From positions 76,446,001 through 76,510,000 of the forward strand of contig OZ024741.1 in the NCBI GenBank assembly GCA_964016885.1: a DNA stretch of 64,000 bases, read 5' to 3'. The position numbers and the translations under genes are program-made. How positions within the stretch are numbered: the first letter of the stretch is position 1; every line of letters starts with the position of its first letter. Origin of the DNA: Eledone cirrhosa (lineage: Eukaryota). This document shows positions 1 to 64,000 of this stretch, one piece after another. The notes beneath the pieces were generated by a model. That model was not told the DNA's origin, made no database searches, and saw only the letters and a list, made by a program, of their open reading frames with translations.

Positions 1-736
1 AATTTCTTCCTCGGGGCGCGTAGGGATACATCCTCTTCTACTGGCGCTGATTGGCTGAACTGAGCCAAATCACGCACAGAGAATGTATGTGAGCCCGCGG
101 AATGTAGGTCACTACAGTTACAACTGAATAAAGTTTGTTTACCTTTCTTGTTGGTTGTCTTCGATACTTCCTTAATTTTGTTGATGTTGTGTTCAGCCAT
201 GCTGTTTGTAGCAAATCCTTGTAAAATGAATTATATATTTAGTCGGATATCTCTACGAATTCGAATAAAAAGTGTCTTCAGAAGATATAGTTAGAAGAAT
301 AACCAGTTATTCAACATGACTGTAGTTGTGGCATTACTGTCGGTGATAGCATTCATCTTAAATTTAATAAATAGTCTCCCACGCCAAAATATGCGACTGA
401 TCGCGTTGACTGTATAGTGTATGTGTATGCATGTATGTATGAATGTATGTATGTGTGTGTGTATGTATGTATGCATTGGCGGACTGGGTCTAAAAATATT
501 GGTTGCCAGGAAGAGACAAAGAAGCCCACATACAACTACAATACTATCATTTAATTTTATATCGAATAAATATTTTTTTTTAATCCTCTCTATTTTTGTG
601 TATGCTATTGACAGTAAAATTGTAAAGTAAAAATACGGATTATGCGATATATTAAAAATTTCTTTATTTTTACAATAAAAAAGATCTTGTAAAATATACA
701 CATCCACGAAATAGCAGTAATGAGCTTCGGTTTTAA

Positions 737-792
737 CACACACACGCGCGCACGCGCACGCGCACGCACGCGCACACGCACACGCACACGCA

Positions 793-885
<93 letters not shown>

Positions 886-899
886 CATATATATATATA
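737..899. repeat. (CA)n/(CG)-mixed microsatellite plus short (TA)n
   Basis: Direct reading; explains the HT/CV-repeat ORFs at 291-952. Confidence 0.98.
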
Positions 900-2874
900 C
901 TAGAGCAGAGGGAGCAATGGGTGACACTGTGAGCTCCCAAGAAAACTCTCATAACCCAGTGAGGTAGCTACGACGAGGCGAGTAAAGGCCACACCTAAAA
1001 ATGATTAATCTTCGGAGATCTGAGAAAAGTACGACTGGTGCGAATGAGACACAAACACACTGCAATGTGTGTAAACAGTAATAGCATCCCTACCACATTG
1101 TCTTTCACACGGGATAGAAAGGGACACATTAGGTAGAGGAACATGTTCGAAAAATATATTGAAGTCTCCATCCAACGCTGTAAGAAATGGCGATGGGCTT
1201 AAGACTTGTCCTAGGAGACATGGGATGGAAGCACAAAGTTGATCTTTTTATATGGCCATTAGTTTAAGTACTCTTGACTTAACAATTGATGTAATTGGTC
1301 TAAGTTTGGTAATGTTGAGCAGTTCACAGATACAGATACGGTCGCTGAGCCGCTTGCCAGTCATAAGTCTCATGATGTGGTTCTGGAATGTAGAGAGCTT
1401 CTGAAGTGACCTTGTTGTCCAATTAACACAATCAGGACCATATAACACAACTGGTAGGGTGTAAGTATCGAAGATCTTAGCCTTCAAATGGTAGGAAACT
1501 AGTTTTGATGTTAGTACTTCCTTGTTCTTGTTGAAAGCTGCCCAACCTAGAGCGATGCGATACTGCACAGTAACCATTCCATTGTTGTTTGATGATAGTT
1601 TGTGACAGAGATATACAAACTCTGTAACTTGAGTAATTTGCTGGTTATAGATTGTGAGATGGAGATTGGCATTGCTTTTATCAGTTGTCATACACTTTGT
1701 TTTGGAGATGTTGATGTGTAAGCCAGCCTCCAGCGAATGTTTGGCCAGTACATTCTGAAAGTCTTGCAGATCAGTTCTAGAGTAACTCATGATGGCCAGA
1801 TCATCTGCATAGCTAAGAGTTGATAGGATTTTACCTCCTATTTGATAGCCAGAAGAGCATTCTCCTTCAGTTTGGTAAATAAGTGCAGCTATAACTATAC
1901 AGAAAAAAAAGTGCTGATAGTACAAACCCCCTGCTTCAAGATGTCTATATAGCGTGTAGTTCCCAAGTCTGTTTTGATATATGCTGTTGAGTTGGTGTAA
2001 GTTTCTTTCAATATGTTGATGTATTTTTTGATAATTGAGGTCTTGTTTAAGAGTTGCCACAAGCTGGATAGTTTCACGTTGACAAAAGCTTTTGTGAAAT
2101 CAATGAAGGTGATGTGCACAGGGTTGTTGAATTCTATTGATTTCTCAATGGTTTGTTTAATAGCCTAGATCTGCTTAATGGTGCCTCTTCAAGGTTGATA
2201 CGCGGCTTGTGTTTCAGGAAATGAGGCGTAAAGGTCTGAACTCACTCGTGCTGCAGTGGTACTCATGAAAAGCTTATAAAAGTGACTCACTAAGCTGATA
2301 TGATGATAGTTCCCACAATCAAATCAAATCTGCTACCTTTTTTTGTAGAGCACAACTATGAATGCTTTCTTGAACATGCCTGGGCTTTTTCCTGTAGTGA
2401 TAATACAGTTAAAGAGATGTTGAAGTGCTTTGATAATTGGTTCACCTCCAACTTTCATGAATTCTGAGTGTATGTTGTCCAGTCCAGGGCTTTTTCCTCG
2501 CTCCAAATCTTTGATGGCATGAAATATCTCACTAGCCAAGGTAGATGGGATGGCATCTGCTGTCGAATCATGAATGGTTGTTGGTTCTGAGTTGCTGACG
2601 TACATTTCTTCATAGAATTTAGCCCAGCGTTCAGCGTCTTTGGAAGTAAGGATTATATCGTTTGAATCTTTAATGCCCCAGCTAAGTTTTCTTCATAACA
2701 GCATGATATAACCTGTTGGGTTGTAGGTTATTCAGCTCCTCGATGTTGTACATTTGCTTAAGTTTGTCTGATTTAACGAGTTTTCTTTTGATTCAGCATT
2801 TGCTATTCTATATGGCACATTCTCTTCTGATTCTATGTTTTTCAGATATTACTTTGTTTGTTTGTTGTGACATC
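900..2874 (-). mobile_element. RTE-type non-LTR retrotransposon, 3' body (linker, RT, C-terminus, 3'UTR), degraded
   Basis: Minus-strand ORF pieces carry RT motifs: GKSPGLDNIHSEFMK (2333-2605), FIDFTKAF (1895-2119), LSYADDLA and FVYL (1248-2060). Several frameshifts; ends in (TA)/(TG) microsatellite near 900. Confidence 0.85.
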
Positions 2875-4523
2875 GCGTGGTCGGGTCGTTGGCGACTAAA
2901 CCGGCAACCCCACCAAGTTTAATTGGTGAGGACGGTGATTCTGGACACCTTGTAGGACAAAAAACAAAACTTAACAAAGGGCGGAAGAACTCATAAGAGT
3001 CAACGGCCATCCAAAAATGTGTAAATATGTATATACTGTATGGGTGTGGGTGTGTGTAGGATTAATTGCATGTTTGTTTGTGTATATATGTATATATATT
3101 TGATAAAAGAAAACATTTTTAATTTTATTTTTTTTATTTTTTTTATTTAAAATTTTTTTTTAATTAAAAAATTTTTTAATTTAAATTTTTTTGTATATGC
3201 ATATGCCACGAAGGTTAAAGTACCAAGTTAAGATCTGGCGCGGTTTAGCCTCTCTTAATGAGGGTGGGTGGAATCTCTCTGAGTCTTGGTTGATAACTCA
3301 CCTAGTGATGGTATCACGATAAAAACACTGGTCTTTGCGTTACCTTACAAACGCCTTCTTCCAATATGCCTTGAGGCAGCATGGAAGAGTAGGCTCATAA
3401 AATTAACATGAAAAAGTCACCTCAAAGATTCGTTGTACAGAGGAGACCACCTCCGGATCCACGAAAAGTGAACTGGGGGCACAAAAGCAGCCCCAGACTG
3501 ATGTGAGAGCTATGACTAGGGGATCACACCAGCAACCTCGAACTACTTTGATTTATATGAATAGAAGAAACACCCAGACAAAAGAAAACACCTTCAATAT
3601 CTGCACATACAACACATGTACCATCAATGGCCGTAATACCAACTTTCTCGAGACAATGATATATGAACTTCAGAAAGTAAACTGGGAAATTATCAGACTA
3701 TCAGAGACTAAATCAAATGAAAACAAAATGAAGATACACCAAGATACCCGACACCATATTTATCTGTCAAGCAATGTGACTCGTTGCATGAATGGAGTGG
3801 GTTTCTTGGTGAACAAAAAGTGCGCATCATTAGTACACAACTATCGACCTATATCAGACAGACTAGCTATTCTGAGCTTGAAAAGTAAATTTTGTAAACT
3901 CGTATTTATCCAGTGCTACTTTCCCACATCTACACATCCAGATAAAGAAATCAATGACAACATACAGACCATTATAGATAAGACACGAAAGAGAGATCGC
4001 CTTTTTCTGATGGGTGACTTGAACTGCAAAATTGGGCAACTGAACGAATCATTCCCATAAAGTATTGGGAAATATACCACAGGTACATTTAACTCGAGAG
4101 GCGAGCTTCTAGCCGAATTTTGTACGAGAAACAATATGCAGATGACCAATAGAATATTTCAAAAGAAAAACCTGTTCACTTGGATATAATCAGACAGTAT
4201 AACTAAGAATCAAATAGACTTTATAATAGCAAGAAAATCTTCAGCAAGACTAAACATATTAGACAGCACTGCTCTTAACACACCTGATATATCTGACCCT
4301 CGAATGGTGCGCATGAGATTTCGCATCAACTTTGTTTGGGCACAAAGAACTAAAATACCATCGAAAGTTAACTTAGACAAACTCTCAGGTAACGAAACAA
4401 CAAGCTGATTTAAACTCGAGTTGCAAAACCGCTTTTTAGCTTTGCAATCGGATGAAGACCCTGAAAAGATTTATGATACTATCTGAAGAGGCATAAAAGA
4501 GGTATCTGAAGAGATTTTACCTA
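2875..4523 (+). mobile_element. 5' part (head module, 5'UTR, APE endonuclease) of the same RTE-type LINE, in inverted orientation
   Basis: ORF 3503-4060 has APE motifs (NICTYN, LSETK, GVGFLV, QCYFPT, MGDLNCKIG); broken frame continues through NQIDFI to LQNRF and EVSEEILP at 4523. 2876-3016 matches the head module at 15313-15507 and 52098-52294. Confidence 0.85.
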
Positions 4524-6844
4524 TGGGATGTTAATTAGTTCAAAATATAAGGGGAACAAATTTTCCGGTTCAAATATTTTTAAATTCTGTTTTCACTTTT
4601 CGTAAATTTCCTCTTTTTCCATTTTCACTTTTAATATATTCCATTTTTACCCCATTTTATTGTATCTCCTGGGTAAACAATTGTAGTAAATTTAATTAGT
4701 CATAGGAAAGTAGTTGAAATAACTCGATCGGAATGCTACAGTTGCTGTTGCTTGTGGTGTTCATCCCAGCCAAGTGTTTATAAGGCTATTATTGTTGTTT
4801 GATCTTATTTTTGTACATCAACCAGACCAAAGGACGTTTCGAAATTCTTCATTATCCTGGACCTGAAAACGCCCTCCGATATAAACAACTTATACCCTTC
4901 ATTGACCCTCTATATGATGTGACGGTTGACGTCTCACCTACCGCATTGTTCAACTGGTAATAACAGCATTACATATGCTAATAACAATAGTGAGATATTT
5001 AGATAGAAATATGTGGAAAAAATGGATGGGCAGGTAGTAATTGTGCTTTGTGCACGCTAGCCCCTAAAAATGGTGATAGACTTTGAATTCCAGAAGAAAA
5101 AACAGATGATTGAATTAAAAGATTAAAGAAAAAGAATGCCAACTTCTGTTTTTATTGAGAAAAAAGAAAAGCTAAGTCATGTGTTGATGTTAATAGAATT
5201 TATTGTTGTTTAACATCAAGTCAGATTTAGCCAAGTAGACCTATGTATATTTGGCTTCTTCGTTTTGTAAAACTATCAGTTCTAATTAATTAGCCACGGG
5301 ACAGCCTTGATCGAGAGAAACTATGTACAAAGGTATCTAAATATCCATGTTCTTTTGTGAGGTTTGATTTCAGGGAGATTTGGCTGCTATTTCTAGAAAG
5401 TCGACCAACCACATATAGGCTCTTTCTTTAGCTCGTAAAACTGTTGGCTTTTGATCTGACAGAAAAGATATCATTTCGGAGGTAGATTTCGAAGGTGACA
5501 GCTGGTTTGTTCTGGTTGTGGGACTTTAGGAGTTCTAGTGCTTTCTTCCTTCTTTATTATTTCCTTTTTCTTCTTTCTTTCTTTCCTTTTTTTTCTGTGA
5601 ACATATTTTTTTCTAACTAGCTTGTTTTTAGCCTTATTAAGGCCATTCTTCACAGAATCTTTTATCTTTCAATCTTTATATCATTACTTCTTTCAGCCAC
5701 CCTACTCTATATTTCTATATTTCTTTCTACATATCTACCTTTTTCTTTCTTTTTTTCTTTCTTTCTATCTTTCCTTCTTATTATCTTTCTTTTTTTCTTA
5801 TCTTTCTTTCATAAATTATTATTTTTTTTTGTCTATCTGTCTATTTATTTATCAATCAGTTTGTTTGTCTGTCTATCTGTGGTTCTTTCCGTCTTCCTAC
5901 TATTTAAATGTCTTTTGTTTCTTTCCATTGTTCTATTATTATTGGTTTTTCTACCCACCTTCTTTCTTTCTTTCTTCCTTTGTTTGTCTCTTTCTCTCTA
6001 CTTTTTTTAAAATATATATTCCGATCTCTCTTCTCTTCTCTTCTTTCTTTTCTTATTTTCCTAATATTTTATTCTCGTTCTGTCTGTATCTTTTTCCTTT
6101 AATCTTTATTTTTAACGTTGTTTTTGTCATTGTTGTCGTTGTTGTTGCTGTTGTTATTGTTTTTTTTGTCATTGCTGTTTTTGTTGTTATTATTGTTGTT
6201 GTTGCTAGTGATGTTGTTCCATCCATTCGTTCTCTTCTTTCGTTCAACTCCCGAATTATCAATCAGCCACAACTATCCAGTTTACTTGGATTCAGGGACG
6301 TAGCTAGAGAGAAGGTAGGGGTTTTGCCACTGTCCCCGAGCACATTCTTTAAAAGAGATGTCTTTTAAACAATGTTTTTAGCTGATTTTTTGTCCCCTCG
6401 TTATTTTTTATTAGTATTTTTTTACCTTAGACTCATTACGTTATTCGACCAACCTCTCAGCATTTTGGACTCTCCTGAGATATTCTGTAACCACTGACAT
6501 CTGTATAATATACACTTCTATTAGAGATTTTTAAACCTTGAAACTACGGTTGCATTTTATATACAAGAACTAGTTAGATGCATAAGCGATGCATAAGTGA
6601 TATGTATATATATAAACAAGAAAAAAAACGCAATTACTTCAACAGCATCGTCTAATACTTAGTATATACAATATATTTTTTCAGATTTCTTTGGTTGCAT
6701 TAGTGCGGTATTAAAACAAGTAAATTCTCTACGACTCTAAACAGATATTTAAATCTTTTCTTGTCAATATCTAGTGACTAAATTTGTAAATAATACCATA
6801 AAACATCAGTTCTATGATACTTTGCATTACAGTAATTCATACTT

Positions 6845-7100
6845 GATGGTACATATGTAGCGAAATCGTTCCACAAATTCTGACTCCTAAACGACACGAT
6901 GTTCAGTTTTTCTTTATCGCGGGTTGGTGCCAGTAGTCTGGAGAAACTGGCCAGTCTGGGGTTATTTTCTTAAAGCCATTCGGCACTCGTTTTGCTGCAG
7001 GGACAGACATCACACGGGGATGCACTATCAAGTAGAGATATGTAACGCTTAGTAAAAAAATCCAGCCGTATCGGCAGGATTGGCACCGCTCCGTATGCAA
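6845..7100 (-). mobile_element. Possible very degraded Tc1/mariner transposase remnant
   Basis: Translation PAAKRVPNGFKKITPDWPVSPDYW weakly recalls the mariner WP..SPDLNP.DY.W region. Confidence 0.3.
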
Positions 7101-7379
7101 ATGAGTTTCATCAGCTCATAAACAAAAGCGGAATTTTATAAGAATCCAGCTTTGTTTAGCTTCAGCAAAAGTGGAGAGATGTGTAGTCTTGACAACCACT
7201 TATGAGTGAGAAACGGTGGCATCGTCGATCACTTACCCCTGCATTTGTTAAAGCTAGGTATTTGACGTTTGTCACAACCTTAAAATTCAAAGTAAAAGGC
7301 CTTCAAAATGTTTTTTCATAAACATGCCGTATATTGTTACATATACAATACGTATGTTCATATATATATATATAGGAAT

Positions 7380-7930
7380 GAAAAATGGCGTGCTGTGTTG
7401 TTGCAAATGTGATATACAAATTAAAATGAAGAATTAGAAATAGAAGCCAGGACTATCCATCATCAGTATTTCTTCGCATTAAAGACCAGATACCTCAGGC
7501 TAGCGCGAACAATAACTAAAATAAGTTATTGGGATAAAAAAAATTGGGTGGAGAAAGAGAGCCAGGTAAACAAACACGAATGGTGAGGCAACGTAAAGAG
7601 AGTAAAACATGAGAAAATCAAGTCAATGATTCATTTGAACATAAGAACTGGAGAATATTGACGAGAAGCCGAAAGACACATCTTAACCGTGCGAAAAGTA
7701 AGCGAGGAAAGAATTTCGCACGGTGTGGGACGATGGAGGAAGTAAGAGAGAGGGTGAGTAGCAGAGAGTGAGTGAGTGAAAGTGTGAGGAAGAGGCTAGC
7801 CGAGAGAGGGTGACTAGCAGAGGGGGTGAATGAAAGTAAGAGGGAGAAGGAGAGAGAAGGGGGAGAGAGAAAGAGGATAGCAGTAAGGGAAGAGAAAAAG
7901 ACAGGTCACAGCGAAGGGGAAAGCATATAG
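7380..7930 (-). mobile_element. Non-autonomous repeat, probably PLE-derived; same family as 53930-54500
   Basis: Shares TAGCCTCTTCCTCAC, GTGCGAAATTC and GAGGTAT.TGGTCTTTAA.GCGA with 53930-54500; carries a partial HHR core (CTGATGA-T-GGA-TAG-TCC, 7450-7466 minus); bracketed by (TA)n. Confidence 0.6.
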
Positions 7931-8030
<100 letters not shown>

Positions 8031-9016
8031 TTTTGAAAAGCACAAGAACTGTGAAACGGGTAAAGGAAACAAATAAATATTCTTAAAAAGACTCCAGTTG
8101 CATTTTCGATTTCATCTTTTTTCCTTATACTTTCATTCGTGTAGGACAGCTCGTATTTTTTTTTCATTAAAAAAAACCTCATGGTAAATGGAATAATTGT
8201 ATTGTGTTGTTTATTACATAAGTAAATAGCTCTGTACTACACATAGAGCACTCTTCTTCCTTTACCTTTTCTACGGAAATATTTCATATATAATCGGCAT
8301 TAGCACTAAGACAACGTTTACGCATAATAGAGGTGTGTATATACTATATATTTTTTATATACAATAAGCACATGGAAGCCTCGTTATCAAAGAAAAAATA
8401 TTTTTTCGTGAAGAAAAAAATATTTTTCTCTGTGAACACGACACAGAGTGTCAGTAGCAATCAAGAATACCAGACAGCGCTGTCTCAAGAATCGTTAAAC
8501 TTTCAGAAGTGACCTTCACTCAACCAGTACTGACATGAAAATTGACAAGAGTCTATATAGAATTTGCTTGATGAACATTTGTCACAAATGCTCATTTGCA
8601 TATAGCAAATAGAAAACATCGGCTGGAAATGATCATCTGCATATAGTGCGAATTTGGCTGATTGTTATTAAGTAGTAGTAGACCTAAGGCAGCCGTATTT
8701 ATTATGGGTGGCGTCAAAATTCAATTTGTGGGCTTTTGGGGGGGGGGGGCATTGCAGAATCGTTTCAGCATGGGTTTTTTATTTAAAAAAAACCCATCAA
8801 TTAACTTTTTAATTAAAAAAAAGATTTCTATCTAAAACTGCTTACTACTGCAATACGTGTTTTTTTATATCTAAATACTTGTTTGTAATGTATAAGTGTA
8901 TTCTGATTTAATTGGTAATTACATTTTAATCCTCAATGAATTAAAACTGAAACAACATATAACATTTTCAGAAAGTGGCATAACTAATGTTATCACATGT
9001 AAACAGATGCTATGCA

Positions 9017-9100
<84 letters not shown>

Positions 9101-9213
9101 TAAAGACAGATATGACGCAATCATATGATTATGTAGCATCTGTCTTCACGTTTATTTCGTAAATGGTAACTCCGTTGCGTTTGATCGCCACCTTCATGCT
9201 GAATAGATACAAC

Positions 9214-9282
9214 TGGCGTGGAGTGCTCATTTCTGTTTACATCTGTTTGCCAAACAGATGTAAACAGAAATGAGCACTCCAC

Positions 9283-9286
<4 letters not shown>
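9214..9286. repeat. Perfect palindrome, 36-bp arms with 1-nt spacer
   Basis: TGGCGTGGAGTGCTCATTTCTGTTTACATCTGTTTG-C-CAAACAGATGTAAACAGAAATGAGCACTCCACGCCA, followed directly by (TA)n. Confidence 0.97.
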
Positions 9287-9333
<47 letters not shown>

Positions 9334-9608
9334 ATACTTGGGGAGGGTCATATTGTTGTAATAATATTGCCAGAAATAATAACAGAAGACACTCAGTTTT
9401 GTTGGTTTTCGCTTCTGTATCTTTAATATAGTTAATTCATTTGGCCATCAATGTTTATGACTGACTGACCAACGGTCAAAAATGCAGATATAAATACATA
9501 TATATAGTCTAACAAAGTTCTTTCGCTGCACATCTGCAACACCATATACTATACTATTCTCATGTTTCCCCTGCTGTATTGTATGTATTGTAATGTCTAC
9601 GCCATTTT

Positions 9609-9676
<68 letters not shown>

Positions 9677-10817
9677 ACTACTACAGCTGTAAAATGCTAA
9701 CCTTCATTAATTTCTGATGAAAAAGAGAATCTAATTATTATTATTATTGTTTGTTTTTGCTGATTTAGAATGTTCTAAATATTAAAATCCAAAAATCATT
9801 TTTAAAAAAGCATAATAAAAAAGAAAAGTTAGAAACGATTAAAATAATTTCTATGGTGCCTCGATGGAGTCACTCGGTTTGCATTGAAATCGTAGCTAAA
9901 ATACACTACACAAAACACATTTTAATCAGCTAACTCCAATCTAGTGCCCACCCTTTGTTTCCTCATAACTTTCTTAATAAAGCCTGTTGGTTTAAGCTAA
10001 ACATAAGCTAAACATAAACTTGGAATTTGTTTTATCATGGCTTTTCATTTCATGTTAACAAATGGTATTAATCAGAATAATGTCGTAAATTTTCTATAGG
10101 AACATGATGTTACTCCTATAATTATGAATTGCGAAAAAGTAACTAAATATTTTTTTATATTTCTGCAACATAATCATAATCTACACGTTCAAAAACATAT
10201 ACCTGGAACATTTCATTAATACTATACATTGTTAAGAAAGCAGAGTGAGGTTCTGAACTGTACTTGTGGCATTAATAAATACTTTCACAATGTAAATACA
10301 CTATACAAAAACACTTTGATTTTTATATCTGTTAGACACGCAGTGACTAACAACAGAATGTTTTAAGTCTGCGTGTCTGATGATGACATACATGCGTAGC
10401 ATGTGAATAAAAATTCAAGGGGTATCGCTGGCCGTGGTGATGCCTCCCAAACATCTTTTGTAATGTATCGTCTTATTGGTTAATTTCATCGTCTTATTGG
10501 CTAATCAACCAACGAGAGTAATTGTTGCTCAAAAGCATCCGCCACTTTGTTTCCACGTTTATTTATCGTTTCGCTTTCGAATCTTCAAAATATTTTTCTC
10601 GTTTTGGTAAGTTATATTGTTAATTTATATGTGATTTTTAAAATTTATATTAACTATTAAAAGTCTGAAAATATTTTTATACATCTTGCAATAATATTTA
10701 TAAGATCATTTATAGAATAACAATTATATAATCAAATTACATTACAACGATAATTTATTATTAATATATATCATGTTTAACTAGAGTTATTACAAGCGTT
10801 GCCTTAAAAAAATATTA

Positions 10818-11265
10818 AACTAGACCTGAAAAATGCGCAAGCTCAAAAGAGCCACAGAATGTTATAATAAACCTTCAAAAGTGTGGGACTAGAGTTGTTG
10901 CTCAAAAATATTGTAATCATTATCTCTCGTACACTCTGTGGCATCCTTTTACAAAAAAGAGACTCATAACGAACTCAAGACGACACGATAATTATTTAAG
11001 TGAATTTATAATATAGAATTCGGTTTAAGTGTATTTCGTATTAATCATTACTAAATATCTAATATGTGATATTGAACATTAGCTTAAATAATTATCGTGT
11101 CGTCTTGAGTTCGTTATGAGTCTCTATTTTATAAAAGGATGCCACAGAGTGTACGATAGATAATGATTACAATATTTTTGAGCAACAACTCTAGTCCCAC
11201 ACTTTTGAAGGTTTATTATAACATTCTGTGGCTCTTTTGAGCTTGCGCATTTTTCAGGTCTAGTT
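10818..11265. repeat. Long inverted repeat, arms 10818-11000 and 11083-11265 (183 bp each, 82-bp spacer)
   Basis: Arms are reverse complements with about 3 mismatches by eye. Confidence 0.95.
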
Positions 11266-12000
11266 ATTTATGCGTTATGTGACATTAGATTAGCAGACTA
11301 GTTATAGCATCGGACGAATACTTAGCAACGTTTGTTCCGGTTCTTTATTTTCCGAGTTCAACATTGTCTTTCATCCATCTGACGTTGATAACAAATTACC
11401 AGTCAAGTATTTTGGTTGATATAATCTAGTTCCCACTCTCCAAAAATTTGTTGACCTTGTGACACAATTAGAAACCATATTTTATGTTATAGTAATATGT
11501 TATGAAAGAAATAGCATCGAAGAAATGATCACTCATTCGCCGCCAAATAACCTCCGACACATAGGTATTGAACAACAATATTTTATCACTGCTGATCCAG
11601 GAGGCATGATTCGGGTTTCTGCAAGAGAATCTCGGTGCGGGAGCGTTCTTGTTAATGATCCGGACTTTCATGTTTTTGGCGCAGCAGTAGCCGATTTTCA
11701 CTGTATGTCGGTTAAAAATTGATCTAAACTTATGGTGTATGGGGAAGTGCTTGTCAATAAAGGCTAAGAAGTTTTTTCCCCCCGTTGAGCAAGAGTCGAA
11801 GGGAGAACCATATTATTGGTTTCTTTCTATTTTTCTTCCTAGCATTAGTTGGGTGTTGTTTAGGAGAGTAATATATTTCTTCTGAGAAACCGCTGTTAGC
11901 TAGAGCGGTGTTATAATAGAGGTCGTCCCATCGTAGATGGCTTTATTGGAAGAAAGGTTAGAGATTCTGTTGCTAGTGTTATTAATGAGGTTTTTAAAAA
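11266..12000 (-). mobile_element. Penelope-like element remnant (linker and GIY-YIG endonuclease), degraded
   Basis: Minus strand reads RKKPIIWFS and FLAFIDKHFPIHHKFRSIFNRHTVKIGYCCAKNMK, then CRNP; matches the PLE ORF at 50355-51275 (RNILWFAPP, SIFNRHTIKLTYS). Confidence 0.85.
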
Positions 12001-12367
12001 CCGTAAGAGGGTGACATGAATGTTTGTGTATACTTTAATAAATGATAGAACTAATACAGCGTGTTTCAGAATAAAAGCATATATGTACTCATACACCGTA
12101 TGTTTGTGTAGGATAAATAAAAATACATTTATCTTTTGATGTCTTATTAATAAACATTCAACAAGACTAGTGGGTCTTTTGTGTTTTGTTTGTTTTTTTA
12201 CAAAATCTATAAGATGTTACTCTATTTCATAACTCAACATCTCGGCATAAGTAAGTGAATGGTAAGGATTATAATGACTGTGGAATATTTGATTCCGTGG
12301 TGGCAGTGATCATATCACAGCTTAAAATGCCCACAGCAGGACTAAAACTATGTTTATATGAATATAG

Positions 12368-12444
<77 letters not shown>

Positions 12445-12493
12445 GAGAGAGAGAGCAATGTAAAATCAGGACCGCGCCCGCGCGTATGTGAAG

Positions 12494-12926
<433 letters not shown>

Positions 12927-13399
12927 GTAGGTAGACTCTTCCCTACTTCATATCGTGCCTGTTATTGTGCATGAGTAAGCATGAACAATTTCGAATTCAT
13001 TCGAGCGCCCGGATAAACAGGGCAAGGGTGTATATAAATATGAGTCTATAACATGTGTAGACACATATGGAAGAGGGTATATAATCGTCTGTTTATAAAC
13101 AAAGACGCTAATGTGATATATTTTTGCCATGGTTATACCATGACTAATATGTCCTCCATCTCGCTTTCTCTCTCTTTCTCTCCTACCCTCCTTTCTCACT
13201 CTATCTATCTACCTATCTATCTCACTCATTCGTCATTTCATTATCTCTTCACACATACATATGCGTTTTTTAATATGTTGAATATACATACACATGCACA
13301 TATATATATGCTCACACTTGTTGGCATACATACAATACATATTTACATACATATATTTATACGTACATACATTCATTCATATATACATATATATGTGTG

Positions 13400-13565
13400 T
13401 GTGAGTCCCGGGTTCAATCGGGGGTAACCACAGTAAGTAAGGTACTCAATACATTAGTAGAGTATATACAAAATTTAATATAGAAATGGCTTCTACAGGA
13501 CTAAAACATCGAATGAAACAGTTCCAGTCCTGTAGAAGCCATTTCTATATTACATTTTATATATA
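13400..13565 (-). mobile_element. Short PLE/HHR-type element with terminal fold-back (arms 13463-13502 and 13526-13565)
   Basis: 40-bp inverted arms; spacer and right arm contain GAAACAGTTCCAGTC; minus-strand tail CTACTA..GTATTGAGTAC resembles the tails at 45525-45548 and 59875-59898. Confidence 0.6.
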
Positions 13566-13840
13566 CAGTTGTCACCCGGTATTTGTGACGGTTACGTTCC
13601 TAGAGTACCCGCGAAGAGTTTAAAAACCGCGAATGTTGGACGTGGTCCATAAAAATGCCTACGGTATATAATAGAAAAAGAGAAAAGGTCTTATGCGAAG
13701 GGGCGTCCAATAGACCGGCAAATACGATATATTGTTATTAAAAATTTAGCGTTAAAAAAGGTATATATTGCCACGAAAAAAGCCATAAAACATCGCGGAA
13801 TATATTTATGATTCTGCGAATATGCGGTGGTTTCAACGAA
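13565..13840. mobile_element. Possible pogo/Tigger-like MITE remnant
   Basis: Starts TA|CAGTTGTCACCCGGTATTTG..GTTACGTTCC; a degenerate complementary end GCGAATATGCGGTGGTTTCAAC lies near 13815-13837. Confidence 0.4.
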
Positions 13841-14089
13841 CAATTATATATATATACACATTGTCATAATTACATACTTACATATATACGTGGTAACTAT
13901 CCACATATGTGCAAGGAAGACTATCAATGACTATCAAAATCCTATTTTTGACAGTGAGTTTTTAAGCCTGTCAGACATGGTTTTTCGCAAATGTTACAAA
14001 CAAAGCTGCATACATGTAGAAGTTTATATATCCCGAATATATTTCCAAACCTTCCCAAATGTACTGTATGTTATGTATATATTGTCGTG

Positions 14090-14720
14090 ATCTTACCGTA
14101 GCGAACCTTCTCACTGCCCTTATGAAATTTTTCAAAAACATCTGCACTATCCTTTATCCATTTTCTTTATTAGCAGCGATGAAAAACATTTCTTTCCTAA
14201 TTGTCCTCATATATTGCAAATGATTTAAAAGAGAATTTTACACTGTCCTTAAACCTTGTGCTGAGGGCACTTTCTACATACAAGCTCACCATACAGCATC
14301 AGCTTCGGCATCTTCCGATCATTTATTCGAACAAGATGTCTGGTCCAACGTAAACAGTGCTTCTGCACTATTGCCTCAATATTCAAGACGTCGGCTACCC
14401 TGAAAATTTCTGTCTCTAGTTCGTGGAGACCAGCTAACATTCAAATAATTCTTAAATATCTATACTTGTGGAGGACCTATATTTTACAGGAGTAACGAAG
14501 AGGGTCAATGAACATGTACAATACACATGTACTGAACACAAGGTTCAAACTGAATGAATTAGTTTCTTTCTGATATCTTAGCAATATTTCATTATCTAGG
14601 AATAAAAAACGTCAGTGTGCTGCCCAGAGGGAGAAACCTGTCTACTACATTCAGCTACGTTCCTTCAATTTAGATGGCTTCACATATGTGTTAACTAGAG
14701 CAGGCCAAAACATTACAAGG
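14090..14720 (-). mobile_element. Old RTE LINE 3' fragment
   Basis: ORF 14249-14440 (CLRWTRHLVRINDRKMPKLMLYGEL) matches the RTE C-terminal LRW.GH..RM...R.P...LYGEL motif seen in 15561-16910. Confidence 0.8.
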
Positions 14721-14827
14721 GTCTTGTTCAGTTAATTCTGAGTTATAATGCCTTACTGAAATATAATCCATGGGAACATGCAAACTTCTGTACAAAGAAT
14801 ATCACGGTCAAGATATCAAAAGACACT

Positions 14828-15010
<183 letters not shown>

Positions 15011-15012
<2 letters not shown>

Positions 15013-15507
15013 GAAGGCTACAAACTTTGATAAGAGTATTGCAATCGTTTGTCAGATTACAGAAAATGGTGCACTTTTAGACTACGGCCTGCCACACGAA
15101 CCTATAACATATTCTGAACAAGCAATGCCTGTGCTCGACCAATCCCACTCTCTCAGTAACGAAAACACTACCCGAAAAGGAGAACTGGTCAACATCATCA
15201 GATGCTTCTGAAGCCGCAGGTTTTTTTCTAGAGTTTCCCTCTCCTAGAAAGGTGTTGTGACAACAACTGGGGGCCTTTCACGCCCAGGTGAAAAAAATAG
15301 AAGAAAAGTAATGTTTGGATGGCCATTGACTCTGCCACGTTCCTCTGTCCTTTGTCGGGTCTTGTATTTCATCCTGTGGGGTATCCAAATACCATTCTCC
15401 ACACCAAGCAAGCTTGGTGGGGCTGCCAGTTTAGTCGCCGATGACCCGACCACGAGACAGGTTGCACTGGGTTACATATTACCAATAGCACTCGAGAGTG
15501 ACCTGAC
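15011..15507 (-). mobile_element. Short internally deleted RTE derivative (SIDE/SINE-like): head, RTE 5'UTR, RTE 3' tail
   Basis: 15066-15290 matches the RTE 5'UTR at 19033-19292 (with a ~36-nt gap); 15012-15057 matches the RTE 3' end at 15515-15561; no ORF. Confidence 0.9.
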
Positions 15508-15511
15508 ACAT

Positions 15512-18500
15512 GCATGATGGCTGCAAACTCTACCAAGAGTATTGCAATCGCTTGTCAGATTCAGATGTGGGACGCTCGGGTGTGGCTTTTCAAGCCTGCT
15601 AGAGACTTGCACTCCTTCACACACTGACGACAACTAGGGATCTCCCTGGCTTGAGGTCCCGCATCAGGTTGCCCGTGAACCCTCACAACACCGTGGAGAT
15701 CATAGTTCACTGGTTGTCTTTGAACATGGCTGCGACTGTGGCTCCTGAGACCAGATTTGCCCAAGCAAACTTTTCCACACTCAGGGCACTTCAATTCAAT
15801 GGAGACACCAATCGTTTCGAGAGATACACCAGGGCATTGCTTACGCACATCCCTTTTGATCTTCTCGTGCTCTATGCGTCTGTCCTCAAAATTATGGACC
15901 CCATCATTTACCATTCCACGCCAAGTTTCTCTTTCAAGAGCTGCTATCTCCCAGTCAGCCATCATCAAACCAGTTTTTTTCAATGTGTCCTTTCCACAAT
16001 CCTTGAATCGGAGCTTTGGTTTGTGAGGTTGTCTCTTACCCTCACAAAGCTCGCCATACAAGAGTTGGTTTGGGATTCGATCATCCTCCATTCTGCAGAG
16101 GTGTCCGGTCCATCGCAAACGCCGTTGGTGGATGATACTCTCAATGCTCCGACACTCACTTCTCTCAAGGACCTCATCATCACTCACATGCATCTGCCAC
16201 TTGATACTAAGCATCTTTCTGAAACACTGCTGGTGAAACCGTTCCAGTCTGTGGATATGCCGTTTGTAGGCAACCCATGTCTCACATGCATACAGCAAAG
16301 CTGACAGTATACATGCAGCATACACTCTCACCTTGGTCCTCATTGTGATTCCTCGCCTGCACCAAAGACGGTCGTTGAGCCTTCCAAATGACTCACTTGC
16401 CTTACTAACACGTAGACCAACTTCTGCATCCAGAGAGCAGGTCACACTCAGAGTACTCCCCAAATACACAAATGTGCCAGCAGCCTTCAGCTTTTGACCG
16501 TATACGTGTATGGAGGGTTCATTGAAAACTTTATCCGGAGCAGGTTGGTACATGACGACAGTCTTCTTCAGACTGATTGTAAGTCCCAAAGCACTGCACG
16601 CATTGGAAAAAGAATCTATAGGGTGTTGTATGTCACTCTGGGAGTGTGCAAAGAGATCACAATCATCTGCATATAAAAATTCTCTGATCAAGGTACTCAG
16701 TACCTTAGTGTTGGCAGTGAGACGCCTAAGGTTAAACAGCTTGCCGGAAGTGCGATATCTGAGATAGATACCGTGTTGACAATCCTTGAAGGCCATGAAG
16801 AACACCATCGCGAAATACAAGGCAAACAAAGTTGGTGCAGGTATATCACCCTGCTTGACACCATTTTCAACCGAGATTGGCTCAGACAGTTTACCTCCAA
16901 CATCAGCCATGCCTTCATGTCATCGTGGAATAGTTTCAGAATGTTCACAAACTTTTCTAGACAGCCCAATCTCTCTAAAATAACCCACAAAGCCTTCCAA
17001 TTAACGTTGTCAAATGCCTTAGTCAGATCGACAAAAACTTGGTATAAGTCCATGCGCTGCTCAATGCATTTCTCTTGAAGTTGTTTGGCCGAGAAGATCA
17101 TGTCAACAGTGCCTCTGCCATTCCTAAAGCCACATTGGGACTCAGGAAGTACCTCAACAGCAATGTGCTCTATCAATCTGTCCAACAATATCCTGCACAA
17201 GATTTTCCCAGCCACAGATAGCAGTGAAATACCTCTGTAGTTGCCACAGTAATCTTTGACTCCCTTTCCTTTGTAAAGTACCACCATCAGTGCATCTTTC
17301 CAATCCTGTGGCACATCTTCTTCATTCCAAACATTCACAAAGAGATCAGTGAGGCAGTTTAAGAAGTTATCACCAGCACACTTGAAAATCTCGACACTCA
17401 GTCCATCCATTCCAGGTGACTTGCCGCTGTTTAATTTGGCAATGGCCTTCACCATCTCATCAAATGAAGGAGGATCAGCCATTGCCAGCTTTGTAGGCCT
17501 GGATGGAATCGACCGGATGAACTCATCATCAATTTCTGATGGTCTGTTGAGAAGCTCATCAAAGCGGTCATGCCACCTGATCAGGATTTCCTTCGGATCT
17601 CTGAGCAATGCCTTGCCGTCCCCGGAGCGAAGTGGTGATATTTGTGAACCGGTTGGACCATACACCTCCCTGAGCAGACTGTATAGGAGCTTTGTATTAT
17701 GTCTATCTGAGGCCTTCTGGATTTCATCAGCCTTTTGGCTCCACCAGGTATCCTGCATGGCTCTCAACCGATGTTGCACACGTGCCTTGATCTGTCTGAA
17801 GGTCCGGTCACTCCTGTCAGAACGTGTCTCACACAACAATGATGTCAGCACTTCTTGTTTCTCTTCAAGCAAGGTCTGGATCACTGGATCATTTTCATCG
17901 AACCAGTCTTTATGCTTTCTATTGGTATGACCCAAAACTCCAGCACTAACACCATATACGGTTTTCTTCAATGATTCCCAAGTGTTTTCACATTTCATGG
18001 ACTCAAGGGACCTCGACAGCTCAGTTCTGACTTTCTCTGCTTTCAAACGAGCCACGTTTAGTTGTTTTAGAAGTGCAACCTTCTTCCCCTTTACTTTGGG
18101 CTTCACAACAAATTGAAACTTGGCGCACACCAGACGATGATCAGTCCAACATTCTGCGCCTCGCAATACACGAACCAACGTGATATCCCTGATATCACGC
18201 TTTCTTGTTAAAACGAAGTCAATAAGGTGCCACTTCTTAGAACCTGGTTGCATCCAAGTTGTCTTATATTTGTCTTTCTGCTGAAAGAGCGTGTTCCCAA
18301 CAACAAGATCCATCTCAGTGCACATATGCAACAGAAGTAGGCCATTGTTATTGAACTTACCTACTCCATGCCTGCCCATCACACTCCAAGCTTCCCAGTC
18401 ATTACCAACACGTGCATTAAAATCACCAAGGATGACAATCTTGTCTGCATAAGGTTTACCATGGATGACCTCTCTCAAAGACATGTAGAAACTTAGTTTT

Positions 18501-19308
18501 TCATCATCACTAGCACACATAGTAGGAGCGTACACACTGACCAGAGTCACAAAGCGGTTTTGAATCAGAGGGACTCTCATGGACATTATCCGATCATTGA
18601 ATCCACAAGGAAGATTTTCCAGCTTTGAGACGATTCCATTCCTGACTGCAAATGCGACCCCTGCCTCTCTCATACAACCCTCTGCTTCACCACTCCAATA
18701 GAAGGTACATCCTCCCTTCTGTTCTGTAAATTGACCCTCACCTGCCAATCTCGTTTCTGAAAGAGCAACGATGTCCATGCTATAGCGATCGAGTTCCCTC
18801 GACACCAAAGCAGATCTTCTTTCAGGGCGAGTTTTAATGGACTGGGAATCCAATAAAGTTCTTACATTCCAACATCCAATATTCAGAGGTTTGAACCTCC
18901 TTGCAGTTGTAGGATGACGACCGGGACCACGCTGCGGTGCCATGGGACACCTGCCGGGCCAGACCCCTTCACAATAAGTTCCAGAGCCCTTACTGCCATT
19001 GACTTCAAGGTTATCATCTGCATCATAGAGTTTGGTGCACTTTTAGGCTAGGGCCAGCCACACGAACCTGTAACAGATCCTGAACAAGCGATGCCTGTGC
19101 TTTGAAGGTTTTTGTAAGTGTGGAAAGGCCTTGCACGTGACCAATCCCACTCTCTGAGCATCGAAAACACTACCCGAAAAGGAGAACTGGTCAACATCAT
19201 CGGATGCTTCCAAAGCCGCAGGTTTTTTTTTCAGAGTTTCCCTCTCCTAGAAAGGTGTTGTGACAACAACTGGGGGCCCTTCACTCCCAGGTAAAATAAT
19301 AAAAAAGA
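15512..19308 (-). mobile_element. Near full-length RTE LINE (lacks the 5' head module)
   Basis: 5'UTR 18944-19308, APE-RT ORF, short 3'UTR ending GCAGCCATCATG; (CATA)n lies at the 5' flank. Confidence 0.97.
15561..18943 (-). pseudogene. RTE polyprotein (APE endonuclease, reverse transcriptase, two C2H2 fingers) split by one frameshift near 16905-16915
   Basis: ORF 16697-18943: GCWNVRTL, ALSETRL, LGDFNARVG, WTDHRLV, YRGISLLS, ESQCGFR, FVDLTKAFD. ORF 15561-16910: GVKQGDI, FLYADDC, FVYLGS, CPECGK..HSRSH, CRQC..HTRASH. Confidence 0.95.
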
Positions 19309-19346
19309 CATACATACATACATACATACATACATACATACATACA

Positions 19347-19377
<31 letters not shown>

Positions 19378-19399
19378 GTGCGTGTGTACATACAGTGAT

Positions 19400-20140
<741 letters not shown>

Positions 20141-20159
20141 ATACATACATACACATAAA

Positions 20160-20412
20160 AATATGTAAAACATTCCAAAAAATTTGCATTCAATAACTGC
20201 ATATACACATGTACAGATACAAAGCATATGCACATGCACACATACAACTCAAAACATCCACATCCACACATACAATAACATCCATATGCATGCATGCATA
20301 CATAATCTATCTAGTTGATGTGTAAATTCCAATGAGAGAGTCTTGTGTCTATGTTAGAAACCGACTCTCTCTCTATTGGCAAAAATTTGTGAAAATATAA
20401 AACCAGAAGAAC
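20160..20412 (+). mobile_element. Second tandem 3'-end copy of the REL-LINE
   Basis: Repeats 19782-20140 (ATGTAAAACATT, AATAACTGCATAT, CTAGTTGATG, CTATGTTAGAAACCG, AAAACCAGAAGAAC). Confidence 0.8.
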
Positions 20413-20898
20413 ATACATACATACATACATACATCTATTTATACACAGAAATGCACTCACAGACTGATATATACTGAAATGACTGGAACAATCTTGACTG
20501 AAATAAGAAAGCTTTGTCATTTTGTAAGTGACCGACTTTAATAATTTCAAGAGTATATATGTATATATATATACTCTTTTACTCTTTTACCTGTATATAT
20601 ATTTATTTATTTATTTGTTTGTTTATTTATATTTACTTGAGTACAAGTACATTCAGACGAATACACATACCGACATTCGCACACATATGCAAACATATAC
20701 TTACATACTCGTATGGAAGCGCATTAAATCATACTCAACATATTCAGAAAATCTTGGAATTGTCTTGATTCAAACAAAGAAGTCTTGTCATTAAATGACT
20801 GTCCGGTAGTATCTCTGCGTAGAATTTAAATATATCTCAAAGATTTAGATATACATACATACATACATACATACATACATACATACATACATACATAC

Positions 20899-21372
20899 AT
20901 GGTGGCTGCCAACTCGTTTTCGAGTACGGCCACTACTTTATATCCATGTAGGAGAACCCCTACCGATGCGCTGAACGAGTGTGACTTTTTAGTCCAGACA
21001 GCGACTTGAAAACTCTGGTACAAACACTACACTTGTGACAATTATTGACACATAGTGCTGGGCCCATGGTACCATGTGACGGCAAGTGCAGAGAGATTCC
21101 AGATATAAAGCAATGCCTGTGCCGTGAAGCTTTTATAGTGAGCAAAGGCACTGCACAAAGCCAGTCCCACTCTCTTAACCAAGATGATATTTACCAAAAA
21201 GAAGAACAAGTCAACATCATTGGATACCATCAGGGTGCAGGTGTTATATCAGAGTTTTCCTTCTCCTAGAATTCTGCCTTGACAAAGGCTAAGGGGTCAT
21301 CCTGCAGGACTAAAAACAAAACCTGTCAAAGGGCAAAGGAGCTCTTAAGAGTCAATGGCCATCCAAAATCAC
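20899..21372 (-). mobile_element. RTE-derived SINE/SIDE family 2, with inverted 5' segment 21298-21372
   Basis: 20899-21300 is nearly identical to 51685-52088; tail encodes [26 protein letters not shown], an RTE C-terminal zinc finger; sits inside (CATA)n. Confidence 0.92.
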
Positions 21373-21973
21373 ATACATACATACATACATACATACATGC
21401 ATACATGCATAAATACATACATAAATACATACATACGTGCATACGTACATACATACATACATACATACATACATACATACATAAATACATAAATACATAC
21501 ATAAATACACACATACGTGCATACGTACATACATACATACATACATACATACATACATACATACATACATACATACATACATACATACATACATGCATAC
21601 ATACTAGTGTGCGTGTGTGCACGTGTGTATACATATGTATATATACAATTTTTAATATATTTGAAAAGTATTTTTTTACATCATTTACGAAGTGATAATA
21701 TGCCTTTTGATTCCCATTACTATAAACCTAGCTCTATTTTAGTGCATGTTATCTTTTTCGCATTGATATATTATAATCACGAAATGTCTATAGTTATTGA
21801 ACATAAATATTTTATCATTTATAATTATTAATTACTATTTTAGGCTTCCCCAATTTTAACGTTTTTCCTACTAAATTTTAAAGGTTATTATTTAGAACTT
21901 TGCTTACGAAATCGGAACATTTCTACCACTGGTACATTAAAACATGTAATGTAAATTATTTCAATTTAATTGA

Positions 21974-22042
21974 CTCTGATGAACTATTTTCACATGAACG
22001 AACTTTATATAATTCCTGTTAGTCTAGCGAAACGGTCGTAAG
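21974..22042 (+). ncRNA. Degenerate type I hammerhead ribozyme (PLE-type)
   Basis: CT-CTGATGA-A-CTA...TAG-C-GAAAC-GGTC-GTA-AG; stem III segment ACGGUCGU is self-complementary; the 10.1-11.1 pair is an A-C mismatch. Confidence 0.55.
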
Positions 22043-22739
22043 CCTATCAAATGTTTTTATTTTAATCCATGTTTTAATATTCGTTTTATATATTCATAAT
22101 AACGATACCACCAAACATTATGTCGGGTGCCATTTTTTTTCATACTTGAACAGATCATTTGAGATAATATATCTCTAGAATTGATCTGCAGCCATCGGAA
22201 ATCTTCATTCCAGAGACTAAGGGAAGTGATGGAAACCGGCAGTCAATAATAGCTTCTTAGATGTTTGATGATGGTCGCCAAACGATTGAATCGGAAGGTA
22301 GTAATCAGTGAGAACACGGGGAATCGGTCGTCTAACCCGCTCCCCTAATAGCTGTATACATGCGAAGTATAGCTTCAACCAAAATCAAGTGAAAAAAGGT
22401 TCAAAAGTAAAAAAGACTATTCCGTGAATTCGAGTAACAGTTGTTTTATTGTTTATTTTAATTTTTATTTGCAATATATATTGTATTTTTTTTTTTTTTT
22501 TTTAGAATAACAGCGTTACTGGTTACAACATACCAATGACTCCGTTGTATCTAAGATAGGATTGTGCCTATTCTAGAAAACATTAACTAATATCCGATAT
22601 AATTTAATCAGATAAATTGCCAGTGGTGAGTGGAGAAAGAGAAGATAGAAGTTGTTAGGTTGTGAGAGGTAACAAGATGTCACCGACAAAATAATGAGTG
22701 GTGAGAGGTAAGAGAGAGAGGTGGAAGAAAAGAAATATC

Positions 22740-22930
22740 GGTTTCTAATTTAGGCATAAGTCCAGTAAATTTGGATGAAGTGTAAAGTTGATTAAATTGA
22801 AACTCTATACTTTATTTTATTGACCCTGGAAGGATGAAAGCCGAAGTTGTTCTCGAAAGAATTTAAATTTATAACGCTAAAACTCGAAAGAATTTAAATT
22901 TAAAACGCAAAATAATTAGATACTACAGGA
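22740..22930 (-). mobile_element. Degraded copy of the abundant tRNA-SINE family
   Basis: TTTTATTGACCCTGGAAGGATGAAAGCCGAAGTT matches the family core at 62250-62290. Confidence 0.65.
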
Positions 22931-23610
22931 CATTTTTTACGGGGGGCTTTCAGAAGAGAAATATTGAAGTGGTTAAGGTTTGGAGAGAGACTTACTGAAA
23001 GGGTGAGAGGTATAGGGTTACAGAGAGTTAATGATTTGAAAACAGAATTAGTGACTGAGAGAGATGGGCGGGGGAAGAATATTGAAAATATTAAGATTCA
23101 GGGAAAAAGTGAAGAGTGGATAGAGAGGGGGGTGAGTAAGTGAATGACAGAAAGAGACAGAGAGTAAAGAAAGGACAAGGGAGAGGAGGGGAGGGGGATG
23201 TTTAAGAAACATTTAAGATTAAGCCACAACGAAACACATGGAAAGGGTGAGAGGGGTGACTTCCGAGCGTCAATGAGTTGGAGGCTGAGTGAGTGATTAA
23301 AAGAGAGGGGAGGTGGATGGAGATGGGTGAAGAGGCGGAATAAATGAGGATGAAATACTGAACAGATTAAAGCTGGATGAGAGGGGGAAAGAAGAGAGAA
23401 ATACAGAGAGAAGGGGAGAAAATAGATGGAAGAGTATAAGTAAGTAATAGACGCAAGGAAAAGAGAAATTGGGGGGGGGGGGGTACAGAGTGGAGACTTG
23501 GTCAGAGAAAAAGAAAGAGAAGAGAAGAGAAGAGAAAGATAACGAGTGAAAGCAGACGACAGCAATGTAGAAATGACAGATAATTGGATGGGCGTGAATG
23601 TGTGTGCGTG

Positions 23611-23661
<51 letters not shown>

Positions 23662-24107
23662 CAGCGAGAAAGAGAAAGAAAGGTTGTGTATTGTGTGCAC
23701 GAGTGAAAGAGATTAAAAGAAGAATGTGTAATATTGAATATGACCGAGAACAAGAGTTGGAGACAGAAGGCGTGGTAACGATAAGGAAGAAATAGTGAGA
23801 GTGTGAGAGAGAGGGAGATGGGGAGGAGATAGTTGAATTGAGACCTTAGAAAGGGTAGGGAAAAGAAAAGGAGACATTTTGATGGTTTGAAGAATTGTCG
23901 AAATCCAAAACAGTTATATATACACATACACATAAACATACTTTCACGCACAAAAACACATTCTCTTTTACACTCAACAACAACAGGCAGTTAAAATGTA
24001 TTCGTTTTAGGGGAGAGGGGAATGAAGATGAAGGTTGTGGTGGTGGCGGCTGATGGATGCTGTTGGCTGGAATTTTCGCGGAGTGCCTGCTATCGAACGA
24101 ATGAAGA

Positions 24108-24500
24108 ATGCTTCTTCTTAACTCGACCGACGCCTGTAGCTCTGCGGCTGGTGATGACAAGACGCCAGTATTGGTCGGCCAGTCGCCGGCGACAGTCGTT
24201 CTGATGATCAACAGTTCCTGCTATATGAACGAAAGCGTGGCCAAAAGACATGGCCCGCAGCGTTACACAGACAACAAGGCCACTGCTACCACTACCAACA
24301 GCAACAACACTGGTGGCGGTGGCGGAGGCAACAGCTCTCGGAACTTTATATATGCACTGGCCGCCGCCACTTCGTTTGTTTTCCTACTGATCGTCTGTTA
24401 CGCTATTTGGACGTTTTCCATTAAAACTATTCTTCCAGTCGTCACCGAATCCAACAAGAACCTTAAAGATCTCCAGCCCAATAACATGCCACCGTTGTTG
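24108..24500 (+). CDS. First coding exon of a host gene for a type II single-pass membrane protein (family unassigned)
   Basis: GC-elevated island; in-frame TGA at 24102 just upstream of ATG 24108; 131 codons with polar N-terminus, Gly run and hydrophobic segment FIYALAAATSFVFLLIVCYAIWTF; ends at TTG|GTAAGT donor (24501, phase 0); possible acceptor TTCGTTTTAG at 24010. Confidence 0.75.
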
Positions 24501-26916
24501 GTAAGTGAACACACGGCTTCTAGCTTATCCGTTTACTGCTCCCCTTTCATCTGGCTTTCAATATATCCCTTTCTATCTTTTTTCTTTGGTCTTTTTTTAT
24601 AATGCGTTCGTTCTTCCGTTTATTCTTACTCTCTTCTAACACTTTGTTACTCTTGGTTTGTTTAATTATTTGTTTATTTATTCATTCAATTATTCCTTAC
24701 TTTCTTTTCTTCATTCTGTTATTTTTTACTCTTTCTTATCACTGTGAAAACTGCGAATATAAAGAGGCACGATTGAGTTTAGCGAACTGAGTCTTACCCA
24801 TTCTCCTTGTTTTTTTAATTATATTATCAAAAGGATTTAGATAAAAACAATAACATTTTATCGTTAAATTTTCACACAAATAACTTACAGTGTTTTGTTG
24901 CGTTCCTATCACACTGGAAACAACTTTAACTTTTAACTCCATGTCTCAGTAAAATTAATGTCAATTTAATACACCTTGGTATTCTCTGTGGAAAACGCGT
25001 TGTCTTCTTTATTCATCAGATTATTTTGATGCATCATCTAGTGCTTGGATGAAAAATACGTATTATAGAAGTCAGGGTTGCTGCTGTTGTCCGTGTGATA
25101 AAAAAAATCATTTTAGCCATAACCATCTCATCTTTTTCCTGTGTATAGTGACTGCAGGATCAATACGAAACAGAATCAAAGGCGAAGATCTACTTATACT
25201 GGAACCCATTTGTCCCAGTAGACACCTTGGCATATTAGCTAATTATATTAATGGCAATGATTTCTTTGATCTTGAAAGGAAGACCTCATTGATTTTTACT
25301 TTATAAAGTTGCTGTTGCTACTGGTGTTGTTGCTGTTATTTTATTTTATTTTATTTTATTTTTTTCCCATAAATCAACCCTGATTGAGCATTCGAGCCGT
25401 ATTAATAATCCTGTTTTGAAAATGAATCTAGGATTGCATATAATGCAATCTGTATTATCTAATGTGTCCTTTCTCTCTTTTAAAGTTTCTACGGGTATAT
25501 TTTAAGGGAGATTTAGCAGTTATTTCTGGTAAATCAAAAGACCACGTAAAACTGTCCCGCTGGTTGATGATTTCTGTCTGCTATTACAGAAATCTATAAG
25601 CATATTACTGATATATATATTTCAATATTAAGGGATGACATACAAAGTCAACCCCAGGAAGATTCGAGCTCTAAGTAAATGGACATATCATAGCCCCACA
25701 AGACTTTACAGTTTCTGTCAAACAATTCCCTTCCATTCAGCCGTTGTTGATCCACTTCTGGATAACCATACTCAGTATATCATTAACGATTTATTTATAA
25801 TGGTTGTAGATCTACCAGTTCACACTCGTCAAGTGCAGGTTGAACGGATTGCTCCCGTGATCTTCTGATTAAACATGACTATCAGAACTCAAACGGAAAT
25901 TGAATTTAAAACGTAAAGAACCGGAACATATATTGCAAGGCATCCGATGCTTTAACAATTCCGCTAATCCACCACATGTGACTATTACTTTATATATATA
26001 TATATATATCAACTTCGAAAGTGTAAGAGGCAAGCAGAGTCGAAACGAATACTGCAAGACTCTGCCAATTTGCCGCTTTCATTTTTGATTTCTAGCATAG
26101 TCAAAAAATCACAAAACAAAACGGCCTGAGAAAACTCTTCTTCAAGATTAAATCGATTGGCTGGTATATTTTTATGTTTCATATCATCAACCTTGAAAGG
26201 ATGAATGTAAATTCGACATAAACAGAGGACGAAATAAATAGTGACGACTTGAACGTCTTTGATCATAAATCCGCTCAGTCAGAGATATCTGCGATCATTA
26301 TACACATGAATAAAAAAATAAATAAATAAATAATAAAAAAAAAAAAACAATATTTACGGAAAGTGTTACGTTCGTGCTTTTCAATCTTTTTGAAATGTGT
26401 CTTGTGATTGAAATTTGATAGACGGAGTTTGTAGAAGCCCACCGTATAATATATATGTACACACACACATGTGTGTGTGTGTGTTTCTCTGTGCTTGTTT
26501 ACTGTTTGTGTTGTAAATATTAGTTCAACAAAATGTGATCGATAAAATAAGTATCAGGTCCATAAGATCGACGAAATCCGCTCAAGAATGTACCCCAGCA
26601 TGCGTTACCAGTAAAAGAACAACAGAAATAAAACCATTGTAATAAAAGAAAATATTAAATTACGAGGTTTTCAAGACACTCTGGCATTAACATAGATTTT
26701 TTTTAAAGCCATATTTTTTTTTTTTAATTCTCGGCAGTTTTAGATACTCCTTGCAACACACCGTTTGAAAACCACTGCGCTACGCTAGTGAACTGAGGAC
26801 ACAAAAACAATTGATGGAAGAAGGGATGGCACACTGGCCAAACGATGAAAAGTCAACACGTAAAACATACACGGATCACTACACCAAGTCATTCCAGCGT
26901 TGCCATAGGTAGGCTT

Positions 26917-27094
26917 GATCAGAGGATCACCTGATGTCAAGGTTTATGAGAGCAATGTGCAAGTAATACGTTGGATTTGGACCCTGGAATATCCTGAATT
27001 CTCAGATCAGGGGCTCACCTGATGTCAGGGCTTATGAGAGCGATATGAAAGTAATACGTTGGATCTGGGCCCTGGAATATTCTGAATTCTCAGA
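26917..27094. repeat. Tandem duplication, 2 x 88 bp
   Basis: GATCAG.GG.TCACCTGATGTCA...GAATTCTCA starts at 26917 and again at 27005. Confidence 0.9.
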
Positions 27095-28139
27095 AACATT
27101 TCCGTGTAATGAAAACCAGCATTTACATTTTGAAGGGATTCATTCAAAAAGAAATGCTATGTCTCCTGATAAAATTCTCCAAGTCCTTGTTACATATCAA
27201 CGCCTACAACTAATATAGCATGTAGCACTTGGCGTTGTTGTTTAGCTCTAGGTCAACCCCAATAATAAAAATGTGTGTGGACGTGAATGCACGCATTTAT
27301 GTATCTAAAACAGAAATCTTAACCTAAGGTGGGAGTGGAGTTTAAGATTCTAGGGAGAAATTTGATGATTCCATTGTGGAAATTTATTTTTAGGTTGTAA
27401 AATTCTTCATCCTTTTTCCTACAGTCTTTGCATGATTTATTCTCCTAGATCTTGATTTTTAAGGGTGTTGATGTTAAATTAATATAATGTTACTAATTTT
27501 ATTAATTAAAAAACACCATAATAACTACCACAAGCGCTACAAGCACTGGCCTCCCCCATCACCACCATTGCCCTCACCACCATCACCAATATCACCACCT
27601 CAACAACTATCCATACTATCATCATAAACTACCATAACTTCAAGCCAGCGAGGAGTCTTTATGTGCACATACAACTCACTAGAAGTGGCAACCAAATCTC
27701 TTTCATACCACATTCTACTATCTTGGAAGAGGATGGAGTCCTGGCTACATTACTTACTCCTTAAAGTAAGACGAGAAGCTTGGTCGTGGCTGGAACGCCT
27801 TTTATTAAAAGTCTATTCGATAAGAGGAGACTTGGGACTGAACAACAACAAAAATGACATCCCACAGTCAATAAGAGAGGTTCTACAAGAACGCTCAAAT
27901 CGCAAAAAGTAACTCAAATCTCCTTCAAATCACAACCATTTGTCTTAAATAAGTAAAAGGCACAATTGATAATGTAGTCTTAAATCCCACTATGAAGGTG
28001 AAATGTTCATGGCTAGAATGCATTTGATATGTATTTTCGATCAGGTTTGACCTGGACCTAAACAAGAACAAATATCCGCAATTACACCAATACAACAACC
28101 ACTATTTTAACAACATCTCATCGTCTTTATGTGTCTCAT

Positions 28140-31100
28140 CTCCTATCACCACCACAACCACAACCACAACCACTACCATCACTACCATAACCAGCACTAA
28201 CAGCCACCATCACTCCACCACCATCACTACCACTACCACCACCACTACCACCACCACAACCACCACTACCACCACCACAACCACCACTACCATAACCAGC
28301 GCTAACAGCAACAGCAGCCACCACCACCACCAGCACTAACAACAGCCACTACCACTACTATCAACACCAACAACAACAGCCACTACCTCTACTACCAACA
28401 CTAACAACAACAGCCACTACCACAACCACCACCACCACTAACAACAGCCACTACCACCACCACCACCACTAACAACAGCCACTACCACCACCTCCACCAC
28501 TAACAACAGCCACTACCACCACCACCACCACTAACAACAGCAGCGACCACCCCACCACCAACACTAACAACAGCAGCGACCACCACCACCACCACCACCA
28601 ACACTAACAACAGCCACTACCACCACCACCAACACTAACAACAGCAGCGACCACCACCACCACTCACACTAACAACAGCAGCGACCACCACCACCACTCA
28701 CACTAACAACAGCAGCGACCACCACCACCACTCACACTAACAACAGCAGCGACCACCACCACCACCAACACTAGCAACAGCAGCGACCACCACCACCACC
28801 ACCAACACTAACAACAGCAGCGACCACCACCACCACTCACACTAACAACAGCAGCGACCACCACCACTCACACTAACAACAGCAGCGACCACCACCACTC
28901 ACACTAACAACAGCCACTACCACCACCACCACTAACAACAGCAGCGACCACCGCCACCACCAACACTAACAATAGCAGCGACCACCACCACCACCAACAC
29001 TAACAACAGCAGCGACCACCGCCACCACCAACACTAACAATAGCAGCGACCACCACCACCACCAACACTAACAACAGCAGCGACCACCACCACCAACACT
29101 AACAACAGCCACTACCACCACCACCACCACTAACAACAGCCACTACCACCACCACCACCACTAACAACAGCAGCGACCACCACCACCACCACCACTAACA
29201 ACAGCCACTACCACCACCACCAACACTAACAACAGCCACTACCACCACCACCACCACCAACACTAACAACAGCAGCGACCACCACCACCACCAACACTAA
29301 CAACAGCAGCGACCACCACCACCACCAACACTAACAACAGCAGCGACCACCACCGCCACCACCACCACTAACAACAGCCACTACCACCACCACCACCACT
29401 AACAACAGCCACTACCACCACCACCACCACTAACAACAGCAGCGACCACCACCACCACCACCACTAACAACAGCAGCGACCACCACCACCACCAACACTA
29501 ACAACAGCAGCGACCACCACCACCACCAACACTAACAACAGCAGCGACCACCACCACCACCACCAACACTAACAACAGCCACTACCACCACCACCACCAC
29601 TAACAACATCAGCGACCACCACCACCACCAACACTAACAACAGCAGCGACCACCACCACCACCACCACTAACAACAACAGCGACCACCACCACCACCACC
29701 ACCACTAACAACAGCCACCACCACCACCACCAACACTAACAACAGCCACTACCACCACCACCACCACTAACAACAGCCACTACCACCACCACCACCACTA
29801 ACAACAGCAGCGACCACCACCACCACCACCACCACTAACAACAGCCACTACCACCACCACCACCACTAACAACAGCAGCGACCACCACCACCACCACCAC
29901 CACTAACAACAGCCACCACCACCACCACCACCACTAACAACAGCCACCACCACCACCACCACCACTAACAACAGCAGCGACCACCACCACCACCACCACT
30001 AACAACAGCCACTACCACCACCACCAACACTAACAACAGCAGCGACCACCACCACCACCACCAACACTAACAACAGCAGCGACCACCACCACCACCAACA
30101 CTAACAACAGCAGCGACCACCACCACCACCAACACTAACAACAGCAGCGACCACCACCACCAACACTAACAACAGCAGCGACCACCACCACCACCAACAC
30201 TAACAATAGCAGCGACCACCACCACCACCACCACCACTAACAACAGCCACTACCACCACCACCAACACTAACAACAGCAGCGACCACCACCACCACCACC
30301 ACCACTAACAACAGCCACTACCACCACCACCAACACTAACAACAGCGACCACCACCACCACCACCACCACTAACAACAGCCACCACCACCACCACCAACA
30401 CTAACAACAGCAGCGACCACCACCACCACCACCACTAACAACAGCCACTACCACCACCACCAACACTAACAACAGCAGCGACCACCACCACCACCAACAC
30501 TAACAATAGCAGCGACCACCACCACCACCACCACCACTAACAACAGCCACTACCACCACCACCAACACTAACAACAGCAGCGACCACCACCACCACCAAC
30601 ACTAACAATAGCAGCGACCACCACCACCACCAACACTAACAATAGCAGCGACCACCACCACCACCACCACCACTAACAACAGCCACCACCACCACCACCA
30701 ACACTAACAACAGCAGCGACCACCACCACCACCAACACTAACAACAGCCACTACCACCACCACCAACACTAACAATAGCAGCGACCACCACCACCACCAC
30801 CACCACTAACAACAGCCACCACCACCACCACCAACACTAACAACAGCAGCGACCACCACCACCACCAACACTAACAACAGCCACTACCACCACCACCAAC
30901 AATAACAACAGCGACCACCACCACCACCACCACCACTAACAACAGCAGCGACCACCACCACCACCACCACCACTAACAACAGCCACTACCACCACCACCA
31001 ACACTAACAACAGCAGCGACCACCACCACCACTCACACTAACAACAGCAGCGACCACCACCACCACCACCAACACTAACAACAGCGACCACCACCACCAC

Positions 31101-32990
31101 CACCAACACTAACAACAACAGCCACTACCACCACCACCAACACTAACAATAGCAGCGACCACCACCACCACCACTAACAACAGCGACCACCACCACCACC
31201 AACACTAACAACAGCGACCACCACCATCACCACCACCACTAACAACAGCGACCACCACCACCACCAACACTAACAACAGCGACCACCACCACCACCACCA
31301 CCACTAACAACAGCAGCGACCACCACCACGACCACCACTAACAACAGCGACCACCACCACCACCAACACTAACAACAGCAGCAACCACCACCACCACCAA
31401 CACTAACAACAGCGACCACCACCACCACCACCACCACCACCACCAACACTAACAACAGCAGCGACCACCACCACCACCACCACTAACAACAGCCACTACC
31501 ACCACCACCACCACCACTAACAACAGCGACCACCACCACCACTCACACTAACAACAGCAGCAACCACCACCACCACTCACACTAACAACAGCAGCGACCA
31601 CCACCACCACCAACACTAACAACAACAGCGACCACCACCACCACTCACACTAACAACAGCAGCGACCACCACCACCACCACCAACACTAACAACAGCAAC
31701 GACCACCACCACCACCACCAACACTAACAACAGCAGCGACCACCACCACCACCACCACTAGCAACAGCAGCGACCACCACCACCACCAACACTAACAACA
31801 GCAGCGACCACCACCACCACTCACACTAACAACAGCAGCGACCACCACCACCACCAACACTAACATCAGCAGCGACCACCACCACCACCAACACTAACAA
31901 CAGCCACCACCACCACCACCACCACCACCACTAACAACAGCGACCACCACCACCACCACCACTAACAACAGCCACCACCACCACCACTAACAACAGCCAC
32001 CACCACCACCACCACCACTAACAACAGCCACCACCACCACCACCACCACCACCACTAACAACAGCCACCACCACCACCACCACCACTAACAACAGCGACC
32101 ACCACCACCACCACCACCACCACTAACAACAGCGACCACCACCACCACCACCACCACTAACAACAGCGACCACCACCACCACCACCACCACCACCACTAA
32201 CAACAGCGACCACCACCACCACCACTAACAACAGCCACCACCACCACCACCACCACTAACAACAGCGACCACCACCACCACCACCACTAACAACAGCCAC
32301 CACCACCACCACCACCACTAACAACAGCCACCACCACCACCACTAACAACAGCCACTACCACCACCACTAGCAACAGCAGCGACCACCACCACCACCACT
32401 AACAACAGCCACCACCACCACCACCACCACCACTAACAACAGCCACCACCACCACCACCACCACTAACAACAGCGACCACCACCACCACCACCACTAACA
32501 ACAGCGACCACCACCACCACCACCACCACTAACAACAGCGACCACCACCACCACCACCACTAACAACAGCGACCACCACCACCACCACCACTAACAACAG
32601 CCACCACCACCACCACCACCACTAACAACAGCCACCACCACCACCACCACCACTAACAACAGCCACTACCACCACCACTAGCAACAGCAGCGACCACCAC
32701 CACCACCACTAACAACAGCCACCACCACCACCACCACCACCACTAACAACAGCCACCACCACCACCACCACCACTAACAACAGCGACCACCACCACCACC
32801 ACCACTAACAACAGCGACCACCACCACCACCACTAACAACAGCCACCACCACCACCACCACTAACAACAGCCACCACCACCACCACCACCACTAACAACA
32901 GCCACCACCACCACCACCACCACTAACAACAGCCACCACCACCACCACCACTAACAACAGCCACTAACAACAACATCAATAATTACAATA
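28140..32990. repeat. Minisatellite, unit ACTAACAACAGC(AGCG/C)(ACC)n, about 25-35 bp
   Basis: Direct reading; units are mostly 3n+1 long, so TAA/TAG stops recur in every frame. Confidence 0.97.
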
Positions 32991-33582
32991 GTCACCACCA
33001 CCGTTTCCTTACTACTGTCAGAACGCCCATCAAAAAGAACAACAACAACAACCACTACCAACTACAATACATTTTACAGCCACCACCCTTAACTACAATC
33101 TAAAAGAACACCACCGCTACCACCACCACCACCACTACCACCGTTACCACAACCACCGCTACCACCATCACCACCGCCACCACCACGACCGCTACTACGA
33201 CGACCGCCATTACCACCACTACCACTATTATCACCGCCGTCACCACCACCAACATTACCACCACCACCACTACCACTAGAACTACCACCACCATCACCGC
33301 CGCCACCACTACTACTACCAGCACCATTACCATCACCACCACTACCACTACAACCACCGCCACCACCACCACCACTGCCAGAATTAACAACAACAACAAC
33401 TACCATAAATAAGATTTCCCTCATCATTCCATCAGAACGACGCCCTGTTCAGTTTTCTCAGCATTCTTCCTATTGTCTAGCTTGTAAATGTTAGTGTGGA
33501 TGGGGGGAGGGGGATTGACAACTGGAGAAGCATTCTTTATCACCATCATCATCATCATCATCACCATCATCGTCATTAACAC

Positions 33583-33623
<41 letters not shown>

Positions 33624-33693
33624 CCACCGTCGTCGCCATCGTACCGTAGTCCGTTATCGTCGTCGTCGTAGACATCTTTGTCATCGTTACTGT

Positions 33694-33978
33694 CCTTTCA
33701 TCCTTACGGGGTCGATAAAATAAAGTACCAGTAATACACTGGGTAATTGCTGGCCTTGTGCCAAAAGTAGAAACCATTATCACTAACACTATAACTATTT
33801 TTTCCTAGTTTTGGCACAAGGCCAGCAAAAACCCAGTACATTACTGGTACTTTGTTTCATCGACCCCGTAAGGATGAAAGGCAAAGTTAACCTCGGCGGG
33901 ATTTGAACTCAGACCATAAAGGGCCGTAACTCTATACTGCAAAGCATGGCGTCCGACTCTCTACCGATACTGCAATCC
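33694..33978. mobile_element. Two tRNA-SINE copies tail to tail (partial + 33694-33780; longer - 33791-33978)
   Basis: CCTTTCATCCTTACGGGGTCGATAAAATAAAGTACCAG on both strands; matches 40393-40575 and 57645-57825. Confidence 0.9.
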
Positions 33979-34269
33979 ACCACCTATAACATCGCATATA
34001 TCATCCTCATCATTATCATCATCATCATCACCATCATCATTATCATCGTTATCATTAGTCATCCTTATAATCCCAATCATTACCATCAATATACTCAACC
34101 TGTTATCGTTATCATCAGTATCATCGTCTCCATCATCAATAACCATTCTCTAAATCATCATCATCATCATCGTTGTCATCACCTCCATCATTACCATCCA
34201 CACCAGCTAAATGTGTGTTTCAGGATCATCGATATCAACATGAATACAACAATCATAAACAGTCACCGT

Positions 34270-37200
34270 CACCATCACCCTACCATCACCACTACCTTCA
34301 CCCCTACCATCACTCTACCATCACCACTACCACCATCACACCACTACCTTCACCACTACCATCACCCCTACCACCATCACATCACTACCATCACCACTAC
34401 CTTCACCCCTACCATCACTCTACCATCACCACTACCACCATCACACCACTACCTTCACCACTACCATCACCCCTACCACCATCACACCACTACCATCACC
34501 ACTACCTTCACCCCTACCATCACTCTACCATCACCACTACCACCATCACACCACTACCTTCACCACTACCATCACCCCTACCACCATCACACCACTACCA
34601 TCACCACTACCTTCACCCCTACCATCACTCTACCATCACCACTACCACCATCACACCACTACCTTCACCACTACCATCACCCCTACCACCATCACACCAC
34701 TACCATCACCACTACCTTCACCCCTACCATCACTCTACCATCACCACTACCACCATCACACCACTACCTTCACCACTACCATCAACCCTACAACCATCAC
34801 ACCACTACCATCACTACTACCACCATCACACCACTGCCATCACCACTACCATCACCCCTACCACCATCACACCACTACCATCACCACTACCGTCACCCCT
34901 ACCATCACTCTACCATCACCACTACCACCATCACACCACTACCTTCACCACTACCATCAACCCTACAACCATCACACCACTGCCATCACCACTACCACCA
35001 TCACACCACTGCCATCACCACTACCATCACCCCTACCACCATCACACCACTACCATCACCACTACCGTCACCCCTACCATCACTCTACCATCACCACTAC
35101 CACCATCACACCACTACCTTCACCACTACCATCAACCCTACAACCATCACACCACTGCCATCACCACTACCACCATCACACCACTGCCATCACCACTACC
35201 ATCAACCCTACAACCATCACACCACTACCATCACCACTACCTTCACCCCTACCATCACTCTACCATCACCACTACCACCATCACACCACTACCTTCACCA
35301 CTACCATCAACCCTACAACCATCACACCACTGCCATCACCACTACCACCATCACACCACTGCCATCACCACTACCACCATCACACCACTGCCAGCACCCC
35401 TACCACCATCACACCACTGCCATCACCCCTACCACCATCACACCACTACCACCATCACACCACTGCCATCACCACTAACACCATCACACCACTACCACCA
35501 TCACACCACTAACACCATCACACCACTAACACCATCACCACTAACACCATCACACCACTGCCATCACCACTACCACCATCACACCACTGCCATCACCCCT
35601 ACCACCATCACACCACTAACACCATCACCACTAACACCATCACACCACTGCCATCACCACTACCACCATCACACCACTAACACCATCACCACTACCACCA
35701 TCACACCACTAACACCATCACACCACTAACACCATCACACCACTGCCATCACCCCTACCACCATCACACCACTGCCATCACCCCTACCACCATCACACCA
35801 CTGCCATCACCCCTACCACCATCACACCACTGCCATCACCACTACCACCATCACACCACTGCCATCACCCCTACCACCATCACACCACTGCCATCACCAC
35901 TACCACCATCACACCACTACCATCACCACTACCACCATTACACCACTGCCATCACCACTACCACCATCACACCACTACCATCACCACTACCACCATCACA
36001 CCACTGCCATCACCACTACCACCATCACACCACTACCATCACCCCTACCATTCCCACTACCATCACCACTACCACCATCACACCACTGCCATCACCCCTA
36101 CCACCATCACACCACTGCCATCACCACTACCATCACCACTACCACCATCACACCACTGCCATCACCCCTACCACCATCACACCACTGCCATCACCACTAC
36201 CACCATCACACCACTGCCATCACCCCTACCACCATCACACCACTGCCATCACCACTACCACCATCACACCACTGCCATCACCCCTACCACCATCACACCA
36301 CTGCCATCACCCCTACCACCATCACACCACTGCCATCACCCCTACCACCATCACACCACTGCCATCACCCCTACCACCATCACACCACTGCCATCACCCC
36401 TACCACCATCACACCACTGCCATCACCCCTACCACCATCACACCACTGCCATCACCCCTACCACCATCACACCACTGCCATCACCACTACCACCATCACA
36501 CCACTGCCATCACCCCTACCACCATCACACCACTGCCATCACCCCTACCACCATCACACCACTGCCATCACCCCTACCACCATCACACCACTGCCATCAC
36601 CACTAACACCATCACACCACTGCCATCACCACTAACACCATCACACCACTAACACCATCACACCACTACCACCATCACACCACTGCCATCACCACTAACA
36701 CCATCACACCACTAACACCATCACACCACTAACACCATCACCACTACCACCATCACACCACTAACACCATCACCACTAACACCATCACACCACTAACACC
36801 ATCACCACTACATCACCACTACCACCATCACCACTAGTATTAACACAACCATCACCTCAGCATTACAACCACCAATATCGCCACTATCATTACTACCACC
36901 ACTATCATACACCTACCACCATCATACCATAACCACTACAACCATCACCGCTACCATCATCACACCACTACCATCACCCCTACCATTCCCACTACCATCA
37001 CCACTACCACCATCACACCACTGCCATCACCCCTACCACCATCACACCACTGCCATCACCACTACCACCATCACACCACTGCCATCACCACTACCACCAT
37101 CACCCCTACCACCATCACACCACTGCCATCACCACTACCACCATCACCACTACCACCATCACACCACTACCATCACCACTACCACCATCACACCACTACC

Positions 37201-40200
37201 ATCACCACTACCACCATCACACCACTACCATCACCACTACCACCATCACACCACTGCCATCACCACTACCACCATCACACCACTGCCATCACCACTACCA
37301 CCATCACACCACTACCATCACCACTACCACCATCACACCACTGCCATCACCACTACCACCATCACACCACTGCCATCACCCCTACCACCATCACACCACT
37401 GCCATCACCACTACCACCATCACACCACTGCCATCACCCCTACCACCATCACACCACTGCCATCACCCCTACCACCATCACACCACTGCCATCACCCCTA
37501 CCACCATCACACCACTGCCATCACCACTACCACCATCACCACTACCACCATCACCACTACCACCATCACACCACTGCCATCACCCCTACCACCATCACAC
37601 CACTGCCATCACCACTACCACCATCACACCACTGCCATCACCACTAACACCATCACCACTACCACCATCACCACTACCACCATCACACCACTGCCATCAC
37701 CCCTACCACCATCACACCACTGCCATCACCACTACCACCATCACACCACTACCATCACCACTACCACCATCACACCACTACCACCATCACACCACTAACA
37801 CCATCACCACTACCACCATCACACCACTAACACCATCACACCACTACCACATCACACCACTACCATCACCACTACCACCATCACACCACTAACACCATCA
37901 CACCACTGCCATCACCACTACCACCATCACACCACTGCCATCACCCCTACCACCATCACACCACTGCCATCACCACTACCACCATCACACCACTGCCATC
38001 ACCCCTACCACCATCACACCACTGCCATCACCACTACCACCATCACCACTACCACCATCACACCACTACCATCACCACTACCACCATCACACCACTACCA
38101 TCACCACTACCACCATCACACCACTACCATCACCACTACCACCATCACACCACTGCCATCACCACTACCACCATCACACCACTGCCATCACCACTACCAC
38201 CATCACACCACTACCATCACCACTACCACCATCACACCACTGCCATCACCACTACCACCATCACACCACTGCCATCACCCCTACCACCATCACACCACTG
38301 CCATCACCACTACCACCATCACACCACTGCCATCACCCCTACCACCATCACACCACTGCCATCACCCCTACCACCATCACACCACTGCCATCACCCCTAC
38401 CACCATCACACCACTGCCATCACCACTACCACCATCACCACTACCACCATCACCACTACCACCATCACACCACTGCCATCACCCCTACCACCATCACACC
38501 ACTGCCATCACCACTACCACCATCACACCACTGCCATCACCACTACCACCATCACCACTACCACCATCACCACTACCACCATCACACCACTGCCATCACC
38601 CCTACCACCATCACCACTACCACCATCACCACTACCACCATCACACCACTGCCATCACCACTACCACCATCACCACTACCACCATCACCACTACCACCAT
38701 CACACCACTGCCATCACCCCTACCACCATCACACCACTGCCATCACCACTACCACCATCACACCACTGCCATCACCACTACCACCATCACCACTACCACC
38801 ATCACCACTACCACCATCACACCACTGCCATCACCACTACCACCATCACCACTACCACCATCACCACTACCACCATCACACCACTGCCATCACCACTACC
38901 ACCATCACCACTACCACCATCACCACTACCACCATCACACCACTACCATCACCACTACCACCATCACACCACTACCACCATCACACCACTAACACCATCA
39001 CCACTACCACCATCACACCACTAACACCATCACACCACTACCACATCACACCACTACCATCACCACTACCACCATCACACCACTAACACCATCACACCAC
39101 TGCCATCACCACTACCACCATCACACCACTGCCATCACCCCTACCACCATCACACCACTGCCATCACCACTACCACCATCACACCACTGCCATCACCCCT
39201 ACCACCATCACACCACTGCCATCACCACTACCACCATCACACCACTGCCATCACCCCTACCACCATCACACCACTGCCATCACCACTACCACCATCACAC
39301 CACTGCCATCACCCCTACCACCATCACACCACTGCCATCACCACTACCACCATCACACCACTGCCATCACCACTAACACCATCACACCACTGCCATCACC
39401 ACTAACACCATCACCCCTACCACCATCACACCACTGCCATCACCACTACCACCATCACCCCTACCACCATCACACCACTGCCATCACCCCTACCACCATC
39501 ACACCACTGCCATCACCACTACCACCATCACACCACTGCCATCACCACTACCACCATCACACCACTGCCATCACCCCTACCACCATCACACCACTGCCAT
39601 CACCCCTACCACCATCACACCACTGCCATCACCACTACCACCATCACACCACTGCCATCACCCCTACCACCATCACACCACTGCCATCACCACTAACACC
39701 ATCACACCACTGCCATCACCACTAACACCATCACACCACTAACACCATCACACCACTACCACCATCACACCACTGCCATCACCACTAACACCATCACACC
39801 ACTAACACCATCACACCACTGCCATCACCACTAACACCATCACACCACTAACACCATCACACCACTAACACCATCACCACTACCACCATCACACCACTAA
39901 CACCATCACCACTAACACCATCACACCACTAACACCATCACCACTACATCACCACTAACACCATCACCACTAGTATTAACACAACCATCACCTCAGCATT
40001 ACAACCACCAATATCGCCACTATCATTACTACCACCACTATCATACACCTACCACCATCATACCATAACCACTACAACCATCACCGCTACCATCATCACA
40101 CCACTACAACCAGCATACCACTACTACCAGCATATCACTACCTCCAGCAACTCTACCAGCATCACCACCATCACCACAACCACCACCACACCCCTATCAT

Positions 40201-40350
40201 GATTACCACTATCACCATTACCACCACCCTACTACCATTATACCACTACCCTCATCGCACCAATATCACCACTACCACCACCATTAACACTACAACTATC
40301 ACACCTCTACTACCATCACACCACCATCACCACTACCACCACCACCACTA
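34270..40350. repeat. Minisatellite, 29-bp core ACCACTGCCATCACCCCTACCACCATCAC with higher-order units
   Basis: Direct reading; 105-bp higher-order unit at about 34280-34800; a complex block at 36827-36970 recurs at 39962-40107. Confidence 0.97.
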
Positions 40351-40392
40351 CAAAACACTTACACCAATGCCACCCTCATTATAACAGCATTA

Positions 40393-40575
40393 TTGGCAGT
40401 ATCGGTAGAGGGTCTGATGCCATGCTTTATAAGCAAAGAGTTACAGCCCTTTATGGTCTGAGTTCAAATCCCGCCAAGGTTAACTTTGCCTTTCATCCTT
40501 ACGGAGTCGATAAAATAAAGCATCAGAAATACACTGGGGTAATTGCTGGCCTTGTGCCAAAAGTAGAAAAAATAT
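40393..40575 (+). mobile_element. tRNA-derived SINE (abundant family)
   Basis: TGGCAGTATCGG A box, GAGTTCAAATCC B box, TTTGCCTTTCATCCTT core. Confidence 0.88.
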
Positions 40576-41413
40576 TATTACCACTACCATTATCCCTACC
40601 AACATAACTACCGACTTCAATATCACATAACCCCATGACCATCACCAATACGGAAGCCTCATCCCCACCCAGCAACGAAAAGGAAGAACACATTAGATGA
40701 TGTAATTCTAGATATCCCTTAAAAAGACATGATGGTCACGCCTGGAATTCCTTTCATCATGGGTCTGCTCGTTCAACAACACAACTATAACCATCAGCAC
40801 TATTTATAACTTCTACCATCACCACTAATCATAACTAATAACACTACAAACACCCCGACCATCACCAGTACTACCAAAATTATGGCCATCACGACCACCA
40901 TCGCCACCAGCACTATATCCATCACCACACACCACCAAAAATATAAATAACCTCAACACTAACGCCAGAATTATTAACCACTAAAAACACACAAACATTC
41001 CCATCATCATCAGCACTGCTAAAACTAAACTATAACCACCGCCACCACCAACAACAACAACGACAACACAGTTATTAACAACGAACAAGCGCGCCACCAC
41101 CACCACCACCACTGTCAGGACTATAGCCATCACACCCACCACTGTTACCTCACCTCCAACACCATCTCTACCATCACAATCAGCGCTACAAATACCACTA
41201 CCACAACAAATACCACCAACACCAATATCATCACTAACAGCCACACCAACAGACCACCACCACCACTACCCACCATCTTTATCAGTGTAATCTATCCCGA
41301 GAAGTTACACAAACATTTACCAGTTTTCTCTGTACAGTTTCACCATTGTTGACAGTATAACTTCACATCTGCTTTCACACACACACACACGTACACACAC
41401 ACGTACACACACA

Positions 41414-41517
<104 letters not shown>

Positions 41518-41964
41518 AATTAGTCCAGTGTGAGCAGGACATGGTCATTTGCTCTAGCTTGGCTCACATCTGGACAAAGCGTCTAACCCACGCTAGCATG
41601 GATAAATGGACCTTAAATGGTGATGATGATGATAATATATATATATATATGTGCGTGTGTGTATACAGATATATAATTATAGGAAAGAACCCACAAATGG
41701 TGTACATTGTGTATATAGATATACACGCATATGAATGTTTATAGTCACAAAAATAGACACGTGCAATATATACAACGCCTTTTTTATAATTTTACAAACA
41801 AAAGCTTGAAAGCACTTCATACAATCCACAAGTACTCACACTCTCACACACACGTGTGTGTTGTGGATATATGTGTATATGTACGTGTGAGATAAACAAG
41901 GACAACGCCTCATCCCCAACCCAAACTACGTGATGTTTATAGCAACCAAATAGAGAACGATGAG

Positions 41965-42335
41965 AGCCAAACAAAGATTTACTACTAAAGAGCAAATGTC
42001 TTGAGAAAAGCATTGTATAGCGAGTTGATATTTCAGCCAGTAAAACATCAACACGCTATACATCGCTTACAGAACATTCTTTGAAGTGACGACTACTCCA
42101 TCACAACAGCTCGTTCCATCTCTGCCACAACACTTTCAAAGTACCTTTGGAAATTGAAGAATAAAGGAGAGACAACCAGCTTCTCGTGGGCAGTATGCAA
42201 TAACGCATGGGCGTTTAAGACCTGATCAAAAATCTGCGAACTTTGATTTTCAAAAGAATTCCACATCATCAACCATTCTATCCGAATCTTAAATATAGAG
42301 AACGGATTAATTTAGAGTTGCCAACATTTATTTTT
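41965..42335 (+). mobile_element. Penelope-like GIY-YIG endonuclease remnant
   Basis: Reads KCLEKSIV*RV, RYTSLTEHSLK*R, TTLSKYLWKLKNKG, W, SKICEL, SCQH; colinear with the C-terminus of ORF 50355-51275. Confidence 0.8.
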
Positions 42336-42579
42336 AAAAATATTTACTCCTAGAGTCATCATTACTTTCCGACTCACTGACATATATGACCGGCAGACCG
42401 AAATTCAAGTTTATCACACATAAATTAACATACGCACACACACACATACACAGGGATGCGCGAGTGCACGTGTATAGTAAACAGAATAATGTACAAATGT
42501 CAGGAAAGTGAACAGTGTGTGAGTCATGATATACACACAGACACACACACATGCGTGCGTATGTATGGAGAGGGAATAT

Positions 42580-43200
42580 CAGGTGCAGTGTTGGTGAATT
42601 TTGGGAAGCATGGAAGTTTTGAAGGATGTAGTGTCCCGACAGCTAACAACTGATGCAGGTAGTTTGTTCCATGCTTCAGCAACTCTGAGCGTGAAAAAAA
42701 TGTTTCCGAAAGTCATAGGAGCTGTGCTGTTTTCTGATTTTATAAGCATGTCCACGGGTGTTAGACACATGGAATTCAAAAAGGTGCTCAGGGTTGTTGT
42801 TGGAAAGAGGGTTAATAATCTTCTGGGTGTCTACCAAGTCAGTAGCCATACGTTGGAGCTTTAATGTATCCATGCCCAGAGAAGCAAGGCGTTCAGAGTA
42901 TAGTAGATGCCTGATGGAGGGTATTCGTTTGGTTGCACATCTCTGAACAGTTTCCAGATCAATATTCTGAGCAAGATATGGGTTCCAGACTGGTGATGCA
43001 AATTCTAAATGTTTAGTTTCCCACAGCCTTTTCATTGTCAGCTGTTGTGGGTACACTATGCTCAGACCAACTGGAGTCCCTTTTCCATGTCTCATCAGAC
43101 TTAACAAATTTCCATATCTGCCCATCGTCGCATAGGTTAAAAATTTCATGTGATGCTGAGTTGCGATTTAAGAAAGCCACATCACATGCTTTGGGAGTAT
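42580..43200 (-). mobile_element. CR1/L2-group LINE 3' fragment
   Basis: HLEFASPVWNPY, LETVQRCATK, YSERL, TRGHAYKI, FFTLRVAEAWNKLPASVV. Confidence 0.9.
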
Positions 43201-43366
43201 CTCAGGTGGTAAGCCAGGGTGAGTTCGAAAGGTAATTCGATTTTCACACATAGCATTTTCAGAGGCTAAACGATATGCGCGTGCCTCGGTAGAGCTTGCG
43301 GAAGACGCCCTAATTAGTCTGGGTTTGGAACCTGGTCGACAAAGATGAAGGGCACTTTTTCTGATA

Positions 43367-43405
43367 CTGAGATAGCTGTGATATGATCACAGTTAGAAAT
43401 GCTCA
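43367..43405 (+). ncRNA. Degenerate hammerhead ribozyme remnant
   Basis: CTGAGA (core one nt short), 9-bp stem II TAGCTGTGA/TCACAGTTA, then GAAA and TGCTC. Confidence 0.4.
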
Positions 43406-43457
43406 CTGTGAAACTAAATATATGTTTATTACACATAAACGTATTGTATGTAGGTCC

Positions 43458-43790
43458 ATATACGCCTTTATTCTGAACCACGCTGTGTTAGTGCTAGTGT
43501 TAATAATACTAGTCACTCAAGCTTAAATTATATATATAGATAAGCTTTCAACAAAAATAGTTTGTTTACAAAATCTATAAGACTTTACTGTCTTTTATAG
43601 CTCAGCATCTGAGCGTAAGTAAACGAATAATGACGAACTGCAACGAGTGAAAAAATACATATATATAAAGTCTTATAGATTTCGTAAACAAACTATTCTT
43701 GTTGAAAGCCTATTTATATATAGTTTAAGCTTTAGTAGCATGTAGTTTTATCGCTAACACTAACGCTCTGATTTTGAACAAATGCGTATA
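43458..43790. repeat. Imperfect inverted repeat (core arms 43519-43587 and 43666-43732)
   Basis: AAGCTTAAA..TTTCAACAA.AATAGTTTGTTTAC.AAATCTATAAGACTTTA is mirrored; left arm plus spacer is homologous to 12188-12260 beside the PLE remnant. Confidence 0.85.
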
Positions 43791-43923
43791 CCAGGGGCGG
43801 TGGAAGCATTTCTGAATTAGGGGTGACAAATTTGGACAATTTAGTTGTAGTTATTATTTTAGCTCTTTGCACTCCAAAATGGTCAGTAAAACTACGATAT
43901 TCGATAAACATAACATGTACATA

Positions 43924-44700
43924 AATTGTAGCGCATATCCAAATAGATGTGTGTTTTGGTAGTTTGGAGAGAAAATAAATATAAAAACATCATATATAAC
44001 AAAAGAACATTACAAGAAATCCCATATTTACGAACATACTACTATACAATTACTGATTTCCCAAGCCCCATTATTTGGGACCAGAGAGTGCCACCAAACT
44101 CTCCTCCACTCTATGTCTATCACACAATATTCTGTTTTAATACCCCTCTCTGTATCAACTAAAACCAAACTCTAACCCTCTCTATATCTACCACGACACC
44201 GCCTCTCTTATCCCACTCTCAACATCTGAGACTAATACACTCTCTCACTCTCTATATCTACCATACAACACGCTCTCTAATTCCCTCTCACTCTATCCAG
44301 CACTACCAAACTCTCTCCCTCTCTATATCTATCAATACCTATCTCTATGAATCCTCTCACTCTATTCATTACCATCAAACCCTCCCCCTCTCTACATCAA
44401 CCATACAATACTCTCTTTCAATCACCCCTCTATATCAATTAACACCAAACTCTCCCCCTCTGTATATCTACTACATTGAACTCTATCATATTCCTCCCTC
44501 TATATCAATAAACATCAATCTCTCCCCCTCTCTATATCTAATATACAACACACTCTCCCAACCTTCCTCTCTATATCAATTACCTCCCAACTCTCCCCCT
44601 CTCTATTTCTACATCTATCTCTCCCATGTGACTCTACATAACATTGCATGAATTGTAGCGCATATACAAATAGATGTGGGTTTTGGTAGTTTGAGGAGAA
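43924..44700. repeat. Degenerate CTCTCTATATC-type minisatellite between ~45-bp direct repeats
   Basis: AATTGTAGCGCATAT.CAAATAGATGTG.GTTTTGGTAGTTTG at 43924 and 44651. Confidence 0.7.
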
Positions 44701-45103
44701 AAATATAATTATTAGGGGTTAGTTTAGCCTCATTTTCAGGCAAGGCCAGTCGCAACTCGCTCGGTATGCAAAAGAGGCTGCTCAGCCAAGTACACTTAAG
44801 AAACTACTATATATTTTCAACCGTTCAACGGCCAGTGTTGAACAATCAGGTGACGATCGGTCACCGGCACCGCACAGCTCCAAATCGGGCCGTTTGTTTA
44901 CAAATGAATCGAACATTAACACATACGTACATATGTGTGGGTATGCATACTTACATTTATGTATAGCTGTGCTAGGGCGAGAAATAAAATTCTAATTATA
45001 TATATATATATATATAATGGAAAATTTGAACAGGAACAAAACAGAGAGGCAGTACAACGAATGTTTATTAATTTCACGCTCTTGAGAGTGGGGTGGTGGT
45101 GGG

Positions 45104-45140
45104 GAACGACGTTTCGGGCATAAGCCCTTCTTCAGGTGAA
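45104..45140 (-). ncRNA. Minimal type I hammerhead ribozyme with intact core
   Basis: Minus strand AC-CTGAAGA-A-GGGC-TTAT-GCCC-GAAAC-GTC-GT: CUGANGA, 4-bp stem II, GAAA, palindromic ACGU stem III, GUC site. Lies in a TA-flanked element at about 45015-45380. Confidence 0.8.
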
Positions 45141-45391
45141 AAGTCTGTGGGAAGAGAGTTCAAAGGGTGTGTAGGGGAGTGGTGGAGAGACATATAGCAA
45201 AAAGGGGGTGGGAGGAAACGGTGCAAATGAAATTAAAAATAAAAGCATGATCAAAATAAAATTAAAATGGGGTAAAACAGGTGGTGGAAGAGTGTGGGGC
45301 GTGTAGGGGTGGTGGCGGGTGGAGTGGGGAGAGGGAGACGGGGTGTCCGAGCGGGGAGGGCTGAAGGTGGTGTGTGTGTATATATATATAT

Positions 45392-45624
45392 ATAGGAGAA
45401 AGTATCACCACGACGGCAGAGCTCAAGCCGTTTCAACGGCTATTTCTGAACTAAAGTAAGAGAAATAGCCGTCGAAACGGCTTGAGCTCTGCCGTCGGGG
45501 TCATACTGTCTCCTATTACCCACCCTACTACCCTAAGTATTGAGTACTCTGGTGCGTTATTGTCCATCTGGTTCTTTACCACAACTCCTTCGTTATATCT
45601 GGTTCCTTACCACAACTCCTTCGT

Positions 45625-45630
<6 letters not shown>
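45392..45630 (+). mobile_element. Fold-back HHR-derived short element (arms 45392-45447 and 45461-45516, then tail)
   Basis: 56-bp arms with 4 mismatches; right arm has GAA-ACGGC-TTGAGCTCT-GCCGT-C-GGGG; homologous to 59757-59950 and 57328-57383. Confidence 0.85.
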
Positions 45631-45668
<38 letters not shown>

Positions 45669-45727
45669 TATAGATATATAGTCTTTATCGGGCCCCTCTT
45701 CCGATTTTAGGCTTCACATTTGTTATT

Positions 45728-45809
<82 letters not shown>

Positions 45810-45991
45810 AGGTTCGGCAATTTAATGCTTTTCGGCTTTTTTAATCCCTGTGGTATTCGGCCGTGTAATTTTAGTTTCTTTCATTGGGATTTAATCCTAT
45901 ATCAGACATGTTTTAATTAAAGTTAATTCCGAATTTAATGTTGAAATTAATACTCAAAAATCCGACTGCAGTATGGTTCGCTATAAACCAA

Positions 45992-47277
45992 TCTATATAT
46001 ATAAAACTGTGGTTGTCTGTCTGTCTATCGATTTTTGGCACACATCTCCTCTTAGAATCTCTCACGGAATTGCACCGAAATTGCTATACTTGTACATTGA
46101 GCCCTAGCGAAGACATCGGAAAAAAAATATTTCAAATTGACCCGCCCTATCTGACGAAATCGAATATAATGTATCGATTTTTGAGCGTAAGTGATCAGTT
46201 ATTTCCCTTTGTTCTGTTTACATTGAGCGTCTGCGTGCAAAAATTAAAAAAATTACGCTGGCTTTCTCAGCATTTAAAATGACATTAACACAATAATTTT
46301 TACTTGAAAACAAGTCTATTTAAAGACTACGTAAAACAAGCAAATATTTCGTAAAAAAAAGCAAAAATTATATAAGTTTATTTAAAATATATGTATCTGT
46401 AAATTTCGTTACGCGTGCAGTCAGTTTTATATATATAGATGATAAACAATAATATCCTCTATGAGGTCACTAAACCTGCTAGAAACAGCAGCTAACTCTC
46501 CCTCATATCACACCACTCCCTACTGTCTTAAATTTAGAAAACACATATCCTCTATGAGGTTACTAAACCTGCTAGAAACAGCAGCTAACTCTCCCTCATA
46601 TCACACCACTCCCTACTGTCTTAAATTTAGAAAACACATATCCTCTATGAGGTTACTAAACCTGCTAGAAACAGCAGCTAACTCTCCCCCATATCATACC
46701 CCTCCCTACTGTCTTAAATTTAGAAAACATATCTTCTATGAGGTCACTAAACCTGCTAGAAACAGCAGCTAACTCTCCCTCATATCACACCACTCCCTAC
46801 TGTCTTAAATTTAGAAAACACATATCCTCTATGAGGTCACTAAACCTGCTAGAAACAGCAGCTAACTCTCCCTCATATCACACCACTCCCTACTGTCTTA
46901 AATTTAGAAAACACATATCCTCTATGAGGTCACTAAACCTGCTAGAAACAACAGCTAACTTTCCCTCATATCACAACCCTCCCTACTGTCTTAAATTTAG
47001 AAAACACACAGACAACCATGCAGAACAACTCCATCGCAGCTCTGTTGTTCGGCTGGCATCGTCTACTCGCGTGTTGCGCAAGTACTGTGAAACAATAAAT
47101 TTCAACACTTTTTTGCACAGAGATAATATCCATAGGCGAAACTACAATTGTCACTGCTGGCGCAGCTCATGCTTCCAGGTCTGCAATTCATTCACCCAGT
47201 GCCTGGCAGACAAAAAAGTGCTGCAACCTAACTTTGGTAACTTAATGACCCCGAGCAACGCCGGGCTTTAATGCTAG
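45992..47277 (+). mobile_element. Non-autonomous Helitron
   Basis: A|TCTATATATATAAAAC start; 3' hairpin CCCG-AGCAACGC-CGGG then CTAG|T; termini shared with 52442-53887. Confidence 0.85.
46453..47008. repeat. Tandem array, about 6 x 93 bp, inside the Helitron
   Basis: ATATCCTCTATGAGGTCACTAAACCTGCTAGAAACAGCAGCTAACTCTCCCTCATATCAC... repeats at 93-bp period (one unit is 91 bp). Confidence 0.95.
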
Positions 47278-47459
47278 TATCTTTTATAATGAAATGTGAA
47301 ACGCACTAATTACATGTACACTATATATATATATATCTTAACATGTTATGCCTCTGAATATCATCTCTATATTCTGGTTGGTATTCAGCTTCTCATTATG
47401 AAACGTGTCAAAATTATTTTTTGCCGAAGGTACAACATGCATTAGACAAATTCAAAAGG

Positions 47460-47678
47460 GCGGTATTTTCGCAGTATCGGTTGAGCGTTGGATAACATGT
47501 TTTTCCGCATATAGTTACGTCCCTTTACGTTCTGAGCGCAAATCCCGCTGAGGTTAGCTTTGCCATTCATTTTTATGGTGCCGATAAAATAAAGTATCAG
47601 TAACGCACGGGGGATCGATTTAATCGACTTTTCCCTCCCCAAAGACTGTTGGCCTTGTGCCTAAATCAGAAACCATTA
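47460..47678 (+). mobile_element. tRNA-derived SINE, diverged copy
   Basis: GCAGTATCGG, CTGAGCGCAAATCCC, TTTGCCATTCAT, CGATAAAATAAAGTATCAG, GGCCTTGTGCCTAAA. Confidence 0.75.
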
Positions 47679-48149
47679 TACTAAAATTCGAAGATAATTC
47701 GAAAACTTTTAGGGAGATAAGTTGCTCTTTGCAAATGCCAACCCATTGTTCACCAGCCACATAATACGATAATTGCAATTTGTTACTTTCGTACGATGTT
47801 CCTCATTGGCTGAACAATCCAACCCAATTTGTAAGTAAATCATTAATAGAAATGTTTCTTTGTACAGATTAATGAGAAGCTTTTAACGATGCGGGCAATC
47901 AATTTTGACCTGTACATATCAATCTCCCCATAGAATTTGATGTCAAAGTTAACTTTGTCGCTCCTCATCTTAGCAAATGCTCATGTGGAAAGAGTGTTTA
48001 ACTGCGTGAATTTTATTATTTTCATAACTGCATTGGAGAACTTGAAAATAGCTTTAATGAATGCAACTGAAGGATGTTTGAAACCAAAGAAGCTTTGTCT
48101 GCTGAATCAGATGCATATTGATATCAGAACTTATACACACACACACACG

Positions 48150-48322
<173 letters not shown>

Positions 48323-49432
48323 GACGCACTATTTAGCCTTATTAAAATGAATAAATATATATGTATATATATATGCAACATTTTTATTTAAATTGTTGGG
48401 ATACAACAAGCAAATATTTTTATAACTGATATAAAGCACTCAACAAATATTTGGAGTAAACATACGATATTAACAAATGGAAACTATATTTATAAAACCA
48501 TATCTATTTTATTATACATATTTCAAGGATACAATCTTAAATTATGGTATGCTTTTATCAGAAAAAATACAATATATACCAGTTTTATAAATAAATATTG
48601 ACATACCCTTACAAAATGCAACCATTACTTTTGGAAGACTCCAGGATAGTGGAGTTGTTTACTTATATTAGTAAGTCGTTGTGTTACAGAGAAGGAAAAA
48701 GACGGAGAGAGAAAAAAGGGAGAAAGAAAGAAAACAAGAAAAAAGAAAAAAGAAAAAAGAGAGAAAAGCAAAAGAGAGATATCAAAACACCAGTCAGAGA
48801 GAAAAAAACCGAGAGAGAAAAATATAGAGATAGAGAGAGGGGGAGAGAACGAAAACCTTAAGTCATGTCATATTAAGTTAAGTTAACAATTGAGATGAAA
48901 TGAATAAATAAAATTAGAAATATTAATATTCATGAATGGAATATCCATATATAATATGAGAAATTAATCATTGTTTAACTATGATTAGATATTTAGTTTA
49001 AAAATTGAGATCAATATATTAAAAATTGGAATTTAAACATTAAGAAATCTATATATTGCTAGAGAACTACATATCATATAACACTTACACACACGCAAAA
49101 ATACACATAAATATATATATACACACACTCACAAAATACAACCATATCTACCCCCGTATAAAATATATACATACAAAGCATAAATGATTTTTTTTATTTA
49201 ATGTTATACTTCCTTTGTGTTATCAAATAAAAATGTTTAATATATATATATACATATATAAGATTAGTCTATCTGCAATCAAAATGTATGGATATACATG
49301 TACATGTACACACACAACTCATACATATACATAAATATACATGTGTGTGCATCTTCAGCCAATTGGTAGACACGCGTCACGCATGCATACATACAGACAG
49401 ACATATATTCATAAAAATGCATATAACACATG

Positions 49433-49654
49433 TATCATAAATCATGTCTTTAGAATCATCAGATAAAATATATACTATTTCTTCTTCTAATTAACATAAT
49501 TAACCATATAAAAAATCAATTAGAACAAGCTATAAGAATAAATGCTCTTATGGAGAAATCTCCGACAAATAACCGAACGTAGCCTCTTCGCGGCGCCCCC
49601 AAGAAGAAATAGTATATATTTTATCTGATGATTCTAAAGACATGATTTATGATA
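49433..49654. repeat. Perfect inverted repeat, 54-bp arms (49433-49486, 49601-49654), 114-bp spacer
   Basis: TATCATAAATCATGTCTTTAGAATCATCAGATAAAATATATACTATTTCTTCTT and its exact reverse complement. Confidence 0.95.
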
Positions 49655-50078
49655 TATTGCTCTGATTTTTTAATTTATTAATTCTTCATAGAGCTTAAAA
49701 GTGACCAGTTGCAGCATGTATATATCTATAACTTTATGTATATGTTAACCTTTATATAACACATGTATATGTATGTCAATATACATACACATATATACTC
49801 ACGTATAGAGATAAGTATATATCAATATAGTACATAGTATAATTGAGTACATAAAATACAAAAGGATTATATTACAATTTGGAAATATAATAATATCAAT
49901 ATAACTTTAAAAACAAAACAATTTTAAAATATTATAGAATATTTTAAGTTAAAATAATATGTTTAATAGATTTAGTATAGAAATTTATCTTACGTATATT
50001 TTACTCAAGATATTGAAAGGATAAACTTTCGAAAATTATGAGAAGCTATCAGAATAAAAATAATCATAATAAAAAAAA

Positions 50079-50109
<31 letters not shown>

Positions 50110-50354
50110 AAAATAAATAAAGAAATAAAAATAAAGAAATAAAGAAATATAAAAAATAAGAAATAGGAAATATTTTCTCCTTTCAAGAGCTCTCAATATA
50201 TTTCTCTAGAATAGTTTATTATATTTATATTTATATTTAGGAAGAAAATTTATTTATACTTGAGTATTTAACCAAAGAAAATGAAAAAATGAAGGAATCT
50301 AATGATTTATCGATAGGTTTCATATATTAACCAAATTAATTAATTAATTATATA

Positions 50355-51403
50355 CTACATTTTAAATTTATATTTATATTGAAACGTTGAGTTCAATCTA
50401 TGTCTGCAGCAACTGAATAAATTATTCCTTAAATTCAGGGAATTTTTGGTCTTTAATATAAAGAATATTTCCTCTATACAAAGATCGCAATTTTCTGAAG
50501 AGGAGTTAAAAGGAGTAGCTTTTGAAATAATATTCCAAATCAGTGAATATTCAACATTTTCTCGTTTTAGGTCCCATAATAGGCTAGATAGAGAAGTTGA
50601 AGATTTTTTGTTTGGATCTGTAAAATAATTTTTATGATTATTGAAGCGGGATTTAAACTCTGTGGAGGTAGATCCGACATAATTAAATGAATTTAAATTA
50701 GTTTTTACATTACAATTATAAACTACATTTTTAGCTAAGCAATTGTTATTTAACGGACAGTTGGATTTATTTCTACAGTTACATTTATTTGATTGAATAT
50801 TGCTTGGGTTATTATTGGTATTTTGGTTAGGTTTTAAATTTTTATTATTAATTCTATTAATATTTTGCGCTAAATTTTTGGTGGAAGAGTAAGTTAATTT
50901 TATAGTATGTCTATTAAAAATTGAGTAATATCTATGTGTTCTAGGGAAGCATTTGTCAAGAGCTTTAAAGAATAGTTTAGCAATAGGGGTTTTAATATTT
51001 AGTGAGAAAGGAGGAGCGAACCATAATATGTTCCTAGTTCTATTTCTTTTTCGGCTTTCGGAATTATTGTAAGGTTTTCTATTATAGTTGTTAAAATTGT
51101 TAGCATAGTTAAAATTGTTATTATTATGGTTAGTTGTTATATTATTATTATCGATGTATTTAATTTTATTTCTATGCCCAGCTCTACCTAACGCTTCGTT
51201 GTAATTATGCGCTTTTTCATCAAATATATTCTTATTAGATGAAATTCTCGAAATTCGTTCTTGTACAGAGTTCATTATAGTATTTTTAACGGATCTGGGG
51301 TGATTAGAGTTAAAATTGACATAATTTAAGTTCTTATTTAGTTTGTGAAATGGATAATGAAGACATGTGTTAAGATTTAGTGTTACATCTAGAAAATTGA
51401 CTA
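50355..51403 (-). mobile_element. Penelope-like element, 5'-truncated; RT thumb, linker and GIY-YIG in one open frame
   Basis: VNFLDVTLNL, YVNFNSNHP, RISRISSN, RNILWFAPPFS, CNCRNKSNCPLNNNCLAKNVVY, YVGSTSTEFKSRFNNH, CDLCIEE, CRH; truncated at (TA)n near 51404. Confidence 0.93.
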
Positions 51404-51545
51404 TGTATATATATATATATATTGGTAAAAGGAAAAGAAAATGCTGACAAATTATTCCCAGTGAAAAATAGTTTAATTAGGTATAAGTAAAAATTAGTAA
51501 TAGTATTGGTTAATATTCAGTTTTGGTTTTAAGTTTTTACCGGTT

Positions 51546-51617
<72 letters not shown>

Positions 51618-51623
51618 CATATA

Positions 51624-51684
<61 letters not shown>

Positions 51685-51688
<4 letters not shown>

Positions 51689-52291
51689 TGGCTGCCAACT
51701 CGTTTTCGAGTACGGCCACTACTTTATATCCATGTAGGAGAGCCCCTACCGATGCACTGAACAAGTGTGACTTTTTAGTCCAGCCAGCGACTTGAAAACT
51801 CTGGTACAAACACTACACTTGTGACAATTATTGACACATAGTGCTGGGCCCATGGTACCATGTGATGACAAGTGCAGAGAGATCTCCAGATATAAAGCAA
51901 TGCCTGTGCTGTGAAGCTTTTATAGTGAGCAAAGGCACTGCACAAAGCCAGTCCCACTCTCTTAACCAAGATGATATTTACCAAAAAGAAGAACAACTCA
52001 ACATCATTGGATACCATCAGAGTTGCAGGTGTTATATCAGAGTTTTCCTTCTCCTAGAATTCTGCCTTGACAAAGGCTAAGGGGTCATCTCTCCCGGTGA
52101 TTTTGGATGGCCATCGACTCTTAAGAGCTTCTTTGCCCTTTGACAGGTTTTGTTTTTAGTCCTGCAGGATGTCCAAAGTCACTCTCTTCACCAAGAAACC
52201 TTGGTAGGGTTGCCAGTTTAGTCGCCAACGACCCGACCATGGGACAGGTTGTACTGGGATACATGTTACTAGTAGCACCAACTGGTGACCT

Positions 52292-52294
<3 letters not shown>
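51685..52294 (-). mobile_element. Full-length RTE-derived SINE/SIDE family 2
   Basis: Head GTCAGGTCAC..GGCGACTAAACTGG, RTE-like UTR CTAGGAGAAGGAAAACTCTG, zinc-finger tail, 3' end GCAGCCACCAT then (AT)n. Confidence 0.92.
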
Positions 52295-52361
<67 letters not shown>

Positions 52362-52373
52362 AGGTCACCAGTT

Positions 52374-52427
<54 letters not shown>

Positions 52428-52441
52428 TACATACATATATA

Positions 52442-53887
52442 TCTCTATATATATAAAACGGAAGATGTCTGTCTGTGTGTGTGTATGATTTTTATGCATT
52501 TCCACATTTCTCTACCGATTTTGATGATTTCTTTTTCTAATGTGCTCCAAATTTACCAACGATGGTCAAAGTGTAATAAACTTTGCCAAATATTTTCCTG
52601 CTCCCATGAAAAGAATCGATAAAACTAAATACATGCTGTAACGCTCTCTCTTACACGCTTATTCACTCTCTCTACTACTCAACAGCGACAAAACTTCGTT
52701 CAGGAACGCGACATAAACTTTGAAAACTAAGCATCACATCATTTTATACAACAACAAACATAGTCATAACGCTCTCTCCGTGGCTCTTCCCTCTCTCTAT
52801 AATAGATCCTTCCCCCTCTCTATAATTTAACTGCTTTACTCTCTTCACGCTTTGAGGTTTAACACACCTCTCTATAGTTTCTTAGCTTTACTCTCTCCGT
52901 CGCTCTTCCCTCTCTCTATAATAGATTATTCCCCCCTCTCTATAATTTAACTGCTTTACTCTCTCTGTCGCTCTTCACTCTCTATATGACAACACTGTTT
53001 TAAACACCTCCCTATAGTTTCATAGCTTTACTCTCTCCATCGCTCTTCCCGCTCTCTATAATAGATTATTCTCCCTCTCTATAATTTAATTGGTGGGGGA
53101 GTCATTGGAGTTCCGTATTTTCTGGGGTATTTTAAATCGGCTTATTGCAAATAACAACCCGCAAAATAACACTTCATATAACAGATCAATGCTATAGACA
53201 TATGAATCGGAATGTTTAAATTATTTATTTTTTACGACTTTCAGTGGTTAAATATTAATATGACAACACCCATAGTGTTGTACCTCTGGCAATTCTACCG
53301 AATACACTGCCAACGATGAACCTTTTCCCCTCGACGTCAGATATCCCGTTCGATTTCCGGCGATCCCAATTCCCGGTAAGACCATGTTTTGCCATGTCCA
53401 TTAACAAGTCACAATGGCAAACATTGTCGGTGGCGGGCATCCATTTGGGGGAGCCATGCTTCTCCCATGGCCAACTTTATGTTGCCTGTTCCCGCGTAGG
53501 GAGCAGGAATGGACGTTTTGCTTACACTCCTCAAGGGATGACACGCAATATCGTCTACAAAGAGGTGCTATAGATGTTTGTGGAGGTGTTGGAGCTATGC
53601 CGTCTGGAAAACTATTTCCTGGTAGGGTCATCCATGGCGGACAGATCTGACACCTAGCGGCATCAGTGCCACCATCTTGCAACATTGGTCTGCTAAATTC
53701 GCTATTGGAAGATTATTAACCCATCATTGATTGTCCAAAATGCTAATTCGTTCGTAACTTTTAATAACCAGTTCAACTGCTTTATGCACTTAATTGATAA
53801 GCTTATTCGCTTTCAAGCCACGTTTACCTGTATGTAACTTTTCATAGCAAATGAACAAACCTGAGCAACGCCGGGCTAAACTGCTAG
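52442..53887 (+). mobile_element. Internally deleted Helitron
   Basis: A|TCTCTATATATATAAAACG start; CCTG-AGCAACGC-CGGG hairpin then CTAG|T; internal CTCTCTATAAT repeats at 52770-53090; helicase remnant. Confidence 0.92.
53316..53573 (+). pseudogene. C-terminal PIF1-like helicase fragment of Helitron RepHel
   Basis: PFDFRRSQFPVRPCFAMSINKSQWQTL, CFSHGQLYVACSRV, TRNIVYKEVL*. Confidence 0.93.
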
Positions 53888-53929
53888 TACACACACACAC
53901 ATATATATATATATTATCATATTTACACA

Positions 53930-54497
53930 TATTTTTTCCTCTGCTGCTACACCGTCTTTTTCGTTCTATGTATCTTTACCCTTTCTAGCAGTCTCTCTCT
54001 CTGTTAGCCTCTTCCTCACCTCACCCTTCACTCACTCATTCTCTGTCACTACCTCTCCTCCTCCTCCTCTTTCTTCCCGTTTGACCTGTGAGTAACTCTT
54101 TTCTCTCACATTCTCGGCCAAGCTGGTCGGAATTTTTTTCTCTCTCGTCTACGATTTCACAGAACTTATGTTTACCGAATTCGCAGACCAGACCCCTTCT
54201 TCCTCCCGTTAGACCTGTGCGAAATTCCTTCTTTGCTCACATTTCAACCAGGTTTGATGGTCTTTATTCTCTCGTTCACGATTTCACCGAACTTAAATTC
54301 ATAGAAATCTGGGACTTGTCTCCTTCTTCCTCACTTTCTGTTGCCTCACCATTTTGTTTGTTTACCCTTGCGTCCCCTTTATTTACGTGTCCCAACGACT
54401 TTTTTTAGCCGTTGCTCGCACCAACCGGAGGTATATGGTCTTTAAAGCGATGAAATGCCTATGATAGTTGGAAGATCACTGATGAAGGACAAACTTT

Positions 54498-54500
<3 letters not shown>
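53930..54500 (+). mobile_element. Non-autonomous repeat, same family as 7380-7930
   Basis: Shared blocks as listed for 7380-7930; ends CTGATGAAGGACAAAC (HHR 5' core at 54479-54485) just before (TA)n. Confidence 0.6.
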
Positions 54501-54562
<62 letters not shown>

Positions 54563-54574
54563 CATATATATACA

Positions 54575-55349
54575 TATATGCAAAAGAAACCAAAGAACGC
54601 TTACATACTCAAACAGTTTTTATTTGCTTACAATGTTTCATCCATACCGTTTGGTAGCTGAATTACATAGTCCATGAGTGCTCCACAAGCATATAGATAG
54701 GTATCACAATGCAAGCCATACACAAGCAAATTAGGGTTATTACAACTGTGGTCTTTCTGGATGTACCGTAAGAACCTCTTAGTGCTCATATAACTATAAG
54801 TTACGGAGACCCTATTCACTCGCTTTATTAGGGACCAGCGCTTAATTTCCTCTGGCTTCTTTATGTGCTTAAAACATGTTTCTTCTTTCTTTCTAAAAAG
54901 ATTTTTTTTTTATTTCTTACCTTTTTATTTACTTTTTATCTTTTTATCTCTTTATATTATCTTCCTTTTATTTTCTATTTTTTTTTTTTTTTTAAATTAT
55001 TTTATTATTATTATATATTTTTTATTATGTTTTAACCATTGCTTGTATTTTTTGTATTTTTTGCTTTTGTGTGCCATCAATTGTATGTGAAATCTGCTAG
55101 TGCCCTAACATTTAGCTGTGGTGCTTAACAACCCCAACATGTACCCCCTCCTTGTTCGTCATCTCCGATCTCCCTATCTTTACCATCTATTTCATTCCGA
55201 TTGTTCGTGTGACTAGGCTCGGTGGAGCTTATACTCAGCACTGTGTTTATTAAGCTCTGAGGATTCCTACCAAACGGTATGGATGAAACATTGTAAGCAA
55301 ATAAAAACTGTTTGAGTATGTAAGCGTTCTTTGGTTTCTTTTGTATATA
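54575..55349 (+). mobile_element. PLE-type insertion with inverted partial terminal repeat (54575-54657 vs 55267-55349)
   Basis: 83-bp near-perfect inverted arms about 610 bp apart; the right arm overlaps an HHR. Confidence 0.8.
55254..55298 (+). ncRNA. Minimal type I hammerhead ribozyme
   Basis: GCT-CTGAGGA-T-TCC-TACC-AAAC-GGTA-T-GGA-T-GAAAC-ATT-GTA-AGC: stem I GCU/AGC, stem II, near-palindromic stem III ACAUUGU, GUA site. Confidence 0.75.
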
Positions 55350-55561
55350 ACGGCTCTGTTCCTGTACATTGAGCTAACAAAATACTGTCATAATACAACA
55401 CGGTGCATGTGTGTTTATGCATTATATGCTCCGTGCTGTACGTAAATAAATATATATACATATATACGTATATATTTATTAATTTTATTAAGGCTAAATA
55501 GTAGGTCTTGTTACTCACTATATACCCAACTCGTCTGCCAGCTTTGGCTATTTTTTAACTA

Positions 55562-55851
<290 letters not shown>

Positions 55852-55967
55852 TTTGTATGTATGTATGCATGGATCGCAGCACCGTTAATTGTTATTGTGT
55901 GTGTATATGTATATATAGATATGTATATGTGTGTGTGTATGTGAATGTGTTTGTGTGTGTGTGTGTA

Positions 55968-57616
<1,649 letters not shown>

Positions 57617-57644
57617 TTATTATTGGGCGGTGGATTGGCACTGG

Positions 57645-57825
57645 ATTGGCAGTATCGGTAGAGGGTCGGACGCCATGCTTTGGAGCATGGAGTTACGGCC
57701 CTTGCTATTCTGAGTTCGAATCCCGCCAAGGTTAACTTTGCCTTTCATCCTTACGGGGTCGATAAAATAAAGTACCAGTAATGCAATGGTTAATTGCTGG
57801 CCTTGTGCTAAAAGTAGAAACAATT
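57645..57825 (+). mobile_element. tRNA-derived SINE (abundant family)
   Basis: TGGCAGTATCGG, GAGTTCGAATCC, TTTGCCTTTCATCCTTACGGGGTCGATAAAATAAAGTACCAG. Confidence 0.9.
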
Positions 57826-58176
57826 ATTATTATTGTCGTTATTGTTATTATCTTTTTTTTTTCGTGCTGTGGCCATACTCGATAACGAGGGGGCAGCCAT
57901 CATATATGTATGTATGTAGGTATATATATGAATCTACCTACCTATATATGTACTAAGAACAAACGTAGGGTGGAGGAAGTAAAAGTAAGGCCACCCACAT
58001 CGAAGAAGATGCTGAAGTGGCCATCGTTAAAGTCCAACAGCAAAAACCTTAAACTCTCCGGAGACAAAGGCCAATGAAAGACAGCGACACTCGATTTTAA
58101 TGGTCGTCTACTTTTATGTCCGTGTGTTTAGGTATGCGCGTATGTACATACGTACGTACGTATGTACATATGTATG

Positions 58177-58210
<34 letters not shown>

Positions 58211-58934
58211 TTGTTTGTATGTATGTGTGTGTGTGTGTGTATATATATATGTATGTATGTATGAATGTGTGTGTATGTATGTGAGTGTATATGAACGTAT
58301 GTCTGTATGTGCTTGTGTGTGTATACATATTAGCATATGTAGGTATGTTTGTATATCTCTATGTATGATGTGATGACTGGAGGTTAGTGTGTGTATATGC
58401 GTGTCCAAAGGGAGCCGAGCATTCTGAATATGGCGGTTGGAAAAAAAACCTTGAAAACAATTGAGCCTACCCTCACAATTTCAAGACCTTTGCTCCCTTT
58501 GCAGAAGTTCAAATTATAAGAAGCCACCAAGTGATAAAGCCATAACAACTTAAGCCGATCCACATTTAAAAAAAAACAAAAACATCTTAGACAATGTAAT
58601 GGGAGTATACCTCATTACGAGGCCAAATTGATGAAAGCAAAGGACATGTTTCAAACTTATTAGATCTCTTCAGTGAAGTATATTTAATAAATTAATTAGA
58701 CTAGTATACAGTCAAATATATATAGCGAAGGTGAAAGGAATAATGCAGTGATTACGTTTGTCAAAAAGGTGTAAGACGAAAATACCTGGTGCAAGAGGGG
58801 AGAAGCTCTGCTTAAAGTGTATATACACAAGTAGAGTTTAGCTGTCTCAATATGGCGAATGGGGGGAAAATGTCACTGAACTTCGCTAAGGAGATCTAAC
58901 AAGATCGAAGCATGTCCGTTGCTTTAACCAATGA

Positions 58935-59048
<114 letters not shown>

Positions 59049-59417
59049 TTATTAAAAAGCGGCGACTCTAACACACTTATCACTTCTACATTTTAACGCG
59101 TTTGTAAATTTTCTGTGTTTACAATAATCGACTTCTACTGTATATACTACGCAGCCAGCCCATGATTCTCTCTTTTAGGAGAAGTGGGACTTCGATGCAT
59201 ATGGTATGCATTATACCAATTTTGATATTCTATCTTTGTTGTTGTGATATCCCGAGTGTATATTCTTTATCCATGCTATTCTCAGGGACATATTCCATTT
59301 TTTTACACAATAATCTATAGAATCTAGTTTGTCAGCATTTACGTTTTTCTTGAGAGTGTAGATTTTTTTTTTCATTTTTCCCCGCAAAAAAAAAAACAAC
59401 TGTTTCACACATACACA

Positions 59418-59467
<50 letters not shown>

Positions 59468-59487
59468 CGTGCTCTCTCTCTCTCTCC

Positions 59488-59538
<51 letters not shown>

Positions 59539-59756
59539 ATATATATATTATATATATAAAATCTTTTCCTGAGTCCTGTATTTTCGCTATATTTCGCTAT
59601 ATTTGATTTGCTAAGCTGTCTAAACGTATTGTTATTACTCTGGGGTACTTTTTCCCATCCGAGTGCTAAAACTACATACCGAATTTGCATTCGTTAGCTT
59701 GGCCGCGAACTGAAGCTTCGTTAATGCTGTACTAAAATTTATATATATATATATAT

Positions 59757-59950
59757 ATAGGAAAATAGTCAGGACCCCGACGGCTGAGCTCCGGCTGTTT
59801 CGACAGCTAGATCTAGCTGTCGAAACGGCTGGAGTTCAGCCGTCGGGGTCCTGACTCTTTTCCTATTACCCACTCTACTACCCTAAGTATCGAGTACTCT
59901 GGTGCGTTATGGTTCACCCAGTCCCTTACCACACTTCGTTCGTTACATAT
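59757..59950 (+). mobile_element. Fold-back HHR-derived short element (arms 59757-59811 and 59812-59866, no spacer)
   Basis: Centre GACAGCTAGATCTAGCTGTC; right arm GAA-ACGGCTG-GAGTT-CAGCCGT-C-GGGGTC; tail matches 45511-45560. Confidence 0.88.
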
Positions 59951-60710
59951 ATTTTTATTGTTTGACCCGAATTACTTGGTCGTTTATTTTGGTTGTGCGG
60001 ATGATTTGTTTAACCACCATCTCAGTGTGTTTGGCCCTTAACGTATGTTGTAGCTCTGATTCATATGAATCATCGAGCGCTTGCCACACATCTCGGAGGT
60101 TGATTTTCGTTAATTCCTGAGCTGAAGTACGATTCTCGCTAATATATATTTGTATATATATATATATATATACATTGCTCCCCCCCTCTCTCTCTGCTCT
60201 TTGTTGTTGTTGATGATGGTGATTTGTCCGGTACAATGAATAGATTCACAGAACTGCAGTTTTCGCTCTCACAGACTAATATTTCTTTCTTCTGTTGTTG
60301 TCTTTGTTGCTGCTGTTGCTCTACTACCGCTACAACCTCTCCAGGCACTCTATACACTCTTCCATCCTTAATATATACTTCAATGCGCTGGGCTCTAGGT
60401 TACTACTCCATCCTCTCCTAGTATGTATCTCAATATACTAGGCTACCACCTTCTATATATACCTCAATATGCTAAGGTAACACTCCCACAATAGGTGATC
60501 GCCCACCCGGCTAGAAATAGCAGTTAAATCTGCCACAAACTACACCGTCATACCGTCTTAGTAAAAAACTCATTGGATAAAGTAGTAATAGATGCAATAT
60601 GCCTGAAAATATACAGGGGGAGCCATGCCTGGAACGCTTTTGGTCACATGTATTCTCGATCTGAAATTCAGCAGATTTCCACAACTCCACTAGACTACCT
60701 CTCTCATAAA

Positions 60711-61010
60711 GCTGCGTGGCTTAGTTGTTAGGATGTTTGGCTCACGATTGTAAGGGCGTAAGTTCGATTCCGCGGGGGTGCGTTGTGTCCTACGGCAAGG
60801 CACTATTTCACGTTGATCTAGTCCACTAAACAGGCAAAAATGAGTTGTACCTGTAATTCAAAGAGCCAGGTTTGTAACACTTATATCAAGGTGAATCTTC
60901 TTAAGAACTACGTTAAAGGTACACATGTCTGTAGAATGATCAGCCATAAATACGTTAATTTCCCGAGTTTCCGTTGTTCAAACAACTGGAACCCTCATCA
61001 TCAAACGACG
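60711..61010 (+). mobile_element. tRNA-derived SINE (head related to 12494)
   Basis: TGGCTTAGTTG A box, GTTCGATTCC B box, GTTGTGTCC..GGCAAGGCACT CORE-like block. Confidence 0.8.
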
Positions 61011-61092
61011 AAGGTCCAGCAACAACAACAACAACAACCTCCCTCATAATGTATCACACATCACCAATATGAACCACTCACACACAGACACA

Positions 61093-61155
<63 letters not shown>

Positions 61156-61167
61156 CTCTCTCTCTCT

Positions 61168-61200
<33 letters not shown>

Positions 61201-61204
<4 letters not shown>

Positions 61205-61370
61205 GAGGTGTTTACGGACTCGGTCCGTACTACTGGGGTTGTATCCTTTGAGGGTGAGAAGCCTGTCGTCTCGATACAGGCTACCGCCGAACGCAGGAAA
61301 CTTTTCGATGAGTTTATGGAGTAAATATAGTCCTATAAGGTCGGTCATCTCGGCCGACTCAGTCGAGCCC

Positions 61371-61372
<2 letters not shown>
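61201..61372 (-). mobile_element. Isolated Penelope-like RT core fragment
   Basis: MGSTESAEMTDLIGLYLL..LYRDDRL..DRVRKHLI matches PLE RT motifs MGS..GAE...L.GL and YRDDGL; (TA)n on both sides. Confidence 0.85.
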
Positions 61373-61415
<43 letters not shown>

Positions 61416-61572
61416 GTGTGTGTGTGTAATGCATTTTTAGTTTGCAGAAAAGGATTGTTGTTCTTATTAAATCTTGTCATTTTGTCATTGTCAAACCGTT
61501 TCTAGTGACAGATTATAGAGTACCTTCTTCATTGGATCATTTTTTCTGGAGCAGCAGGAGCAGCAGCAGCAA

Positions 61573-61610
<38 letters not shown>

Positions 61611-61760
61611 AGTAGTAGTAGTAGTAGTAGTAGTAGTAGGGGCATAGGCGACTGTGGTTGATAATTATGATGATTATGATGTTGCTTTTCGTCATTCCGA
61701 GAACGTTAAAATAAGTATCAGTTGGATACTGGGGCCAATATAATTGTCTACACCCCACCT

Positions 61761-62050
61761 TTGTATGAGATAGTCAGTACTAAATCGTGGATCACAACCC
61801 GTACGACATATCCACTGCTAAATCTGTAAGTCGCACACAAAATGGAGTATCCAGTATTGGATCTGTGCACAACCCTCTCAATGAAATATGTAGCAACTGT
61901 GAGTGATATTTAGTATGAAATATCCTGCACCAGATCTGTGAGCCTCACTCAGTATGAAATATTCAGTGTCCACTATCTGCGGTCACATCTAGTATGGAAT
62001 ATCTAATACTGGATGTGGGTCATAGCCAGTATGAGATATCCAGTGCTGTA
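61761..62050. repeat. Degenerate tandem repeat, about 39-bp period, about 7 units
   Basis: Consensus near AGTATGAAATATCCAGTACTGGATCTGTGGGTCACACTC. Confidence 0.7.
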
Positions 62051-62194
62051 TTCCTGTCGTCACGGATCTCAACTAGTCTCCCCCTACCCTTCACTCCTTT
62101 ATATTATCTTGATGCTTCCTGTTTATTACAATAACCAACTAAACTTATATTCCTGCTGACACATACAAATTACTATTTTAACCATTCTAATAAT

Positions 62195-62375
62195 TGTTTC
62201 TACTTTTTGGCACAACGTCAGCAATTAACCAGTGCATTACTGGTACTTTATTTTATCGACCCCGTAAGGATGAAAGGCAAAGTTAACCTCGGCGAGATTC
62301 GAACTCAGAATGGCAAGGGCCGTAACTCTATCCGTCAAAGCATAGCGTCCGACCCTCTACCGATACTGCCAATCC
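62195..62375 (-). mobile_element. tRNA-derived SINE (abundant family)
   Basis: Reverse complement of 57645-57825. Confidence 0.9.
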
Positions 62376-62906
62376 AAATATCCCTGGCTTGTAATTATCA
62401 ACTATAGTCAACTAAACAGTGCTTCGAGTCAATAGTTGGGGTACTCTATATTAAAAGTGGGAAACCCCTCGACTGCAAGCAAAATTAGATCCTTGCATTC
62501 AATTTTAAAACTGACCACTGATGAAGTCCCTAAATATGATATGATTAAAAGATTCTCAAAGTGGGTGGACACCCCCACCCCCCGGGTGGGGTGTTGAGAA
62601 TGTCCGGGGAACGCTGGGGCCTAAGGGGTGTGGGGTGGTAGAAATTATATAATAGTACATTAAATGATACACACTATATAATAATAGTAAAATAAAAAAT
62701 ATATATTTATTTACACATAGTATGTTATATTATTTATCTATATATAATATAAAAGATGTTCATTGGTTGATTGGTTGGTTTAATCACACGAAAACTACAC
62801 ACACACACACACACATTATCTCCAGAGATTCTGGACTTGGCAATGGCAATGAACGACAGACCCACGTAGAGATCAATTGTTCAGTCGATTTCGGCTGATG
62901 ATGATA

Positions 62907-62940
<34 letters not shown>

Positions 62941-63866
62941 ATCTTAACCATATCAATTTGCTTCAATTACGAGACTCAGTAAAGACAGCATCACAATCGC
63001 ATCTAATTTTTTACTTCTACTATCTCATCCGAAATATCTGTTATCTCAATGCATTCCGAGTTCAAATACCGCCTCCTTTAACCGGGAAAATGGCGACATC
63101 ATAGAACTGAGGCCTCTATAATTAAAACAACCAAGGTACCATCCTATGGGATGCAGCCTCATAAAAGATGTAAGCCGTAACACGCAGCAGTTGCTGTTTC
63201 TTTCCACTTATAATTGTGGTTGCGGCTCATACCTGCGTAAGTTTAACCAGACTTGCCAACTCTTTCTGTCCGACGGGGAGATCTCACACCCATTTTGGGA
63301 TGGGTGAGAAATGTCTTCTCTTGTGAGAGTATAACTTTCATTATAGCCCCCCATTTTCCCCCCATTTCTTCCCGTTTTGGGGCACTCTTTTTCATGTTAC
63401 TACCCGTTTTGGTTTTTAGAGGTTAACAGGTTTGGTTTACGAGATTGCATCTCACAGTCGGTTTCTTGGGCGTTCTAATGATAGGTGCGGAATGTGTGAC
63501 TAATGAGCATTGACAATTAGATAAATAGTTGTTTGGTTATTTAACCAACCAGTGAATGGATTACCTGATTAATAACTAAAAAAAAATTTAAACAATGAAG
63601 TGAAACTCGCTGGTGCATGTTTTTATTGGCAGCATCACCCAAACTATAATGATCTGTTTTAACACACAGTTTAACATAAAGAATCTTGCAAAAACAAATA
63701 CAGAAACGAAGTATCTCCCACCCACCCCCTCTCTGTCCATACACACGAGGTTTCGGGTTTGCTAACACTGCATGATATCTTGGGCAGGTGACTTTTATTT
63801 TAGTTTCGGGTTGACCAATGCTCGTGAAGAAATTTGTTAGATGAAAACTACAGGAGCCCCTCGTGA

Positions 63867-63988
<122 letters not shown>

Positions 63989-64000
63989 ATACTTTAGGAA

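What the first reader, a model, noticed from the sequence alone, without database searches (positions are those of the whole stretch)
15313..15507. Structured 5' head module shared by an RTE LINE and two short RTE-derived families; possible non-canonical ribozyme
Seen: the same ~200-nt head occurs at 15313-15507 (-), 52098-52294 (-), 2876-3016 (+, LINE) and 21298-21372 (partial), in front of three different bodies. Both complete copies start at GTCAGGTCAC. Pairings by eye: CCAGU/ACUGG long range; GUCAGGU/ACCUGUC (or GGUCAC/GUGGUC) crossing it as a pseudoknot; hairpin CACU..AGUG vs CACC..GGUG, a compensatory change between copies; hairpin GUCG-UUGG-CGAC before UAA. Known: RTE elements elsewhere have HDV-like or twister ribozymes at this position. 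I could not fit either consensus cleanly. Inference: an exchangeable 5'-processing RNA or internal promoter, possibly a variant fold.
Basis: partly seen in the sequence, partly recalled or inferred. Interest (0 to 1): 0.78.

Follow-up and report, generated by a model that had tools for sequence, protein, structure and literature searches.

The report
Virus-like RNA knot starts jumping genes
The first 60 bases of a very common jumping-gene family in this animal genome match, feature for feature, the knotted RNA that flaviviruses use to stop the cell's 5'-to-3' RNA-degrading enzyme, and this piece has replaced a predicted self-cutting ribozyme on another jumping-gene family three times, so it likely marks and shields the start of the element's RNA, which would be a first for such a knot outside viruses.

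Summary
The shared ~195-nt head is real (about 35,000 copies, estimated) and sits on three RTE-type LINE lineages only 23-31% identical in protein, plus their short derivatives. It is not an HDV-like or twister ribozyme: it fits a strict HDV descriptor no better than shuffles. Nucleotides 1-59 instead meet every sequence-testable feature of a flavivirus subclass 1a exoribonuclease-resistant RNA (xrRNA) in all five family heads: 5-bp P1, P2, single C, P3, U-A-U triple, G-C pseudoknot 1 and a 4-7-bp pseudoknot 2. Ten of 283,600 shuffles match. Rfam's flavivirus SL-IV model also hits it, weakly and below its cut-off. One LINE lineage whose other head is a textbook HDV-like fold captured this head at three different junctions, lost that fold each time and kept multiplying. 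Best reading (0.62): an xrRNA that sets and protects the 5' end of read-through transcripts. Against: no assay, no covariation in the core, unremarkable folding energy, a competing helix, and insertions often flush at G1 although Xrn1 stops about 4 nt upstream. Two papers (2021, 2025) state that no cellular xrRNA is known. The scan had not noted this before.

The parts
52236..52294 (-). Head nt 1-59, family B: xrRNA-like three-way junction with two pseudoknots
   Evidence: Descriptor match at nt 1; the family-B copy L202 hits Rfam RF01415 at E 0.026; coordinates
52098..52235 (-). Head nt 60 to about 195, family B: domain of covarying hairpins, function unknown
51686..52294 (-). Complete short non-autonomous RTE-derived element, family B (608 nt), in (AT)n
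15449..15507 (-). Head nt 1-59, family A, decayed copy: fails the xrRNA descriptor on its own, while the family consensus passes
15313..15448 (-). Head nt 60 to about 195, family A
15011..15507 (-). Complete short element, family A: 5' UTR plus 3' tail of the LINE beside it (bipartite RTE), inserted behind that LINE's tail
15508..19304 (-). Near-complete RTE LINE with endonuclease, RT and C-terminal zinc finger, one frameshift, truncated just behind its head; 16 of 20 copies examined carry head A
2873..3016 (+). Head nt 51-192, family C, first part of the inverted 5' segment of a LINE; lacks the xrRNA-like domain
2873..4530 (+). Inverted 5' segment of LINE C: head fragment, 5' UTR, endonuclease region
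1254..2873 (-). 3' segment of the same LINE C copy (RT region)
   Evidence: P0002 aa 393-946 aligns here at 30-59%
21295..21372 (+). Inverted fragment (head nt 121 to about 198) of a family-B copy
20900..21301 (-). Body and tail of that family-B copy, 97% identical to the 52098 copy

Best explanation
The first 59 nucleotides of the head carry all sequence-testable features of a flavivirus subclass 1a exoribonuclease-resistant RNA (xrRNA) and likely fold into that ring-like knot, which would stop host 5'-to-3' exoribonucleases (Xrn1/Xrn2) at or just before nucleotide 1. The element would be transcribed by read-through from host genes or neighbouring repeats (inferred); decay from the 5' side would trim the transcript to the knot and leave a protected unit-length RNA that is reverse-transcribed into copies starting at G1 (inferred). 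This is the job HDV-like ribozymes do on other non-LTR elements, which would explain why the head replaced such a fold three times on one LINE lineage and spread across three lineages by RT template switching. Shown: sequence features, covariation of outer hairpins, head exchange, sharp 5' start. Inferred: the 3D fold, nuclease resistance, read-through transcription.
For: (1) A descriptor built from published subclass 1a features (PMC7527734, PMC8374639, PMC8571300) matches the consensus of families A, B, C and D, the metagenome homolog L156, and copies L403, L202 and window 52294, each once and each at nt 1. It matches 10 of 283,600 dinucleotide shuffles anywhere, and 2 places in 1.18 Mb of random genome (590 kb, both strands), one of them a head copy; the HDV-type head E does not match. 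(2) I derived the three-way junction plus loop-to-downstream pseudoknot from comparison before the xrRNA hit appeared. (3) Rfam RF01415 (Flavivirus SL-IV) aligns end to end, stem for stem: 25.9 bits, E 0.026; 19.3 bits, E 0.15; 15.2 bits, E 1.1. The three genome-wide matches it returned are all head copies. (4) G1, U2, C20, A22, U42 and C44, the positions of pseudoknot 1, the triple and the junction C, are invariant across the five heads; variable core positions 29, 36, 37, 45 and 51-53 fall in loops or linkers, and P2 is the stem that varies freely, as in flaviviruses. (5) One ORF lineage (93-97% nt identical) has two heads: an HDV-like fold (1 deviation from the strict descriptor) or head B, joined at three different junctions (12, 2 and 3 copies), the HDV-like fold being deleted each time. 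(6) 11 of 15 such LINE copies with a visible start begin at G1, preceded by T (6), A (3) or C (2).
Against: No experiment. All Rfam scores are far below the gathering score of 54.5; two other small-window scans (L068; L156) did not report the model at E<=10; the genome search scored only 64 of 216,717 candidates and its E-values were 6.6-9, with hits also in 7 of 14 control genomes. P1, P3 and pseudoknot 2 show no two-sided change among the five heads, so the core is supported by pattern, not covariation. The descriptor was written after the Rfam alignment was seen, and its spacing comes from that alignment and from recalled structures. Nested folding energy of nt 1-63 is no better than shuffles (z +0.5 to +0.8 in four, -0.9 in one) and only 1 of 5 minimum-energy folds is the full junction. 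A 7-bp helix (nt 55-61 with the end of the head), possible in all five heads, overlaps pseudoknot 2. Class 1 xrRNAs halt Xrn1 about four nt upstream of pseudoknot 1 (PMC12081666), which predicts a fixed leader; yet by target-site duplication 3 of 7 informative head-B LINE copies are flush at G1, one starts at C3, and three have 2-4 extra bases, much like the ribozyme-headed copies (0, 0, 1, 2, 3, 7). The upstream TAT in 30 of 48 unbiased copies may come from the microsatellite targets. The window copy at 15507 fails the descriptor.
Confidence: 0.62

Rival explanations
1. The head is an internal RNA polymerase II promoter that starts transcription at G1; 5' switching spread it because it frees an element from host read-through. 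The RNA fold is secondary (it may still guard decapped RNA).
For: The core is conserved in sequence without covariation (50 of 64 positions invariant in nt 20-83), as DNA binding sites would be. Starts flush at G1 suit an initiation site. RTE 5' UTR switching has been read as promoter turnover in plants (10.1101/2022.11.04.512097), and L1Tc Pr77 is both promoter and ribozyme (PMC3185411). Head-bearing families reach about 35,000 copies against 51 candidates for head E.
Against: It does not explain the match to xrRNA features or the compensatory changes in four hairpins. An extra G before G1, which a reverse-transcribed cap may leave (recalled for L1; one search found no supporting passage), is absent in 11 of 11 head-B LINE junctions. 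A review states that RTEs with HDV-like ribozymes carry no promoter (PMC6765202).
Confidence: 0.17
2. The head is a self-cleaving ribozyme of HDV-like descent or of a new class that cuts just before G1.
For: It replaces an HDV-like fold; start at G1 with any base at -1; G1 can pair with nt 52; an invariant CUAA follows a hairpin; a relaxed HDV descriptor puts families A-D in one register anchored at G1 with 4-5 deviations (16 of 275 shuffles reach 5 or fewer). Rfam misses even the textbook head E, so Rfam's silence on ribozymes is uninformative.
Against: Strict descriptor: 6-8 deviations, shuffle median 8, against 1 for head E. The relaxation was made after the fact and needs two insertions and a bulge in the core. 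It fails for L156 (6) and its P3 is broken in 9 of 13 LINE-A heads with U45. The same nucleotides fit the xrRNA pattern with no deviation.
Confidence: 0.12
3. The knot-like fold is real but serves another purpose: a binding site for the ORF protein, cap-independent translation, or a stop signal for reverse transcriptase.
For: 5'-truncated or inverted copies cluster at nt 51-58, the 3' foot of the domain (4 of 66 unbiased A-C hits; 5 of 24 non-self family-D loci start at nt 55, read by eye; the window's LINE C). The downstream hairpin domain is conserved and unexplained.
Against: It works with three proteins only 23-31% identical, which argues against protein-specific recognition, and it does not explain how the RNA acquires its 5' end after loss of the HDV-like fold.
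Confidence: 0.09

Closest known systems
Flavivirus subclass 1a xrRNA (MVEV, ZIKV, DENV, WNV; Rfam RF01415 Flavivirus_SLIV)
   Same: Order and size of P1 (5 bp), P2, single junction C, P3, two-nucleotide linker, U-A-U triple positions, G-C pseudoknot 1, loop-to-downstream pseudoknot 2 of 4-7 bp, following hairpin; the 5' GUCAG start and CCUG of P1.
   Different: Lies at the 5' end of a cellular retrotransposon, not in a viral 3' UTR; scores 15-30 bits against a cut-off of 54.5; longer L3 than the model; followed by a 135-nt hairpin domain with a helix that competes with pseudoknot 2; resistance untested.
HDV-like ribozymes at the 5' ends of R2, RTE, Baggins and L1Tc/NARTc elements
   Same: Position at nucleotide 1, sharp start at a G with any base upstream, shared by autonomous and internally deleted elements, interchangeable on one ORF here.
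   Different: No P2-P3-L3-P1'-GG arrangement (6-8 deviations); would set the 5' end passively through host decay (5'-phosphate) rather than by cleavage (5'-OH).
Twister T-variant of Perere-3 (Schistosoma RTE-type element; PMC8501958)
   Same: 5'-end processing RNA of a non-LTR element that inserts at many sites.
   Different: T-variant copies start with A residues next to the target-site duplication; these start with G. No twister model hit in any Rfam scan.
Bipartite non-autonomous RTE elements and 5' switching (PMC5786205; 10.1101/2022.11.04.512097)
   Same: Short elements made of LINE 5' UTR plus 3' tail; non-homologous 5' ends on one body; family D carries a close match to the 23-bp RTE motif printed in PMC5786205.
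   Different: The swap is between an HDV-like fold and an xrRNA-like fold, across lineages 23-31% identical in protein; in the parts I read, these papers describe no such structure.

Membership tests
Subclass 1a xrRNA | Three-way junction: P1 5 bp, P2 1-9 bp, P3 4-8 bp | tested here: met
   P1 5, P2 4-6, P3 6-7 bp in all five heads; P2 covaries; P1 and P3 have no two-sided change among the heads
Subclass 1a xrRNA | Single conserved C between P2 and P3 | tested here: met
   C20 in all five heads and LINE-A copy L403
Subclass 1a xrRNA | U-A-U base triple between the 5' end and P3 | tested here: met
   U2, A22, U42 present in all five heads; sequence only, register taken from the Rfam alignment and recalled structures
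Subclass 1a xrRNA | Pseudoknot 1 of 1-2 bp with a G-C pair | tested here: met
   G1 and C44 in all five heads; the optional second pair depends on the flank base (T with A45 in 121 of 169 rows, which include 24 tandem-array units)
Subclass 1a xrRNA | Pseudoknot 2 of 2-7 bp between L3 and downstream sequence | tested here: met
   4, 4, 5, 6 and 7 bp in A, B, C, D, M; a competing 7-bp helix exists
Subclass 1a xrRNA | P4 hairpin after pseudoknot 2 | tested here: met
   3-4-bp hairpin in all five, register differs in D
Subclass 1a xrRNA | Rfam RF01415 gathering score (54.5 bits) | tested here: not met
   15.2-29.6 bits; not reported for L068 and L156
Subclass 1a xrRNA | 5' end about four nt upstream of pseudoknot 1 | tested here: inconclusive
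   Insertions carry 0-4 extra bases, also seen for ribozyme-headed copies
Subclass 1a xrRNA | Ring-like 3D fold and protein-free Xrn1 resistance | not testable with these tools
   needs decay assay, probing, structure
HDV-like ribozyme | Nested double pseudoknot P1-P2-P3-L3-P1'-GG-P4-CNRA-P2' (descriptor recalled; source papers not held) | tested here: not met
   6-8 deviations against shuffle range 4-11 (n=275) and 1 for head E
HDV-like ribozyme | 5' end at a G with any base upstream | tested here: met
   11 of 15 head-B LINE copies start at G1; -1 base T 6, A 3, C 2
HDV-like ribozyme | Self-cleavage, 5'-OH product | not testable with these tools
   needs assay
Twister / T-variant, hammerhead, pistol, hatchet, twister-sister | Class consensus core | tested here: not met
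   No such model among the matches; cores not seen by eye in the consensus heads. Rfam's sensitivity is limited (it missed head E)
tRNA-headed SINE / Pol III element | tRNA-like head, no internal T runs | tested here: not met
   ARAGORN 0 genes in 5 of 5 loci; long T runs directly behind heads A and C; head drives 3.4-kb LINEs
RTE-type LINE with bipartite derivatives | Single ORF with AP endonuclease and RT, short 3' UTR with microsatellite tail; short copies made of 5' UTR plus tail | tested here: met
   clade assignment rests on architecture and the motif of PMC5786205, no reference tree was built
Pol II internal promoter | Drives capped transcripts from +1 | not testable with these tools
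   no raw RNA reads available

The most novel reading that the evidence does not exclude
These RTE retrotransposons use a flavivirus-type xrRNA as their 5' end: host Xrn1/Xrn2 decay carves unit-length element RNA out of read-through transcripts, a third way to start a LINE besides internal promoters and self-cleaving ribozymes. It would be the first functional class 1 xrRNA in a cellular genome, present in tens of thousands of copies, swapped between distant LINE lineages, and a candidate source or recipient of the flaviviral fold.
Probability: 0.5. Interest if true: 0.93.

Novelty: new variant of a known kind. Interest (0 to 1): 0.85.

Why it matters
A 2021 review asks whether xrRNAs exist in eukaryotic genomes and says they have been characterized only in viruses (PMC8374639, section 7); a 2025 paper states that no analogous structures have been identified in cellular RNAs (PMC12081666). 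This head is a specific, one-gel-testable candidate. If it resists Xrn1 it adds a new mechanism for making retrotransposon RNA, explains how RTE elements without promoter or ribozyme get a precise 5' end, predicts tens of thousands of decay roadblocks in host introns and transcripts, raises the question of exchange between flaviviruses and retroelements, and offers a natural 5' protector for RNA templates in LINE-based gene writing (PMC13708176 describes the protective role of the ribozyme fold there). The natural swap with an HDV-like fold on one ORF is of interest whichever mechanism holds.

Tried and rejected
Rfam at gathering threshold over the window: 0 matches; this is uninformative, since E-value scans also missed the textbook HDV-like head E. 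HDV-like, relaxed HDV-like, twister, hammerhead, pistol and hatchet readings: rejected (by eye). tRNA or Pol III head: rejected. RNase P substrate (G1-paired 7-bp stem): considered by eye, no T-loop, not tested further. Upstream TAT as a fixed part of the element: not established, since copies in unique flanks start after A, C or T, and the seed sets were biased by their queries. A mobilised dimer with an internal head (L064, L069-72, L087): these are duplications of 9 kb or more. Homologs elsewhere: metagenome scan gave 1 locus; viral scans gave 0, 2 chance matches, and 120 pattern matches of which 0 have the P3 partner strand; 12 prokaryote matches are chance; phages none; no LINE relative in viral contigs. 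The DNA around 26 related RTE proteins could not be obtained. No RNA holder listed among public runs; contigs of four runs show the family-B element in other organisms' runs but cannot show an RNA start. One search was aimed at the flank of L210 by mistake and repeated. The tblastn step printed nothing and was redone; P5 and P6 registers were off by one, and P5 was redone. No covariance model of the head was built; R-scape is not available.

Full report
Observation. Two descriptions need correcting. The piece at 21295-21372(+) is the inverted 5' part of a copy whose body runs 21301->20895 on the minus strand and is 97% identical to the 52098 element. The LINE behind 2873 is inverted too: head nt 51 onward and the endonuclease region are on plus (to 4530), the RT region on minus (2873->1254). 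Both read as twin-priming insertions (inference), and both show that head and body were one transcript. The window also contains, at 15508-19304(-), a near-complete RTE LINE with endonuclease, RT and a C-terminal zinc finger; the short element at 15011-15507 consists of that LINE's 5' UTR and tail.

Family structure. The genome is a 3.0-Gb animal assembly; that it is a cephalopod is my guess from its repeats and was not tested. An HMM of the head found 7 copies in 590 kb of evenly picked stretches, about 35,000 genome-wide (Poisson range roughly 14,000-73,000, my calculation). Four genomic subfamilies (A, B, C and an older D) and one homolog M from a metagenome contig (L156) are 76-92% identical; M's best match in this genome is 83%. 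Family D carries a close match to the 23-bp RTE motif printed in PMC5786205.

Exchange between lineages. Head A precedes the zinc-finger LINE in 16 of 20 loci, 13 from G1. A head lies within 1.5 kb upstream of the window's second LINE in 7 of 20 loci, 5 in sense and 2 inverted. Head B precedes a third, near-intact LINE. The three proteins are 23-31% identical (the C lineage is represented by its endonuclease and by the 57%-identical P0002), while heads A and C are 92% identical. The third LINE also exists, 93-94% identical from the ORF-proximal UTR onward, with an unrelated head E. Head E fits a strict HDV-like descriptor with one deviation, and 11 of 20 E copies retain its first eight bases. 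Of 20 further copies fetched from protein hits not already seen with head E, 13 had head B, 1 a piece of E and 6 no UTR. With four earlier loci this gives 17 head-B LINEs at three junctions (12, 2, 3 copies), two of which include body sequence of the short B element. Each junction removes the HDV-like fold and occurs at two or more loci with different flanks, so the chimeras went on retrotransposing. The short B tail differs from this LINE's tail, which fits capture of the head from short B by template switching (inference). Head B can therefore stand in for an HDV-like fold.

5' ends. 11 of 15 head-B LINE copies with a visible start begin at G1, after T (6), A (3) or C (2); four are cut at nt 5-14. 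Short copies sit in (AT)n or (ATGT)n; TAT precedes G1 in 30 of 48 unbiased copies, in 7 out of phase with the flank, while clean target-site duplications end flush at G1 in L314 and L330. Duplications located for LINE copies (3' end not found for 3 of 12 head-B and 5 of 11 head-E copies, 2 head-B copies uninformative) leave 0, 0, 0, 2, 3, 4 extra bases and one start at C3 for head B, and 0, 0, 1, 2, 3, 7 for head E. So the RNA starts at or within a few bases of G1, and these data do not separate cleavage, initiation and trimming.

Structure. Four outer hairpins covary: 94 of 95 cells paired over 19 columns, 10 of 11 variable columns keep pairing, 6 change on both sides; column shuffles give 82.2 +/- 2.4 and 0 of 20,000 reach 94 (five related sequences, so not a probability). 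The core nt 20-83 is invariant at 50 of 64 positions and shows no covariation. From these comparisons I had noted a three-way junction (nt 3-7 with 46-50; hairpin 8-19; nt 21-26 with 38-43) whose loop pairs with nt 54-58 (note). It is not HDV-like: strict descriptor 6-8 deviations, shuffles 4-11 with median 8 (n=275); a post-hoc relaxed fit reaches 4-5 for A-D (16 of 275 shuffles reach 5 or fewer) but is broken by U45 in 9 of 13 LINE-A heads. The descriptor is recalled; Ruminski 2011 and Webb 2009 were not held.

The xrRNA match. A small-window Rfam scan of a head-B copy returned RF01415, Flavivirus 3' UTR stem-loop IV, over nt -5 to 67 (25.9 bits, E 0.026). A LINE-A head gave 19.3 bits (E 0.15) and a D head 15.2 bits (E 1.1, second of two matches); L068 and L156 gave no such match at E<=10. 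In the alignment every stem of the model falls on a stem of my fold, and pairs in P1, P2 and P3 differ from the model's letters while staying paired. A genome-wide search with the model returned three matches, all head copies (29.0-29.6 bits, E 6.6-9, cut-off 54.5; 64 of 216,717 candidates scored; 7 of 14 control genomes also rang below cut-off). That SL-IV is an xrRNA is my knowledge of the field. Published subclass 1a features are: P1 5 bp, P2 1-9 bp, P3 4-8 bp, one conserved C between P2 and P3, a U-A-U triple, pseudoknot 1 of at most 2 bp with a G-C pair (PMC7527734; PMC8374639), pseudoknot 2 of 2-7 bp (PMC8571300). A descriptor of these features matched A, B, C, D, M and copies L403, L202 and window 52294, each once, at nt 1, with pseudoknot 2 of 4-7 bp; it did not match the decayed window copy at 15507 or head E; it matched 10 of 283,600 shuffles and 2 places in 1.18 Mb of genome strands, one a head copy. 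It accounts for invariant bases that the ribozyme models left unexplained: U2 (triple with A22-U42), G1 with C44, and C20.

Against this reading. Nothing is assayed. The core lacks covariation. The descriptor was written after the Rfam alignment was seen. Nested folding energies are ordinary (z +0.5 to +0.8 in four of five), although such programs ignore pseudoknots and triples. A 7-bp helix between nt 55-61 and the end of the head is possible in all five heads and excludes pseudoknot 2; it could be a switch or could mean the knot is not the main fold. Xrn1 halts about four nt upstream of pseudoknot 1 in class 1 xrRNAs (PMC12081666), which should leave a fixed leader; flush G1 junctions then require loss of those bases at integration. 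Non-LTR 5' junctions are known to be imprecise (PMC3774820), so this is possible but unproven.

Mechanism. Most likely (0.62): element RNA arises by read-through, is opened by decapping or endonucleolytic cleavage, and is trimmed by Xrn1/Xrn2 to the knot, which then shields it in place of a cap. Rivals: Pol II internal promoter (0.17, compatible with a protective fold), self-cleavage (0.12), another role of the fold (0.09). It works like a subclass 1a xrRNA by pattern; I do not file it as a member of RF01415 (cut-off not met) or as a proven xrRNA (resistance untested). Origin is open: capture from a flavivirus, the reverse, or convergence; no viral homolog was found, in collections that are mostly phage.

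Novelty. HDV-like and twister ribozymes on RTE-type elements, bipartite RTEs and 5' switching are known (PMC6765202, PMC8501958, PMC5786205, 10.1101/2022.11.04.512097). An xrRNA on a retroelement was not found: one search ('exoribonuclease-resistant RNA' and 'retrotransposon') listed 9 papers, none on this by title or abstract start; one search listed the top 40 of 8,359 loose matches, one with a single mention of xrRNA; searches gave no description of this head. Subscription journals and Repbase were not searched. PMC8374639 (2021) and PMC12081666 (2025) say no cellular xrRNA has been characterized; the former notes putative copies in flavivirus-derived mosquito sequence. The scan's own index had nothing on this sequence, genome or idea.

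What I saw of each paper: PMC5786205 and PMC8374639, parts 1-3 of 5; 10.1101/2022.11.04.512097, abstract and section 12; PMC6765202, PMC8501958, PMC10879173, PMC4604424, PMC3185411, PMC3774820, PMC9115989, PMC13708176, PMC7527734, PMC12081666, PMC8571300, selected passages. No figures or supplements were read; the alignments and Repbase sequences in the supplements of PMC5786205 and PMC7527734 could bear on whether this head is already catalogued and on descriptor spacing.

Noticed in passing
L210:3990-4270(-); L355-L374: Head E is a textbook HDV-like ribozyme fold with a long J1/2 (1 deviation from the strict descriptor) on an RTE LINE of about 50 copies; Rfam misses it even at E<=10.
   Followed up: partly
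head nt 55-61 and about 184-190 (window 52234-52240 and about 52105-52111, minus strand): A 7-bp long-range helix possible in all five heads closes the downstream hairpin domain exactly at the end of the shared module and overlaps pseudoknot 2; possibly a switch.
   Followed up: partly
L226-L228, L239, L241-L244, L407: The first five bases of the head are duplicated at the 5' junction in 8 of 30 loci (a query that selects for it) and in L407; fits RT slippage at a template end at G1.
   Followed up: partly
L146 and L147 (C12, about 7.0 and 7.4 Mb): Tandem arrays of a roughly 55-nt unit derived from nt 10-66 of a family-D head, that is, repeats of most of the xrRNA-like domain.
   Followed up: no
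L204-L207, L211, L214-L217, L219, L220: A further RTE LINE family with a third, unrelated head; not tested against either descriptor. L204 has a fold-back duplication of it that gives false microRNA hits.
   Followed up: no
L009, L013, L016, L019, L022, L023: Head A on a different short body with a different tail: another non-autonomous family.
   Followed up: no
L203, L387, L389: Chimeric LINEs carrying almost the whole short B element as their 5' UTR.
   Followed up: partly
window 28148-32964: A 4.8-kb CAC/AAC-rich minisatellite, period 31-34, about 143 copies.
   Followed up: no
window 56397-57056 (-) and 57869-57927: Another RTE-like 3' remnant and a tail-like match.
   Followed up: no
L210:4270-4530; L340-L354: An unrelated young repeat of about 260 nt, 97-100% identical, 1,294 candidates.
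   Followed up: no
L395-L397: A duplicated block of 9 kb or more on two contigs (92-97% identical) containing a LINE end and a head-C element.
   Followed up: yes
P0001-P0026: Unnamed full-length RTE-type proteins (about 1,000 aa, 29-57% identical to the window's LINE C endonuclease) on 3.2-3.9-kb contigs of public assemblies; their 5' UTRs are the obvious place to look for diverged heads.
   Followed up: no
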